64,000 nucleotides of DNA. Origin: an uncultured Gammaproteobacteria bacterium. GTDB taxonomy: Bacteria > Pseudomonadota > Gammaproteobacteria > UBA9214. The notes under the pieces were generated by a model. The model saw only the letters and a list, made by a program, of their open reading frames with translations. It was not told the DNA's origin and made no database searches. How positions within the stretch are numbered: the first letter of the stretch is position 1; each line of letters starts with the position of its first letter. Below are positions 1 to 64,000 of the stretch, one piece after another. The stretch covers positions 1-64,000 of the forward strand of contig CAWHCQ010000035.1 in NCBI GenBank assembly GCA_963827755.1, in the 5' to 3' direction. Both the position numbers and the translations under genes were made by a program.

Positions 1-2622
1 AGGTATGTGGTCACCAATACGGGTAACACCGTCCTCAACAACGTGGTGGTGAACGACGACCAGATCGGTCCGATCACCTGCCCGAAGACGACCCTGACAC
101 CCGGCGAATCGATGAACTGCTCGGCTTCCGGTGTTGCCGATGACCTGAACAACACCACGTTCACGACCGTGCCCGGCCTGTGCGGCGGTTTCCCGCAGAC
201 ACCGATGTACGAGAACAAGGGCAAGGCCACGGGTCAGTCGACCACGGGTGAGTTCGTGGAGGACGAGGATCCGAGCCATTACTGCAACCCGCCGATGCCG
301 GCCATCAAGCTGGAGAAGCTGACCAACGGCTTCGACGCAGACACGCGTGACGAATCGTCCACCAGCTACCGGCCCCGAACGGCGATCCGAGCGGTACCGA
401 GCATCAACGCCGGTGCCACGGTGACCTGGACCTACAAGGTGACGAACACGGGCAACACCGTGCTCAACCCGGTAACCGTGAGCGACAACGCCGGTACGCC
501 GGGTGATACGAGCGACGACTTCTGCACGCCGAACGCCGGGCCCTGCGCAGTCGTCATCAACTGCCCGCTCACCGCATTGAATCCGGGCCAGTCGATGAAC
601 TGTACGCGCCCAGCAACCGGCACATGACCTGTCTGTGTTTACCCCGGTCGTTGCCGGGCAGTGTGGTGGCGTGCCGAGTAACCTCTATGAGAATGGCGCG
701 GTCGCCACCGGTACACCGCCAGATGGCGACGGACGTCAGCGACGACGATCCGAGCCATTACTGCAATCCGGGCGTGTGTAACCTGGAGGTCAACAAGACC
801 TGCCTGGTCATCCCGCCGCCGCAGCCCGACGTGGGTACCGGCAGCTGTCAGAAGCCCATCGACGTGCTCAAGCTCGAGTACGCAGGTGGCACGACCATCA
901 CCGGGGTCACCTGGTACGCCGGTGATGTGAGTCCGGGCAACCTGATTCGCTCCGCCACCGCCAATGAGGTCAAAACCCTCAACGGCGGCGGCGTGGTCGA
1001 GTTCAATGGCTTCGAGGTCAACGACTCGCCCAACGATGTGCAGATGGTGACGACCTTCGTCAGCGGCCCCTCGATGACCTCGGAGTTCCACCTGTCCTGC
1101 TCGGATGACGACATGGACGGGCCCGAGGACTGCGGCAAGGTGATTGGTGACGGCAAGGACGATGACCTGCCGGCCAGCTAGCAACATCTGGGTATTCGGC
1201 GGTACGGCCCGCTCTGGATGGTGCGAGGCATCTCCTGCCCGTTGCCGCCAGCACCGCCCGGGATTCCCGACCGCAGACGGCGTGTGAGTTCACACCGCCC
1301 CAGTCGGCCGCCAGCTGCTCCGATATCAAGGACATCACCGCGCTGACGATGATCTGGCAACGGTCCCGACGGCGTCAATATCCAGGTTGACGGACGGTGA
1401 GAGCATCAACGGCATCAACAACGGCGATGTGGTCACGTTCAGCACGCCGAACAAGAACACCTTGAGCTGACGATCACGGGAGCCGTGACCGGGAACTTCG
1501 AAGTTCCATGTCTCGTGCTCCGATGATGAGATGAACGGGCCCGAGGACTGCGGCAACGCCGCAGGGCAACGGCAAGGATGATGACGTCGGGCTTCATCAA
1601 CCAGTGGGCCTTCGAGGGCATGACCGGCGAGAAGGGCGTCATTGACTGCGCGGTGGTCCAGGGCCGCAGCGGAGCCGAGGTGCTCTACGGGATCGAGGTC
1701 AAGAACCTCAATGACGAGCCTGTCACGGTGATCATCACCGATCCCAAGCTGGGCCTGAACCAGACGGAGACCATTGCGGCCAACACTACGTTCCAGCTTG
1801 AAGACCGATCCGACGCTGATCGTTCCCGACGGCAGCAACGTGTTTGTCAATGTCGTCAACGTGAGCGGCCAGACAGTCCGTTGGCGACGCCTGCGATGCC
1901 AGCGCGACGGCCACGGTGACGCGTAATCCACCGCCACCGCCGCCGGTCAGCTGCAGTGACATCAAGGACATCACGGCGCTGAGTATGATCTGGGACGGTC
2001 CGAGTGGTGTGAATATCTCTCCGAGCAGGTGGTGAGCTGTTCAGCAATGTCCAGAACGGCGACCAGATCACGTTCAGTACGCCGAGCTGGGAATGACATT
2101 GATCTGACCCTCAGCGGGGCCGCAAACGGTACCTCCACGTTCCACGTTTCGTGTTCCGATCAGGAGATGAATGGCTCCGAGGACTGCGGCACCAACCAGG
2201 GTAATGGCAAGGACAATGACAGCGGCATCAACGACTGGCTGTTAGACGGCATGACGGGTGAGAAAGGTATGTTCGACTGCGGTCTGTATGTCGGGCCCGG
2301 CGGGACCGGCGGGACCCGATGCCGATGGAGATGGCATCAGTGACCTCACCGATAACTGCACCAACGTGGCCAACCCGGCTCAGGTAGACACTGATGGTGA
2401 CGGTCACGGCAATATCTGCGACGGCGATTTCAACAACTCCTGTGGTCCTGTGGATTTCACAGATCTGGCGGCCTTCAAGACGGCGTTCTTTACCGATAAG
2501 CCCGCTGCACGACCTCAACAGCACTGGCGGTCCTGTGGACTTCACAGATCTGGCTATCTTCAAGGGCCTGTTCTTCCAAGACGCCTGGACCGAGCCCCGT
2601 TGGCTCGCTGTGTAACCCGTAA
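1..2622 (+). CDS. 3' part of a giant secreted repeat protein: DUF11/DUF7507-like Ig repeats, three Cys-rich 'FHVSCSD..MNGxEDCG' repeats, C-terminal TSP3 + dockerin-like module (several frameshifts)
   Basis: ORF pieces 7..627, 624..1181, 1578..1919, 2029..2343 and 2258..2626 join into one reading. Motifs: Y.VTNTGNTVL..V.V.D, TxLxPGxSMxC, DDPSHYCNP (x2), SxFHxSCSD (x3). Corrected end is GSLCNP with TAA at 2620-2622. Start lies upstream of the window. Confidence 0.8.
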
Positions 2623-2629
2623 CTGATCA

Positions 2630-2697
2630 AGCGGAGTCTCTGACATGGGGCTCCGCTCGCATCTTCTGCCGATCGTACTCTGTGTACTGATCGGCAG
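2630..2697 (+). terminator. Two consecutive hairpins after the stop codon
   Basis: AGCGGAGTCTC-tgacat-GGGGCTCCGCT, then CTGCCGATC...GATCGGCAG; no clear U-tract. Confidence 0.35.
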
Positions 2698-3008
2698 CGC
2701 AGATGCCACATATCGGCATTGGGCGGGAAGCGACGGCACCGGTGGCAAAACCAGGCGTAGGCGTAGTCCACTTGGGTTTCGGTGAATAGCATAGGGGGAT
2801 TATGGCGGGTATCCGCTGGAAGCGAACGTCAGCTTTCGCCGCAATCTCGGACATATCGAGATGCGGGACTATCCATTTGGGTCGTTTCCGGTCCTTAAGT
2901 GATTGTTTATATAAGCCAAACATAAAGGTCCGGGTTCGAGCGCAAAGCTGCCGTTCACGGCGCCCCGCCCCCGGCAACCGCGCCAGATTCTCGGGGCAGC
3001 ATGGGGGG

Positions 3009-3082
3009 TGAAAACCTGAAATCCTGAAGATCTGAAATCTGCGGGCGAGTCAGTTGTTTCAGGTTTCCAGTTTTTCAGTTTC
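3009..3082. repeat. Short-period (about 8-9 nt, CTGAAA core) inverted repeat
   Basis: AAACCTGAAATCCTGAAGATCTGAAA ... TTTCAGGTTTCCAGTTTTTCAGTTTC. Confidence 0.55.
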
Positions 3083-3479
3083 CCGGCCCCGGTCGACGCC
3101 CCGAAATCCTGCCCCGACCCGACGCACCCGACATCCCCTCTCCCCGCCCCGGCGACTTTCGACGCATGCAAAAATGCCGACCTCTGCTCCGGAGTGTCAC
3201 GCTCTCCGACGCTTCGGCGTGCCCCCTGCCCGCACTCCAAGTGACCAGCCCCGCTCCGCACACGGCGACTCCGGCGGCACTTCAGTAAAAGTTCGGCCGC
3301 ATAAAAGAGACAACTCGTTGGGCACAATTATTTTTTCAACTATAAAGGGGCCATTTCATGCATCGAATGCTCGGAAAAGTTCAGTCTCCAGTTCGGTCGT
3401 GACAATCAAGAAATAGCGCCGACAGAAAATCGCTTAGAATTCTTAAAGTTTCTGTGCCATAAAAGAAAGTGAGTCTGGT

Positions 3480-3524
3480 ACTGTTAATCACTAGGTCGGC
3501 GGTTCGAGCCCGTCCCGGGGAGCA
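3480..3524 (+). pseudogene. 3' half of tRNA-Asn(GTT); probable integrase att-site duplication
   Basis: ACTGTTAATCACTAGGTCGGCGGTTCGAGCCCGTCCCGGGGAGCA contains the anticodon loop CTGTTAA, T-loop GGTTCGAG and the 3' acceptor strand. No D-arm or 5' acceptor strand upstream. Confidence 0.8.
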
Positions 3525-3606
3525 TCAAGTCCCCTGTGATTCCTGTGGGTTACGATTCATCGTCCGGCGCGGGTGCGCCCTATGGACGGATCAAGAGACC
3601 TACCGC

Positions 3607-5188
3607 TTAATTACAAAGGCCCGCGGCGCTCGGGCCCGGGGTTGTGAAGAACAGGCCCTTGAAGAGAGACAGATCGATGAAGTCCACGGCCCCACCGGTG
3701 CTGTTGAGATCGTGCAAGCGGGCTTTCGGTAAAGAACGCCGTCTTGAAGGCCGCCAGATCTATGAAATCCACAGCACCACAGGAGTTGTTGAAGTCACCG
3801 TCACAGATATTGCCGTGTCCGTCGCCATCGGTATCTTGCTGGCCCGTGTTGTCGACCAGGGTACAGTTGTCGCAGGCATCACCGGCCCCGTCACTGTCGC
3901 TGTTCTCCTGCAGCGGGTTGACGATGAGCGGGCAATTATCGGCTGCATCGGGATCAATAACCGCCGCAAACGGAAAATCGGACGTACTGAACCAGCTGGT
4001 ACCGGCGCTCGAAAAGAAGCCCTGTCCATCGGCATAATCCGGACCAGAGGACAAAACCCAGCGACAGTTGTCCAGCCCCCGCGCCACGATGGCGTAATCA
4101 GTCCCGCCGACCACGCTGGCTGGTGTATCGAAGACAAAACCCACTGCGCCGGAGAAAATTGTCGGCACCTCCGTATCGGCAGTAAACTGTTTCGATGCAA
4201 GGATCGCCCCGTCAGGCTTGCCGGCACCGTCTACGCCCTGGAGTGAAAGCACGAGATCACCTGCGGGACAGTATATTGACAGGCTCACTTGTGTCAGCGA
4301 GCCATCGAATGACACGGGAAAGGTCATCGCCCTGTAGTCATAGGGCGAGCCACTGTTGGGGCCAAACGAGAAGAAGCTCCCGGACAATGAATCGAGGCCA
4401 TAAGTGGCATCTACGCCGGCAGCGTCATAAATGCTATCACCATCGATATCAGAATCGCACAGATCACCCTGGCCGTCGCCGTCAAGATCAAATTGAAGGG
4501 GGTTGGCGGTTGACGGGCAGTTGTCATTTGCCAGGCCTGCGCCATCCCCGTCCAGGTCATAAATGGCGGCCACGCCCTGGATGTCGTCCGCCTGCGGTGT
4601 TTCCGTATCGCCGCTCAGGAACCACATGATTGCACTGCTGTCGCCAGAGTGCTCCAGGCCCAGGCCGTGCCCCAGTTCATGCACGGCAACACGTTTGAAT
4701 TCAGGATCCCCGGTCCATGCGCCTGCATACAAATCCCATTCGTTGTTGTTGTTGAAGATGGTGCCGGTTTTTGAGCGGGTTGTACCCGAGAACCAGTACT
4801 GCTGGATCGCAAGTGTGCTGCCTCCAAACGATGATCCGCAGCTTGTCGTTGCGAATACAACACCACTGCGGGAATCGCTGCTCGGCGGGACGCAGGGATC
4901 AGAGAAACCGCCGCCGGTATTGGCCGTGTATACGAAAGTGGAAAAGGTGGTCCATATCGACAGCGCATCGATATACGCGGCGTCCAGTTGTGCCGTGGTC
5001 GGTCCGCCTGACACTATATTCGGGGGATCGATGCCGGCAGGGTTGGATGCTTCCAGGTCGACATAAACCTCCGTTTCGCCCTCGGCCCAGTAGGTTGAGG
5101 ACAACACATAGGCGCCTGCATTTAAACTGGGCAAGGTGCCTGTTAAAAGCAGGAATGCGCGTACAGCTTGTCGGGGGAAGCCTGTCAT
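3607..5188 (-). CDS. Secreted matrixin-family (M10-like metzincin) metalloprotease with TSP3 repeats, a beta-sandwich domain and C-terminal dockerin-like module
   Basis: Signal peptide; HELGHGLGLEHS zinc motif; Met-turn AIMW; DNCP..NP.Q.D.DGDG.GD.CD repeats. Correcting a 1-nt frameshift near 3715 gives ...KGLFFTTPGPSAAGLCN with stop at 3607. Confidence 0.9.
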
Positions 5189-5887
5189 GGTTTCTTACCG
5201 GTAGCCCCGGGCGTGGCGGCGTTTGACTTCATGATTGCCAGGCGGGATTTGAGGACCTCCTTGAAGCTGGATTTTTCCATCGCATTGCTCAAGGCCTCTT
5301 CACGATTGCCGGTCCAAACGCCCTTTGCCACGCCGTGACTGAATGGCAGGTGAGACAGCTCCGGGGTACCGGGGCCGCCCACACCCATGTTTGCGGGGAA
5401 ATCCAGGTGCATCACCGGGGCGCCCCCCTCGGTGAGAATTCGTTCTATGCCGTAGATATCTTTCTTTACAAGGAAATGTCCCTGCCCCCAGCCGACCAGG
5501 GGATTGATAAGCTGCTTGTCGGGATTTTCAATAAAATAGATGCCATGTTCCCCGACAGCCGGGTAGACCATCGAGCTCACATGCAGGCCTGTGTCATCCA
5601 CGGTTCCACCCAAAAAAGCGAGTGTCACTGTCGGAAACCGGGGTTTCTCCCTTGATGATCTCGTTCACCCTGAAGGTGGTAAAGGTGGTGATTCCGGTTT
5701 TATCCTGATTCCACCTTGCCTCGCTTGAAATGACTTCCCCTTCAAAGATCAGCGCTGCCTCGTCAAGGAGATAATCCATGTCGACCTGCAGCACCGTGGT
5801 GGCGAATACCAGCTTCGGCGCCATGACAAACACGAGCATCGCCGTGACAATGAGTTGAAATTTTCGGTTAATTGCCATAAGAAACAT
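5185..5887 (-). CDS. Secreted OB-fold/TIMP-like protein translationally coupled to the matrixin (frameshift near 5635)
   Basis: ORFs 5594..5887 and 5185..5628 join. Signal peptide, then ATTV..L..A.LIFEGEV...FRVNEIIKG...LGGTV...P.VGE. Stop overlaps the matrixin start (ATGA). Confidence 0.7.
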
Positions 5888-6805
5888 GCTTCCCTTGTCG
5901 TGTACCGTGCCTGCGGCGGACCTGGAGAAATACGAGGGTTACAGGTTGCCGGCGCTGTAAAATCGCAGGTGGCAACCAATGTCTCAAGTATAGGGCAGAT
6001 TTTGTCGTTTTGCGAAGTACGCCCGCGTTATTGGCTATGGCGATTGTCGGCCACAACCTGTGGGTGGCGAATTCCTATTCATGCGGCAATTGGTGTCTGC
6101 ATAAGTCCACCGCAATGAGATTTCCATGAATAGTTGTTGAGTTTTGCGTATGGCGGGATGAACCGGATCCCATCATTGTTAATTTGCATGCTCATTTGAC
6201 CCGGATTTGCATTTTTGGGTGAACCGCCTCAGGCCATGGTGTCCTTCAAGGATTCAAGCAAATAGAAGTTAGCGGTCGGGTCAATGTTTGATGCAAAAGT
6301 GGTTCAAATTTCAGCGCAATTCAACATAGAGGATTATCAGAGCACATTATCTTCCAGTATTAGAAATAAAAATGTGCTCTGGCCGGAGATGGCTAATGGG
6401 CGACTCTCTTTTACGATGAGGGAGCTTTACGATGGGGGAGCGGGTCCGTCAGAAAATCGTCACTTAGCCTGTGCCTGGCTGTCATGAACATAAATAACTT
6501 GTTGTAGAACAGTAGCATATTGATTCGAGAGCGGTAGTTTTCCTCGGGATTTGGTGGTGTCCAAAAAATACGAACAGCGCATCTTACGGCTTTTTATGAA
6601 ACCACTGGTAACTTTGCAAAAGCATGCGACAATAAGGCCATTACAGGAGACACAACACGCGGGTTGGCCTGAATTCTCTTCACGAAAATAACAAAAACAT
6701 GTATGTACGTCGCTGATTGTGAGTACTTTAAGCGACCGGTTATTTGAAAGAAGAGCGATGCGTTAAATCTGTTTTAATTAAATATAATAATCAGGGTTGT
6801 TTCAT

Positions 6806-8183
6806 ATGAATTCCACCTGTCATACAACGCTGGCCAAGCGTGCCGGTACGCTTCCTGGTCTTCTGTTTTTCTTGTTGCTGTCACCGCTCACCCATGCCGC
6901 CGATAGCGATGGTGATGGCCTGGATGACAGTGTCGAAACGAACACCGGTATCTATGTTGATATCAGCGACACCGGTACCGACCCGGGTGACGCAGATACC
7001 GATAATGACACCATTCCCGATGGACTGGATCTGCCCCCGACCCGCAACCCCCTGGTAGCGGACTGGGCGGTGAGTGCGGGTGGTTATCACAGTTGTGCGC
7101 TGGATGACAGCGGCGTGGTGTGCTGGGGTGCCGGGACTACCACAGGTACGTTAATTTTGGACAGAGCATGGTGCCCGACGTTGAGCAATCCGCAGGCGGT
7201 GAGTGCGGGTGCTTATCACAGCTGTGCGCTGGATGACAGCGGCGTGGTGTGCTGGGGTAGACAACGATGATGGCCAGACCACGGTGCCGGCGTTGACCAA
7301 TCCGGTGGCGGTGAGTGCGGGTGAGTTTCACAGCTGTGCGCTGGATGACAGCGGCGTGGTGTGCTGGGGTAGACAACGATGATGGCCAGACCACGGTGCC
7401 GGCGTTGAGCAACCCGGTGGCGGTGAGTGCGGGTGCTTATCACAGCTGTGCGCTGGATGACAGCGGCGTGGTGTGCTGGGGTGCCGGGACCACCAATACG
7501 GTATGGTCATGATTGGACAAAGCATGGTGCCGACGTTGAGCAACCCGGTGGCGGTGAGTGCGGGTGGTTTTCACAGCTGTGCGCTGGATGACAGCGGCGT
7601 GGTGTGCTGGGGTTCCAACGGCTCAATGGCCAGACCACGGTGCCGGCGTTGAGCAACCCGGTGGCGGTGAGTGCGGGTGGTTTTCACAGCTGTGCGCTGG
7701 ATGACAGCGGCGTGGTGTGCTGGGGTTACAACGGTTATGGCCAGAGCACGGTGCCGGCGTTGAGCAACCCGGTGGCGGTGAGTGCGGGTGGTAATCACAG
7801 CTGTGCGCTGGATGACAGCGGCGTGGTGTGCTGGGGTTACAACGGTCAATGGCCAGACCACGGTGCCGGCACTTGCGTTCGATAAAGATCTGGATGGCTT
7901 CACCGATCCGGATGACAACTGTACCCTGGTTGTTAACACGGGCCAGCAAGATACCGATGGCGACGGACACGGCAATATCTGCGATGGCGATTTCAACAAC
8001 TCCTGTGGTGCTGTGGATTTCACAGATCTGGCGGCCTTCAAGACGGCGTTCTTTACCGAAAGCCCGCTTCACGACCTCAACAGCACTGGCGGGCCTGTGG
8101 ACTTCACAGATCTGGCTATCTTCAAGGGCCTGTTCTTCCAGGCCCCCGGACCGAGCCCCGTTGGCTCGCTGTGTAACCCGTAA
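6806..8183 (+). CDS. Secreted RCC1-like 7-bladed beta-propeller protein with N-terminal acidic Ca-binding repeat and C-terminal TSP3 + dockerin-like module (frameshifts in the repeats)
   Basis: Signal peptide ending THA-A; DSDGDGLDD..E...GTDP..ADTD; seven copies of AVSAGxxHSCALDDSGVVCWG; ends GSLCNP at 8183. Confidence 0.85.
7066..7875 (+). repeat. Seven near-identical ~111-130 bp tandem repeats (RCC1 blades)
   Basis: CACAGYTGTGCGCTGGATGACAGCGGCGTGGTGTGCTGGGGT recurs near 7088, 7217, 7329, 7441, 7573, 7685 and 7796. Confidence 0.95.
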
Positions 8184-8396
8184 CTAATAGAGAGATTCAA
8201 TGTATTGGCCGAATGGAAAATCAATGCCCGCGATCCATGGGCCCGATTTTCTCAAGGCACGCTCAAACGCATCGTAGCCCCGCCATTCAATCAGTTCACG
8301 CGCTTCCAGGATGTTGCCATCCAGCCTGCATTCCAGGCACGTGATGGGCTTGCTGCGTTTCGGCCTGCTCGTAAAATCAATGCCGTAGATTTTCAT
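8184..8396 (-). pseudogene. Truncated N-terminal fragment of a DUF429 (RNase H-like nuclease) protein
   Basis: MKIYGIDFTSRP...PWIAGIDFPFGQ ends abruptly about 20 nt from the stop of the RCC1 gene. Confidence 0.7.
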
Positions 8397-8706
8397 GCGC
8401 AAACCCTGGCATGAAGAGACCAATTTATCCACACCCTCCCGGCCGGGCACGCCAGTGACAGTATGGTACGCGCTTGATTCAGACACAGTGGATGCGCAGA
8501 ACGGCAGGAATGCGATCGGTATCGGAAGTAGAACGTACAAGTTGCTGTAATTTCATCTGAACCGGGAAAACCGGCCCGAACAGGTCATTCGGCTGTTTCG
8601 GTTGGCCTCAGGATTTTCGAAGAGAACAGCAATGAAAATCAATCGAAATGGATGGAGCCATCCCGTCGATTTCGGTTCACTTTTCAGGAAAGTATAATCA
8701 TCCTTC

Positions 8707-10102
8707 ATGCATCCTTGTCAGCACAAAAATATCCGGCGTCTGTGCCTTTATAGAAAAATTCTCCTGCCACTGATGCTGTTGCCCTGGCTGACTGGTGGTG
8801 CCGACGCACAGTCAGATACAGGCGTCAAACAACCCGTTTCGTCGGTTTCAATCATTGAAATTCCGGTGCGACTGTCTCTCGACCCACTTACCAAAGCAGC
8901 TGAAAAGACACTCCCGCAGCAGGCAGGTAATTGGCGCACATGGAAGGACTGGCACGGGGTAAAGTCTCAATACCGTGCCTGGCGTGGACCACTCAGCATT
9001 ACTGTCTCGGGTGATGTGTTACTGGTCCAGGCACATATCCGTTACTGGATCAGGGCACGCAAAAAGTTACTGGGTGCAATCAATCTGAAAGGCAGTTGCG
9101 GCATCAATGAACCGCCGCGACAGGCGTTGATTGGTATGCAGGTCCGCCTGGGATGGGGGCCGGACTGGACCGTGAAACCCGAGTTTCACATTCTGCCTAC
9201 CCGGTTTATCGACCGCTGTGAAATGACTATCGCAAATATCGATGTCACACCTCTCGTCGAGAAGGAATTCCGCAAGCAAATGCAGAAAAGCCTGCATGCG
9301 GCGCTTCGGACGCTTGCTCCCGGCATGAATGCAATCCGGAAACAGGCACAGCGAACCTGGTTTTTACTGCAAGAACCGGTAGAACTCGGACAGAACAACT
9401 GGTTTATGTTCAGGCCTGTGGGTGTTGCGCTATCTGGAATAACAGGCCGGGCCAACAACATCGATGCACATCTTGCCGTTGCTTTGCAGCCGGCACTGGT
9501 GACGGGAACTGAACCAGCGGGCAAACCAGTGCCACTACCACTACTTCAACGGTATTATCCCCGTTCTTCCGGGCTGAATCTGCACCTGAGCGTGAACCTG
9601 GATTTTGCAAGTCTCAACCAGAGGTTTTCCGACACCCTTGCCGGACAATCTTTTGACATCCATGGCCAGAAAGTGGGCATCAAAAAGTTAGTCCTCACGG
9701 GCAGTGGTCAGGAAATCGGGGCATGGGTAGAGTTGGCCGGTGAACTCGCCGGGACAATAGAGTTGCGCGCAAGCTTGGTCTATAAAGCTGAAGAACGGGA
9801 GCTGGAATTGCAAGACCTGACGTTTGACTATGACGCTAAAAATTCCAACCATGGCTCTGCTAGAGGAATCGTTTCATGAATACATCCGTCAGGCACTGGA
9901 AAGTGCGGCCAACCAGGCATTGGCACAGTACCTCGCTCTGCTCAGCGAGCGGCTTGAGACAGCCCTGAAGAAAATCATACCGACGGGTGTGTTGCTTGAT
10001 ATGTCCGCTCTGCAGTTACAGTGCCTGCAAATTCATATCGTACAACAAGATATCAGACTGGATGGGGCCGCTACCGGGAGTGCCCGGCTCATGTTGCGCT
10101 GA
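8707..10102 (+). CDS. DUF4403-family secreted protein (frameshift near 9840)
   Basis: ORFs 8707..9879 and 9824..10102 join; signal peptide; S.I.IPVRLSL and C....ANIDVTP motifs. Confidence 0.7.
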
Positions 10103-10627
10103 CCGTTAAGGAATAGATCTGTTGATTTGCTGGTCAAAAGATCGTTGTCACAGGGTAGTGCAATTATCACTGATGACCATGTCCCATTTACGCCTGATTT
10201 GGGCAACAGGGCTTTCAAGGTTCCAGTGCAGATCAGTATGACCTCTTGGCATTGACTCACCATTTCGGATTGAAATGACTCTTTCGTCTGTCAGGGAAAT
10301 AGCGACGCTCCATGGCTATTATGTTTTGATTATTATCCCTAAGCGGTAACTTTTCTGTCCGTTGACGACGATCAGTCTGGATGACTCTCCTCTCCTCCAT
10401 TACAGCCCCCATCTATCTAACAGGTTTATCCTGCTTTAGTAAAAAGCAAGATTCGTACCAGTTAGCACAAGAGCTATATGGATCGGGTAGTTGGCAAGTT
10501 AGTCGACAAATTGACTGTGAATTCAGACGGCTACCTGTAAATAATATTGACACCCGGACGGGGCTGTCAAAGCACCTTCAGCGAACAGCCTGCACTCGTC
10601 CAGCAAAATCAGCGGCGGCGAATCCAG

Positions 10628-10972
10628 CTAGTAACTGGCCATTTTCTTGGGAATATCCTGCTGATCAACGATGTCATGATTAACCTTGCGTCGATCAGGT
10701 AACCGTCTCCGGTCCTGAATTACACTAACTTTACTACTATCCGTTAGTGGAAATTCAACGGGCTGGTCAAAACGGCGATTACGTCTTTTTCTTGCCGGAG
10801 GGCTCTCAATGAAGCTCGTTTTACGTAGCAGCCAAACCCCGATTACACCACAGCTGATTATAAATACTGTATTAAGCAGACTTGAGGCAACAGGATTATT
10901 TGAATCCGTTAATGCACTGACAAGGGCAATGGCATAGATGCACAATACTCCCAACAGTCGTAACTTTTCCAT
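10628..10972 (-). CDS. Small 2-TM membrane protein with Arg-rich C-terminal motif
   Basis: Two hydrophobic helices followed by RRNRR...FPLTDS...DRRRLPDRR. Confidence 0.6.
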   Translation of the reverse strand: MEKLRLLGVLCIYAIALVSALTDSNNPVASSLLNTVFIISCGVIGVWLLRKTSFIESPPARKRRNRRFDQPVEFPLTDSSKVSVIQDRRRLPDRRKVNHDIVDQQDIPKKMASY

Positions 10973-11155
10973 AGTACTGTCTCCGTAAACCCAATATTGG
11001 TATTGCCGGTCCTGCTACTTGCCAGATGTTTTGACCGGACACACTGTAATTGCACAGGAATGGTAACCAGCCGGACAAATAAATACGTTGTCAAAAATAC
11101 CAGCAGAAATGTCAAATAATGACAATCGTGCTCGAAGAAGCCACCGGTAAAACTG

Positions 11156-11863
11156 TTATGCCGCTTCCTTCCGGCCGGCGACACCGGCCAGCCCCAAAAG
11201 TCCAGAGCCGAATAGCCAGACAGCTGCTGGAACGGGAACAGACGAGACTGTTATGCTGGCCGAGAATGATCCGTCAAGTGACGCATAATCAAAACCATGC
11301 TGATTAACTGAAAACCAGCTGGAGCCACCATCCAGTGAAGACATGACTTTTCCGGTAAACACACCTGCAATTCCGTCATTGATCATCTTGTCGGGTGTCC
11401 CGCCTCTCTTTGTTCCAAGGTACGGAGCTCCATGCCGTGCATTCCATACAAGAAGATAATCCTTGCCTGCTTGAAGCTCAAAGCTGCTGTGAGCCGATAA
11501 ATCCACCGGGGATCTTGCGGGGTTTGGAAGAATTATTGACGTATCGAATGAGCCGATTAATCCGCCTGGAGCAAGATCAACCCCATGTACACCGGTACTT
11601 TCATACACCCCGAGTTCAAGATATCGGGCTGTGTAGTTATTGGTTGAACCAAAAACAGCGGTAATTTTTTCTACTGTAATGTTTTTTCCACCCACATGAA
11701 AGACAGCCGCAGTAGCCCAGTCATTGCTTGTGGTATTGCTTTGGTCCCCTGCAATCAAACCACCCGTATTGTCAAATGAGGCAAGCGTCGAAACCAATGC
11801 AGCATGCACATTGGTTGACAAAGCGACAGCGGAAGCAATAAAAACTGATTTAAAGAATTTCAT
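11156..11863 (-). CDS. VPxPA-type PEP-CTERM (exosortase-sorted) surface protein
   Basis: Signal peptide (VHA-A); C-terminal VPVPAAVWLFGSGLLGLAGVAGRK (motif, TM helix, basic tail). Confidence 0.9.
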   Translation of the reverse strand: MKFFKSVFIASAVALSTNVHAALVSTLASFDNTGGLIAGDQSNTTSNDWATAAVFHVGGKNITVEKITAVFGSTNNYTARYLELGVYESTGVHGVDLAPGGLIGSFDTSIILPNPARSPVDLSAHSSFELQAGKDYLLVWNARHGAPYLGTKRGGTPDKMINDGIAGVFTGKVMSSLDGGSSWFSVNQHGFDYASLDGSFSASITVSSVPVPAAVWLFGSGLLGLAGVAGRKEAA

Positions 11864-12411
11864 CTGCCAGATTCCCTTGTATACCGGTTAAATAAATTAA
11901 AACGGCCTTGCTTTCTGATTGTTTGCCGGGTCATAAATAATTTATCAAAGAACCAATGTAATCACACTTGTACCAAAGTACATGTATTAGGAAAAAATCC
12001 GGCCTGCGGATTTCCCCGTTACGCGTGATTTTTTGCTCGAGGGGCGAGCCGGGACTGTAGCCGTTTTTATCGAAGGACAAGACGCTAGCGCAGAAAATCC
12101 CGAGAGCATTCTTCCAGAGATGCTATGTGAAATACTGTCTACATCGGTACAGCTTTGAGCAAACGCAGGTACCTCATGCAACTTTCATGGCGCGGTACAA
12201 ATCACCGAGGCAGGTTTAGACTGGATTCAAATGTCAATTGATCGTCTCATCAATCGAGCGTAGACCTGTTCCACAGATTTCGAGTGATTCCTCAATAACC
12301 ATCTGATAATCATTGGCTATGCTGGAAATGCAAGATGTCCCTTCTCATCAAGACTTGCGGACCCTTGCCGGTGAACTAGACTGCTGGTCATAGGGCATTG
12401 AACTGGGCGGG

Positions 12412-13083
12412 ATGCATATGAGCTTCCAGGGAAGTGATGTGTGGAAGATCCTGAACGCGATAATCCTGTCGCTTTTCATACTGACAGGTCATTGCCTGTT
12501 CTCTGCAAGGCTTGTGGCGGGAGAGCTTGTTGAACTTGCAATGACGCATGATCAAGGGGTATACCAGCTCAAGTTGAAAATGATTCTTGATGCCACGCCT
12601 GAGAGCATCCATGATGTAGTGACCGATTATGACCATGTTTATCGCTTGAGTCCTTCCATCATCGAATCAGAGGTATTGCACACGCCTGATAAATCGATTG
12701 TCCAGGTCAAGACACTGCTCAATGACTGCATCCTGATTTTCTGCAAGGAAATTCAACGGGTGGAAGAAGTGCGTGAGCTCGAAACGGGTGATATATATGC
12801 CGTGATCATTCCCCGGTTGAGCAGTGTCAAATCCGGCACAACAATGTGGAAATTCCAGCCGATTGGGTCACGCACCCGGATAAATTACAGCATCTCCCTT
12901 GAGCCGGGATTTATAGTGCCACCGTTCATCGGAACCTACATTGTCAAACAGAAGCTGAAGAAGGAAGTTCTGAATAGCTTCAGCAATATTGAACGCCTTG
13001 CACAGATTCGCAGCCGCAGAAAACATATACAGCAAAAGCAACTGCTAACCGATATTCCAAGGAAGCATGCCAGTGCGAATTAA
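12412..13083 (+). CDS. SRPBCC/START-like (polyketide cyclase family) exported protein
   Basis: LDATPESIHDVVTDYD...LSPSI; C-terminal TRINY...EPGF.VPPFIG. Confidence 0.7.
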   Translation: MHMSFQGSDVWKILNAIILSLFILTGHCLFSARLVAGELVELAMTHDQGVYQLKLKMILDATPESIHDVVTDYDHVYRLSPSIIESEVLHTPDKSIVQVKTLLNDCILIFCKEIQRVEEVRELETGDIYAVIIPRLSSVKSGTTMWKFQPIGSRTRINYSISLEPGFIVPPFIGTYIVKQKLKKEVLNSFSNIERLAQIRSRRKHIQQKQLLTDIPRKHASAN

Positions 13084-13447
13084 AAGAACGGTTATTTTGC
13101 TCCTTGCGCTGATGGTGGGCGGCTGTATCAAGGAACAGCGGCAGGTCAATTTCAGACACGATGTACAACCTGTACTGGAGTCAAACTGCATAGAGTGCCA
13201 TATCTCGCCTGAAGGAGAGGGTTATATAAAGACCGGGTTAAGTATGGCAACCTATGAAGATCTGATGAAGGGCACCATCTATGGTCCTGTGATAGTACCG
13301 GGGGACAGCATGCGCAGCATATTCAATATGCTTGTGGAAGGTCGGGCAGGTCCGTCGATGAGTATGCCGCACGGGTTTGAACCCCTCGACACCGGGGAGA
13401 TCGAGATTCTGCGGCTTTGGGTTGAGCATGGCGCCCTGCCAGACTGA
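13067..13447 (+). CDS. Monoheme c-type cytochrome lipoprotein (planctomycete cytochrome c-like domain)
   Basis: Lipobox VGGC; VNFRHDVQPVLESNCIECH; IVPGDS..S; MP; LWVEHGA. Confidence 0.85.
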   Translation: MPVRIKRTVILLLALMVGGCIKEQRQVNFRHDVQPVLESNCIECHISPEGEGYIKTGLSMATYEDLMKGTIYGPVIVPGDSMRSIFNMLVEGRAGPSMSMPHGFEPLDTGEIEILRLWVEHGALPD

Positions 13448-13550
13448 ATGACTGACATACTTTAGCCCTGTTCTTGCACGGAAATTACGGCAGATTTTGT
13501 CGTGCGGGTCCCGGTTCGGCCGGGAAAGGACATGGCCAGGTGAATACTCC

Positions 13551-13641
13551 ACCATGACTGCTCCGATTGCTTCCGGCTGGAGCAAAATATCACCCGGTGG
13601 GACTCTCACCCACTGGAAAACGCCGCCTTTGCACGGCGCAC
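13551..13641 (-). mobile_element. 5' remnant (start of domain I) of a bacterial group II intron
   Basis: Minus strand reads GTGCGCCGTGCAAAGGCGGCGTTTTCCAGTGGGTGAGAGTCCCACC...GCTCCAGCCGGAAGCAATCGGAGCAGTCATGG, with canonical GUGCG start. No RT ORF or domain V follows. Confidence 0.75.
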
Positions 13642-13656
13642 ACCCGGCACGGAGGT

Positions 13657-16179
13657 TCAGCCAGTGCCGGTATCTTGCAGTGGACGTGGTGTTACGGGTG
13701 ACAAGTGCCAGATGTCGCTGTTGTATTCAAGCATGGTCCGGTCGGTCGAGAACTTGCCACTGTTCGCCGTATTGAGAATGCTCATGCGCGTCCAGCGCTC
13801 CTGGTCGCGGTAGGCCCTGGAAACCAGTTCCTGGGTGTCAACGAAACTGCGGAAGTCCGCGGCTGTCAGCCAGGGATCATGGGCGCTGGTAATCGAGTTG
13901 ATAATCCCGTTGAACCGGTTTTTTTCGAACTGGTTGAAATACCCGCTTTTCAATAGCTGCATGACGGCCTTCAGGTCCTCGTCGGCCGCAATGATATCCC
14001 GCGGGCGGTAATCCTGTCGGGTCCCGGCGACCTGTTCGGCGTCGAGGCCAAAGAGGAAGAAGTTTTCCTCGCCGACTTCTTCCAGGATTTCGATATTGGC
14101 GCCATCGAGTGTGCCAATGGTAATGGCACCGTTCATCATGAGTTTCATGTTGCCGGTGCCGGAAGCCTCTTTGCCGGCCGTGGATATCTGCTCAGAGAGA
14201 TCCGCCCCGGGACAGATGACTTCCATCGCCGAGACACGGTAGTTAGGCAGGAATATCACCTTGAGCAGGTCGCCCACGTCGGGGTCTGTATTGATGACAT
14301 CTGCGACGTTGCTGATCAGCTTGATGATATTCTTGGCCATCGCATAACCCGGTGCCGCCTTGCCGCCGATCAGTACGCTGCGCTGTGTCCAGTTGGCGGT
14401 ATCACCGCGCTTGATACGGTTATACAGGTGAATGACGTGCAGTGCATTCAGCAGTTGTCGCTTGTACTCGTGAATACGCTTTACCTGCACATCGAAAAGT
14501 GCGGATGTCTCGAGCTTCACGCCGCAATCACGCTCGACCATATCGGCAAGACGCTGCTTGTTGGCCAGCTTGACCTCGCGCCAGCGCTGCTGAAATTGCT
14601 TGTCGTCGGCGTACGGCGCCAGTTTCTCGAGATCGTCGAGCCGGGTAATCCAGCCGTCCCCGATATGCTCGTTGATGAGCGCGGACAGGTTCGGGTTGCA
14701 CATGGCCAGCCAGCGCCGCTGGGTGACTCCATTGGTCTTGTTGTTGAACTTATTCGGCCAGAGCTCGAAGAAATCCCGGAACAAGCCCTCCTTGAGCAGC
14801 TGCGAATGCAGTTCGGCCACGCCGTTTACCGAGTAACTGCCGACGATGGCCAGATACGCCATGCGCACCATGGGTGTATCGCCTTCCTCGATAATCGACA
14901 GGCGCTTCAGCCGATCGGTATCACCGGGCCAGCGCTGCGCCACCCGGGAGAGGAAGCGGGCGTTGATTTCAAGGATGATCTCAAGCAGCCGTGGCAGCAG
15001 ATTGCGGAACATTTGCACCGGCCATTTCTCCAGTGCCTCGGGCAACAACGTGTGGTTGGTGTAGGCCATTGTGCGGCCAACGATATCCCAGGCACGCTCC
15101 CAGTCGAGGCGATACTCATCGACCAGCAGTCGCATCAGCTCCGCCACTGCGACACTCGGATGGGTGTCGTTGAGCTGAAAGCAGTGCTTGTCGGCCAGTG
15201 TGTCGAAATTCGTGTCGTGCAGCCGTACCCAGCGGCGCAACACGTCCTTGATACTCGCGGAAGCCAGGAAATACTGCTGTCGCAGGCGCAGCTCCTTGCC
15301 ATTCTCGCTGGCGTCGTTGGGGTAGAGCACCATTGTGATATGTTCGGCGACGTTTTTGGACTTGACTGACTCGGCATAGTCGCCGGCGTTGAATTCATTG
15401 AGGTCGAACTCGTCGGTCGCGGTAGACTTCCACAGGCGCAGACTGTTCACCGTGTGGTTGCGGAAACCCGGGACCGGAATGTCATAAGGCACCGCCAGCA
15501 CATCGTGCGTATCCACCCAGCGAACACGCCGGGCGCCGTATTCATCACTATAAAACTCGGTGTGGCCGCCGAAGTGGATGCGCTGCGTAAACTCCGGGCG
15601 CTCCAGCTCCCAGGGATTGCCGTCGCGCAACCAGTGATCCGGTTCCTCGATCTGGTAGCCATTGAGGAGCTCCTGGCGGAACATGCCGTACTCATAGCGC
15701 AGACCGTAACCCAGTACCGGCAGCTGCAGCGTTGCGCAGCTGTCGAGGAAACAGGCGGCCAGGCGACCCAGTCCTCCGTTGCCGAGGCCGGCGTCATGCT
15801 CGGCGGCCTCGACCTCTTCCAGTTCGATCCCGTAGTCATAGAGGACACGGGTCACTGCATCGGTGATACCGAGGTTAAGCATGGCGTTGCTGAGGGCCCT
15901 GCCCATCAGGAACTCCAGCGACAGGAAGCAGACGCGCCTCGCATCTTTCTCTTCGTAGGCAAACCGGGTTTCTTTCCAGCGCTCCATCAGCCTGTCACGT
16001 ACGGTATAGGCGAGTGCTTCATACAGGTAGTGACTCGTGCAATGCTGCTTGTCCCTGCCCAGGGTGCGGTTGTAGTAGCGAAGGAAATCCTCATCGATCG
16101 CCTTGCTGTTCATCGCCAGAGGCGGTAATTCGGTCAGTTTCGGATGGGGGACAAATGCATCGCTCAGGTAATTCTGCAT
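13657..16179 (-). CDS. glgP: Glycogen/alpha-glucan phosphorylase
   Basis: GLGNGGLGRLAACF, QLNDTHP, EASGTGNMK (PLP lysine); 840 aa. Confidence 0.98.
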   Translation of the reverse strand: MQNYLSDAFVPHPKLTELPPLAMNSKAIDEDFLRYYNRTLGRDKQHCTSHYLYEALAYTVRDRLMERWKETRFAYEEKDARRVCFLSLEFLMGRALSNAMLNLGITDAVTRVLYDYGIELEEVEAAEHDAGLGNGGLGRLAACFLDSCATLQLPVLGYGLRYEYGMFRQELLNGYQIEEPDHWLRDGNPWELERPEFTQRIHFGGHTEFYSDEYGARRVRWVDTHDVLAVPYDIPVPGFRNHTVNSLRLWKSTATDEFDLNEFNAGDYAESVKSKNVAEHITMVLYPNDASENGKELRLRQQYFLASASIKDVLRRWVRLHDTNFDTLADKHCFQLNDTHPSVAVAELMRLLVDEYRLDWERAWDIVGRTMAYTNHTLLPEALEKWPVQMFRNLLPRLLEIILEINARFLSRVAQRWPGDTDRLKRLSIIEEGDTPMVRMAYLAIVGSYSVNGVAELHSQLLKEGLFRDFFELWPNKFNNKTNGVTQRRWLAMCNPNLSALINEHIGDGWITRLDDLEKLAPYADDKQFQQRWREVKLANKQRLADMVERDCGVKLETSALFDVQVKRIHEYKRQLLNALHVIHLYNRIKRGDTANWTQRSVLIGGKAAPGYAMAKNIIKLISNVADVINTDPDVGDLLKVIFLPNYRVSAMEVICPGADLSEQISTAGKEASGTGNMKLMMNGAITIGTLDGANIEILEEVGEENFFLFGLDAEQVAGTRQDYRPRDIIAADEDLKAVMQLLKSGYFNQFEKNRFNGIINSITSAHDPWLTAADFRSFVDTQELVSRAYRDQERWTRMSILNTANSGKFSTDRTMLEYNSDIWHLSPVTPRPLQDTGTG

Positions 16180-16516
16180 AGCTGGATAATCACTCCTGGT
16201 GTCGATTCAGTCAGCGGACACTACGTCCGGATACAGCATAATACTCGAACTTTTCCGCAAGGTCTCGCGGCGCCATCAACGATTATGGTCCCTCAGCGAA
16301 TGTTTAAAGGTTCCTGTTGTTGTTAGCGCCCTGGCGCTTTGTCGTGGGAAATATTTTTTCGCAGCACCCTGTGTGTGGTGCATTTGCAATTATTACCTGT
16401 AATCCACGCCTCGGACTGACTTGCTCCTGAAGACCACCTTCCCTCTCCCCCGTCAAATCCAGTAACATTATTTCCCCGGGCAGAAAAAATCGTCAAATCA
16501 AACTGGACGGAGCACT

Positions 16517-17147
16517 ATGTACTACGGTGAAAAGTTCAATAGCATCAGCCATCTGGTAGGTGCTGTACTTGCGCTGGTCGGCCTGGGTGCCCTGCTTACG
16601 ATTGGTATCCAGACACGCGACCCATGGATCATCAGCAGTTTCTCGGTATTTGGCCTTACACTGGTGCTGCTCTACACCATGTCGACCCTCTACCACAGCT
16701 TTCACCCGGCAAAATTAAAACGCACCTTCAGGCTATTTGATCACATCGCTATCTATCTGTTGATCGCGGGCACCTACACACCCTATATGTTAGTCAGCCT
16801 GCGTGATGGCAATGGCTGGCTGATTATGAGTATCGTATGGACACTGGCCGGAGTGGGCATACTGACTGAGATTTTTTTATCTGGCCGGGCCGTCAAAATC
16901 GTCCAGTTGATTATTTATCTTGCCATGGGCTGGGCCTGCTCATTTGATTTTGCCAGTCTCAAGGAAGCGCTACCTGATACTGGCTATACAGTTGCTTGTT
17001 GCCGGAGGTCTGGCTTATTGCACAGGCGTGATTTTCTACATACTGGATAAACTACAAAAACTGGATCATGCCCACGGCATCTGGCACTTCTTTGTTCTAA
17101 TGGGTTCCATATGCCACTATTTTTCAATCATCGGCTACGTCAGGTAA
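16517..17147 (+). CDS. Hemolysin III/PAQR family membrane protein (frameshift near 16995)
   Basis: E.FNSISH, STLYH, DHIAIYLLIAGTYTP; HGIWHFFV in the second frame. Confidence 0.9.
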
Positions 17148-17258
17148 GCGTACGGTATCTCCCTCATCACACACCAGTAATTGGTGCCAGAGCACACTTT
17201 CTGCTGATACCAGGAAAAATGCGCCCTGACACCCTTGTATTCAAATCTCGCGGAAAAA

Positions 17259-17762
17259 CTAGTCCAGAAGCCCTTCAATACCGACAACCAATAACCCGAG
17301 TCCAGCTGTCCAAATGCTACAGGCAATCAGGTCATAGAATGTGTACCTGGCCGGTGACAAACCACTGATGCCAGTGAGCAGCGGTATGACGCTTCGAATC
17401 GCGGTCATCAGACGACCAATGATGATGGCCATTTCTCCATGCTTCACCAAAATCGCTTCTGTCTTGTCAAGGACAGCCTTGCGCTTAACGGCGAATCGGG
17501 TGCGGTGAAACCCGGGACCAATCCATCTACCCACGTAGTATCCGCTGTGGTCGGCAAGGGTAGCGCCCAAAAATGCCAGCGGCAATATCTGCGCTAAGGT
17601 CGCGATACCTTGCGTGTAAAGCACGGTGCAAACGCTGAGCAGTATGGCGCCGGAGATAAAAAGACCAATGCCGGGGCATGCTTCCAGAAAAGCGATGGTT
17701 GGTACAATGTACAGCGCGTACTCCTGGTACTTGTCTATCCATGCCAGGAATATATCGCTGAT
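17259..17762 (-). CDS. DedA family membrane protein
   Basis: FLEACPGIGLF.SG, LGA.LAD..GY..GR, GR....IRS.IP...G. Start uncertain: an ATC follows a GGAGGT Shine-Dalgarno. Confidence 0.85.
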   Translation of the reverse strand: MSDIFLAWIDKYQEYALYIVPTIAFLEACPGIGLFISGAILLSVCTVLYTQGIATLAQILPLAFLGATLADHSGYYVGRWIGPGFHRTRFAVKRKAVLDKTEAILVKHGEMAIIIGRLMTAIRSVIPLLTGISGLSPARYTFYDLIACSIWTAGLGLLVVGIEGLLD

Positions 17763-17947
17763 GTCTCGTACCTCCTCGGGGAACGGGCATACTAGCACTG
17801 GTGCAGCTATAGCTCCAGAACCGCATGTTATGCCAGAGATCCAAACAAGACTTTCTTCTCCGGCGTTAAATTCGGGGGACGTTGTTCTGGTAATATGACG
17901 GGTATCTTGAACTCGCGGCACATAATCCGAGAACCCGGGGAAGCAAA

Positions 17948-18817
17948 GTGAATGAGGCGAAACAAAAGTCAGCAATTCTGCTGATTCATTGCCCGGATCA
18001 AAAGGGCATTGTGATATCAATTACCGAGTTCATATTCAAGAACGGCGGCAATATCCTGTATCTGGACCAGCACGTGGATACCGGACGCCAGGTCTTTTTC
18101 ATGCGCATCGAATGGGACCTGCATGACTTTAGCATCGCTGACAGCAAGATCAGTGAGTACTTTGAAACCCTGGTAGCCCGTCGATTCTCAATGAACTGGC
18201 GATTGCATTTCTCGAATGAAGTACCGCGCATGGCCCTGTTTGTATCCAGATTGCCGCACTGCTTCTACGATATCCTGGCCCGCTATGAGGCCAGCGAATG
18301 GCAGGTTGAGATACCACTTATCATAAGCAACCATACTGACATGCAGACGGCAGCAGCGCGCCTGGGAATTGATTATGTATATCTGCCAGTCAGCCGGGAG
18401 AACCGGGCGGAACAGGAGTCAAAACAGCTTGAACTTCTTCAACAATACAAGATCGATTTCATCGTACTGGCACGCTACATGCAGGTCCTGAGTGACGGCT
18501 TTATCGGCAACTACCCCGACCAGATCATCAATATCCACCATTCTTTTCTGCCGGCATTCCCGGGCGCCCGGCCCTACCACTCCGCGCATGAGCGAGGGGT
18601 AAAGATCATCGGCGCCACCAGCCATTATGCAACCGCCGAACTGGATGCAGGACCGATCATTGAGCAGGACGTGGTGCGAGTAAATCACGAGGATGCGGTC
18701 GAGGATATGGTTCGCAAGGGACGCGACCTCGAAAAGATGGTTCTGGCCCGCGCCGTCTGGCACCATCTGCACCACAACATCCTGGTCTATGAAAACCGGA
18801 CGGTTGTGTTCGAATAG
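17948..18817 (+). CDS. purU: Formyltetrahydrofolate deformylase
   Basis: ACT domain CPDQKGIV; LARYMQ; INIHHSFLPAF.GARPYH; GVKIIGATSHY. Confidence 0.97.
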   Translation: MNEAKQKSAILLIHCPDQKGIVISITEFIFKNGGNILYLDQHVDTGRQVFFMRIEWDLHDFSIADSKISEYFETLVARRFSMNWRLHFSNEVPRMALFVSRLPHCFYDILARYEASEWQVEIPLIISNHTDMQTAAARLGIDYVYLPVSRENRAEQESKQLELLQQYKIDFIVLARYMQVLSDGFIGNYPDQIINIHHSFLPAFPGARPYHSAHERGVKIIGATSHYATAELDAGPIIEQDVVRVNHEDAVEDMVRKGRDLEKMVLARAVWHHLHHNILVYENRTVVFE

Positions 18818-18938
18818 ACTCTGCTGCAGAACCTGTTCTTCTTGCCATGTTTCCAGGTTTCCTGATACCTGCGAGATTAGTTCCAGCTGCCGGGATTTAT
18901 CCGTCCCGGTCAGCCATCAATCAGCATCACCCTTATTC

Positions 18939-21068
18939 TTACCAGACAGCCCGCACCAAACGAATCTCGTGGTCCGCCACAAATGCCGGCAATTGAGCGC
19001 GTAACACATCCCAGTCAGCGTCTTCACCCATGCGTTCCAGCAGACCTTCGATTAACTCATGCTTCTTGCTGGCAATCAGGCGTTCAGGCGTCACCGCCTG
19101 GCCACGCTCGATCAACTGCATTAACTGTTCGGCGGTTTCGGTCAGGGAAAGGCCACAGCGGGTCGCGATACCATCCAGGTCCAGACCCTCCTGGTAGGCC
19201 AGCCAGGTGGCACGCAACACCGGGCCCAGGTCTGTCGGCTGACTGCCCTGCTCCATACTGTACAGCGCAATCGCATCGAGGAACTCGCTGCCATATTTCT
19301 CCAGCTTGTGTTGACCCACGCCGGTGATATTCAGCATTTCCGTTTCATCTATCGGGGCATCCCGTGCCATCTGGATAAGGCTGGCATCACCGAACACGAT
19401 ATAGGCCGGCACACCCTGTTCATCGGCGATACGCTTGCGCAGATCGCGCAGCTGATCGAACAGTGCCTCGTCGTATGGCCCGTGTGCGGCATCCGCCCGT
19501 GGGCGCTTCTTCTTCGTCTTTTCCCGAATACGCGGTTTCGCCAGACGCAGGTCTTCTTCACCGCGCAACAATGGCCGGGCAGCCTCGGTCAGCTTCAACA
19601 CGGAATAGTTGGCGATGTCCTGAACCAGGTAACCATGATGAATGAGCTGACGGATGATGGACGTCCATTCCTGCTCGCTGCGATCGCTACCCAGACCATA
19701 GGTGGAAAGCCGCTGGTGACGGCGTGAACGAATGCGCTCGTTATCGGCACCCCGCAACACATCGACGACATGGCCCACCCCGAAACCCTGGCCGAGCCGG
19801 TAGACGCAGGACAGTGCCTTCTGCGCATCCACTGTGGCATCGAACTGTTCCGGCGGGTCCAGGCAGACATCGCAGTTACCGCAATCCTGCTCGAGTCGTT
19901 CACCAAAATAGTTGAGCAACACCCGGCGCCGGCAGGTGACACTCTCGGCCAGCCCGACCATGGCGTTGAGCTTGTGCACCTCGATGCGCTTCTGTTCGGG
20001 ATTCTCGTTGTTCTCGACCAGGCGCCGGGCGGTGCCGACGTCCTGCGCCCCGAACAACAGCAGCGCCTCGGCGTTCAGACCATCGCGGCCGGCCCGTCCG
20101 GTCTCCTGGTAGAAGCCCTCGATATGTTTGGGCAGATCATAATGGACGACGAAACGTACATTGGGCTTGTCGATACCCATGCCGAACGCCACGGTGGCAA
20201 CCACCACCTGCAGTTCGTCGCGCAGGAAGTCCTCCTGCACATCCCGGCGATGGGCGGCCGGCAGGCCTGCATGGTAGGCCTCGGCACGGATACCTTTCGC
20301 CTGGAGTTTTCCGGCCACCTCTTCCACCCGCTTGCGACTCAGGGCATAGACGATACCTGCCTGGTCCTGGCGGCGCTCCAGAAAGCGCAGCAGCTGATCA
20401 AACGGCTTGTGCTTTTCCAGCACCGTGTAGCGGATGTTGGGGCGGTCAAAACCGGTGACGTGACGGCTGGCCTTGCCGAGCCCGAGCACGTGCACGATAT
20501 CATCGCGGGTCTGGGCATCGGCCGTCGCGGTGAAGGCGGCCAGCGGAATGCCCGTGAAATGGTTGCGCAGCGCCCCGAGCTGCTGATACTGGGGGCGGAA
20601 ATCGTGGCCCCACTGGGAAACGCAGTGGGCCTCGTCAATGGCGAACAGGGCGATATCGATGTCCGCCAGCCGCTCGAGAAAATCAGCACTCATCAAGCGC
20701 TCCGGACTGATGTACAGCAGGTCCAGTTCATGGGCATGCAGCCGGGCCAGCACCTGGCGGGCCTCCGTCGAGCCGAGGGCGGAGTTGTAGAAGGCAGCCG
20801 CCACGCCGTTGGCCTGCAGGGCGTCCACCTGGTCCTTCATCAGCGAGATCAGCGGCGAGACGACGATGGCCACGCCCGCCCGGTGCAGGGCAGGTATCTG
20901 GAAACACAGGGACTTGCCACCACCTGTCGGCATCAGTACGAAGCTGTCCCGACCGGCGATCAGTTCCTCGATGATGGCCTGCTGGTGGGGACGAAAGCCG
21001 GCATAACCAAATACCCGCTGCAGGGTAGCGTGGATGTCTTCGGCGGGCGGGGATTGCGGGAGGTTCAT
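18939..21068 (-). CDS. recQ: ATP-dependent DNA helicase RecQ
   Basis: MPTGGGKSLC, DEAHCVSQWGHDFR, QETGRAGRDG, Zn-binding CRR..CGNCDVC, HRDC domain and C-terminal HTH extension. Confidence 0.97.
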   Translation of the reverse strand: MNLPQSPPAEDIHATLQRVFGYAGFRPHQQAIIEELIAGRDSFVLMPTGGGKSLCFQIPALHRAGVAIVVSPLISLMKDQVDALQANGVAAAFYNSALGSTEARQVLARLHAHELDLLYISPERLMSADFLERLADIDIALFAIDEAHCVSQWGHDFRPQYQQLGALRNHFTGIPLAAFTATADAQTRDDIVHVLGLGKASRHVTGFDRPNIRYTVLEKHKPFDQLLRFLERRQDQAGIVYALSRKRVEEVAGKLQAKGIRAEAYHAGLPAAHRRDVQEDFLRDELQVVVATVAFGMGIDKPNVRFVVHYDLPKHIEGFYQETGRAGRDGLNAEALLLFGAQDVGTARRLVENNENPEQKRIEVHKLNAMVGLAESVTCRRRVLLNYFGERLEQDCGNCDVCLDPPEQFDATVDAQKALSCVYRLGQGFGVGHVVDVLRGADNERIRSRRHQRLSTYGLGSDRSEQEWTSIIRQLIHHGYLVQDIANYSVLKLTEAARPLLRGEEDLRLAKPRIREKTKKKRPRADAAHGPYDEALFDQLRDLRKRIADEQGVPAYIVFGDASLIQMARDAPIDETEMLNITGVGQHKLEKYGSEFLDAIALYSMEQGSQPTDLGPVLRATWLAYQEGLDLDGIATRCGLSLTETAEQLMQLIERGQAVTPERLIASKKHELIEGLLERMGEDADWDVLRAQLPAFVADHEIRLVRAVW

Positions 21069-21297
21069 TCGACTGATTGTACCCGCCCTGCCCGGCAAGC
21101 CCTAGCATCCCTGCCTCAACAGGCTGTAATCATCAGGCTCCCCGGACCTGCACCGGGGCCGGCTGCAGCTGTCAGCATGGAAGAAGGCCGCATGCGTCTG
21201 ATCAGGGCAGGACCTTCCCGGGCTGGTATACTGGACCGGGTCGAAGAATCAGAGACTTGCGTGCGGCATTTGCTGCACCGACAGAAAGGAGAGTCCA

Positions 21298-22005
21298 GTG
21301 AACCTTGCACAGGCCAAAGTTACCACCGTTGTCATCTGCGCCGCCGTTATCGTCGCCATGCTCGCCATTGCATGGTGGCAGATGGAAAACATGCGCCAGC
21401 AAATTCTGGAGAACAACGCGTTAACCGCCGCCAGGAGTTATGCGACGACCTTCGAGAGCCTGCGCGCTTTCTACACGAAGGAGGTTGTTGCGCGCGTACC
21501 CAAAGACAGCGTTACGGTTAGCCACAATTATAAAAATATCAGCCATGCAATACCCCTCCCGGCGACGTTAACTATCGAACTTGCGAAAGAGGTAGGACGG
21601 CGATCGGACGGGTTTTCGGTGCGGCTATACAGCAATTATCCCTATCCCTGGCGTGGCGAGCCAGGCCAGCTCAAAGGCTTCGAGAAGCGCGCATTTGAAA
21701 AGTTGACTGCCACGCCTGCTGAACCCTATTACGAGGTTGAACAATCGCAGAGCGGCAAGTACCTGCGCTATGCCACGGCAGACATCATGCAGCCTGATTG
21801 CGTGGCCTGTCATAATTCGAACCCCGAAAGCCGCAAGAAAGACTGGAAGGTCGGTGATTTGCGTGGCGTCCTGGAAATAGGCATGCCCATGCGCATGCCC
21901 ATGGATACCATCATGGAGACATTTGATTATTTGCTTGTCTATTTCATTATCGGCGGCATCATCATAATCGTCACTGTTCTCCAGGTACTGAGGAAAAGGC
22001 AGTAG
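21298..22005 (+). CDS. DUF3365 (Tll0287-like) heme-c sensor domain protein flanked by two TM helices
   Basis: AIPLPAT, RLYSNYP.P.R, LRYA.AD.MQPDCVACH, WKVGDLRGVLEI. Confidence 0.85.
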   Translation: MNLAQAKVTTVVICAAVIVAMLAIAWWQMENMRQQILENNALTAARSYATTFESLRAFYTKEVVARVPKDSVTVSHNYKNISHAIPLPATLTIELAKEVGRRSDGFSVRLYSNYPYPWRGEPGQLKGFEKRAFEKLTATPAEPYYEVEQSQSGKYLRYATADIMQPDCVACHNSNPESRKKDWKVGDLRGVLEIGMPMRMPMDTIMETFDYLLVYFIIGGIIIIVTVLQVLRKRQ

Positions 22006-22020
22006 CCACCGGACAGGGTA

Positions 22021-23946
22021 TCAGTGCGCGCTGATCCCGTCGTCACCCATGCCGTCGTTGTAGGGTATGAATGTTCTTTGCAGTGCATCGTTCATCTGTG
22101 CGGCAAACCGGTCAACCAGTGTGTAATGTTTCTGCCTGAATTGCGTCTCCAGCAGGGCGCGCTGCTCTGCCAGCACCTGCAGGATATCCGCGCGCATCTC
22201 CTCCCGGTTGAGCGCCTCGTCCAGTTCAACAAGCGCCTTGTCAACCGTCAGCCAGGTGGCCAGCCCCGCGGTGACACCGCAGAGAACCGCCACCGGACCG
22301 GCAGGGGCACACAGCGTGAGACCAAGCCCCGCGGACAACGCGGTTGATGCGCCCTTCTTTGCGAGTGTCTTCGAAAGGACTGCCGCACCGGTAGCGAAAG
22401 ATTTCTTGGCGGCCACCTTTCCGACGACGACGGCAGCGGTTTTCTTCGCCAGCACCTTGCTGGCCACGATTCCCGCACCGACACCGCTGGCCGCCGCGGC
22501 GGAAGCCCTGAGGTTGTCACGATCCAGCCCGACCAGCGGGGCAAGATCCATGCTGCCGATATCACAGGGAGCATGGTCAATTTCGGCCTTGATCGCGGGG
22601 GTCATACGCGCAAACCGCATGGTGGACATGTGTTCGACATTGCTATCGAGGTCGTCCAGGCGGGTTTCCAGATCAAGGTTTGCAAACAGGTATTCCTCCA
22701 GCTTTTCAGCCATGGCTGTCGCTGCATCAGCGCTGAAAACCGCCGTGAGCCGCTGGTATTCGCCGATTACCGTGAAGTACCAGTCAAGATAGGCATCAAC
22801 ACCTGTCTCGACGTCTGCGAATATCCGATCGAGCCCCTGGTCGATACCGGAGTCGATATCATTGATGGCATTCCGGCGTTCACTGGTGACCGCCTTGTCC
22901 AGCTTCATGAGCAGCGATGCACGGCTCCCGGCATCGGGTTTGCAGGGATTGATTGCTGCGCTAACCTGAATCACACCCTCTCTGACGACGTGCGGATCGA
23001 CGCCGCTCAGCTTGATAGCGGCGTAAAGGAACGGCAGTGCCAGAATGATAATGGTCAGAAAAAAGCTGCGCGAAAAGGTGCTTTCCGGCACGCGCCCCTG
23101 TCGCCGCCCTTCCCGTTTATCAAGAAATACACTGATACCCAGCAGCAGCGCGGTATACAGCCAGGCCACGGTGACAGCCCGCAGCAGGAAAAACGACCAG
23201 GCAAGGAATTTGGCGGTCACATTCGGCAGGTTCGGTATCACGAGTTCGGAGAGATGCCAGGAAAGTGCTTCAAGGGCCGCCAGGGTGCCGCTGCCAAAAC
23301 CCCAGAGCATGCAGCCGGATTCGTCAGCCGACGCCGTGAAGGCCTGTTCCGCAAGCTGGTACCAGGGCATGTGCCGGGTGTCTTCCGCCCCGACAATAAA
23401 GAAGTCAATCCCCATCATCGCGCCGGACAGGAGGATGCCGTTGATAAGCAGCAGTGGCCAGCGCCTGGCAATGACTTCCCTGTGCCGCACCTTGATATCA
23501 CCTGTCAGCTGCCGGGTGACCGGCCCTGCAAGCAGTGACAGAAACACTGCATCGACAGCGAGTACCGTCCAGTGTAGCGGCGACAGCACCGAGACCAGTG
23601 CAAGTAACACCCAGGCGAGGAATATCGAAACGATGACCTGGATACCCCTGGTCACGCCACCGTTCCAGAGGAATGCCCGCACCCGGCTCGCCGGCCGGGC
23701 GGCAGCGGAAAGCACCAGGCGTCTGCGGAACAACAGATACTCAATCCGGTACTGCCAGAGAGGAATGGCGAGCACGCAGCCAAGACCAAAAACAAGCCAG
23801 CACGGTGCCGTTTTAACAATGTCGCTGCTGGACAGGAGAACAGCGGCGGCCAGCACCATGCCCAGGATACGCAGGATTGTCAGCCGATGCCGCTGCCACC
23901 AGGTTGGCGGGTTGAGATCAACGGGTTGCTCCTTCACGGGCTGCAT
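22021..23946 (-). CDS. Uncharacterised multi-pass membrane protein with Ala/Gly-rich C-terminal hydrophobic segment
   Basis: 641-aa ORF; several N-terminal TM helices; VDAYLDWYFTVIGEY motif. Confidence 0.75.
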   Translation of the reverse strand: MQPVKEQPVDLNPPTWWQRHRLTILRILGMVLAAAVLLSSSDIVKTAPCWLVFGLGCVLAIPLWQYRIEYLLFRRRLVLSAAARPASRVRAFLWNGGVTRGIQVIVSIFLAWVLLALVSVLSPLHWTVLAVDAVFLSLLAGPVTRQLTGDIKVRHREVIARRWPLLLINGILLSGAMMGIDFFIVGAEDTRHMPWYQLAEQAFTASADESGCMLWGFGSGTLAALEALSWHLSELVIPNLPNVTAKFLAWSFFLLRAVTVAWLYTALLLGISVFLDKREGRRQGRVPESTFSRSFFLTIIILALPFLYAAIKLSGVDPHVVREGVIQVSAAINPCKPDAGSRASLLMKLDKAVTSERRNAINDIDSGIDQGLDRIFADVETGVDAYLDWYFTVIGEYQRLTAVFSADAATAMAEKLEEYLFANLDLETRLDDLDSNVEHMSTMRFARMTPAIKAEIDHAPCDIGSMDLAPLVGLDRDNLRASAAAASGVGAGIVASKVLAKKTAAVVVGKVAAKKSFATGAAVLSKTLAKKGASTALSAGLGLTLCAPAGPVAVLCGVTAGLATWLTVDKALVELDEALNREEMRADILQVLAEQRALLETQFRQKHYTLVDRFAAQMNDALQRTFIPYNDGMGDDGISAH

Positions 23947-24057
23947 GTCTGCACGGACAATACCCTGAAAGGTCTGTTTACCGGTTGCATCCCGGAGAAA
24001 ATATCACATTTAGCTGCCAGGCCATGGCCGGCGACGCGGACAAGCGGGTGTACAGAC

Positions 24058-24969
24058 TTAATCGTTGATGGCTTTCCTGATCTTCCCGGCATGCCGGCCA
24101 AAGCCTGCCTCCAGGTAATCGAGAAAATCTTCACGCAGCTCGGGGTGCTGCAGCGCGAATTCCACGGTCGCCTGCAAATAGCCGAGCTTGTTGCCGCAAT
24201 CATAACGCTTGCCTTCAAACCGGTAGGCCAGCACCTGCTCATCATGCAACAGGCTTTCGATCGCATCTGTCAGCTGGATCTCGCCACCCGCACCCCGGGG
24301 AATCTTTTCCAGCCAGGAGAATATGGCCGGGGTGAGAATGTAACGCCCGACAACAGCGAGATTGGATCGCGCATCCTTTGGTGCAGGCTTCTCGACAATA
24401 TTGCGCACGTGGGTAATCCGCCCGCTGGATTCTTCCGGGTCGACGATGCCGTACTTGTCGGTATCGTCATGCGGCACTTCTTCGACACCGAGAATACTGC
24501 AGTTATGATCGTTGAATACCGATATCATTTGCCCAAGCACGCATTTTTCATCAGTGTATATCAGGTCATCAGCGAGAATGACGGCAAAGGGCTCATCACC
24601 GACCAGGGGTTTCGCGCATAACACGGCATGCCCAAGCCCCAGCGCCTCGGGCTGGCGCACGTACACACAGGTGATATCCGGCGATACAATATCGCGGACA
24701 ATCGCAAGCATGTCGTCCTTGCCTTTCTTTTCCAGTTCGCACTCAAGCTCGTAATTCTTGTCGAAGTGGTCTTCAATGGCACGCTTGCTGCTGCTGGTTA
24801 CAAAGATCAGCTCTTCCGCACCGGCCCTTGCAGCCTCTTCGGCGGCGTACTGGATCAGTGGCTTGTCGACGATCGGCAGCATTTCCTTGGGGTTGGCCTT
24901 GGTTGCCGGAAGAAACCGGGTACCCAGCCCCGCAACGGGGAAAACGACCTTTCTGATTTTACTTTTCAT
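24058..24969 (-). CDS. galU: UTP--glucose-1-phosphate uridylyltransferase
   Basis: [28 protein letters not shown]; VEKP; GEIQLTDAI. Confidence 0.97.
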
Positions 24970-24983
24970 ACAGTTTTTTCCTT

Positions 24984-26411
24984 TTAGCAATTCTCGGGGA
25001 CGCGGTCATACACATCTTCAAAGCGGACGATATCATCTTCGCCAAGGTAACTGCCTGACTGGATCTCGATCACTTCCAGCGGCAGCATCCCCGGGTTCTC
25101 GAGCCGGTGCTTCTCGCCCATTGGAATATAGGCCGACTCATTCTCGTGCAAATTAAACACCTTCTCGCCACAGGTGACCAGGGCCGTGCCCTTCACCACC
25201 ACCCAGTGTTCCGCACGATGGTGATGCATCTGCAGTGACAGTCGCGCGCCGGGTTTCACCATCAGGCGTTTTACCTGGAAGCGTGTGCCGGCATCGATAC
25301 CTTCATAGGAACCCCAGGGACGGTATACCCGGCGGTGCATCTTGCTTTCATCCCGGTCGGTTTGCTGCAACCGGTTTACGACTTTTTTAACATCCTGTGC
25401 CTTGTCCTTGTGTACCACCAGGACTGCATCGGCCGTCTCCACCACGATCACGTCATCGATACCAACCGTTGCCAGGCAGCGGTGCTGGGCAACCAGGAAA
25501 GAATTGTGCGTATCTATTGCAATTACATCACCCTGGATCACATTGCCTTCATCATTGCGCGAACAAACATTCCACAGCGCAGACCAGGCACCCACATCAG
25601 ACCAGCCTGCGCTGATTGGAACGACAACGGCATGGTCAGTCTTCTCCATCACCGCATAGTCAATAGAGTCTTTAGGACACGCCAGGAAGGCCTCCTGGTT
25701 AACCCTGAAAAAATCACTGTCCTGCTTGCCCTGGTTCATCGCAAGGACACAGGCATCCTTTATATCAGGACGGAAGTGTTCGATTTCGTTCAACCAGGAA
25801 TCGGCGCGCATCAGGAAAATACCGCTGTTCCAGTAATAATCGCCTGCATCTACATACTTTTCTGCGGTCTGCAGATCCGGCTTCTCGACAAACTTTTCGA
25901 CAGTAAAGGCCACACCGTCTCCAGACTGCTCACTGCGCCTGATATAGCCATAGCCGGTTTCCGGACCGTCCGGCACCACGCCAAAAGTCACCAGTGCGTT
26001 TTTCTCCGCATGGGGGATCGCCTGGGTCACAGCATCGACAAACTGTTGGGGTTGCAGCATGACATGGTCTGCCGGCATCACTACCATCAGCGCATCCGGA
26101 TCCCTTGACAGCAGGTAGAGCGCCGCCAGTGTCAGGGCCGGCGCCGTGTTTCTTCCCTGCGGCTCAAGAATAATCGTTGCCGGCGTCTTGCCAATCTGTG
26201 CAACCTGTTCGGCCACCAGGAAACGGTGTTCCTCGTTGCACACATACACCGCGTCACCCAGGTCGGGAATGGCATCCAGGCGGCTGGCTGTTTCCTGTAG
26301 CAGCGTATTGTCCGATACCAGCGGCAGCAGCGGTTTTGGATAATGCTCGCGTGACATTGGCCAAAGGCGCGAACCTGAACCACCGGAGAGAATGACTGGA
26401 TATACTTTCAT
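24984..26411 (-). CDS. manC: Mannose-1-phosphate guanylyltransferase / mannose-6-phosphate isomerase
   Basis: [18 protein letters not shown]; FVEKP; WSDVGAW; cupin tail [13 protein letters not shown]. Confidence 0.95.
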
Positions 26412-26633
26412 AAAACCTTATCCTGAAAATCAAATGCGTGTTGCGGGCACAATTATCAATAGATCGACTGTCCAGGCGAAATATTAAACCGCTGGCCACA
26501 ATCCGGGGAACCGTTCCTGCCCCGGGTTCGCGGGTGCGGGACAGGCCGTCCTGCATGCAGCAACCGGCACGGCAGGCCGGATCGCTGACGTCATAAGTTA
26601 TATTACTGTTTTATATTACAATAATACAGCAGG

Positions 26634-26778
26634 CTGTTCGCGATCTGTTCGCAGCTGGCGCTCGCTCCTACACGCTGATCCCGTGCCCGACCCGATAAAT
26701 TGCAGGAGCCAGCGCAAGCTGGCGAATTGTTCACGCGCTGTTCTCGATCTGTTCGCGAGCTGGCGCTCGCTCCTACAC
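26634..26778. repeat. Cluster of three GTAG-type REP elements in alternating orientation
   Basis: GATCTGTTCGC(G)AGCTGGCGCTCGCTCCTACA twice, with an inverted TGCAGGAGCCAGCGCAAGCTGGCGAA between them. Confidence 0.8.
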
Positions 26779-26831
26779 CGATCCCGTGCCCCGACCGGTC
26801 ATAACGGATAAGGAACAAGGACCTGTAACAG

Positions 26832-26861
26832 AAAAGGCCCGGACAACTACGTCCGGGCCTT
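26832..26861 (-). terminator. Rho-independent terminator of comEA
   Basis: AAGGCCCGGAC-loop-GTCCGGGCCTTTT on the minus strand. Confidence 0.8.
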
Positions 26862-26878
26862 CATCACGGATCATGCCA

Positions 26879-27154
26879 TTACTTCCCGGACGGACTCGAG
26901 ACCATCAGGTTTTTACGGCTTTTTTCGATCGTTTTCATACCGACACCCTTGACGTTGCCGAGCTCATCGACGCTTCTGAAAGGGCCATAGGTATTACGGT
27001 ATTCGACAATCGCAGCTGCCCTGCTCTCGCCGACGCCGGTAATGGCACCGGCGAGGATAGTGGCATCGGCAGTATTGATATCGACGGGTCCTGCAAATGA
27101 CGATACCGATATCAGCATCGCCAGACCTGCAACCATGAATTGAATAGCTCGCAT
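26879..27154 (-). CDS. comEA: ComEA-family HhH DNA-binding protein
   Basis: Signal peptide; VDINTADA..L...ITGVG...A.AIV.YR...GPF.SVDEL..VKGVG. Confidence 0.92.
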   Translation of the reverse strand: MRAIQFMVAGLAMLISVSSFAGPVDINTADATILAGAITGVGESRAAAIVEYRNTYGPFRSVDELGNVKGVGMKTIEKSRKNLMVSSPSGK

Positions 27155-27255
27155 AACTTCCTCCTGTCTTTTCAGGTTCTTCCCTGGTGAATGAGTTTCA
27201 TGTGGCTGCAGCACAAGGCTGCCGGACCACAACTGAAAAATGCCTGACAGGACGA

Positions 27256-27966
27256 TTAATCTAAAGCGGAAAGTTCTGAATTGATTGTCCGCAAAACACC
27301 GGCCGGGTCGTCCGCCTGCGTAACAGGTCGCCCGATAACAAGGTAATCCGACCCATTGCGTACCGCATCAGCCGGCGCCATTACGCGGCGCTGGTCGCCC
27401 GCCTCACTCCCTGAGGGACGAATCCCCGGCGTCACCAGCCTGAAATCAGCGCCATGGCGCTGACGCAGGACATGAGCCTCTCTTGATGAACAGACGACGC
27501 CGTCAAGCCCGGACTGCGCCGCCAGGGCCGCCAGCCGCAACACATTGTCTTCAGGCGTCCCGGCAAGACCGATACCGGCCAGATCTGACTCGTCCATACT
27601 GGTCAGTATGGTTACTGCCACCAGCAAAGGGGCCCGGGCTGCACGGGCAACCCCTTCCCGCGCCGCTGCCAGCATGCGCGCCCCGCCAAGTGCGTGTACA
27701 TTCAACATCCACACACCCAGATCGGCCGCTGCATGGCAGGCATTGGCTACTGTATTCGGTATATCGTGGAATTTGAGGTCAAGAAAGACATCAAAATCCT
27801 TTGCACATAATTGCTCGACCAGTGCCGGACCCGAGCGTGTAAACAATTCCTTGCCCACTTTCAAACGGCAGGAGCCGGGCTCGAGACGATCAACCAGCGC
27901 CAGCGCAGCCTGTGCATCTGCATAATCCAGCGCCACGATAACCCTGGAGTTTTTCTGTCCGATCAT
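27256..27966 (-). CDS. pyrF: Orotidine-5'-phosphate decarboxylase
   Basis: IVALD; [13 protein letters not shown]; VTPGIR; VIGRP. Confidence 0.97.
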
Positions 27967-27974
27967 AAACTCTC

Positions 27975-29141
27975 CTATTCCCCCGCCACGCCGTGGATCG
28001 GCTTGACGGTATTCCAGTGCTTGCACCCCGGACACTGCCAATGCAATACCTTGCCACGAAAGCCGCAATCGTGGCATCTGTAAACCGGCTTGTTTTCCAG
28101 CAACTGGTCTGTCATTTTTTTCAGGATCAACAGGTTCTCATGAGCGGCACCCTCGCTGCGGCTGAGACTGAGATCAATAAACCGGGACAGGCCGCGCACG
28201 GACGGGCGTTTACTCAATTCACTGGCAATGAAATCTGCAGCAGGTTCACTGCCATGCTCTTCACTGAGTATTTCAGCAAGGGCAAGCACAGGTGAGACAC
28301 CCGAGTACCTTGTAATCGCCTCGTGAAGATAATCGATCAGTTTGTCAACCGTTCCCAGCGCCACATGACAGAAATGCATGGCATCCAGCACTTCCGGCAA
28401 CAACTCGATGTCCCTTTCAACCACCTGCCGGTAAGCGCCCAGGGCCTCCTGGTATTTACACTGCTGTCTTGTAATGCCGGCTTTTATCAGACTGGCGCGG
28501 GCACAGTAAGGATCGTATTCACTGGCCTTCTCGACAAACCCGCTCGCCTTTTCCAGGTCCTCCATGGCACGTGCATTCTCCGCAAGCTCGCAGTAAAACT
28601 GTGCAATAACCGCGCGCGCCTGCTGCTGCCCGACAAACCCCATCTGTTCTGCAATTTCAATGGCGCTCTCCCAGTCCTTTTCCTGCTGGTAGATATCAAG
28701 CAACAGTGGCAACACGCTGGACAGGTGCGCATTGTTTTCCATTAATTCCCTGAACAGACCCTCGGCACGGTCAAACAAACCGGCCTTCATGTAGTCCTGG
28801 GCAAGCTCTAGCAGCGAATCAGTGCGTTGCTCGTTACTGAGGGTGTCTCTTGAAATAAGATTCTGGTGAATACGGATGGCGCGATCTACCTCACCCCGCT
28901 TCCTGAACAGGTTACCCAGTGCGAGGTGGGTCTCCACGGTGTCGCTGTTAACCTCCAGCATGCGTATAAATACATCGATGGCCTTGTCCTGTTGTTCATT
29001 TAACAGGTAGTTCAGCCCCTTGATATATTCAGCGCCGAGGATGGAATCCGAACAGCTGCCGGCTTTTCCCTTGTCCCTGCGTGCAGCGTACCAGCCAATG
29101 GCAACACCCGCGGGCAACAGCAACCAGAGCAGGTCCTGCAT
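27975..29141 (-). CDS. lapB: Lipopolysaccharide assembly protein B
   Basis: N-terminal TM; [13 protein letters not shown]; TPRs; rubredoxin motif YRC..CGF....LHWQCPGC. Confidence 0.96.
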
Positions 29142-29282
29142 TAGACGCGCATATTCCGGCGGTTACCGGTCTGAAGATGTGTCTGGAATGGCATTCTTGT
29201 GAGGCAATCCGGATGACCAGCCATAAAATGTCTGCTGCAGTTTGTCGTTGCAGACAGACCGGCCTGCTTGTACATAACTGGC

Positions 29283-29313
29283 GCTCCTGCAGGGCTTTAC
29301 CACCTGCAGGAGC
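29283..29313. repeat. REP-like hairpin between ihfB and lapB
   Basis: GCTCCTGCAGG-n9-CCTGCAGGAGC. Confidence 0.5.
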
Positions 29314-29341
29314 AACCAATGTCTAACAGGTTAACTGCAGA

Positions 29342-29644
29342 CTAAAGCCCGCGCTCACGGGCAAGTCCGGCATTGACGCGCTCGCGCAGTTCCTTGCCGG
29401 GCTTGAAGTGAGGTACATACTTTGCCGCCAGTGCAACCGAGTCACCGGTCTTCGGGTTTCTCCCCATGCGGGGCGGGCGGTAATGCAGTGAAAAACTGCC
29501 AAAACCCCGTATTTCTATCCGTTGTCCCGACGCGAGAGCACAGCTCATTTGTTCAAGGAGGCTTTTGACTGCAAGCTCCACATCCTTGTGAATGAGATGT
29601 CCGTTTTTTGTTGCAAGTATCTCGATTAATTCAGACTTTGTCAT
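29342..29644 (-). CDS. ihfB: Integration host factor beta
   Basis: MTKSELIE...[25 protein letters not shown]; [11 protein letters not shown]. Confidence 0.97.
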
Positions 29645-29727
29645 ATTCCTCACCAACCTGGAAAGTAATATCCCGTTCCACTAATGCCCCATGAGCAAAT
29701 CGTGCCTGTTATTGCATTGTTGGCAGA

Positions 29728-31401
29728 TCACTCATCCCCTTTCATTTGCTTTTTCAGCATATCCCCGAAATTCGTCGTCGCCTCTGTAGACGCCGAACCG
29801 TAATCCTGCATCATGCCTGCCTCTTCCTCGCTGTCCTTGGCCTTGATTGAAAGCGCAACCGAACGGGTCTTGCGGTCGACACCCATGAACTTGGCTTCGA
29901 CCTCCTGCCCGACTGAAAGGATCGTACGCGCATCCTCAATCCGGTCACGTGAAAGCTCGGAGGCACGCAAGATGCCTTCCACGCCATCACCCAGGTCGAC
30001 CAAAGCAGCCTTTGCATCCACTTCCCTGACAGTGCCTTTAACGATGCTGCCCTTGCTGTGCTCTGCCACAAAATTCGAGAAAGGATCTTTTTCAAGCTGT
30101 TTGATGCCCAGCGAAATGCGTTCGCGTTCGGGGTCAACCGACAGAACGACTGCCTCGATCTCGTCACCCTTGGTGAAATTGCGAACGGCTTCTTCACCCG
30201 GTTCGTGCCATGAAATATCGGAGAGATGCACCAGGCCATCGATTTCCCGGTCCAGCCCGATAAAGATACCAAAGTCGGTGATGGACTTGATAACTCCCTT
30301 GACGTGATCATTCTTCTTGAAGGTTGCACCGAATTCATCCCACGGATTCGGGAAACACTGTTTGATACCCAGCGAAATCCTGCGACGCTCCTCGTCGATA
30401 TCGAGCACGGTAACCTCGACTTCCTGGCCGATGTGCACAACCTTGGAGGGATTGACGTTCTTGTTGGTCCAGTCCATTTCGGAAACATGCACCAGGCCTT
30501 CGACACCCTCTTCAATTTCAACAAAACAGCCGTAGTCGGCAATATTCGTGACCTTGCCAAAGAGACGTGAACTTGCAGGATAACGACGTGCCAGGTCGGC
30601 CCACGGATCCTGCCCCAGCTGTTTCATGCCAAGTGATACGCGGTTGCGTTCACGATCGAACTTGAGCACCTTGACTTCAATCTCGTCGCCGACGTTGACA
30701 ATTTCGGAAGGATGCTTGACCCGCTTCCAGGCCATATCCGTAATGTGCAGCAGCCCGTCGATGCCGCCGAGGTCGACAAATACACCGTAATCGGTAAGAT
30801 TTTTCACGATACCCTTGACGGTTATGCCTTCCTGCAGGCTTTCCAGCAGTTCTTCACGCTCTGCGCTGAACTCGGTTTCTACAACTGCGCGGCGCGAGAC
30901 AACTACGTTATTACGACGCTTGTCCAGCTTGATGACCTTGAACTCAAGCTCCTTGCCTTCGAGGAAAACCGGGTCGCGCACCGGGCGCACATCAACCAGC
31001 GAACCCGGCAGGAAGGCACGTATCTCTTCAATATCAACAGTAAAACCGCCTTTCACCTTGCCGCTGATAAGGCCGGTTACAATTTCTTCATTTTCAAACG
31101 CCTTTTCCAGCCGGCGCCAGACCTGGTCGCGTTTCGCCTTTTCACGGGACAGCTGGGTTTCGCCAAAACCGTCTTCAACCGCCTCAAGGGTAACTTCTAC
31201 TTCGTCGCCGACCGCGACTTCTACCTCGCCGGCGGCGTTCTTGAATTCATCGATCGAGATCACACCTTCGGACTTCAGTCCGGCATGGACAATCACGCTA
31301 TCTGGCTGAATATCAACAACTGTACCAACCACTACATCACCGCGTCGCAAATTCTGGTTAGCGACACTCTCTTCAAACATCTCGGCAAAACTCTGGGTCA
31401 T
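29728..31401 (-). CDS. rpsA: 30S ribosomal protein S1
   Basis: 557 aa, repeated S1 domains ([22 protein letters not shown]). Confidence 0.98.
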
Positions 31402-31559
31402 GGGAAAATTTATCCTGGAACCGGTCTTCGTGGTTCCTGCATCTGCTCACGCTACCTGGCGATAGCGCGTGTCTGGTTAAAAGAAAGGCCGGATAACTCT
31501 GATTTACCGGCCAGGGAAAAACTTATTATACGTGTATCTCTCTAATTGTATACGGTTTT

Positions 31560-32240
31560 TTAATACCTGGCGTGAACGGCCTGTAGCACCCTGGCGAGGG
31601 TTGCCGCCTCATCAAGGTCACTGTTATCGATCAGCACCGCATCCGTGGCCGGTCTTAACGGTGAGGCCTCGCGCGTGGAATCTCGACGGTCACGCGCCTC
31701 CACGGCCCTGGTCAGCTCCGCCAAATCCGTCTCTTTACCCATACTTTTCAACTGCTTATATCGTCTTTCAGCGCGCACCCCCGGGCGCGCCGTGAGGTAC
31801 AGCTTGAGCCCCGCATTCGGGAAAACCACGCTGCCCATATCGCGGCCATCCGCGATCAGGCCCGGCGGCTGGCGGTAGCCACGCTGCCAGGCCAGCATCG
31901 CCCGCCTCACCGCGGGCAGGGCCGCCACCCTTGATGCCGCGTTGCCGCAGGCCTCGGTGCGCAGCAGCGGACCCACGTCCTCGCCATCGAGCATGATCGA
32001 GGGCTGTTCACGCGTCGGCAAACGGTAGCTGGCACGCAGCCGCTCGACCAGTGCCACCAGTGCCGCCTCGTCATCCAGCGCCACCGCGTGCTTCAATGCC
32101 GCCTGTGCCAGCAAGCGATACAGCGCCCCGCTGTCGAGATGATGCCAGCCAAGCGCGTCCGCCAGCTGCAGGCTGACGGTGCCCTTGCCGGAACCACTGG
32201 GACCATCGACGGTAATGACGGGTGCTGTTTCCATAATCAT
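31560..32240 (-). CDS. cmk: Cytidylate kinase
   Basis: ITVDGPSGSGKGT; LDSGALYR; DGRDMG.VVFP. Confidence 0.97.
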   Translation of the reverse strand: MIMETAPVITVDGPSGSGKGTVSLQLADALGWHHLDSGALYRLLAQAALKHAVALDDEAALVALVERLRASYRLPTREQPSIMLDGEDVGPLLRTEACGNAASRVAALPAVRRAMLAWQRGYRQPPGLIADGRDMGSVVFPNAGLKLYLTARPGVRAERRYKQLKSMGKETDLAELTRAVEARDRRDSTREASPLRPATDAVLIDNSDLDEAATLARVLQAVHARY

Positions 32241-32248
32241 AATTCCCT

Positions 32249-32327
32249 GACGGGTACGCTGCGCTTTACCCGTCCTACCTGTACACCTTATTTAGGATGG
32301 GTAAAGGAGCAAAGCGACGTACCCATC
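32249..32327. repeat. Inverted pair of GTAG-type REPs (second family)
   Basis: GACGGGTACGCTGCGCTTTACCCGTCCTAC ... TAGGATGGGTAAAGGAGCAAAGCGACGTACCCATC. Confidence 0.8.
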
Positions 32328-32342
32328 AAACTCTCCGTGGCA

Positions 32343-33659
32343 TCAACGCACATCGATCAGCAGACCTGCATTACCGGCCTGCTCGACAAAACCCGGAAAG
32401 GATGTGTTCACGTTGGCGCAATTGCTGATCTCGATCTCACCCCGGGCACGCAATGCGGCCACTGAAAATGCCATGGCAATCCTGTGATCACCGTGACTGT
32501 CGACACGGCCGCTGCCCAATGTCCCGCCGTCGATGATCATGCCATCCGCGGTTGCTCCGGCATGGATACCCAGTGCCTGCAACCCATCCGCCATTACCTG
32601 GATACGGTCACTTTCCTTCACCCGCAATTCTTCCGCACCGCTGAGTACCGTGCGACCCTGTGCGCAGGCCGCGGCGATAAAAATAACCGGGAATTCATCG
32701 ATTGCCAGCGGCACCAGTTCCGCAGGGATATCAATGCCATGCAGTGGTGCGCTGCGAACCCGCAGATCGGCGACCGGTTCACCGCCGATATCGCGTGCAT
32801 TGCTGACTTCAATATCGGCGCCCATGCGTTGCAGGATGTCGATAATGCCTGTCCGGGTGGGATTCATGCCAACGTGCTCGAGAGTCAGCTTCGAACCCGG
32901 TGCAATGCTCGCGGCGACAAGGAAGAAGGCCGCCGAGGAAATATCCGCGGGTATTTCGATATCGATCCCGCTGAGCGTATGCCCGCCCTCGATGCAGACC
33001 CGCCCCGGCTGCCGCTGAACCGGGTAGCCCATTCCGGCCAGCATGCGTTCGGTATGGTCCCGGGTCGGTGCAGGCTCCGTGACGCAGCTGGTTCCGCTTG
33101 CATAGAGAGCGGCCAGCAGTATGCATGATTTCACCTGTGCACTCGCAATCGGCATCGTGTAGTCAATACCGGTCAGGCCCGTTGCCGCGTGAATCACCAG
33201 CGGTGCCTTACCACCTGCCTGCGTATCGATATGCGCACCCATACTGATCAGCGGCTCGACCACGCGCCGCATCGGTCGAGCGGACAGGGAGGCATCGCCC
33301 GTCAGGGTCGTGGCAAAGGACTGCCCTGCCAGCAGGCCCGACATCAGGCGCATCGAGGTGCCGGAGTTCCCCAGGTAAAGCGGCCCCGGCGGCGCTTGCA
33401 GGCCCCGCAGGCCGACCCCCTGGATACGCACCCGGCCTGCATTCGGCCCGTCGATGCCAACACCCATTTGACGAAAGGCCGCCAGCGTCGCCAGGCTGTC
33501 CTCGCCCTCGAGGAAACCGCTGATGCGGGTCTCTCCTTCAGCCAGCGAACCGAGCATGATGGAGCGATGCGAGATCGACTTGTCACCGGGAACACGCAGG
33601 CATCCGGAGAGCTTGCCGCCGGGCCTGGCAACGAAGTGAACGGGTTTTTCAGTCGACAT
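32343..33659 (-). CDS. aroA: EPSP synthase
   Basis: PGDKSISHR; GNSGTSMRL; SAQVKS; LRVKESDR; DHRIAM. Confidence 0.98.
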   Translation of the reverse strand: MSTEKPVHFVARPGGKLSGCLRVPGDKSISHRSIMLGSLAEGETRISGFLEGEDSLATLAAFRQMGVGIDGPNAGRVRIQGVGLRGLQAPPGPLYLGNSGTSMRLMSGLLAGQSFATTLTGDASLSARPMRRVVEPLISMGAHIDTQAGGKAPLVIHAATGLTGIDYTMPIASAQVKSCILLAALYASGTSCVTEPAPTRDHTERMLAGMGYPVQRQPGRVCIEGGHTLSGIDIEIPADISSAAFFLVAASIAPGSKLTLEHVGMNPTRTGIIDILQRMGADIEVSNARDIGGEPVADLRVRSAPLHGIDIPAELVPLAIDEFPVIFIAAACAQGRTVLSGAEELRVKESDRIQVMADGLQALGIHAGATADGMIIDGGTLGSGRVDSHGDHRIAMAFSVAALRARGEIEISNCANVNTSFPGFVEQAGNAGLLIDVR

Positions 33660-33676
33660 GCGGGTGGTGTGAATCC

Positions 33677-34537
33677 CTATTTTTCAACAAAACGGTCCCG
33701 CGTCTGCTTGGCGTTTGCAAAACACTCCAGCAGGCGATCACCGTCCTGCGTCCGCACGGCTCGCCGCACACTTTCCAGTTCGCTGATGAAATGCCCGATG
33801 AGCGATTCAATGGCGTCATGATTCGCCAGGCAGATATCACGCCACATTACCGGGTCACTCGATGCAATCCGGGTGAAATCGCGAAAACCGCCTGCCGCAT
33901 ATTCGAACAACTCCGTCTGGTCCGTCATGCGCACGAGGCTGTCCACCAGGGTGAAGGCAAGGACATGCGGCAGGTGACTGGTCGCGGCAAGCACCGCGTC
34001 ATGGTGTTGCGGGTCCATTTCCACGACCTCTGCACCGGCCGCTTCCCACATGGCGCGAACCCGGCCTGTTGCATGCGCATCGGTAACTGCCACGGGCGTG
34101 AGGATAACGCGTCGGTCCCTGTACAGGCCGGCAAGCGAGGCCTCTACCCCGCTTTGTTCAGTGCCGGCAATCGGGTGGCCCGGCACAAAGAAACCCGGCA
34201 CTTCACCGAACACCTGCTTTGCATTATCAAGCACGCTGCCCTTGGCACTGCCGGCATCGGTGAGCACCGCATTTTCGGCCAGCCGCCCCTTGATAGCCCT
34301 GAATACCTGCTGCATGGCGCCGAGCGGTACGGCAACAAGCACCATGTCCGCGCCGCTTACCGCCCTGGCAAGGTCGGTTTCATAGCTGTCGATCACGCCA
34401 AGTTCAAGCGCCTTCTGCAGATGCGCTGCACTGCGGCCCGCGCCGGTGATGTGTTGGCAGTAGCCCGCCTCGCGAAGCGCACGCGCCAGCGAGCCGCCAA
34501 TCAGGCCGACGCCAATTATGCACAAGCGCTCAATCAT
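33677..34537 (-). CDS. tyrA: Prephenate/arogenate dehydrogenase
   Basis: IIGVGLIGGS; DAGSAK; GHPIAGTE; SHLPH; GFRDFTRIASS. Confidence 0.95.
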   Translation of the reverse strand: MIERLCIIGVGLIGGSLARALREAGYCQHITGAGRSAAHLQKALELGVIDSYETDLARAVSGADMVLVAVPLGAMQQVFRAIKGRLAENAVLTDAGSAKGSVLDNAKQVFGEVPGFFVPGHPIAGTEQSGVEASLAGLYRDRRVILTPVAVTDAHATGRVRAMWEAAGAEVVEMDPQHHDAVLAATSHLPHVLAFTLVDSLVRMTDQTELFEYAAGGFRDFTRIASSDPVMWRDICLANHDAIESLIGHFISELESVRRAVRTQDGDRLLECFANAKQTRDRFVEK

Positions 34538-35652
34538 GTTCTAACCTTCCCAAGTGCTGCCAGAAAACGGCGATTCTCTTCCTCCAGGCCGACCGTGACA
34601 CGCAGGTGATGCGGCATTCCATAGTTGGCCAGCGGGCGCACAATCATACCTTCCTGCAACAGGTCGTTGTAAACATCCGCGCCCTTGCGTGAAGTCTCGA
34701 AGCTAATAAAATTCCCGGCAGATGCTATATAAGAGAGTCCAAGCCCCTGCAGACCGCTCGCCAGCTGTGCCATACCCAGGCGGTTAAGACGCAGCGTCTC
34801 CTCGATATGGGCATGGTCATCCAGTGCCGCCAGTGCCGCCGCCTGCGCCGGCTGGTTTACGTTAAACGGCTGCCTCACCCGGTTCAGCAGGCCGGCAACA
34901 TCCGGGTGTGACAGCGCATAGCCCACCCTCAGGCCGGCCAGCCCGTAGGCCTTGGAGAAGGTGCGCGTGACGATCAGGTTGGAATAGCGTTGCAGCCAGG
35001 CACTGGTGTCCGGGTAGCGCCGGTCATCTGCATACTCGAAATAGGCCTCATCCACCACGACCATGACATGACCGGGCAGGCCTGCAATAAATTCCTGTAA
35101 CTCGTCTGCATCCAGCCAGGTGCCGGTCGGATTATTCGGATTGGCGATAAACACCAGGCGCGTATTCGGACCAACCAGCTGTTTCATCGCCGCCAGGTCA
35201 TGGCCATAGGCCGGCCCGTGGCTGCCATCATGCGCCGCGGCAACGCGCCCTTGCGCACCGGTTGCCTGCACCACGATCGGGTATACCGCAAAGGCATACT
35301 GTGAATAAACGGCATCATGGCCAGGTGTCAGGAAAACCCTGGCCACCAGGTCCAGCACGTCATTGGAACCGTTGCCCAGGGTGATGCACTCCGGCGATAG
35401 CCGGTGCTTTTGTGCCAGTCGCCCGGCCAGCAGGTAGCCACTGCCTTCAGGATAGCGCGCCATATCCTGCAATGCCCGGCTCGCCGCTGCAACGGCCAGC
35501 GGGCTCGGGCCACAGGGGTTCTCGTTGGAAGCCAGCTTGACGGCATTACGGATACCGTATTCGCGCTCCAGTTCGGCAAGCGGTTTGCCGGGTTGATACG
35601 GCTGCAGCGCTCGCACCCCGGGAGCGGCAAGATCAGTGAAGTGTTTGTTCAT
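34534..35652 (-). CDS. hisC: Histidinol-phosphate / aromatic aminotransferase
   Basis: KLASNENP; ANPNNPTG; DEAY; RTFSKAYGLAGLRVG. Confidence 0.95.
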   Translation of the reverse strand: MNKHFTDLAAPGVRALQPYQPGKPLAELEREYGIRNAVKLASNENPCGPSPLAVAAASRALQDMARYPEGSGYLLAGRLAQKHRLSPECITLGNGSNDVLDLVARVFLTPGHDAVYSQYAFAVYPIVVQATGAQGRVAAAHDGSHGPAYGHDLAAMKQLVGPNTRLVFIANPNNPTGTWLDADELQEFIAGLPGHVMVVVDEAYFEYADDRRYPDTSAWLQRYSNLIVTRTFSKAYGLAGLRVGYALSHPDVAGLLNRVRQPFNVNQPAQAAALAALDDHAHIEETLRLNRLGMAQLASGLQGLGLSYIASAGNFISFETSRKGADVYNDLLQEGMIVRPLANYGMPHHLRVTVGLEEENRRFLAALGKVRT

Positions 35653-35685
35653 GCCCTGTTAAATATGAATCACTATTCAGAAAAC

Positions 35686-35757
35686 TGTAGGAGCGGATCT
35701 CATCCGCGATCGGGTTTTACACTGACATTCATATCGCGGATGAGATCCGCTCCTGCA
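35686..35757. repeat. Inverted REP pair (REPIN-like; third family)
   Basis: TGTAGGAGCGGATCTCATCCGCGAT ... ATCGCGGATGAGATCCGCTCCTGCA; the right arm recurs at 57901-57925. Confidence 0.85.
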
Positions 35758-35781
35758 CCAACGGACTGTCCTGTTTTATTG

Positions 35782-36864
35782 CTAGATTACCGCCTTTGGA
35801 TAGGAGCCCAGCACCTTGACCGCAAATGCCTCCTGTCCCAGTGCTTCCAGTGCCTTTGAAATCGATGCATCTTCACGGTGACCTTCGACATCGATGAAAA
35901 ATACATACTCCCACATGCGCTGACGTGACGGCCGTGACTCGATACGCGTCATACTGACGTCGTGCTCCGCCATTGGCTTCAGCAACTTGTACAGCGAACC
36001 CGGCTTGTTATGTACCGATACCAGCAGGGAGGTCTTGTCATGACCACTGGGCAAGACCGCCTGTTTGCCGATCACCAGGAAACGGGTGGTATTGTCCGGC
36101 TTGTCCTCGATGTTGTGCTCGAGGATCGCCAGGCCGTACAAGCCGGCGGCCGTGTCACCGGCAATGGCGGCTGCACCCGGCTCCTCCCTGACCAGGCGTG
36201 CTGCCTCGGCATTACTGCTGACGGCAACGCGTTCCGCATGCGGCAGGTTGGTGTCCAGCCAGCCGCGGCACTGTGCCAGCGCCTGCTGGTGGGCCAGCAC
36301 CCGGCTGATCCTGATTCCGCTGTCCTTGACAAGCAGGTGGTGATGGATACGCAGCTCGACCTCGCCGCAAATATTCAGCGATGAACCCTGGAACAAGTCG
36401 AGGGTATGGCTGATGACCCCTTCAGTCGAATTTTCAACGGGCACCACGCCGTAGTCTGCAGCACCCGCCTCGACTTCGCGGAATACGTCGTCAATCCCGT
36501 CCATGGCAACCGTGTCCACCGAATGGCCGAAGTGTTTTTGTGCGGCCGCCTGGGTAAACGTGCCCTGCGGGCCAAGAAACGCAATCTTCAGGGGCTTTTC
36601 CAGCGCCAGGCACGCGGACATGATCTCCCTGAACAGGCGCACCATTTCCTCAGCCGGCATCGGACCCCGGTTACGTTCACTGATGTTGCGCAGGATCTCG
36701 GCCTCTCTTTCAGGCCGGTAGAAATGACTATCCCCGTCCTCAGCCAGCTTGACGCCGGCTACATCACGCGCACAAGCCGCACGTTCATTGATCAGGTCCT
36801 GGATCTGCTGATCCAGTGCATCGATCCTGACACGCAAGTCATCAAGTTCATTTTTGCCGCTCAT
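35782..36864 (-). CDS. pheA: Chorismate mutase / prephenate dehydratase
   Basis: LRVRIDALD; FLGPQGTFT; VPVENSTEG; NTTRF; IESRP. Confidence 0.97.
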   Translation of the reverse strand: MSGKNELDDLRVRIDALDQQIQDLINERAACARDVAGVKLAEDGDSHFYRPEREAEILRNISERNRGPMPAEEMVRLFREIMSACLALEKPLKIAFLGPQGTFTQAAAQKHFGHSVDTVAMDGIDDVFREVEAGAADYGVVPVENSTEGVISHTLDLFQGSSLNICGEVELRIHHHLLVKDSGIRISRVLAHQQALAQCRGWLDTNLPHAERVAVSSNAEAARLVREEPGAAAIAGDTAAGLYGLAILEHNIEDKPDNTTRFLVIGKQAVLPSGHDKTSLLVSVHNKPGSLYKLLKPMAEHDVSMTRIESRPSRQRMWEYVFFIDVEGHREDASISKALEALGQEAFAVKVLGSYPKAVI

Positions 36865-36960
36865 GTTCCGGGATAACCGTCAGCCTGTATTCGCATTAAG
36901 CAGATAGTAACTGATCATGCGCTGATTGACAGGTCCTGAACCCGGCCCGAGGCACAAAAC

Positions 36961-38125
36961 CTACAGCGCCCTGACATTGAGCACGCCATCAATCCGTGCC
37001 ATCTGTTCCAGGCAGGACGGTTTTACTTCTGTGTCCACGTCAACCAGTGTATAGGCCAGTTCGCCGCGCGACTTGTTCAGCATGTCGAGAATATTCAGGC
37101 CGGCATCGGCTATGCAGGTGGATATCTGCCCGAGCATGTTCGGCACGTTCTCGTTGACAATCGCCAGGCGGTAACCTTCACTACGCGGCATGATCGTTTC
37201 AGGAAAATTGACCGAGTTCCTGACATTGCCGTTTTCCAGGAAATCCCGTACTTCCTCGGCCACCATGACAGCACAGTTTTCCTCGGCCTGCGCAGTCGAC
37301 GCCCCCAGGTGCGGCAAGGTGATCACACGCGGGTGGTTCTTCAGCAGGTTGCTGGGAAAATCGCAAACATAGGCATACACCTTGCCCGCGTCGATTGCCG
37401 CCACGACGGCGGCATCATCGACAACACCGTTACGCGAAAAATTCAGGATCACGGCATTCTTCTTGATTATTTTCAAGCCGTTCTGCATTGATCATATTGC
37501 GCGTCGCGTCAACCAGCGGCACGTGAAACGTCACGTAATCCACTTTCGCCAGCAGTTCCTCGATAGAGGCAGCCTGGATCACCTGGGAAGACATCTCCCA
37601 GGCGCGCCGCACGGTAATATCGGGATCATAGCCGACCACGTTCATGCCCTGTGCGAGCGCGCCATTGGCCACCTGCACGCCGATCGCGCCGAGACCGACC
37701 ACGCCCAGCGTCTTGCCGGGCAGTTCAAAACCGACAAACTGTTTTTTTCCGGCCTCAACGGCCTTGTGTATGGCCTCGTCGTCACCCTCCAGGGAACGCG
37801 CAAAATCCCAGGCCTGGCAAATATTGCGCGAAGCAATCAGCATGCCGGCGATCACCAGCTCCTTGACTGCATTGGCGTTGGCTCCCGGCGCATTGAAAAC
37901 CGGTATGCCCGCCTTGCTCATCACGGCAACCGGGATATTGTTGACGCCCGCACCGGCGCGGCCAATTGCCTTGACCGTTGGCGGCACCTTCATGTCATGC
38001 ATGTTGTAGGAGCGCAGCAGGATGGCGTCCGGGTGTTGCATCTCGGAAGCCACTTCATAGGCGTCACGCGGGAAATGCTCCAGCCCGACCGGGGAAATAT
38101 TATTCAGTGTGAGGATTTTTTGCAT
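36961..38125 (-). CDS. serA: D-3-phosphoglycerate dehydrogenase (frameshift near 37485)
   Basis: ORFs 37430..38125 and 36961..37488 join; RAGAGVNNIP; GLGAIG; PHLGAST; ACT domain. Confidence 0.92.
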
Positions 38126-38189
38126 GGATCAACGACCACCTGGTATTGAGAAGAAAACTGCTGGTTAGCACCCGGCCGGAAAGCAAGAT

Positions 38190-38275
38190 TCCCGCCAGCA
38201 CGCAAACACGTCAAAGCCGGAATCGTACTGCATCCAGGGGCATCTTGTATTTTCCCGGCGTCTTTGCGTCCCGGC
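38190..38275. repeat. Degenerate short-period inverted repeat
   Basis: GCCAGCACGCAAACACGTC ... GGCGTCTTTGCGTCCCGGC. Confidence 0.4.
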
Positions 38276-38309
38276 CAGAGAAATTACCTTGTCTATGAAC
38301 GCACACTGA

Positions 38310-39392
38310 CTACCCGTGTGCGCGTTCAAACTCTTTCATGAAATCAATCAGGGCATCGACACCCGCTTCCGGCATGGCATTGTAGATACTGGCGCGCATG
38401 CCACCGACAGAGCGATGGCCCTTGAGATTCAGTAATCCGGCCTGCCCGGCCTGGTCGAGAAAAACACTGTCGAGCTCGTTATCGGCGAGTGTAAAAGGCA
38501 CGTTCATCCATGAACGGCAAGCAACGTCGACCGGGCTGCGGTAAAAACCGGAGTGGTCGATTGCAGCATAAAGACGTTTTGATTTACGCTTGTTGATGTC
38601 TGCCATGGCAGACAAACCACCCTGCTTCTTCAGCCAGTCAAACACCAGCCCGGCAAAGTACCAGCCATACGTGGGGGGTGTATTCAACATCGAGCCGTTA
38701 TCGGCATGCTTCCTGTAGTCGAACATCGATGGTGTCCCGTCCAGGGTGCTGCCAAGGAGATCCTCGCGCACGATCACCACGGTCAAACCGGCAGGCCCGA
38801 TGTTTTTCTGCGCACCGGCGTAGATCAGGCCGTAGCGTGAAACATCCAGCGGACGCGAAAGAATGGTGGACGACATATCAGCGACCAGCGGCACGTCACC
38901 GCTTTCCGGAATCCAGTGGAACTCCACGCCGCCGATTGTTTCATTCGGGGTGTAATGCACATAGGCCGAGTCTGCATCGAGCTGCCAGCCGTCATGCGCC
39001 GGGATGGTTGTAAAGTTCGCGGCTTCGGAGGATGCCGCGACATTGACGCTGCAATAACGGGCGGCCTCGGCGATGGCCTTTTTTGACCAGGCACCGGTAT
39101 TGACATAGTCGGCCTGTGAATGCCCCCGCAGCAGGTTCATCGGAACCATCGCAAACTGGCTGGTCGCACCCCCCTGGAGAAACAGGACACGGTAATCAGC
39201 GGGTATCTGCAGCAACTCACGCAAGTCGGCCTCTGCCCGCTCCGCAATCGACATGAATTCCTTGCCGCGGTGACTCATCTCCATCACCGACATGCCGCTG
39301 CCGTGCCAGTCAAGCAGTTCCTCGCGCGCCTGCTGCAGGACGGCCTTCGGCAGGACCGCCGGCCCGGCGCTGAAATTATAGATTTCTGACAT
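38310..39392 (-). CDS. serC: Phosphoserine aminotransferase
   Basis: YNFSAGPA; MEMSHR; [12 protein letters not shown]; [15 protein letters not shown]. Confidence 0.98.
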
Positions 39393-39403
39393 GTACAGGC
39401 CGC

Positions 39404-41983
39404 CTATGAATCAGTTGGGTTGTCCGTATCCGGGACAACGTTCTCTTCGTCGTCGCTGTCCTTGTCCTCAACGACGCGTTCGACACCCACCAGGACTTCA
39501 CCCTTGGTCAGGGAGATCAGCCGAACACCCTGGGTATTGCGGCCCATCAGTGAAATTTCCCTGACCCGGGTACGCACCAGCGTTCCGCCATTGGTTATCA
39601 GCATGACCTCATCACTGTCATCCGCCGGCACGGCACCAACGACCTTGCCATTACGTTTATTCACCTGGATCGCGATTACACCCTGCCCGCCGCGACCGTA
39701 TACCGGGTAGTCATCGGCACGGGTGCGCTTGCCAAAACCATTCTCGGTTGCAGTAAGAACCGGGCTGTCGCTGGCAATGATCAGCGATATGACACGCTGC
39801 TCCTTTTGCAGCTTGATGCCGCGCACACCGCTTGCGGTACGCCCCATGGACCGCACATCAGTTTCCTTGAAACGGATCACCTTGCCGGCATCGCTGAACA
39901 GCATGATATCCTGCGAACCGTCGGTAATCGCCACGTTCACCAGGTAATCACCCTCGCGCAGGTCGATGCCGATAATGCCGTTGGCGCGCGGCCGTGAAAA
40001 ACCGGCCAGCGAGGTCTTTTTCACTGTTCCAAGGGCCGTGGACATGAACACAAACTGGTCCTCGGCAAATTCCCGCACCGGCAGGATCGCGTTGATCCGT
40101 TCGTCCGGCTGCAGTGGCAGCAGGTTGACGATCGGCTTGCCGCGCGCAGTACTTCCAGCCTGTGGCAACTCGTATACCTTCAGCCAGTAGACCTTGCCAC
40201 GACTCGAAAAACATAAAATCGTATCGTGGGTACTGGCGATGAAAAGCTTGTCGATGAAATCCTCTTCCCGGACCCTGGCCGCACTCTTGCCACGTCCACC
40301 GCGGCGTTGCGCCCGGTAGTCGCTCAGGGGCTGGGATTTCGCATAGCCGGCATGTGACAGTGTCACGACCACGTCTTCTTCAGTAATCAGGTCTTCGAGC
40401 GTCAGATCCAGGTGGTCGGTCAGGATTTCGGTACGTCGCTCATCACCAAACTGATCGCGTAGATCGACAAGCTCGTCCCTGATCACCTCCATGAGGCGCT
40501 CGGGATCCTTGAGAATTTCGAGCAGGCCATCGATCAGGTCAAGCAGTTCCTTGTACTCGCCGAGGATCTTGTCCTGTTCCAGTCCGGTCAGCTGGTGCAG
40601 GCGCAGGTCGAGTATTGCCTGGGTCTGCGCATCGGAAAGATGATAACCATCATCCAGCAACCCGAAACCGGCCTCCAGTTCTTCCGGGCGCGAGGCACTG
40701 GCGCTGGAGCGTTCGAGCATGGCCGTGACCATGCCAGGCTCCCAGCTGCGCTGCATCAATGCCTGCTTGGCTTCGACGCGATTGCTCGATGACTTGATCA
40801 GGCGGATGACCTCGTCAATATTCGACAGCGCAACAGCGAGACCTTCCAGGATATGTGCGCGTGCACGGGCCTTGCCCAGTTCAAATACAGTGCGACGCGT
40901 AACAACATCGCGGCGATGGCGGACAAAGGCCTCCAGGCACTGTTTCAGGTTCAGCAGCCGGGGACGGCCATCAACTATCGCCACCATGTTAATACCAAAG
41001 ACATTCTGCAACTGGGTATGCTGGTAGAGGTTATTCAGAACGACCTCTGCGACCTCGCCACGCTTCAGGTCGACGACCATGCGCATGCCGTCCTTGTCCG
41101 ATTCATCACGCAAACCGGAAATGCCCTCGACCTTCTTGTCCTTGACGAGCTCGGCAATTTTTTCAAGCACCCGTGCCTTGTTGACCTGGTAGGGCAACTC
41201 GGTGAAAACAATATGCTGACGCCCCTTGGCATCATCTTCAACATGGTTGCGGGCGCGTACATAGATACGTCCACGGCCCGTCCGGTAGGCCTCGTGTATA
41301 CCGCGCACACCATTGATAATACCGGCAGTCGGAAAATCGGGGCCGGGTACCAGTTCCATCAGGCCCGCGACATCGATATCCGGATTTTCAATCACCGCGA
41401 GGCAGGCATTGATAATTTCGGTCAGGTTATGCGGCGGAATATTGGTGGCCATTCCCACGGCAATACCGGCGGAACCGTTGACCAGCAGGTTGGGAACACG
41501 CGTCGGGAATACCGAGGGCTCGTGCTCGGTCTCGTCGTAGTTCGCTACAAAATCGACTGTTTCCTTGTCGAGGTCGGCGATCAGTTCGTGGGCGATCTTC
41601 GCCATGCGCACTTCGGTATAGCGCATGGCCGCCGGTGAATCGCCGTCCACCGAACCGAAGTTACCCTGCCCGTCGACCAGCATGTAGCGCAGTGAAAACG
41701 GCTGCGCCATGCGTACGATCGTGTCGTAGACCGCCGTATCACCGTGCGGGTGATACTTACCAATCACATCACCGACGATACGTGCCGATTTTTTATAGGG
41801 CTTGTTCCAGTCGTTGTTTAGCACGCTCATCGCAAACAGGGCGCGGCGATGGACCGGTTTCAGACCATCACGCACATCCGGCAGCGCACGCCCGATAATC
41901 ACGCTCATGGCGTAATCCAGGTACGACTGCTTCATCTCGTCTTCGAGATTGACGGGGACTATTTCTTTTGCGAAATCGGTCAT
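39404..41983 (-). CDS. gyrA: DNA gyrase subunit A
   Basis: GKYHPHGD; AAMRYTE; GyrA box QRRGGRG. Confidence 0.98.
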
Positions 41984-42166
41984 CTGGACGGTCTATGCAT
42001 AACCTTATATATCGGGGTTGTCCGGGGCCGCAAACAGCACCTGAGCGCAGCGACGGCTACAAAGACCGACAATTTTAGCACACCCTGCTCCCCCACTACA
42101 CCCGAAAACCAACGGATTCTGGTGCCACTCAGGCGCTCTATCCGAGTTTCAGTGATTTAGACCGAT

Positions 42167-43222
42167 TCAAGCATCGGCCGGCAGGCTGGCATGGAATTTG
42201 TCCAGTTTTGCACGATCGGGCGCCGCGACGACACCCGCCTCCGTCACCAGGTAGTCGACCAGTCCGGCCGGGGTGACATCAAATGCCGGGTTCCAGGCCG
42301 TCGCCCCCGCAGCTGCCAGTGCATGACCGGAGAAGGTCAGTACCTCACTCGCCGGGCGCTCTTCGATGGTCACCTGCCGGCCGTCCGGCATATCCATATC
42401 CAGCGTCGACAGCGGCGCCACCACCATCATTTTCACACCGTGAAAACGACATGCCAGCGCCAGCGAATAGGTCCCGATCTTGTTGATGACGTCACCATTC
42501 GCGGCAACCCGGTCCGCTCCCGTGATGACCCATTGCACTCGCCCGGTCTGCATCAGGAACGCCCCAGCACTGTCCGTAATCAGGATTACCGGGATCTCGT
42601 CGCGGTGAAGTTCCCAGGCCGTCAGGCGCGCGCCCTGCAACCAGGGGCGCGTCTCTCCGGCATACACCTTTGCAAGCTTTCCGGCCGCCCAGGCGCTGCG
42701 TATTACACCCAGCGCAGTGCCGTAACCTCCGGTTGCCAGCGAGCCGGTATTACAGTGCGTCAGGACGGAATCACCCTTATTTACAAGCTTTTCGCCATAT
42801 TCACCCATGCGGTGATTCGCATCGATATCGGCATTGTGTATCTGCCTGGCCTCGGCCAGCAACGCGGCAACCGGGTCGGTATTCTGCCTGGCCAGGCATT
42901 GCTGCATTCGCTGCAACGCCCACACCAGGTTTACGGCGGTGGGCCGGGCCGCCGCCAGGGTGTGAATATCCTGTTGCAGCAGCGCCTGCCAGTTATTCGG
43001 GGACTGCTCGAGATGACGACGTGCCGCCAGCACCACGGCGTAGGCCGCGGTGATCCCGATGGCCGGTGCGCCACGTACAACCATATCCCGGATTGCCCCT
43101 GCCACGGAGCCGGCCTCCGTCAGGCAGAGGTAATGCTCCTCATGCGGGAGACGGCGCTGGTCGAGCAGACGCAGGCCGGCATCGGTCCATTCAATAGCAA
43201 AAAACGAGCTTCGTTTTGACAT
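42167..43222 (-). CDS. mtnA: Methylthioribose-1-phosphate isomerase
   Basis: LDQRRLP; [10 protein letters not shown]; RPTAVNL; [10 protein letters not shown]; NPAFDVTP. Confidence 0.96.
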
Positions 43223-43383
43223 CGGCTGTTATTGTCCTTTCCACGCCGGTACGGAATCGGGTATTCTACTGATTCCTTCAGAAAAAAACCGTCATGGGGG
43301 CTGGTTTCGTTCTGAATATGTGTCTAGAATATGCGGCAGGAAAATTTGTTTTCCCAAATCAACAATCCACAGGAGTGGCCAAA

Positions 43384-44019
43384 ATGAAACATGACTATCA
43401 CATTGGAAGGCTGATCGCCTCAATTGCTGCCGGGATGCTGCTTGCAAATGTTGCATATGCACATGATGCCGGCACCACCAATGACAGTTACGTAGGTGAT
43501 TCACAAAAACACTACATCACTCACAGCACCGGCGACTGCGTCCGTACTGGCCACTGGAAGAAAGAGGATCAGACGGTAGACTGCGGTGCAGTACCGGTTG
43601 CCAAGGCACCACCACCGCCACCGCCACCACCACCGCCACCGCCACAGCCGAGCTATGAAACATTTTCGCTCGCTGCTGAAGCACTGTTCGATCATGACAA
43701 GTCAATGCTGAAACCGGCAGGTAAAGCTTCCGTTAGTTCCATGGTCGACAAGATCAAGAGCAGGGGCGTATCGGTCACAAGCATCGATGTTGTTGGCCAC
43801 ACGGACAGCGACGGAACCGAAGAGTACAACCAGGGACTCTCCATCCGACGCGCAACGTCGGTCAGGGACTACATGGTCGGCCTGGGCATCGACCCTCGCC
43901 TCGTCAAGGTCAGCGGCAGGGGCGAATCCAGTCCGGTTGCCAGCAACAAGACGCGTGAAGGTCGTGCACAGAACCGTCGCGTTGACATTCGTGTCGGTGT
44001 GAAGCGCAGATCAAACTAA
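43384..44019 (+). CDS. OmpA-family peptidoglycan-binding protein with Pro-rich linker
   Basis: AGGAG SD; signal peptide; GDCVRTG.W; poly-Pro linker; GHTDS; LS.RRA; NRRV. Confidence 0.93.
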   Translation: MKHDYHIGRLIASIAAGMLLANVAYAHDAGTTNDSYVGDSQKHYITHSTGDCVRTGHWKKEDQTVDCGAVPVAKAPPPPPPPPPPPPQPSYETFSLAAEALFDHDKSMLKPAGKASVSSMVDKIKSRGVSVTSIDVVGHTDSDGTEEYNQGLSIRRATSVRDYMVGLGIDPRLVKVSGRGESSPVASNKTREGRAQNRRVDIRVGVKRRSN

Positions 44020-44043
44020 AACATCAGTTTAAACTGTAACAAC

Positions 44044-44079
44044 AAACCCATCGCCCGTTTTCGGGTGGTGGGTTTTTTT
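44044..44079 (+). terminator. Rho-independent terminator
   Basis: AAACCCATCGCCCG-TTTT-CGGGTGGTGGG-TTTTTTT. Confidence 0.85.
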
Positions 44080-44102
44080 ATGTTACAAATGGAGAATACT
44101 TA

Positions 44103-44924
44103 ATGGATCTTGAGAAATTTCTTAATCCGGAAATGATCACTACCTACCTCGTGCCCTGGGGCATACGCATTGTATCGGCCCTGGCGGTCTTTGTTATTGG
44201 ACGCTGGATCATAAAAATAGTGGTTCGCTTCGCCGAACGCATGATGCAAAAGGCCCACGTAGACAAAATGCTGACGACGTTTACGGGCAACATTTTAAAT
44301 GCCGTCCTGCTGGTTGTGGTAGTCATTGCCGCCCTTGATCAGCTCGGCATACAAACCACCTCGCTGCTTGCCGTGTTTGGCGCCGCCGGCCTGGCCATCG
44401 GACTGGCACTGAAGGATTCACTGGCCAATTTCTCTTCCGGGGTCATGCTGATTGTCTTCCGTCCATTCAAGGTGGGCGACTTTATCGAGGCGGCAGGTAT
44501 TAGTGGTGTGGTGGAAGAGGTACGTATTTTCAGCACGATGCTGCGTACCGGCGATAATCGCGAAATCATTATTCCCAACAGTCAGATATACGATAGCCCG
44601 ATTATCAATGTATCCGCACGCACAACCCGGCGCATCGACATGGTGTTTGGTATCGGCTATGAGGATGACCTGCGCAAGGCAAAACAGTTGATTGAAGCTG
44701 CCTTTGCGGCAGACACACGCATTCTTGATGACCCCGCAGCGGCCGTCAGCGTTGCAGAACTTGCCGACAGCAGCGTCAACATCAATGCCCGGCCCTGGGT
44801 CAAGTCTGAAGACTACTGGGCGGTGCGCTCGGACCTGTTGGAAAACATCAAACTTTCTTTTGACAGCAATGGCATCAGCATTCCCTACCCGCAGCAGGAT
44901 GTACACATGCATAACGCGGCATGA
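44103..44924 (+). CDS. mscS: Small-conductance mechanosensitive channel
   Basis: GAAGLAIGLALKDSLANF; RPFKVGD; IPYPQQDV. Confidence 0.95.
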   Translation: MDLEKFLNPEMITTYLVPWGIRIVSALAVFVIGRWIIKIVVRFAERMMQKAHVDKMLTTFTGNILNAVLLVVVVIAALDQLGIQTTSLLAVFGAAGLAIGLALKDSLANFSSGVMLIVFRPFKVGDFIEAAGISGVVEEVRIFSTMLRTGDNREIIIPNSQIYDSPIINVSARTTRRIDMVFGIGYEDDLRKAKQLIEAAFAADTRILDDPAAAVSVAELADSSVNINARPWVKSEDYWAVRSDLLENIKLSFDSNGISIPYPQQDVHMHNAA

Positions 44925-45010
44925 AAACTCCGTGCGGGAGCACAGGGTCTCCCGCACAGACATCCCCTCCGCTATACTTTTACCCTGAGCGAAACCAGTG
45001 AAGCCATTGC

Positions 45011-46357
45011 ATGCAAGCCGTTGACACCCTTATTCACAGTCGCTGGATCGCTCCGGTTGAACCGGAGGCCACGCTGTATGAATACCACAGCCTTGCAATC
45101 CGCGAGGGCCGCATCCTGGAAATTCTGCCTGCACAAGAGGCACGCAGCCGTTACCAGGCAGATGTGGAACTCGAGCTGAACGAGCACCTGCTGATCCCGG
45201 GCCTGGTCAATGCCCACACCCATGCAGCCATGTCCCTGTTGCGCGGCCTCGGCGATGACCTGCCCCTGAATGAATGGCTGAATGAGCACATCTGGCCGGC
45301 AGAATCGCACTGGGTCAACGAGGAATTCGTCCACGACGGTACGCAGCTTGCCATGGCGGAAATGCTGCGCAGCGGCACTACCTGCTTTAACGATATGTAT
45401 TTCTATCCCGATGTCGCGGCACGTGCAGCTGCGAATTGCGGCATGCGTGCCTGTATCGGCCTGATCGTGCTGGACTTCCCCAGCGTCTGGGCAAACGACG
45501 CCAACGAATACATCTCGAGAGGACTGGCCGTTCACGACAACTATCGCGCCGACCCCCTGATCAGCACCGTGTTTGCCCCGCATGCACCCTACACCGTTTC
45601 TGACGAACCCCTGCAGCACATCCGCATGCTCGCCGACGAGCTCGACATCGGCATTCATATGCATGTTCATGAAACCGCCAGTGAAATAGACACTGCAGTG
45701 GAATTGACCGGTAAACGTCCACTGGCGCGACTGCAGGAGCTCGGGCTCGTTTCCCCCGGCATGATTGCCGTACATATGACCCGGCTCTCGGCAGACGAGA
45801 TCAAGCTTTATGCCAACGGCGGCGGGCACGTGGTGCACTGTCCCGAGTCCAACATGAAACTGGCAAGCGGGGTTTGCCCTCTGCAGTCACTGCTTGCAGC
45901 AGGAATCAATGTCGCACTCGGCACCGATGGTGCTGCCAGCAATAATGATCTCGATATGCTTGGCGAGATGCGCAGCGCCGCGTTGCTTGGCAAGGTCATA
46001 TGTGATGATGCCAGCGTCCTGCCCGCACACGAGATGCTGCGCATCGCGACCCTCAACGGTGCAAAAGCGCTTGGCCTCGGCGAGGAAACCGGTTCCCTGA
46101 TTCCCGGCAAGTGGGCAGACATAACCGCTGTACGACTGGACACCCTGGAAACCCGTCCCGTATATGACCCGGTCTCGGCGCTAATATACGCCTGCGGAAG
46201 GGAACAGGTGACCGATGTCTGGGTGGCCGGGCAGCACCTGCTCAAGGAGCGGCAGCTGACGACGCTTGACAGCGACAACATTCTCGACAAGACCCATGCA
46301 TGGCAAATGAAAATCGGCAGCCACGCACACCTCGGCAACAGGAGTGGCAAGCAATGA
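45011..46357 (+). CDS. mtaD: TRZ/ATZ-family amidohydrolase (probable MTA/SAH deaminase)
   Basis: PGLVNAHTH; HMHVHET; HCPESNMKLASG; GTDGAASNN; near mtnA and coupled to ubiG. Confidence 0.85.
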   Translation: MQAVDTLIHSRWIAPVEPEATLYEYHSLAIREGRILEILPAQEARSRYQADVELELNEHLLIPGLVNAHTHAAMSLLRGLGDDLPLNEWLNEHIWPAESHWVNEEFVHDGTQLAMAEMLRSGTTCFNDMYFYPDVAARAAANCGMRACIGLIVLDFPSVWANDANEYISRGLAVHDNYRADPLISTVFAPHAPYTVSDEPLQHIRMLADELDIGIHMHVHETASEIDTAVELTGKRPLARLQELGLVSPGMIAVHMTRLSADEIKLYANGGGHVVHCPESNMKLASGVCPLQSLLAAGINVALGTDGAASNNDLDMLGEMRSAALLGKVICDDASVLPAHEMLRIATLNGAKALGLGEETGSLIPGKWADITAVRLDTLETRPVYDPVSALIYACGREQVTDVWVAGQHLLKERQLTTLDSDNILDKTHAWQMKIGSHAHLGNRSGKQ

Positions 46358-47061
46358 CCGGGACCTCGATTAATATCGATCAGAACGAACTCGACAAATT
46401 CGAAAAACTTGCGGGGCGCTGGTGGGACCCGCACAGTGAGTTCAAGCCCCTGCACGATATCAACCCGCTGCGACTCGATTATATCGACCGGCATGCTCCC
46501 CTGCATGGCAAACAGGTTATTGATGTCGGCTGCGGCGGCGGCCTGTTGACCGAGGGCATGGCCGCACGGGGTGCGCTGGTAACCGGCATTGATATGGGCA
46601 AGGCACCCCTGGGTGTTGCCCGGTTGCATCAGCACGAATCCGGGCTGGAAATCGAATACCGGCAAACAACGGTGGAACAGCTGGTCGAAGAACAGGCGGG
46701 AAGCTTTGATATCGTGACCTGCATGGAAATGCTGGAACATGTACCTGACCCGGCGCTGACGATCTCGAGCTGTGCAAAACTGCTCAAGGATGACGGCAGC
46801 CTGTTTCTCTCGACTATAAACAGGAATCCGAAGTCCTACCTGTTCGCGGTCCTCGGCGCAGAATACATTCTCGGACTCCTGCCAAAAGGCACCCATGACT
46901 ACAGCCGTTTTATTCGACCCTCTGAAATGGAATCGTGGACCCGCGAAAACGGTTTGCAGCTGACCGATATGACCGGTCTCGTCTATAATCCGCTGACCCG
47001 GGAATACAGGCTGAACAGTGATGTATCAGTCAACTACATGGCCTGTTTCCGGAAGGCCTGA
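46354..47061 (+). CDS. ubiG: Ubiquinone biosynthesis O-methyltransferase
   Basis: RWWDP.SEFKPLHDINPLR; DVGCGGGLL; CMEMLEHVPDP. Confidence 0.97.
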   Translation: MTGTSINIDQNELDKFEKLAGRWWDPHSEFKPLHDINPLRLDYIDRHAPLHGKQVIDVGCGGGLLTEGMAARGALVTGIDMGKAPLGVARLHQHESGLEIEYRQTTVEQLVEEQAGSFDIVTCMEMLEHVPDPALTISSCAKLLKDDGSLFLSTINRNPKSYLFAVLGAEYILGLLPKGTHDYSRFIRPSEMESWTRENGLQLTDMTGLVYNPLTREYRLNSDVSVNYMACFRKA

Positions 47062-47067
47062 CTGCTG

Positions 47068-47754
47068 ATGCCGGTTACCCCAGTCCGGACATCCGGTAAA
47101 ATTCGCACAGTGCTGTTCGATCTCGATGGCACCCTGCTCGATACCGCGCCGGACCTCGCGCAGGCCCTGAATGCCGTACTCCTCGAAAATAACAAACCGG
47201 TCCTGCCCTATGAAGCCATCAGGCCGGTCGTCTCACATGGCGGCATCGCACTGATAAAACTGGGCTTTGAACTTGAACCGTCAGATTCCGCCTTCGAGCC
47301 CTTAAGGCAACGCCTGCTGGAAGTCTACCGTGAGAACATCTCCAGCCTGACGCTGCCATTTCCGGGCATCACAGACTTGCTGGAAGCGCTTGACAGTCGC
47401 GGCATCAACTGGGGCGTCGTTACCAACAAACCCGGCTGGCTGACAGACCCGCTGCTGAAAGATCTGGGGCTGTATAACCGCGCCGTGGTCGTGGTCAGCG
47501 GCGACACACTGGATGAACGCAAGCCCCACCCGGCACCCATGCTGCACGCCTGCAACCTGGCCGGCAGCGAACCCGAAAGCTGCGTCTATATTGGAGATGC
47601 AAAACGCGACATAGAAGCCGGGGTCAATGCAGGCATGCACACACTGGTCGCGCTGTTCGGCTACCTGCATGAAAGTGACGACCCGCAGAACTGGCATGCC
47701 GACGACATGATCGAGACCCCGATGGAACTGCTCGCCTGGCTGGACAACAGGTGA
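47068..47754 (+). CDS. HAD phosphatase (Gph/MupP-like)
   Basis: LFDLDGTLLDTAPD; VTNKP; KPHP; YIGD..RDI; directly after ubiG. Confidence 0.9.
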   Translation: MPVTPVRTSGKIRTVLFDLDGTLLDTAPDLAQALNAVLLENNKPVLPYEAIRPVVSHGGIALIKLGFELEPSDSAFEPLRQRLLEVYRENISSLTLPFPGITDLLEALDSRGINWGVVTNKPGWLTDPLLKDLGLYNRAVVVVSGDTLDERKPHPAPMLHACNLAGSEPESCVYIGDAKRDIEAGVNAGMHTLVALFGYLHESDDPQNWHADDMIETPMELLAWLDNR

Positions 47755-47790
47755 ACCAACGTATACACAACAGTGCTATCATCGACAGCC

Positions 47791-49071
47791 ATGTCAACTG
47801 AAGCAGTTACTGCTTATATCCCGCTGCTGTTACTCGCCGCTGCCACCGGTGCACTCATTACCTACATATATTTCAACCCACGCCTGAACCGGGTGCGCGA
47901 CAGGTGCACACAACTGGCCACGGCGCTGGAATTCGAGCACAAGGCCGCCGCCGACCGGCAGGCCGTATACCGGCAGCTTGATCAGCAGTTCAAGGACACC
48001 TTCAACGCCATGGCGGCGGATGCGCTCAGGAACAACAATACCCAGTTCCTGCGCCTGGCGAAGGAAAATCTTGAAAAGCTGCAAATAAAATCCGCCGGCG
48101 AACTGGAAAAACGCGAAAAGGCCGTCGAGAATCTTGTCAGGCCGATACGCGATGCCCTGGAAAAAACGGAGTCGCAGGTGCGCAGGATGGAGGCCGATCG
48201 CCAGCTGGCACATGGCGCATTGACCAAACACCTGGAAACCATCGCCGAATCGCATCGTACCCTGCAAGGCGAAACACGTAACCTGGTGCAGGCGCTCAGG
48301 CGTCCGGAAGTTCGCGGACAATGGGGAGAACTGACCCTGAAGCGCCTCGCGGAACTCGCCGGCATGGTCGAGCATTGCGACTTTTTCGAGCAGGAATCCG
48401 TTGCCTGTGACCAGGGAATGCAGCGACCGGACATGGTCGTGCGCATGCCGGGCAAGCGGGATATTATCGTCGACGCCAAGACCCCGCTGGATTCCTACCT
48501 GTCGGCCATTGAAGCCGGCAATGAGGCAGACCGGGTCAAACACCTTGAAAACCACGCGCGCAATGTACGCGCCCGCGTCAGGGAATTATCCAACAAGCGC
48601 TACTGGCAACAGTTCAGCGACAGCCCGGATTTTGTCGTGCTGTTCATCCCCGGCGACCAGTTCCTCGGCGCCGCCCTTGATACTGATCGCACACTGATCG
48701 AGGACGCCCTCTCGGGGCATGTCATTCTCGCCACGCCGACCAGCCTTGTCGCCCTGTTGCGCGCCGTTGCCTATGGCTGGCGCCAGGAGACGCTGGCCGA
48801 GAATGCCGAGGCCATCCGCGAGGTGGGCCAGGAAATGTTTGCCCGCCTGACAAAATTCGCCTCGCACCTCACGAAACTGGGACGCAGCCTGGACAACAGC
48901 GTCGAGGCCTACAACAGGGCTGTCGGTTCCTACGACACGCGCATCCTGCCGGGGGCGCGGAAATTCACGGAAATGGGCGTGACTGCAAAGGAAGCCCCCG
49001 CGGGACCGGATCAAATAGAACGCGCAACCCGCAACATCGAGTCCTGCGAGGAAACCGGTAACAGGCACTAG
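47791..49071 (+). CDS. rmuC: DNA recombination protein RmuC
   Basis: RGQWGE.TL; RPDMVV.MP; VDAKTPL; PDFVVLFIPGDQF; ATPTSL. Confidence 0.93.
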   Translation: MSTEAVTAYIPLLLLAAATGALITYIYFNPRLNRVRDRCTQLATALEFEHKAAADRQAVYRQLDQQFKDTFNAMAADALRNNNTQFLRLAKENLEKLQIKSAGELEKREKAVENLVRPIRDALEKTESQVRRMEADRQLAHGALTKHLETIAESHRTLQGETRNLVQALRRPEVRGQWGELTLKRLAELAGMVEHCDFFEQESVACDQGMQRPDMVVRMPGKRDIIVDAKTPLDSYLSAIEAGNEADRVKHLENHARNVRARVRELSNKRYWQQFSDSPDFVVLFIPGDQFLGAALDTDRTLIEDALSGHVILATPTSLVALLRAVAYGWRQETLAENAEAIREVGQEMFARLTKFASHLTKLGRSLDNSVEAYNRAVGSYDTRILPGARKFTEMGVTAKEAPAGPDQIERATRNIESCEETGNRH

Positions 49072-49116
49072 CGGCCACCCGCCATCCCCTTTTTTTCAGC
49101 GTATCCTGACCAAAAT

Positions 49117-49135
49117 AATGTAAATTTGTTACATT
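49117..49135. promoter_or_regulatory. Palindromic operator AATGTAA-N5-TTACATT
   Basis: Perfect 7-bp inverted repeat upstream of the sRNA candidate; half-sites resemble GacA/UvrY boxes but spacing differs. Confidence 0.5.
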
Positions 49136-49189
49136 TTCCGTGTGTACTCATAGACAGTTTTTTCACTCTGCCCGGCAGGACAATATTAG

Positions 49190-49353
49190 TTCCAGGGAGG
49201 TAGATTGCGGCAGGGAAGCCACCCCCGGTTTCCCTGTCGGCAAGGATGTAACAGTCTTCCTGGTTTCCTTGTCGTTACACGGACCGTAACGTTACTTTCT
49301 CAGGGACGCGATGTTTGTACCCCCTTTCTGCCCACTCCGGTGGGCATTTTTTT
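49190..49353 (+). ncRNA. Candidate CsrB/RsmY/RsmZ-type CsrA-titrating sRNA
   Basis: GGA motifs CAGGGAG, GGC-AGGGAA-GCC, CAAGGATG, GTTAC-ACGGACC-GTAAC and CAGGGAC, followed by an intrinsic terminator. 5' end approximate. Confidence 0.6.
49329..49353 (+). terminator. Rho-independent terminator
   Basis: TGCCCAC-TCCG-GTGGGCA-TTTTTTT. Confidence 0.85.
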
Positions 49354-49428
49354 GTCTCATCCCGCAGCTGCCTGCACACATCGCGCTGTTCCACCCGATC
49401 TCTCCTGCCGGTATAATCTGCACCAGCG

Positions 49429-50190
49429 ATGAGCACAGCAACAACAATTCCCCCGGGCTGGACCGCCACCCCCGGCTTGTTAAAAGACCGGGCAATACTG
49501 GTTACCGGTGCCGCCAACGGCATTGGCCGTGCACTGGGTACAGCCCTTGCCGCACACGGTGCAGCGACCATTCTGCTGGACAAGGATGTCCATGGCCTCG
49601 AACAGGCCTACGATGAAATAGTTGCCGCCGGCCACCCGGAACCCGCCCTTTACCCGCTTGATCTCAAGGGTGCCTTGCCCGGCGACTACGCCGATCTCGC
49701 CGCAATCCTGGAAAGAGAATACCAGGGCCTGGATGGACTGGTTCACAATGCCGCCCAGCTGGGTGCACTGGTACCGCTTGCCAATTTTGATGACGAGATG
49801 TGGTTCGAGACACTGCAGGTCAACCTCAATGCCCCCTACCTGCTGACCCTGGCCTGCCTCGAGCTGATGAACAGGCGCGCAGATGCATCAATCATATTCA
49901 GCTCCGATGCCAGCGGACGCCACGGCAAGGCCTACTGGGGTGCCTACGGGGTCTCCAAGGCGGGGCTCGAGGGACTCATGCAGATACTCGCCGATGAGCT
50001 GGAAACCAATTCCCCGGTGCGTGTCAACAGCATCGATCCGGGACCGGTGCGCACGGCAATGAGAAGCCTGGCCTACCCGGGAGAGGATGCGGCTGCGCTG
50101 AATGCACCGAAAGATGTTGTTGACCCGTTTCTCTACCTGCTGGGGCCTGATAGCCGGGGAATCAGCGGGCGGCAATATACGGTTACATAA
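49429..50190 (+). CDS. yciK: YciK-family SDR oxidoreductase
   Basis: LVTGAANGIG; YWGAYGVSK; PG.VRT.MR..AYPGED. Confidence 0.9.
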   Translation: MSTATTIPPGWTATPGLLKDRAILVTGAANGIGRALGTALAAHGAATILLDKDVHGLEQAYDEIVAAGHPEPALYPLDLKGALPGDYADLAAILEREYQGLDGLVHNAAQLGALVPLANFDDEMWFETLQVNLNAPYLLTLACLELMNRRADASIIFSSDASGRHGKAYWGAYGVSKAGLEGLMQILADELETNSPVRVNSIDPGPVRTAMRSLAYPGEDAAALNAPKDVVDPFLYLLGPDSRGISGRQYTVT

Positions 50191-50220
50191 ATATACCCTC
50201 TGGTGCTTTCTCCTCCTTCT

Positions 50221-50830
50221 GTTGATGCGCCTTGCAGGCGGGTTTTATTTGGATGCGGGCTCTCGCGCCCGCCGGCGAGGTACTTTTCTTTGCTCCGCCA
50301 AAGAAAACGTATCCAAAAGAAAGGCGACCCGGAGGTGCAGCCCGAATACTCATTTTCAATGAGTATTCGGGTTCCCTGCGCTTCTCGCGAAAACCGGCGC
50401 ATGCGCAACTCGCAATCTCGCTGCGCTCGAAAGCTCAAACAGGGCGCATGCTTCATCCGGTTTTCACTGCGATGCTCGGCTGCGCCTACGGGAGGGGTAG
50501 ATCAACCCCCATACTCGGCGAGTATGGGGGTTTGATCTACCCCTCCCGTAGCACTCACCGAGTACCGCAGCCAATCCGGGGAATAGCCGCGCACCCTGTC
50601 TGAGCTTTCGAGCGCAGCGAGATTGCGAGTTGTGCGCGGCCCCCGGATTGGCGAGGAACGCAGGGGACCGGATTAGGCAAGACAGCGTTGCTGTCTTGCC
50701 TAATACGGTGAGTGCTCCGGGTGCCCTTCTCTTTGGGTACTTTCTCTTGGGCAAGCAAGAGAAAGTACCTCGCCGCGCGGGCGCGAAAGCCCGCATCCAA
50801 ATAAAACCAGCGCCTGCAAGGCGCCCCAAC
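50221..50830. repeat. ~600-bp imperfect nested palindrome (two inverted ~300-bp structured units)
   Basis: Ends GCGCCTTGCAGGCG..GGTTTTATTTGGATGCGGGCT and AGCCCGCATCCAAATAAAACCAGCGCCTGCAAGGCGC; centre CCCCCATACTCG-G-CGAGTATGGGGG near 50518. Confidence 0.9.
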
Positions 50831-50869
50831 AAAATAGCTACATTTGCAAAATCAAAGAACCGAAATCAG

Positions 50870-51996
50870 CTACTCCATAAGATTGACATGGATCCCCTGC
50901 GCCTCGAGCGCATCTGCACGCGCCGCGATGAAACGCTGGAAACTCGGCTGTTCGCGGTAGGCGGCGGAGGCCACATAATCCATGGCGGACTGCACGTGAA
51001 AGGCCTTCAGGTAGCCCTCTGTTCTGAATACTTCCCTGCCCTGCGCGTCGAAAAAAACCGCCGACGGGGCATACTGGATATTCAACTGCTTCGCCCATTG
51101 CTGCGCACTCGTTGTCCTGCCATCCATGCCTGTCAGCGGGTCCTGTGACCACATATCCAGCAACAGCACATCAAAACGCGCCAGTTGTTCACGACTCTCC
51201 GGACGCTTCAGGATATCGAGGTGCAATTCGTCGCAGGGGGCACACTCCTTTTGCTCGAACAGCACCAGCAGCGGCTTGCCACTCGCAAGCGCCTGCAGGG
51301 AGGTGCCCGGCGGCAGGTGCGCGGGATCCCGGTGCAGCACACCGCTGGCGGGCTGCGGTGCCTTTGCCGCAAGGTATTCGCGAAAGTCAGGATCATGCCC
51401 GTTATACAGGGCCGCATACTCCAGTGCCGCATCGAACCTGTGGGGCGGGTAATATCCATTCGCACGCAACACCACATTACCCTGTTCTTCAAGAAACAGC
51501 AGTGTCGGAGTGAACATGACCCGCAGCGACGCTGCAAATTTTTTCTCGGTCGTCAACTCGCCATCAAATCCGGTCACTTCACGATCGCCCCAGATATTGA
51601 TCGCCACGACCTCGAAATGCTCGCGGGTCATGGTCTCGGTCGCCTTTAGAGAGAAGTTCGTGTCCAGCAGCTTCTTGCAATAGGGACAACCGTCCTGGTA
51701 GAAATACAGCAGCACGCGTTTCCCGGCCGTGGCAGCCTCTGCAACATCTTCGCGTATATCCAGGAATGAATTGGCAAACCAGTCGGGTTTCTCGGCATAA
51801 CCCGGGTTTACCATCCCCTCGGCCAGTACCTCCGCAGAGAGATCTGCCGTTGCAGTCGATCATCCCGGGCTGTTGACGCTGCACATGCTCCGGCCACGGC
51901 AGACGGGCCGGCGTCGGGCTGCGAATCACAGGCGGCAATCAATACCAGCTGCAGCAGCAGGAATACAAGCGGCGCGGGTCTTCCGGTGATAAACAT
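50870..51996 (-). CDS. SoxW-like tandem thioredoxin-domain lipoprotein (frameshift near the N-terminus)
   Basis: PDWF..SFLD.REDV.EA; QDGCPYC and EQKECAPC; lipobox IAAC in upstream frame 51808..52005. Confidence 0.8.
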
Positions 51997-52037
51997 GAAG
52001 AACACCTCTTCAGGTCGGCAGGCTGATAGCGGTAAGC

Positions 52038-52697
52038 CTAGCAGATTCGTGCAGCAGGACAGCGTTTATTCAGCAGGCACTGCCCGCACACGGGTCGTGT
52101 CCGGCAGATGTCCTTTGCATGCTGCACAATCAGGGCGTGATACTCGTTAAACAATTCGGCATCCGCGCCGAGTATTGGCTCGATCAGCTGGCGCAGCGCC
52201 TCGTAGGGCTCGTCACCGGCGATCATGCCAAGCCGCGAAAACAGGCGCCGGGTATAGGCATCAATCACAAAAACCGGACGATTGAATGCATACAGCAGAA
52301 TATCATCTGCCGTCTCCGGCCCGATACCATGGACGGACAGGAGTGACTGACGCAAGGCATCCGTCGGGATTTTTTCAAGGGCCGCGTAACCGCCCGAATC
52401 GATATACCAGCGGCAGAAATGCCTCAGCCGCGCAGCCTTTATATTGAAATAACCGGACGGCTTCAGGCGCCGGGCAAGGTAGTCCTTGCGCACGGCAACG
52501 ATCTTCCCGGGATCAAGCAGGCCATCTGCCACCAGGTTGGCAATCGCTTTTTCAACATTCGACCAGGCGGTGTTCTGCGTCAGCACCGCACCGACCATGA
52601 TTTCAAACGGCGAATCACCCGGCCACCAGTGGCGCGGGCCGTGGCACTTATAGAGTGAATCAAAAACGAATTCGAGTGTTGCGCGGTTGCACTTCAC
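52038..52697 (-). CDS. Endonuclease III-like HhH-GPD glycosylase
   Basis: WWPGDSPFE..VGAVLTQNT; GIGPETAD; 4Fe-4S motif C..RP.C..C.L...C. Confidence 0.9.
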   Translation of the reverse strand: MKCNRATLEFVFDSLYKCHGPRHWWPGDSPFEIMVGAVLTQNTAWSNVEKAIANLVADGLLDPGKIVAVRKDYLARRLKPSGYFNIKAARLRHFCRWYIDSGGYAALEKIPTDALRQSLLSVHGIGPETADDILLYAFNRPVFVIDAYTRRLFSRLGMIAGDEPYEALRQLIEPILGADAELFNEYHALIVQHAKDICRTRPVCGQCLLNKRCPAARIC

Positions 52698-52712
52698 GAA
52701 TACCCCGGAAAT

Positions 52713-53498
52713 TCAGCGGCGGCGCCTGTGGCCGTGACGCCGCTGCGGCAGCGGTGGTGGTGCCTCCAGCCTGACTGCTGCATAGAGTGCCTCGACATCC
52801 TTGCGTTCGAGATCCTGGAATTTCCCGGCGCGCAGGCTGCGAGGCAACTCGACCGGGCCATAGCGGACGCGAATCAGGCGGCTTACCTGCAGACCCTGTG
52901 ATTCCCACAGGCGGCGTACCTCGCGATTACGCCCTTCCCTGAGGAGGACGTGGTACCAGTGGTTCGCACCCGCCCCGCCCGCATCGAGAATGGCTGCAAA
53001 CGCGGCCATTCCGTCCTCCAGCATGACGCCTTCCTGCAGCTGCTGCAGAATCGTCTCATCGACCGTGCCCAGAACCCGAACGGCGTATTCCCTTTCGATT
53101 TGATATGACGGGTGCATCAGGCGATGCGCAAGTTCGCCGTCCGTGGTCACCAGCAACAGGCCGGATGTATTGATATCGAGACGCCCGATGGTGATCCAGC
53201 GGGCATTTTTGATGCGCGGCAGGCTGTCGAACACCGTTGGCCGGCCTGCTTCATCCTTTCGGGTCGTCACTTCACCGGCAGGCTTGTGGTAGATCAGTGT
53301 GCGTTCCGGGGTTACCGCCGTTGAGGCATGCGATACCATGCGACCATCTATTTTTACCAGGTCCGTTTCACAAATACTCAGGCCCGGTTCCGCGAGCTTG
53401 TTGTTGACGGTAATTTTTCCTTCACGGATCCACGCCTCGATCTGGCGACGCGATCCCAGGCCGGCACGGGCCAGGACTTTCTGTATACGTTCGGCCAT
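52713..53498 (-). CDS. rluB: 23S rRNA pseudouridine synthase B
   Basis: ERIQKVLARAGLGSRR; GRLDINTSGLLL; EGRNREVRRLWE. Confidence 0.93.
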   Translation of the reverse strand: MAERIQKVLARAGLGSRRQIEAWIREGKITVNNKLAEPGLSICETDLVKIDGRMVSHASTAVTPERTLIYHKPAGEVTTRKDEAGRPTVFDSLPRIKNARWITIGRLDINTSGLLLVTTDGELAHRLMHPSYQIEREYAVRVLGTVDETILQQLQEGVMLEDGMAAFAAILDAGGAGANHWYHVLLREGRNREVRRLWESQGLQVSRLIRVRYGPVELPRSLRAGKFQDLERKDVEALYAAVRLEAPPPLPQRRHGHRRRR

Positions 53499-53542
53499 GG
53501 GCTTGCGGGTTGACGATCGGGAACCGGGACGTTCCGGACCTG

Positions 53543-54241
53543 CTAGTGAATGGTGGCGACGGGTTCGTGCTCGTCTTCGGAAGGTTCTGTCACAGGCTCT
53601 GCTGCCAGCTCCTCGCCGGCGGCTTCGCTGTCCGGCCCGTCGTTTGCAGGTGCAAGCTGCAACTCCGGAATATCCGACAGATCAAGCTCCAGCTCGGCAC
53701 CAATGGTACCCAGGTCGCGCAACTCGGAAAGTGTCGGCAGGTCACTGAGGCTCTTCAGGCTGAAATAATCGAGGAATTGCCGGGTGGTGCCATACATGGC
53801 GGGATGACCGGGCACATCCCGGTGTCCAAGTACATGAATCCAGTCGCGCTCCAGCAGGGTTTTGATAATCGAGGTACTGACGGTGACACCCCGCACACTC
53901 TCGATCTCGCCACGGGTGATCGGCTGTCGATAGGCAATCAGCGACAGGGTTTCCAGCAATGCGCGTGAGTAGCGTGCCGGCTTCTCCTCCCAGAGACGCG
54001 ACACCCAGGGCTGCATCGCCTCCCTGATCTGGATACGGTAGCCGCCGCCGACCTGTACCAGTGCGATGCCGCGCGGCTCGTAGTCCGCCTGCAACAATCC
54101 CAGTGCTTCGCGCAGCTGGCTGCGTTCGGGCCTTTCATTTTCAGCAAACATGGCCAGCAGCTGATCGAGCGTCAGCGGACGGCCAGCCGCCAGCAGGATG
54201 GCTTCGAGAATGTTTTTCAGTGCTTCATTTTCCATATTCAA
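53543..54241 (-). CDS. scpB: SMC-Scp complex subunit ScpB
   Basis: YSRALLETL..IAYRQPITRGEIE.VRGV; PG.P..YGTT..FLDYF. Confidence 0.96.
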   Translation of the reverse strand: MNMENEALKNILEAILLAAGRPLTLDQLLAMFAENERPERSQLREALGLLQADYEPRGIALVQVGGGYRIQIREAMQPWVSRLWEEKPARYSRALLETLSLIAYRQPITRGEIESVRGVTVSTSIIKTLLERDWIHVLGHRDVPGHPAMYGTTRQFLDYFSLKSLSDLPTLSELRDLGTIGAELELDLSDIPELQLAPANDGPDSEAAGEELAAEPVTEPSEDEHEPVATIH

Positions 54242-54246
54242 TTTAC

Positions 54247-55128
54247 TCAGGCGGTTTCCTGCTGCTCTGCAAGCATCTCCAGATCGGCTGCGCCGGCCTC
54301 TTCTGCGCGTGAGGCAGCCTTCACATGTATCGGGGCAAACGCCTCTGTCTGGGTTAAATCAAGCAGCGACTCCTTGACCAGTTCAAGAATGGCGAGAAAC
54401 GTGACCACCACACCCATGCGCCCCTCTTCAACCGTGAACAGGTCGCTGAAGCGGGTGTACTCGCTGCTGCTGACTCGGCCCAGGACACTGGACATGCGTT
54501 CCCGAACGGACAGGGACTCCATCTGTACATGGTGATGGGCAAACATGGAGGCGCGTTGCATGACCTCCTGAAACGCTGCAATCAGGTCCTGCAGCTCGAC
54601 TTCCGGCGGCAGCCTGACGATCTTCTGTTCCGGACCCTCGGCCTCGGCCTGGAAGACATCGCGCCCGAGCCGCGGCAGGACATCGAGGTCTTCAGCCGCC
54701 TTCTTGTAGCGCTCGTACTCCTGCAAGCGACGCACCAGCTCGGCACGCGGATCGTTTTCATCTTCCTCATCACACGCCGGGCGTGGCAACAGCATGCGTG
54801 ACTTGATCTCGGCAAGCACCGCCGACATCACCAGGTACTCGGCCGCCAGGTCCAGCTTGATCACCTGCATAAGTTCAATATATTCAATATATTGGCGTGT
54901 TATATCGGCAACCGGGATGTCGACGATCTCGATATTTTCCTTGCGGATCAGGTAAAGCAGCAGGTCCAGCGGGCCTTCAAATGCCTCGAGGAAAACCTCC
55001 ATCGCGTCGGGCGGAATGTAGAGGTCCTGGGGAAGTGAGTCGATGGTCTGACCCTGGACTACAGCGTGGGGGATTTCTTCCTGCGTGTGGAGATCCGGCG
55101 TGACTGCGCGGCTCTGATTTTCGCTCAT
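54247..55128 (-). CDS. scpA: Segregation/condensation protein A
   Basis: FEGPLDLLLYLI; AAEYLVM; IKSRMLLP; VVTFLAILEL. Confidence 0.96.
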   Translation of the reverse strand: MSENQSRAVTPDLHTQEEIPHAVVQGQTIDSLPQDLYIPPDAMEVFLEAFEGPLDLLLYLIRKENIEIVDIPVADITRQYIEYIELMQVIKLDLAAEYLVMSAVLAEIKSRMLLPRPACDEEDENDPRAELVRRLQEYERYKKAAEDLDVLPRLGRDVFQAEAEGPEQKIVRLPPEVELQDLIAAFQEVMQRASMFAHHHVQMESLSVRERMSSVLGRVSSSEYTRFSDLFTVEEGRMGVVVTFLAILELVKESLLDLTQTEAFAPIHVKAASRAEEAGAADLEMLAEQQETA

Positions 55129-55208
55129 TTAATACCCGCCGAGGGACAATTTATAGCGTGCGGAAAATACTAACCTATTTTCAGCCATATGTCTGTATTT
55201 ATAACCAA

Positions 55209-56423
55209 TTACGTATAGATCAGCCCCATGGCCTCACGGACCTCGCCGAGGGTCTCGCGGGCCACATCACGGGCGGCCCTCGAGCCCGCATCGATGATCT
55301 TTCGCACCCGTTCCCGGTCGTGCTCAAACTCGCTGGCGCGTTCCTGTATCGGTACAAGCTCGGCCAGCACCGCGTCGATCACGGGCTGTTTGCAATCCAG
55401 GCAACCGATACCCGCCGTGGTACACCCCTCCCGGACCCAGTCCTTCGCCGCCGCATTCGAATAGACTTCATGCAGCTGCCAGACCGGGCAGATATCCGGA
55501 TTACCGGGGTCGGTGCGGCGCACCCGTGCCGGGTCCGTGGGCATGGTACGCAGCTTTTCCCGAATGTCCCCGGGCGCCTCGCGCAGTCCGATGGTATTGC
55601 CGTAGGACTTGGACATCTTCTGCCCGTCCAGGCCGGGCATTTTCGAGGCCGGGGTCAGCAGTGACTGCGGCTCCGTCAGAATCATGCGGCCACCGCCCTC
55701 GAGAAAACCGGCGAGGCGTTCACGGTCACTGATGGCGAGGTTCTGCTGCTCCCCAAGCAGGGCATGCGCCACACCCAGCGCCTCGTGATCGCCCTGCTGC
55801 TGGTAACGCGTCAACAAATCCTTGTAGAGGCGCGCATTTTTTTTACCCATCTTTTTGATGGCCGCACGGGCCGCCTCCTCGTAACCGGGTTCGCGCCCGT
55901 AGATATGATTGAAGCGGCGTGCTATTTCACGGGTCAGCTCGACATGCGCCACCTGGTCTTCCCCGACCGGGACCTTGTCTGCACCGTAGATAAGAATGTC
56001 CGCACCCTGCAACAACGGGTAGCCGAGAAAACCGTAGGTTGCCAGGTCGCGTTCACGAAGTTTCTCCTGCTGATCCTTGTAACTCGGCACGCGTTCCAGC
56101 CAGGCCAGCGGCGTCACCATCGAAAGCAGCAAATGCAGTTCGGCATGCTCGGGGACCCAGGACTGGATAAAGAGCTCCGCCGAGTCCGGGTTAACGCCCG
56201 CGGCCAGCCAGTCAATAACCATGTCCCAGACATTGTCTGCAATGATCCCGGAGTCTTCATAATGGGTCGTGAGTGCGTGCCAGTCGGCCACGAAAAAAAA
56301 GCAGTCGAATTCCTGCTGCAGTTTGATCCAGTTTTTCAACACCCCGTGGTAATGCCCGAGGTGCAGTCGTCCCGTCGGGCGCATCCCGGACAACACCCTG
56401 CTTTTGTTAGCGATAGCGGCCAA
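55209..56423 (-). CDS. trpS: Tryptophan--tRNA ligase
   Basis: SGMRPTG.LHLGH; YPLLQ.ADIL; VPVGEDQ; KMSKS. Confidence 0.97.
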   Translation of the reverse strand: MAAIANKSRVLSGMRPTGRLHLGHYHGVLKNWIKLQQEFDCFFFVADWHALTTHYEDSGIIADNVWDMVIDWLAAGVNPDSAELFIQSWVPEHAELHLLLSMVTPLAWLERVPSYKDQQEKLRERDLATYGFLGYPLLQGADILIYGADKVPVGEDQVAHVELTREIARRFNHIYGREPGYEEAARAAIKKMGKKNARLYKDLLTRYQQQGDHEALGVAHALLGEQQNLAISDRERLAGFLEGGGRMILTEPQSLLTPASKMPGLDGQKMSKSYGNTIGLREAPGDIREKLRTMPTDPARVRRTDPGNPDICPVWQLHEVYSNAAAKDWVREGCTTAGIGCLDCKQPVIDAVLAELVPIQERASEFEHDRERVRKIIDAGSRAARDVARETLGEVREAMGLIYT

Positions 56424-56432
56424 GCTGGTCTC

Positions 56433-57122
56433 CTATAATCCGAGCAAGGATTTCAATACATCTGTAAATGTTCTGACCGGCAACCCGGTCAGTGGTGACA
56501 GCAGGCCCATGATGAGGGTGATCAGCGGAAATAATATCTTCGCCAGTATTCCGGTCATCAACAACACCAGCAATATCATGAAGCCGTAAGGTTCGATCAG
56601 GCTGAAGCGGTAGGCCAGCGGTCCCGGCAGCAGGCTGGTCGCCACGCGTCCGCCATCCAGTGGCGGCAACGGCAGCAGGTTCAACACCATCAATATGGTA
56701 TTGATAAAAATACCGGCAACGCCCATGTATACCAGCGCAACTCCCTGCTCGCCGATCAGCAGGCCTGCATGCACCAGCAGGGCCCAGAGGATTGCCATGA
56801 ACAGGTTGGACACCGGTCCCGCGGCCGCAACAATGGCCATATCACGCTTCGGATTGCGCAGGTTCTTCCAGTTGATCGGCACCGGCTTGGCATAACCGAA
56901 AATAAAACCGGCCTGAAGCAGGAGCAATATGCCGGGTATCAGGATTGTTCCCACGGGATCGACATGTTTCAGCGGGTTCAGTGTCAGGCGGCCCAGCATC
57001 ATGGCCGTCTTGTCACCGAGCCGGCTCGCCACCCAGCCGTGAGCCACCTCGTGGACGGTAATGCCCAGCAAGACCGGCGGCACCCAAACCGCAATTTTTT
57101 GCACAAGACTGAGCTCCAGCAT
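56433..57122 (-). CDS. Site-2 protease (M50 family)
   Basis: HEVAH; AAGP.SN; NLLPLPPLDGG. Confidence 0.93.
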   Translation of the reverse strand: MLELSLVQKIAVWVPPVLLGITVHEVAHGWVASRLGDKTAMMLGRLTLNPLKHVDPVGTILIPGILLLLQAGFIFGYAKPVPINWKNLRNPKRDMAIVAAAGPVSNLFMAILWALLVHAGLLIGEQGVALVYMGVAGIFINTILMVLNLLPLPPLDGGRVATSLLPGPLAYRFSLIEPYGFMILLVLLMTGILAKILFPLITLIMGLLSPLTGLPVRTFTDVLKSLLGL

Positions 57123-57152
57123 CGGCGGATTATAACCCCATGACTGTTAATT

Positions 57153-57776
57153 TCATCCGCTAATCCCTTCTGCCACACCGCAGCCCTGGCGGACAATTTG
57201 CGGCACACCATCGACCATATCGATGACCGTTGTCGGTTCCATCCCGCAATGACCGCCATCGATGATCAGGTCGACCGCCCGGCTGATCCGCTCACGCATG
57301 TTATCGACATCGGTCTCCGGTATATCGTGCCCGGGTAAAATCAGGGTTGAACTCATCAGTGGCTCGCCCAGGCACTCAAGCAGGGCCTGCGCGATCGGGT
57401 GGGCGGGTACGCGCAAACCAATTGTCTTGCGCTTCGGGTTCTGCAGACGGCGCGGAACTTCATGTGTTGCACGCAGGATAAACGTAAAGGGTCCCGGCGT
57501 CAGCGACTTTATCAGCCGGTAGGCACTGTTATCGATTTTTGCATAAGTCGCAATCTCGGAAAGATCACGACACACAAGGGTGAAATTATGTTTATTATCG
57601 AGCGCGCGGATCTGGCGAATCCGCTCCATACCGCGCTTGTCACCGACATGACAACCGAGTGCATAACTGGAGTCAGTCGGATAGATGACCAGCCCGTCCT
57701 TGCGAATGATATCGACCGCCTGCTGCACCAGCCGCGGCTGCGGATTATCCGGGTGGATTTGTATGTATTGACTCAT
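57153..57776 (-). CDS. yciO: YciO (Sua5/YrdC family) protein
   Basis: MSQYIQIHPDNPQ.RL; YPTDSSYALGC; TIGLRVP. Confidence 0.93.
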   Translation of the reverse strand: MSQYIQIHPDNPQPRLVQQAVDIIRKDGLVIYPTDSSYALGCHVGDKRGMERIRQIRALDNKHNFTLVCRDLSEIATYAKIDNSAYRLIKSLTPGPFTFILRATHEVPRRLQNPKRKTIGLRVPAHPIAQALLECLGEPLMSSTLILPGHDIPETDVDNMRERISRAVDLIIDGGHCGMEPTTVIDMVDGVPQIVRQGCGVAEGISG

Positions 57777-57803
57777 ACCTCGCCCACCGGACCAGCAGCG
57801 ACC

Positions 57804-57925
57804 CGCAGGAGCGCCTTGCAGGGCCGCTCCTGGCATCCATGCCTCCCGCGACACTCGTACATCCCTGTACATCGCGCGTGATCGGGATTCATGCGGGGAT
57901 ATCGCGGATGAGATCCGCTCCTGCA
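57804..57925. repeat. Composite REP element with embedded GGA-loop hairpins
   Basis: CGCAGGAGCG left arm; GGCATCCATGCC and GTACATCCCTGTAC inserts; right arm identical to that of the 35686-35757 element. Confidence 0.65.
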
Positions 57926-57953
57926 GTGATATAGGTACATTTTCTACGGGCTG

Positions 57954-58799
57954 TTAATGTGTTGGCCAATGCTCGCTCTGCCAGACCGGCGTACAGCCGG
58001 CCGGCAGCGCCGCCAACCGGCCCAGCTGCACTCGGGAATTTTCCGGGCCGTGATAATCGGAGCCGCAGGAAGCCAGCAGATTCTCGTTGCAACACAGGGC
58101 CGCCATCGTACTGATGTGATCGCGGCTATGGCTGCCGGAAACCACCTCCATACCCAGCCCCCCGGCTTCCCTGAATTCACCGATCAGGCGGCGCAACTTG
58201 CTTGCCGTCATGCGGTAGCGGGCCGGGTGCGCGATGACAGCCATGCCACCGGCACGGGCAATCCAGTCCAGCGCATCTGCAAGGCTGGCCCACCGGCCGG
58301 ACACAAAACCGGGCCGGTTATTCACCAGGTAACGTTTGAAGACCTCCTGTACAGACCGGGCGTGGCCGTGTTCGACCAGGAAGCGGGCGAAGTGGGTCCG
58401 GCCGACGATGCTGCCCTTTGCCAGCGCCCGGGCCCCTTCCGTGCCGCCCGCGATACCGGCCTTCGCGAGGCGCCGGCCAATCTCCACGGCGCGCCAGTTA
58501 CGAAACTCACGCAGCCCCGCCAGGCCCGCCTGCAATTCCATACAATCCGGATTGATATTCAGTCCGAGTATATGAATCGTCTGCGCCTGCCAGCTGACGG
58601 ATATTTCCACCCCGGGTACCAGTTGCAATCCAAGCTCGCGGGCACGCGCCTGCGCAGCGCCCAGACCCTCCGTGGTATCGTGGTCCGTCAAGGCGAGTAC
58701 CTGCACACCGCCGGCATGCGCCGCGCTCACCAGCTCGGCGGGACCGAGCGTGCCGTCCGAGGCGATCGAGTGGCTGTGCAAATCATACTGGAGAGTCAT
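57954..58799 (-). CDS. yciV: PHP-domain nuclease (YciV/TrpH, RNase AM family)
   Basis: DLHSHS..SDG; LALTDHDT; PGVEIS; AHP.RY; GSDYHG. Confidence 0.9.
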   Translation of the reverse strand: MTLQYDLHSHSIASDGTLGPAELVSAAHAGGVQVLALTDHDTTEGLGAAQARARELGLQLVPGVEISVSWQAQTIHILGLNINPDCMELQAGLAGLREFRNWRAVEIGRRLAKAGIAGGTEGARALAKGSIVGRTHFARFLVEHGHARSVQEVFKRYLVNNRPGFVSGRWASLADALDWIARAGGMAVIAHPARYRMTASKLRRLIGEFREAGGLGMEVVSGSHSRDHISTMAALCCNENLLASCGSDYHGPENSRVQLGRLAALPAGCTPVWQSEHWPTH

Positions 58800-58909
58800 C
58801 CGGCCTATTCTACAGGAGTCGTCCGGGCTGTGCGGCAATTCACGCACGCCGGTCGCGCAGCTGCGGGCAAGCCGGTACTATTACCCTCTACTATTTCGGG
58901 AAACCACCC

Positions 58910-59638
58910 ATGCACACAGCGACCGGGGATATCCACTCCATCCAGCAAGCCATCACCGACATCGTTGCGGCCTGCAGCCGCGCAAACGAGGCCAGGTCGC
59001 AGGCAGATCCGGATACCGACCTGCCTGCCCTCTTCGATGCCCTGAAAAGTCTGCAGGACGTCATGCTCCGCATCCAGGGAGATGCCGGGGCCACCGCCAG
59101 GGCAGACGTAACGGAAATCGGGGAATATGCCATCCGCCTGATCGAGAACCTCGCAGCCTGTGCGGGGAAACTCGGCCTGGATGAACAAAAAAACGCCCTC
59201 AATGACCTGTTCATCAACACCGGCCTGTGGATTGCACACCAGGGCGGACTGATCGATACGCTGGAGCCGGTCGTAGATGCCATTGCCATTGTCGCCAACA
59301 ACACCCGCGACGCGGATGAGCTTGAAGCCCTCAGTAAAGTCATCCGGCAGATTATCGATGCCGTCCCGGCCGTCATCAGCCAGGACCTGGAAAACATCAA
59401 TCCCGGCAGGCCCTGGCGTGTTTTATTACTGAATTACTGCATTGTTGCGACACGCAGTCACAACACCGCACTGATGGAAACCGCCTTTGCCTTGCTGACC
59501 GCAAGTCTGCCGGCCGAGGCACCGCGCTTTTTTACCGAGGGCATGCAGCAGATGGACGCGCTTGATTACCCCGACCATGTCCGTACCGTGATGGAGAAAT
59601 ACCACCGCAAGTGGAATGTTGACCGGTCCCTGCACTAG
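58910..59638 (+). CDS. Hypothetical helical protein
   Basis: 242-aa ORF with host-like codon use; motif PWRVLLLN..IVATRSH. Confidence 0.75.
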   Translation: MHTATGDIHSIQQAITDIVAACSRANEARSQADPDTDLPALFDALKSLQDVMLRIQGDAGATARADVTEIGEYAIRLIENLAACAGKLGLDEQKNALNDLFINTGLWIAHQGGLIDTLEPVVDAIAIVANNTRDADELEALSKVIRQIIDAVPAVISQDLENINPGRPWRVLLLNYCIVATRSHNTALMETAFALLTASLPAEAPRFFTEGMQQMDALDYPDHVRTVMEKYHRKWNVDRSLH

Positions 59639-59709
59639 CGATCTTTTCAGGCTGATAGCAACAGATGCAGTGCCGGATTCAGGCTGAACACCGTTTTTTT
59701 ACATTTTTA

Positions 59710-59794
59710 ATGGCCACGGAATCCACGGAAGAACACGTAAATACAAATGCCCTTGTGTAATTCTTCCGTGTTTTTCCGTGGATTTCGTGGCCAT
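59710..59794. repeat. Short-period (about 9-10 nt, CACGGAA core) inverted repeat
   Basis: ATGGCCACGGAATCCACGGAAGAACACG ... CGTGTTTTTCCGTGGATTTCGTGGCCAT. Confidence 0.75.
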
Positions 59795-59926
59795 AATATC
59801 GATCTTTATCAGACCGAAGCCGCACAAGGGCCTTGCGGGTTCCACCTCAGCCCCAAAAAGACTATCATTTGGCTCCTTTGGCCGGCCAAATGGCCGCAAA
59901 TCACCCAATTGAAGACGGCTGTATAG

Positions 59927-60469
59927 ATGAAGTTTCTTTTTGACCTGTTCCCGATCCTGCTGTTTTTTGTGGCCTACAAGATGTATGACATCTATGTCGC
60001 CACGGCCGTTGCCATTGCCGCTGCCTTTGTACAGACCGGCCTGTTCTGGCTGAAACACCGCAAATTCGAAAAAATGCACGTGATCACACTGTTGATACTG
60101 ATCGTCTTCGGTGGACTGACACTGGTGCTGCGCGACCCGGTTTTTATCAAGTGGAAACCGACGGTCGTCAACTGGCTGTTCGGCCTGTCCTTCCTCGGCA
60201 GCCAGTTTATCGGCGAGCGCACCCTGGTCGAACGCATGATGGGCCACGCGATCACCGTGCCCGGCCCGGTATGGCGGCGTCTCAACTGGGCATGGGTCCT
60301 GTTCTTCATTGCGATGGGGCTTATAAATATCTATGTTGCCTACAGCTACAGCGAGGAGACCTGGGTGAATTTCAAACTGTTCGGCATGATGGGACTGACC
60401 CTGGTGTTTGTGTTTGCGCAGGCCTTCTATCTCGGCCGCTACATGGAACCCGACAAGGAAAACAATTAA
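59927..60469 (+). CDS. yciB: Inner membrane protein YciB (IspZ)
   Basis: MKFLFDLFP; FIKWKPT; WVNFKLFG. Confidence 0.95.
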
Positions 60470-60768
60470 TGCTCTACGCCATCATCAGCCAGGACAGGGA
60501 CAACAGTCTTGCCGACCGCCAGCTGGCGCGTCCCGCACACTTGCAGCGCCTGCAGGCACTCAGGGACGAGGGCCGCCTGCTGCTTGCAGGACCGCATCCA
60601 GCCATCGACAGCCCCGATCCCGGCGACGCCGGCTTCAGTGGCAGCCTGGTGGTCGCAGAATTCACTTCGCTGGACGAAGCCAGGGCATGGGCGGATGACG
60701 ATCCCTACATCGCTGCCGGCGTTTATGAAAAAGTAACCGTCAAACCCTTCAAGAAGGTACTGCCCTGA
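60469..60768 (+). CDS. yciI: YciI family protein
   Basis: MLYAII..D....L..R...RPAHL.RL; AGPHPAIDS; DPY. Confidence 0.93.
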
Positions 60769-60769
60769 A

Positions 60770-61042
60770 ATGAGCGAGCAACGCACAGCAATGATCCGCG
60801 AGCGCCTTGCGCACGAACTGGCGCCTGACAGTCTCGAAATCATCGATGAAAGCGCCAAACATGCCGGTCATGCCGGTGCTGCCAGCGGCGGCGGCCACTT
60901 CATTGTGCATATCGTGGCAGACGCCTTTCGCGACAAAACCCTTATTCAGCGTCACCGCCTTGTCTATGATGCCCTCGGTGATATCATGCACCGGGAAATC
61001 CATGCGCTAAGCATCCAGGCAAAGACCCCTGATGAAACCTGA
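60770..61042 (+). CDS. bolA: BolA family protein
   Basis: DESAKHAGHAG; HF...IV..AF; RHRLVY; IHALSI. Confidence 0.93.
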   Translation: MSEQRTAMIRERLAHELAPDSLEIIDESAKHAGHAGAASGGGHFIVHIVADAFRDKTLIQRHRLVYDALGDIMHREIHALSIQAKTPDET

Positions 61043-61068
61043 CTACCAACCCAACAAGGTACAACTCA

Positions 61069-61936
61069 ATGAACTATCGTAATCTGACAGCGTTGCTTGC
61101 AACCGTTCTCGTTATCAGCGGATGCGACCAGATGCAAACCGCGCTCAACGGTAAAACTACTGAAGACGCAACGGCAAGCAGCACGATGGCAGAATCAGCA
61201 CCGGCACCTGCCGGCAAGGTACTCGCCACCATCAACGGCAAGGCCATTACCCGGGATGTTTTCGATGTCTACTCGAAGACACGCAAGCCGCAGAACAACA
61301 GCGAGGACACCAATTCACCTGCAGGCGATCCTGGATGAACTGATCGCGCTTGAACTCATGCGTCAGGAAGGCGAAAAGAACGATGTGTCTTCGCGTCCCC
61401 TGGTTGTTGCGCTGATGGATCAGCAGAGACGTTCGGCGCTCGCCAGTGCGGCTGTCAATGACTTCGTACAAGCCAATCAAACCAGTGATGAAGAGGCCCA
61501 AAAAGTGTATGACCAGCAGATAGGCAATACCGGGAAGGAATACAACGCCCGGCACATCCTGCTGGCAACCCGGGAAGAAGCCGTCGACGTCATATCCGCG
61601 CTCGATGGCGGTGCAGATTTCTCCGAACTTGCCATGGAAAAATCCACGGGGCCTTCAGGCAAGAATGGCGGCAAACTGGGCTGGTTTGCAGCGGGCCAGA
61701 TGGTCAAACCATTCTCGGATGCAACAGCAGCGCTTGAGACCGGCAGCTACAGCAAGGAACCGGTGGAAACACAGTTTGGCTGGCACGTCATTATCCTGGA
61801 CGACTCACGGGATATCACGCCGCCACCGTTTGAGGACGTCAAGGACCGCCTGAAACTGTTGATCGTCAACCAGAAACTGCAGGCGCATATCAACCAGATC
61901 AAGGCCTCGGCTGACATCGTGATCAACGAAAAATAG
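61069..61936 (+). CDS. PpiC-type peptidylprolyl isomerase lipoprotein (frameshift near 61315)
   Basis: Lipobox ISGC; YNARHIL; GGKLGWF; MVKPF; VETQFGWHVI. Confidence 0.9.
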
Positions 61937-61941
61937 GTTCT

Positions 61942-61972
61942 TTCCGGCTGGCGGGACTTCCCGTCGGCCGGA
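61942..61972. terminator. GC-rich hairpin between convergent genes
   Basis: TCCGGCTGGCGGGA-CT-TCCCGTCGGCCGGA. Confidence 0.5.
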
Positions 61973-61996
61973 TGGTGCCGGCGCAGGTATGGGTGG

Positions 61997-62065
61997 AGAA
62001 GTTAGAAGTTAGAAGTTAGAAGTTAGAAGTTAGAAGTTAGAAGTTAGAAGTTAGAAGTTAGAAGT
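61997..62065. repeat. Heptamer microsatellite (AGAAGTT) x9 plus 6 nt
   Basis: Perfect tandem array counted directly. Confidence 0.98.
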
Positions 62066-62099
62066 GCGGCTGGAAGCGGGTCTTGTGGTCATCCCCCTG

Positions 62100-63584
62100 T
62101 CAGTGGACCGTCTTGGCGGGCATCGAAGTTGGTGCCGCGACACGCGGCTGGCTGGCATGAGCGGATGCCGGCCGGTTTCGCAGCGGTAACCACAGCTGGA
62201 TCCTGATGCTCTCATCCAGCGAATGAACAATATTCATGGCGCCACTGCGATCGGCGACCACCATCTCCCAGAGCGTCTCGCCCTGTTGTCCGCGATCGCA
62301 TTGAAAGCCGCTAATGCCGGCGGTGAATGTCTTGATCCGCGAGAGCACGGCTTCCTCTCCCTGGAAGCGGAATATATATTTCAGATAACAACCCGCCTGC
62401 AGCCAGTCGGGATCATCATCCCGAACCCGGTTTTCATTGACCTGGAAATGCAATACCAGGGCCGGTACAACGGCCTGTTCGATTTCCCCGATCAGGTCTG
62501 CTCCCAGCCGCGGCAGGATCCTGCTGTTTGCTGTGTCATACCCCGCACCGCGCAATCCCTCGTCAGCCTCCTCAAGCAGACGACGCAGATTCGATACGTC
62601 GTCCGCAGCCGCCTGCAACAAACCGGGCAGGCTGTCGAGCGCCTCCGGGAAGCCGTGAAAACTGCTGTCAAGCTGCAGCAGCAGCACTTCATTCGCAGAC
62701 TCCCGCACCGGCGATGCCTGCATGACTGCAACTTCCCCGCCGTCATCCGCCATCTCCAGAAATACCCCCCCGGGCAGGGCAACCGGCAGGGCCAGGTTTT
62801 CACGAAAGCTGCTCCAGTAATCGCACAGATCCTGCGGGGGTGAAGTTTCCCGCGACCCGGCGTCATCAATTGCATCGGCAATATCGCCGATCTGGCTGGA
62901 AACCTCTGCATCCGGAAACAGTGAAGTGAATGCCTGCCTGGAGCGCTCCGCCCGTCGCACATGGACATCGTGGAACAATACCCCGAGAAGCGGGACATCG
63001 AGCCCCAGGTGCTGCTTGAGCTCGAGGTTGAATGTGTGATGAAGTTCAGTCGCGTCGGCGGCACGGTCCAGCTGGTTGATCAACAGGGACAACTCACCCT
63101 GAAAACCATTGCGCTGCAAAATTCGCAGCAGCGCAAAGGCCTCTGACCGGGAACGCGGATCCGCTGTGATCACCAGGATGAGCTGCGGCGATGCCCGGCA
63201 GCATGCGAGCAGGGTACGCGGATCCATGCCGGAGGTATCCACCAGGAAATCATCGTAGCCGTCGGCAGAATCCATCCCGGTTATGAGCTTCTGCACGACC
63301 TGTTCCGCTGCACGATCCCACTGTGACAAGGGCATACCGGGGGAAAGAACATCAACACCCAGGTAACCCCTGCGCACCAGTGAGCCACCATGATCGGTCG
63401 AGCGACGCTGCAGCAGCTTTTCCCGGGGCAAGGCCAGCAGGTCATCAATCGAATGAGGTGAACCGCCCTGGCAGAACATCGCCGCCTGCCGTCCTCGACG
63501 CACCATCTCGAGCGCAAGGTTCAGGGCAAGGTGGGTTTTCCCCACCCGCTCAATACCACTGCAGAGTGTAATTATCCTGGTCAT
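62100..63584 (-). CDS. FleN/MinD-like P-loop protein with degenerate Walker A and long C-terminal extension
   Basis: IITLCSGIERVGKT..ALNLA; YDDFLVDT; LVIT.DP.S..EAFALL; LLINQ; D..VRRA. Confidence 0.8.
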   Translation of the reverse strand: MTRIITLCSGIERVGKTHLALNLALEMVRRGRQAAMFCQGGSPHSIDDLLALPREKLLQRRSTDHGGSLVRRGYLGVDVLSPGMPLSQWDRAAEQVVQKLITGMDSADGYDDFLVDTSGMDPRTLLACCRASPQLILVITADPRSRSEAFALLRILQRNGFQGELSLLINQLDRAADATELHHTFNLELKQHLGLDVPLLGVLFHDVHVRRAERSRQAFTSLFPDAEVSSQIGDIADAIDDAGSRETSPPQDLCDYWSSFRENLALPVALPGGVFLEMADDGGEVAVMQASPVRESANEVLLLQLDSSFHGFPEALDSLPGLLQAAADDVSNLRRLLEEADEGLRGAGYDTANSRILPRLGADLIGEIEQAVVPALVLHFQVNENRVRDDDPDWLQAGCYLKYIFRFQGEEAVLSRIKTFTAGISGFQCDRGQQGETLWEMVVADRSGAMNIVHSLDESIRIQLWLPLRNRPASAHASQPRVAAPTSMPAKTVH

Positions 63585-63702
63585 AGCCGTTATTATTGTT
63601 GAGGATTGCGCACACCAACCCGTTTATACGTGTCAGCCCTGCTGTACATTACCTGTTTCAGGCTATTGTAACCCAATCCGGGCTGCTGATGGCTGACGGG
63701 AC

Positions 63703-63885
63703 CTAGCGGGTCAATTCATCTGTTTGCCGGCGCTGCTGCCGACTTGATTCCAGCAGCATATTCTCGACCTCACCGGCCTTTTCAATCATATCGGTCTTCC
63801 CCTTCCAGACATGCCCTTCCTGTGGATCACCACAGCCGTGACAGACCAGCGTCGCCACAAGCAGCAGCGGTAATGGTTTGTACAT
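63703..63885 (-). CDS. Small lipoprotein
   Basis: AGGAGG SD; hydrophobic leader; GCGD; HVWKG..D..EKA.EVE. Confidence 0.65.
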   Translation of the reverse strand: MYKPLPLLLVATLVCHGCGDPQEGHVWKGKTDMIEKAGEVENMLLESSRQQRRQTDELTR

Positions 63886-64000
63886 GTCAGCTTCCTCCTG
63901 TTTCGGCCTAAAATCTGCGTGCTGCAACAAGCCAGTCAATCATCTCCGCGCATCTTATTGGCTTGCTGATGTAATACCCCTGGAAATAGTCACAGCCCAT

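Follow-up and report, generated by a model that had tools for sequence, protein, structure and literature searches.

A TSP3-dockerin tag on secreted proteins of uncultured Gammaproteobacteria, and cohesin genes beside it in related genomes

Dockerin-like and cohesin-like modules have been catalogued outside cellulosomes for years. According to a review of the field, their function in such settings is not known (PMC5244752). In the gammaproteobacterium Saccharophagus degradans, dockerin-like and cohesin-like ORFs have been described, along with TSP3 repeats on secreted glucanases (PMC2386152), and the function of these modules is stated in that account to be untested. A cellulosome-like system has also been proposed for the Gram-negative metagenome-assembled genome of 'Ca. 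Stygibacter' (Cloacimonadota), with C-terminal dockerins on peptidases and glycosidases and, on the cell's own surface, a 3755-aa multi-cohesin scaffoldin for which a conserved C-terminal domain is described as the anchor (PMC8542988). Giant proteins of Omnitrophota are reported to carry dockerin and TSP3 modules (bioRxiv 10.1101/2023.11.21.568195).

The tag described here is present in three copies, carried by three unrelated secreted proteins, in the window (the whole stretch of 64,000 nucleotides analysed, from an uncultured gammaproteobacterium). Like the type I dockerins of cellulosomes (PF00404), it contains, within approximately 70 residues, two duplicated segments of a Ca-loop followed by a helix, in which the loops begin and end with Asp, it is found mostly at the C-terminus of secreted enzymes and many times per genome, and cohesin genes are present in the genomes of relatives. 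Unlike them, it belongs to a Gram-negative host that does not look cellulolytic, its cargo is mostly made of proteases, adhesin-like repeat proteins and oxidases rather than cellulases, its dockerin part is in every case joined to a TSP3 repeat, the last Asp residues of which run into loop 1, and a PGPS motif with a covarying Cys pair replaces the non-covalent clasp described for cellulosomal dockerins (PMC3821032). Furthermore, the loops of the window copies (DFNNSCGAVDFTD and DLNSTGGPVDFTD) are 13 residues long rather than the canonical 12 of EF-hand-like loops, confirming the extra residue per loop claimed in an earlier note on this DNA. The S. degradans modules are similar in that they occur in bacteria without cellulosomes; the tag differs from them in being a defined TSP3 composite, carried by many proteins per genome and with a candidate partner encoded next door. 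With 'Ca. Stygibacter' it shares C-terminal dockerins on peptidases and glycosidases and a (here putative) cohesin protein on the cell's own surface, and with the Omnitrophota proteins the combination of dockerin and TSP3 in a single protein. Instead of a giant scaffoldin, however, the candidate receptor here is small (approximately 190 aa) and has a signal peptide, one cohesin domain and a VPLPA/PEP-CTERM anchor. The latter, typical of PEP-CTERM/exosortase surface proteins (TIGR03370), is predicted for the candidate receptor and for a neighbouring protein of the window, unlike the tag itself, which is without it. In the literature searched, PEP-CTERM was found paired neither with dockerin nor with cohesin.

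Architecture and homology of the tag

The tag is a module of approximately 90 residues, in which one thrombospondin type-3 repeat (DxDxDGxxDxxDNC...Q.DTDGDGxGNxCD) is directly joined to a divergent type-I-like dockerin formed by two loop-helix repeats, VDFTDLAAFKTAFF and VDFTDLAIFKGLFF, and closed by the conserved motif PGPS and a Cys in the tail. The two dockerin halves are also detected as an internal direct repeat of the DNA (2413-2500 with 2498-2585, and 7976-8063 with 8060-8147; 61% nucleotide identity). In the family alignment they appear as the two tandem loop and helix segments of about 22 residues found in type I dockerins, D37..D49 and D65..D77, each followed by LAxFK..FF; among the Ca-ligand Asp residues D37, D49 and D77 are invariant, and D65 nearly so. 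The loop spacer is canonical in 120 of 182 family domains and longer, as in the window, in 29, the remaining 33 being unparsed.

The dockerin relationship proposed in the earlier note was borne out by the match of the family profile with solved dockerins (2y3n_B, 1.3e-7; 2mte_A, 2.7e-7; 1daq_A, 3e-7; 2vn5_B, 9.1e-7), more than 20 chains being matched at E<0.01 over profile positions 90-148, and by the Pfam assignments of 41 family members, 23 of which contain Dockerin_1 at E<=0.01 and 37 TSP_3; in one relative (L003:5056-6291) Dockerin_1 reaches 35.0 bits, with a cut-off of 22.9. The window copy lies below these thresholds, with no match to Dockerin_1 at E<=10 and a score of 16.7 bits (E 0.0072) against the 29-bit cut-off of NCBIfam NF041540 (GC-type dockerin), which is found in 20/41 relatives at E<=0.01 (best 1.2e-6). 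Conservation within the family is highest in the TSP3 part; the profile also matches the TSP3 repeats of COMP/thrombospondin (3fby_A, 4.8e-44), and TSP_3 (PF02412, cut-off 25 bits) scores 33 bits in the ORF of copy 1 and 36.2 bits in the matrixin, but only 17.1 bits in copy 3 alone. At the level of sequence, these comparisons show the tag to be one TSP3 repeat followed by a divergent dockerin.

The two Cys residues seen as a possible clasp do behave as a pair: 124 tags have both the loop 1 and the tail Cys, one the loop Cys only, 18 the tail Cys only (15 of these with two tail Cys) and 104 neither. This strong covariation of the loop 1 Cys with a single tail Cys, which is not corrected for shared ancestry, supports a predicted disulfide clasp.

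Three copies in the window and their reading frames

Table 1. Positions of the tag copies, their carriers and a neighbouring anchored protein in the window.
Feature	Position	Strand	Remarks
Tag copy 1	2318..2622	+	TSP3 repeat, two dockerin loop-helix repeats, PGPS..LCNP; stop 2620-2622; TSP_3 33 bits
Tag copy 2	3607..3871	-	Starts at DNCT; ends, once the frame is corrected, in ...PGPSAAGLCN*; stop 3607-3609
Tag copy 3	7887..8183	+	Sole single-frame copy; stop 8181-8183
Giant repeat protein, 3' part, carrier of copy 1	1..2622	+	DUF7507/DUF11 repeats; Cys-rich module x3; open at the 5' end of the window
Matrixin (peptidase M10), carrier of copy 2	3607..5188	-	Internal TSP3 repeats; ORF as it stands 3611-5188, 525 aa, tail out of frame
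RCC1-repeat (beta-propeller) gene, carrier of copy 3	6797..8183	+	Signal-peptide-like N-terminus; 7 tandem repeats
VPLPA/PEP-CTERM-anchored secreted protein	11156..11863	-	Anchor type as on the cohesin proteins of relatives

The three copies were found where they had first been placed (table 1). The repeat search paired 2317-2496 with 7880-8059 (81%), 2498-2585 with 8060-8147 (94%) and 2579-2627 with 8140-8188 (92%), and, inverted, 3716-3871 with 7914-8069 (95%) and 3619-3714 with 8070-8165 (81%); alignment agreed, and the tag HMM, run against a six-frame translation of the whole window, returned the same three copies and the ordinary TSP3 repeats inside the matrixin, with no fourth tag.

Counted from DNCT through the last codon, copies 1 and 3 are identical at 243/267 nt, with 11 synonymous and 7 non-synonymous codon differences and two extra single bases in copy 1; copies 2 and 3 at 227/255 nt (10 synonymous, 11 non-synonymous, one extra base); and copies 1 and 2 at 212/255 nt (18 synonymous, 15 non-synonymous). 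The figure of about 11 differences in 230 nt initially given for copies 1 and 3 holds for the 3' two thirds of the tag (94/96, 94/99 and 15/15 nt by part) but not for the TSP3 part, where only 40/57 nt are identical. Copy 3 is a mosaic, with a TSP3 part like that of copy 2 and a second repeat and tail like those of copy 1; as this mosaic shows, recombination or gene conversion maintains the similarity of the three copies.

The common tag peptide, quoted in the earlier note without mention of frame changes, is intact in one frame in copy 3, which needs no correction; copies 1 and 2 yield it after two and one single-base corrections, respectively. Two extra bases, one near 2497 and one within 2578-2584, split copy 1 over three frames, and copy 2 changes frame at one extra base at 3715, a site beyond which the matrixin orthologue (79% identity, 495 aa) keeps its frame. 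The carriers are similarly affected: full read-through of the giant fragment (1-2619) calls for at least 9 frame switches, and that of the RCC1 gene, the repeats of which follow one another with periods of 129, 112, 112, 131, 113 and 111 nt, for five, located in the repeat linkers.

Breaks in such number raise the question of whether the three genes are dead, positions 1-8200 being a decaying pseudogene island and the tag a remnant with no present function. In favour of such decay, frame breaks are present in the carriers (at least 9 in the giant repeat gene, 5 in the RCC1 gene and 1 in the matrixin gene) and absent from five long housekeeping genes (gyrA, glgP, recQ, rpsA and aroA), all three tag indels lie outside homopolymer runs, and two adjacent RCC1 repeats have the same extra base. 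However, after each break the next frame carries on the conserved protein to the shared stop codon, no in-frame stop was seen within the conserved stretches of the broken genes, and the differences between copies are enriched in synonymous changes (11 versus 7 for copies 1 and 3). Moreover, the genes for DUF4403 and a 2-hydroxyacid dehydrogenase and a small ORF pair of the window are also split, and the tails of three metagenome relatives (P0005, P0010 and P0023) appear, by eye, to be out of frame, both of which fit assembly indel errors. On balance, loss of the three genes seems unlikely; most likely, the region is a strain-variable island in which consensus indel errors interrupt the frames, the other candidate being very recent decay.

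Distribution, position and cargo

The tag had been taken to be private to this genome. The profile search corrected this view: the family comprises 1787 cluster representatives at E<=0.001 and, among the candidate stretches listed, 559 of 626 were confirmed, giving at least 559 tag loci in species-representative genomes, with mostly uncultured Gammaproteobacteria as hosts. A single assembly supplies up to 12 of the 78 related loci kept. The diversity of the cargo, already evident from the window, is also seen across the family, where the tabulated domains include matrixin, GH16, GH3, M64, M14, M19 and S8 peptidases, CotH, Cu-oxidase, FG-GAP, DUF11 and sortilin/BNR.

The position of the tag bears on the possibility that it serves as a signal at the C-terminus, read and perhaps removed by a secretion or sorting machine, like PEP-CTERM, the T9SS CTD or LPXTG. 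In 148 of 182 domains it ends within 12 residues of the C-terminus (83/94 in the ORFs of the loci), and conservation extends into the short tail beyond PGPS, as such a signal might require. The location is nevertheless not strictly C-terminal: 16 domains are N-terminal, directly after the signal peptide, and 18 are internal (P0005, P0010, P0013, P0023 and P0017 are examples outside the C-terminus), which identifies the tag as a domain rather than a sorting signal, and argues against the export or sorting function suggested in the earlier note. Besides these 34 exceptions, the end PGPSPVGSLCNP lacks the hydrophobic helix and the basic tail, so that assignment to the PEP-CTERM, LPXTG or T9SS CTD types was discarded; the tag is homologous to folded Ca-binding domains, and its carriers already have signal-peptide-like N-terminal starts. 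A sorting signal is thus very improbable. What position and cargo show is a mobile domain on many different, predicted Sec-secreted proteins of uncultured Gammaproteobacteria.

Within an assembly, similarity between tags is raised in the dockerin part (0.565 versus 0.502, a value reached in 0/2000 permutations, shared ancestry being uncorrected), and not in the TSP3 part (0.597 versus 0.594).

A candidate cohesin receptor

As had been noted, no cohesin-like sequence is present in the window, gaps beside the tag genes included. A cohesin-like domain was instead detected beside or fused to a tag gene in 10/78 related loci, from 10/29 assemblies. A separate same-strand gene lies at most 172 nt from the tag gene in seven loci, in L062 the two genes are divergent, and in three proteins (L022, P0017 and P0066) cohesin and tag are fused. 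The profile of this neighbour family matches solved cohesins (5g5d_A, 9.2e-5, then 3l8q_A, 1tyj_A, 6kg8_A and 2y3n_A, to 8.7e-4; hhalign, 95.9%), and Pfam Cohesin (PF00963) is found in 10/35 members at E<=1 (best 5.2e-7), with L070:1066-1635 above the cut-off (24.8, cut-off 24.1) and the L011 member, at 19.1 bits, below it. The structural neighbours of the predicted Atlas model of P0178 (TM 0.77-0.83) are mostly cohesin clusters, so that Pfam, profile and model agree on a cohesin-like sequence and, probably, fold. The anchor (VPLPA-CTERM/PEP-CTERM, TIGR03370 and PF07589) is present in 31/35 members, the L011 member scoring 31.4 with a threshold of 25.35. A search for longer, multi-cohesin forms returned mostly proteins in which only the region surrounding the anchor, 9-27% of the query, is covered. 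The product of 11156..11863 is not itself cohesin-like; with its predicted anchor, it shows that the window genome uses the exosortase-type anchor found on the cohesin proteins of relatives. Tags adjacent to cohesins all have loops of canonical length, none being of the longer-loop subtype of the window.

Since cohesin genes directly adjoin tag genes in related genomes, the cohesin-type partner envisaged in the earlier note is plausible. The main alternative is that the tag has no protein partner here and is a Ca-dependent folding, stabilizing or matrix-binding element, the acidic TSP3 and EF-hand loops of which would bind Ca2+ and thereby link it to anionic exopolysaccharide or to the outer membrane; the many dockerin-like modules of cohesin-less genomes may be similar cases. 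A partner-free tag would agree with the lack of cohesin in the window and, within 6 kb, in 68/78 related loci (19/29 assemblies), with the conservation of the TSP3 part above the rest, and with the review quoted at the outset (PMC5244752). Against it are the adjoining same-strand, divergent and fused cohesin genes, along with the internal duplication of the two helices and the rise of within-assembly similarity in the dockerin part only, features that fit recognition by a partner. We therefore regard this alternative as doubtful.

The explanation toward which we lean slightly, on the basis of sequence comparisons, is Ca-dependent docking of secreted cargo, via the tag, onto an exosortase-anchored cohesin. 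The cargo would be exported, the tag would then fold around Ca2+, and the dockerin part would dock onto the small cell-surface cohesin with its VPLPA/PEP-CTERM (exosortase) anchor; in this way proteases, glycosidases, oxidases and adhesin-like repeat proteins would stay attached to the cell or its matrix. A broader version, to which we give somewhat less than an even chance, extends exosortase-dependent cohesin-dockerin display to uncultured sulfur-cycle Gammaproteobacteria and some Myxococcota, in which the single-cohesin protein of approximately 190 aa would capture dozens of secreted proteases, glycosidases, oxidases and adhesin-like proteins via disulfide-clasped TSP3-dockerin tags, homogenized in each genome by gene conversion to fit its own cohesin.

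For annotation, the comparisons show the tag-bearing proteins to be dockerin proteins missed by current Pfam and NCBIfam thresholds, and the small neighbouring 'VPLPA-CTERM sorting domain-containing proteins' to be cohesins likewise missed. With a defined and abundant tag, a specific candidate receptor encoded by an adjacent gene and an anchor of known type, the question becomes testable with two small recombinant domains and, if docking were confirmed, a compact disulfide-stabilized cohesin-dockerin pair would be available for protein display. The cohesin genes beside tag genes in related genomes point to a protein-display system in Gram-negative bacteria; if this is true, non-cellulosomal dockerins would gain a concrete function in these organisms, and it would be seen how Gram-negative environmental bacteria retain secreted enzymes and adhesins on their surface.

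Identity of the tag

The identity of the tag, the approx. 90-residue module that ends three window proteins, was settled at the level of its family, the intact copy giving weak signals. Copy 3 alone, from the RCC1-repeat protein, was matched weakly by Pfam TSP_3, was left unmatched by Pfam Dockerin_1 at E ≤ 10, and scored 16.7 bits with NCBIfam dockerin_GC, under the 29-bit cut-off. With the 70-residue dockerin part of the tag as query, an exhaustive search retrieved 1787 cluster representatives at E ≤ 0.001, of which 78 reached 1e-10. The profile of a family alignment (A2; the window tag and 40 relatives) matches the TSP3 repeats of COMP and thrombospondin (4.8e-44 and below) and, at positions 90-148, more than 20 solved dockerins (2y3n_B, 1.3e-7; 2mte_A, 1daq_A and 2vn5_B among them), while Pfam TSP_3 and Dockerin_1 match 37/41 and 23/41 members, respectively, supporting the earlier description of the tag as dockerin-like. 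In A2, Asp is invariant or nearly so at the first and last position of both loops, and the TSP3 motif is near-invariant, with its closing CD.D running into loop 1; within a tag, the two helices nearly duplicate each other. At the sequence level, the tag is thus shown to be a TSP3-dockerin composite, and it is a new subtype in the dockerin family. The extra residue per loop seen in the window is confirmed, as the mark of a subtype: among 182 domains, the longer loops are found in 29 and loops of canonical length in 120, while 33 could not be parsed.

The proposal that two Cys residues of the tag form a clasp gains support from their covariation. Among 247 parsed tags (29 of 276 were unparsed), the loop-1 and tail Cys are found together in 124 and are both missing in 104; the loop Cys stands alone in one tag and the tail Cys in 18, 15 of which have two (Fisher p 3.6e-49, with tags counted regardless of ancestry). 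The clasp is, therefore, a candidate backed by sequence covariation.

Three copies in the window and their frame breaks

The repeat finder and a three-way alignment (A1) demonstrate that one segment of approx. 270-300 nt ends three unrelated genes of the 64-kb window, those of the giant repeat protein (copy 1), the matrixin (copy 2) and the RCC1-repeat protein (copy 3), as listed in the table. A six-frame translation searched with the tag HMM gave no fourth copy in the 64 kb, other matches being ordinary matrixin-internal TSP3 repeats, and tblastn found no tag in 72,556 plasmids. From DNCT to the last codon, copies 1 and 3 are identical at 243/267 nt (11 synonymous and 7 non-synonymous codon differences), copies 2 and 3 at 227/255 nt (10 and 11) and copies 1 and 2 at 212/255 nt (18 and 15). 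The likeness ends a few bases 3' of the stop codon and does not extend upstream of the segment (33/71, 30/71 and 27/71 nt). Copy 3 is a mosaic, the trace of recombination or gene conversion: its TSP3 part equals copy 2 at 54/57 nt and copy 1 at 40/57 nt, whereas its repeat 2 and PGPS equal copy 1 at 94/99 nt and copy 2 at 81/99 nt.

Features of the window
Feature	Position	Strand	Identity	Remarks
Direct repeat	2317-2496 / 7880-8059		81%	Repeat finder
Direct repeat	2498-2585 / 8060-8147		94%	Repeat finder
Direct repeat	2579-2627 / 8140-8188		92%	Repeat finder
Inverted repeat	3716-3871 / 7914-8069		95%	Repeat finder
Inverted repeat	3619-3714 / 8070-8165		81%	Repeat finder
Cys-rich module of the giant protein, three times	1077-1138, 1495-1556, 2131-2192	+		FH[LV]SCSD..M.G.EDCG, then GNGKD.D; spacings 418 and 636 nt; unmatched in Pfam
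Small secreted ORF pair, apparently split by a single frame break	5185-5887	-		No Pfam family; directly upstream of the matrixin
DUF4403 gene, apparently split by a single frame break	8707-10102	+		Pfam profile positions 2-346, then 344-423
VPLPA/PEP-CTERM protein	11156-11863	-		Anchor type as in the cohesin proteins of relatives; 3 kb from the RCC1 tag gene
2-Hydroxyacid dehydrogenase, apparently split by a single frame break	36961-38125	-		Pfam profile positions 13-117, then 114-178
Nested inverted repeats	50403-50635			45-nt arms, 93% complementary, around 44-nt arms, 80% complementary; flanked by genes for an SDR and a thioredoxin-like protein; unmatched in Rfam

The earlier note had quoted one peptide for all three gene ends. 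The copies are indeed present there, but a single uninterrupted frame is found only in copy 3 (7887-8183), and the DNA encodes the quoted peptide only by splicing reading frames. Copy 1 has an extra base near 2497 and a second within 2578-2584; copy 2 has an extra base at 3715, with a read-through end PGPSAAGLCN and a stop at 3607-3609. The carriers are also broken, at least nine frame switches being required in the giant fragment (1-2619) and five in the RCC1 gene; the same computation required none in gyrA, glgP, recQ, rpsA and aroA. Seven RCC1-type tandem repeats were located at 7029-7847 (+), with DNA identity up to 97%; their periods are 129 and 111 nt in two instances and 112, 112, 131 and 113 nt in the others. 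The neighbouring repeats 7158-7269 and 7270-7381 carry an identical extra base in the linker (ctggggtAgacaacgatg), to be explained either by duplication of a real lesion or by a systematic error of the consensus.

The breaks in window positions 1-8200 are most likely consensus indel errors, because after each of them the following frame resumes the conserved protein up to the shared stop codon, no nonsense substitutions are seen in conserved stretches, the matrixin has an orthologue (79% identity, 495 aa) that is in frame exactly at the window's shift, and further window genes (that for DUF4403, that for the 2-hydroxyacid dehydrogenase and the small ORF pair) are split too. The latter three suggest that indel errors extend contig-wide at a density much lower than in 1-8200. 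This density, far above that of the rest of the window, along with the position of the tag indels outside homopolymer runs, makes a real and recent decay of the genes in 1-8200 a possible alternative. Three of the closest metagenome relatives (P0005, P0010 and P0023) have tails or internal stretches that look, by eye, out of frame with respect to P0013, so that breaks of the same kind seem to occur in related assemblies. Rfam gave no matches across the window, and promoter and terminator scans gave nothing decisive.

Distribution, position and cargo

The tag was proposed to be private to its genome, which is not the case: relatives are encoded by at least 559 of 626 candidate stretches from species genomes (one genome per species). 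The best 78 of these loci, from 29 assemblies, belong nearly all to uncultured Gammaproteobacteria (labelled Sulfuricaulis, Thiogranum, Thiotrichales and Thiohalobacteraceae), with a few from Myxococcota, Deltaproteobacteria and Deferrisomatales, and a single assembly contributes up to 12 of them. None of the 78 is more than 60% identical to the window tag, nearer relatives (71-79%, best local alignment) being metagenome proteins only. The ORF set of the analysis holds 94 tag ORFs in these loci; with a stricter score cut-off, a tag gene is found in 74 of the 78 and, as in the window, two to four are found in 15 of the 74. One locus (L019:1297-11939) clusters four tag genes.

The domain lies at the C-terminus in 148 of 182 cases, at the N-terminus in 16 and within the protein in 18 (83, 6 and 5, respectively, in the ORFs of the loci). 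The N-terminal and internal placements identify the tag as a domain rather than a terminal signal; with 34 of 182 domains away from the C-terminus, a role in export or sorting, also suggested initially, is not sustained.

Diversity of cargo, as initially proposed, was confirmed in 33 database hits and the 65 of the 94 tag ORFs that were scanned with Pfam. It comprises peptidases (matrixin, M64, M14, M19, S8, trypsin-like), glycosidases (GH16, GH3, apiosidase-like enzymes), oxidases (multicopper and galactose-oxidase-like enzymes), CotH with LTD, LTD with a nuclease, and adhesin-like repeats (FG-GAP, DUF11/DUF7507, invasin D3, PKD, Big_9, sortilin/BNR); 18 of the 65 scanned ORFs had no Pfam family at E ≤ 1e-6. 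Two carrier types of the window, DUF11/DUF7507 and matrixin, are found again among the cargo of relatives. The tag is thus shown to be borne by diverse secreted proteins. This conclusion does not draw on a crude and poorly discriminating test for a hydrophobic N-terminus, positive in 29/36 tag ORFs versus 102/195 others.

An anchored cohesin as candidate partner

Clustering of the 461 non-tag ORFs of the best 78 loci gave two largest families, of seven loci each, one of which consists of approx. 190-aa proteins that combine a signal peptide with an approx. 140-aa domain and a VPLPA/PEP-CTERM anchor. The family HMM found this domain in 10 of the best 78 loci, from 10 different assemblies and counting a fusion with the tag in L022; P0017 and P0066, two database proteins, are such fusions as well. 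Several lines of evidence identify the domain as a cohesin. The profile of 35 members (A3) matches solved cohesins (5g5d_A, 9.2e-5; 3l8q_A, 1tyj_A, 6kg8_A, 2y3n_A and 6kgc_A), and 18 of its 20 matches at E ≤ 10 are cohesin chains. Pfam Cohesin matches 10/35 members (best, 5.2e-7), the L011 member scoring 19.1 bits, under the cut-off. The ORF immediately after the tag gene of another locus (L070:1066-1635) scores 24.8 against a cut-off of 24.1, and hhalign relates it to the neighbour family with 95.9% probability. For the L011 protein, the Atlas model (pTM 0.73) has its structural neighbours, at TM 0.77-0.83, mostly among cohesin clusters, and one is a cluster of PEP-CTERM plus cohesin. NCBIfam detects the anchor alone (VPLPA-CTERM in 31/35), and the NCBI protein name follows the anchor.

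In relatives, cohesin-anchor genes are shown to adjoin tag genes: in seven loci the cohesin-like gene is on the same strand within 172 nt of the tag gene, mostly directly downstream, and in L062 the two are divergent. All cohesin-adjacent tags have canonical-length loops. L003:1570-8049 has three tag genes around a single cohesin gene; in L012:741-6285, two tag genes come after three PEP-CTERM genes, of which one is CHRD and one cohesin. In 68 of the best 78 loci cohesins were not detected, and neither were exosortase genes among the 48 ORFs of the ten cohesin loci. A search for longer multi-cohesin relatives, weak evidence with 8000 candidates scored, gave nine proteins with 9-27% query coverage, mostly around the anchor. 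Of other recurrent neighbours, an ammonium-transporter-GGDEF-EAL fusion (1016 aa, e.g. L013:7250-10300; seven loci), an ABC transporter (four loci) and GspH (four members, three loci) were set aside as partners since they look like shared synteny, which in related assemblies probably explains the recurrence of the fusion.

The window itself contains no cohesin by family HMM and gap search, as had been stated, and a sensitive six-frame search beside the tag genes (2560-3680, 5800-6850, 8150-8760) found no remnant, all E-values being above 3. Its PEP-CTERM protein was rejected as tag receptor, the hhalign match being confined to the 34-residue anchor, and resembles the flocculation protein PepA weakly (28.4 bits, under cut-off); since it bears the anchor, the window's genome has the sorting system. 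A motif screen found PEP-CTERM proteins to be frequent near tag genes (14 ORFs in the best 78 loci).

Non-cellulosomal dockerin and cohesin modules are already known, and were reportedly the subject of work by Peer et al. in 2009. The S. degradans genome study describes TSP3 repeats on glucanases, and two dockerin-like and six cohesin-like ORFs, all untested (PMC2386152); in a study of Cloacimonadota MAGs, a 3755-aa scaffoldin is proposed to carry dockerin enzymes (PMC8542988), and a preprint on Omnitrophota describes giant proteins with dockerin and TSP3 (bioRxiv 10.1101/2023.11.21.568195). In the library searched, which leaves out approx. 1.7 million PMC articles and most subscription journals, neither PEP-CTERM and dockerin nor PEP-CTERM and cohesin were found together in a paper, and exosortase and dockerin co-occur in one, without being connected.

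The earlier observation is partly confirmed, and its interpretation is partly supported and sharpened. The secreted cargo would fold with Ca2+ and dock through its dockerin onto the cohesin, which exosortase processing would keep at the cell surface or matrix. Tags that share an assembly show greater similarity in the dockerin part (0.565 versus 0.502, a value reached in 0/2000 permutations) and not in the TSP3 part; such similarity, the near-duplicate helices and the mosaic copy 3 are consistent with genome-specific partner recognition. The candidate receptor, with its one cohesin and exosortase anchor, is a variant of the cohesin-dockerin principle for which the literature searched held no description.
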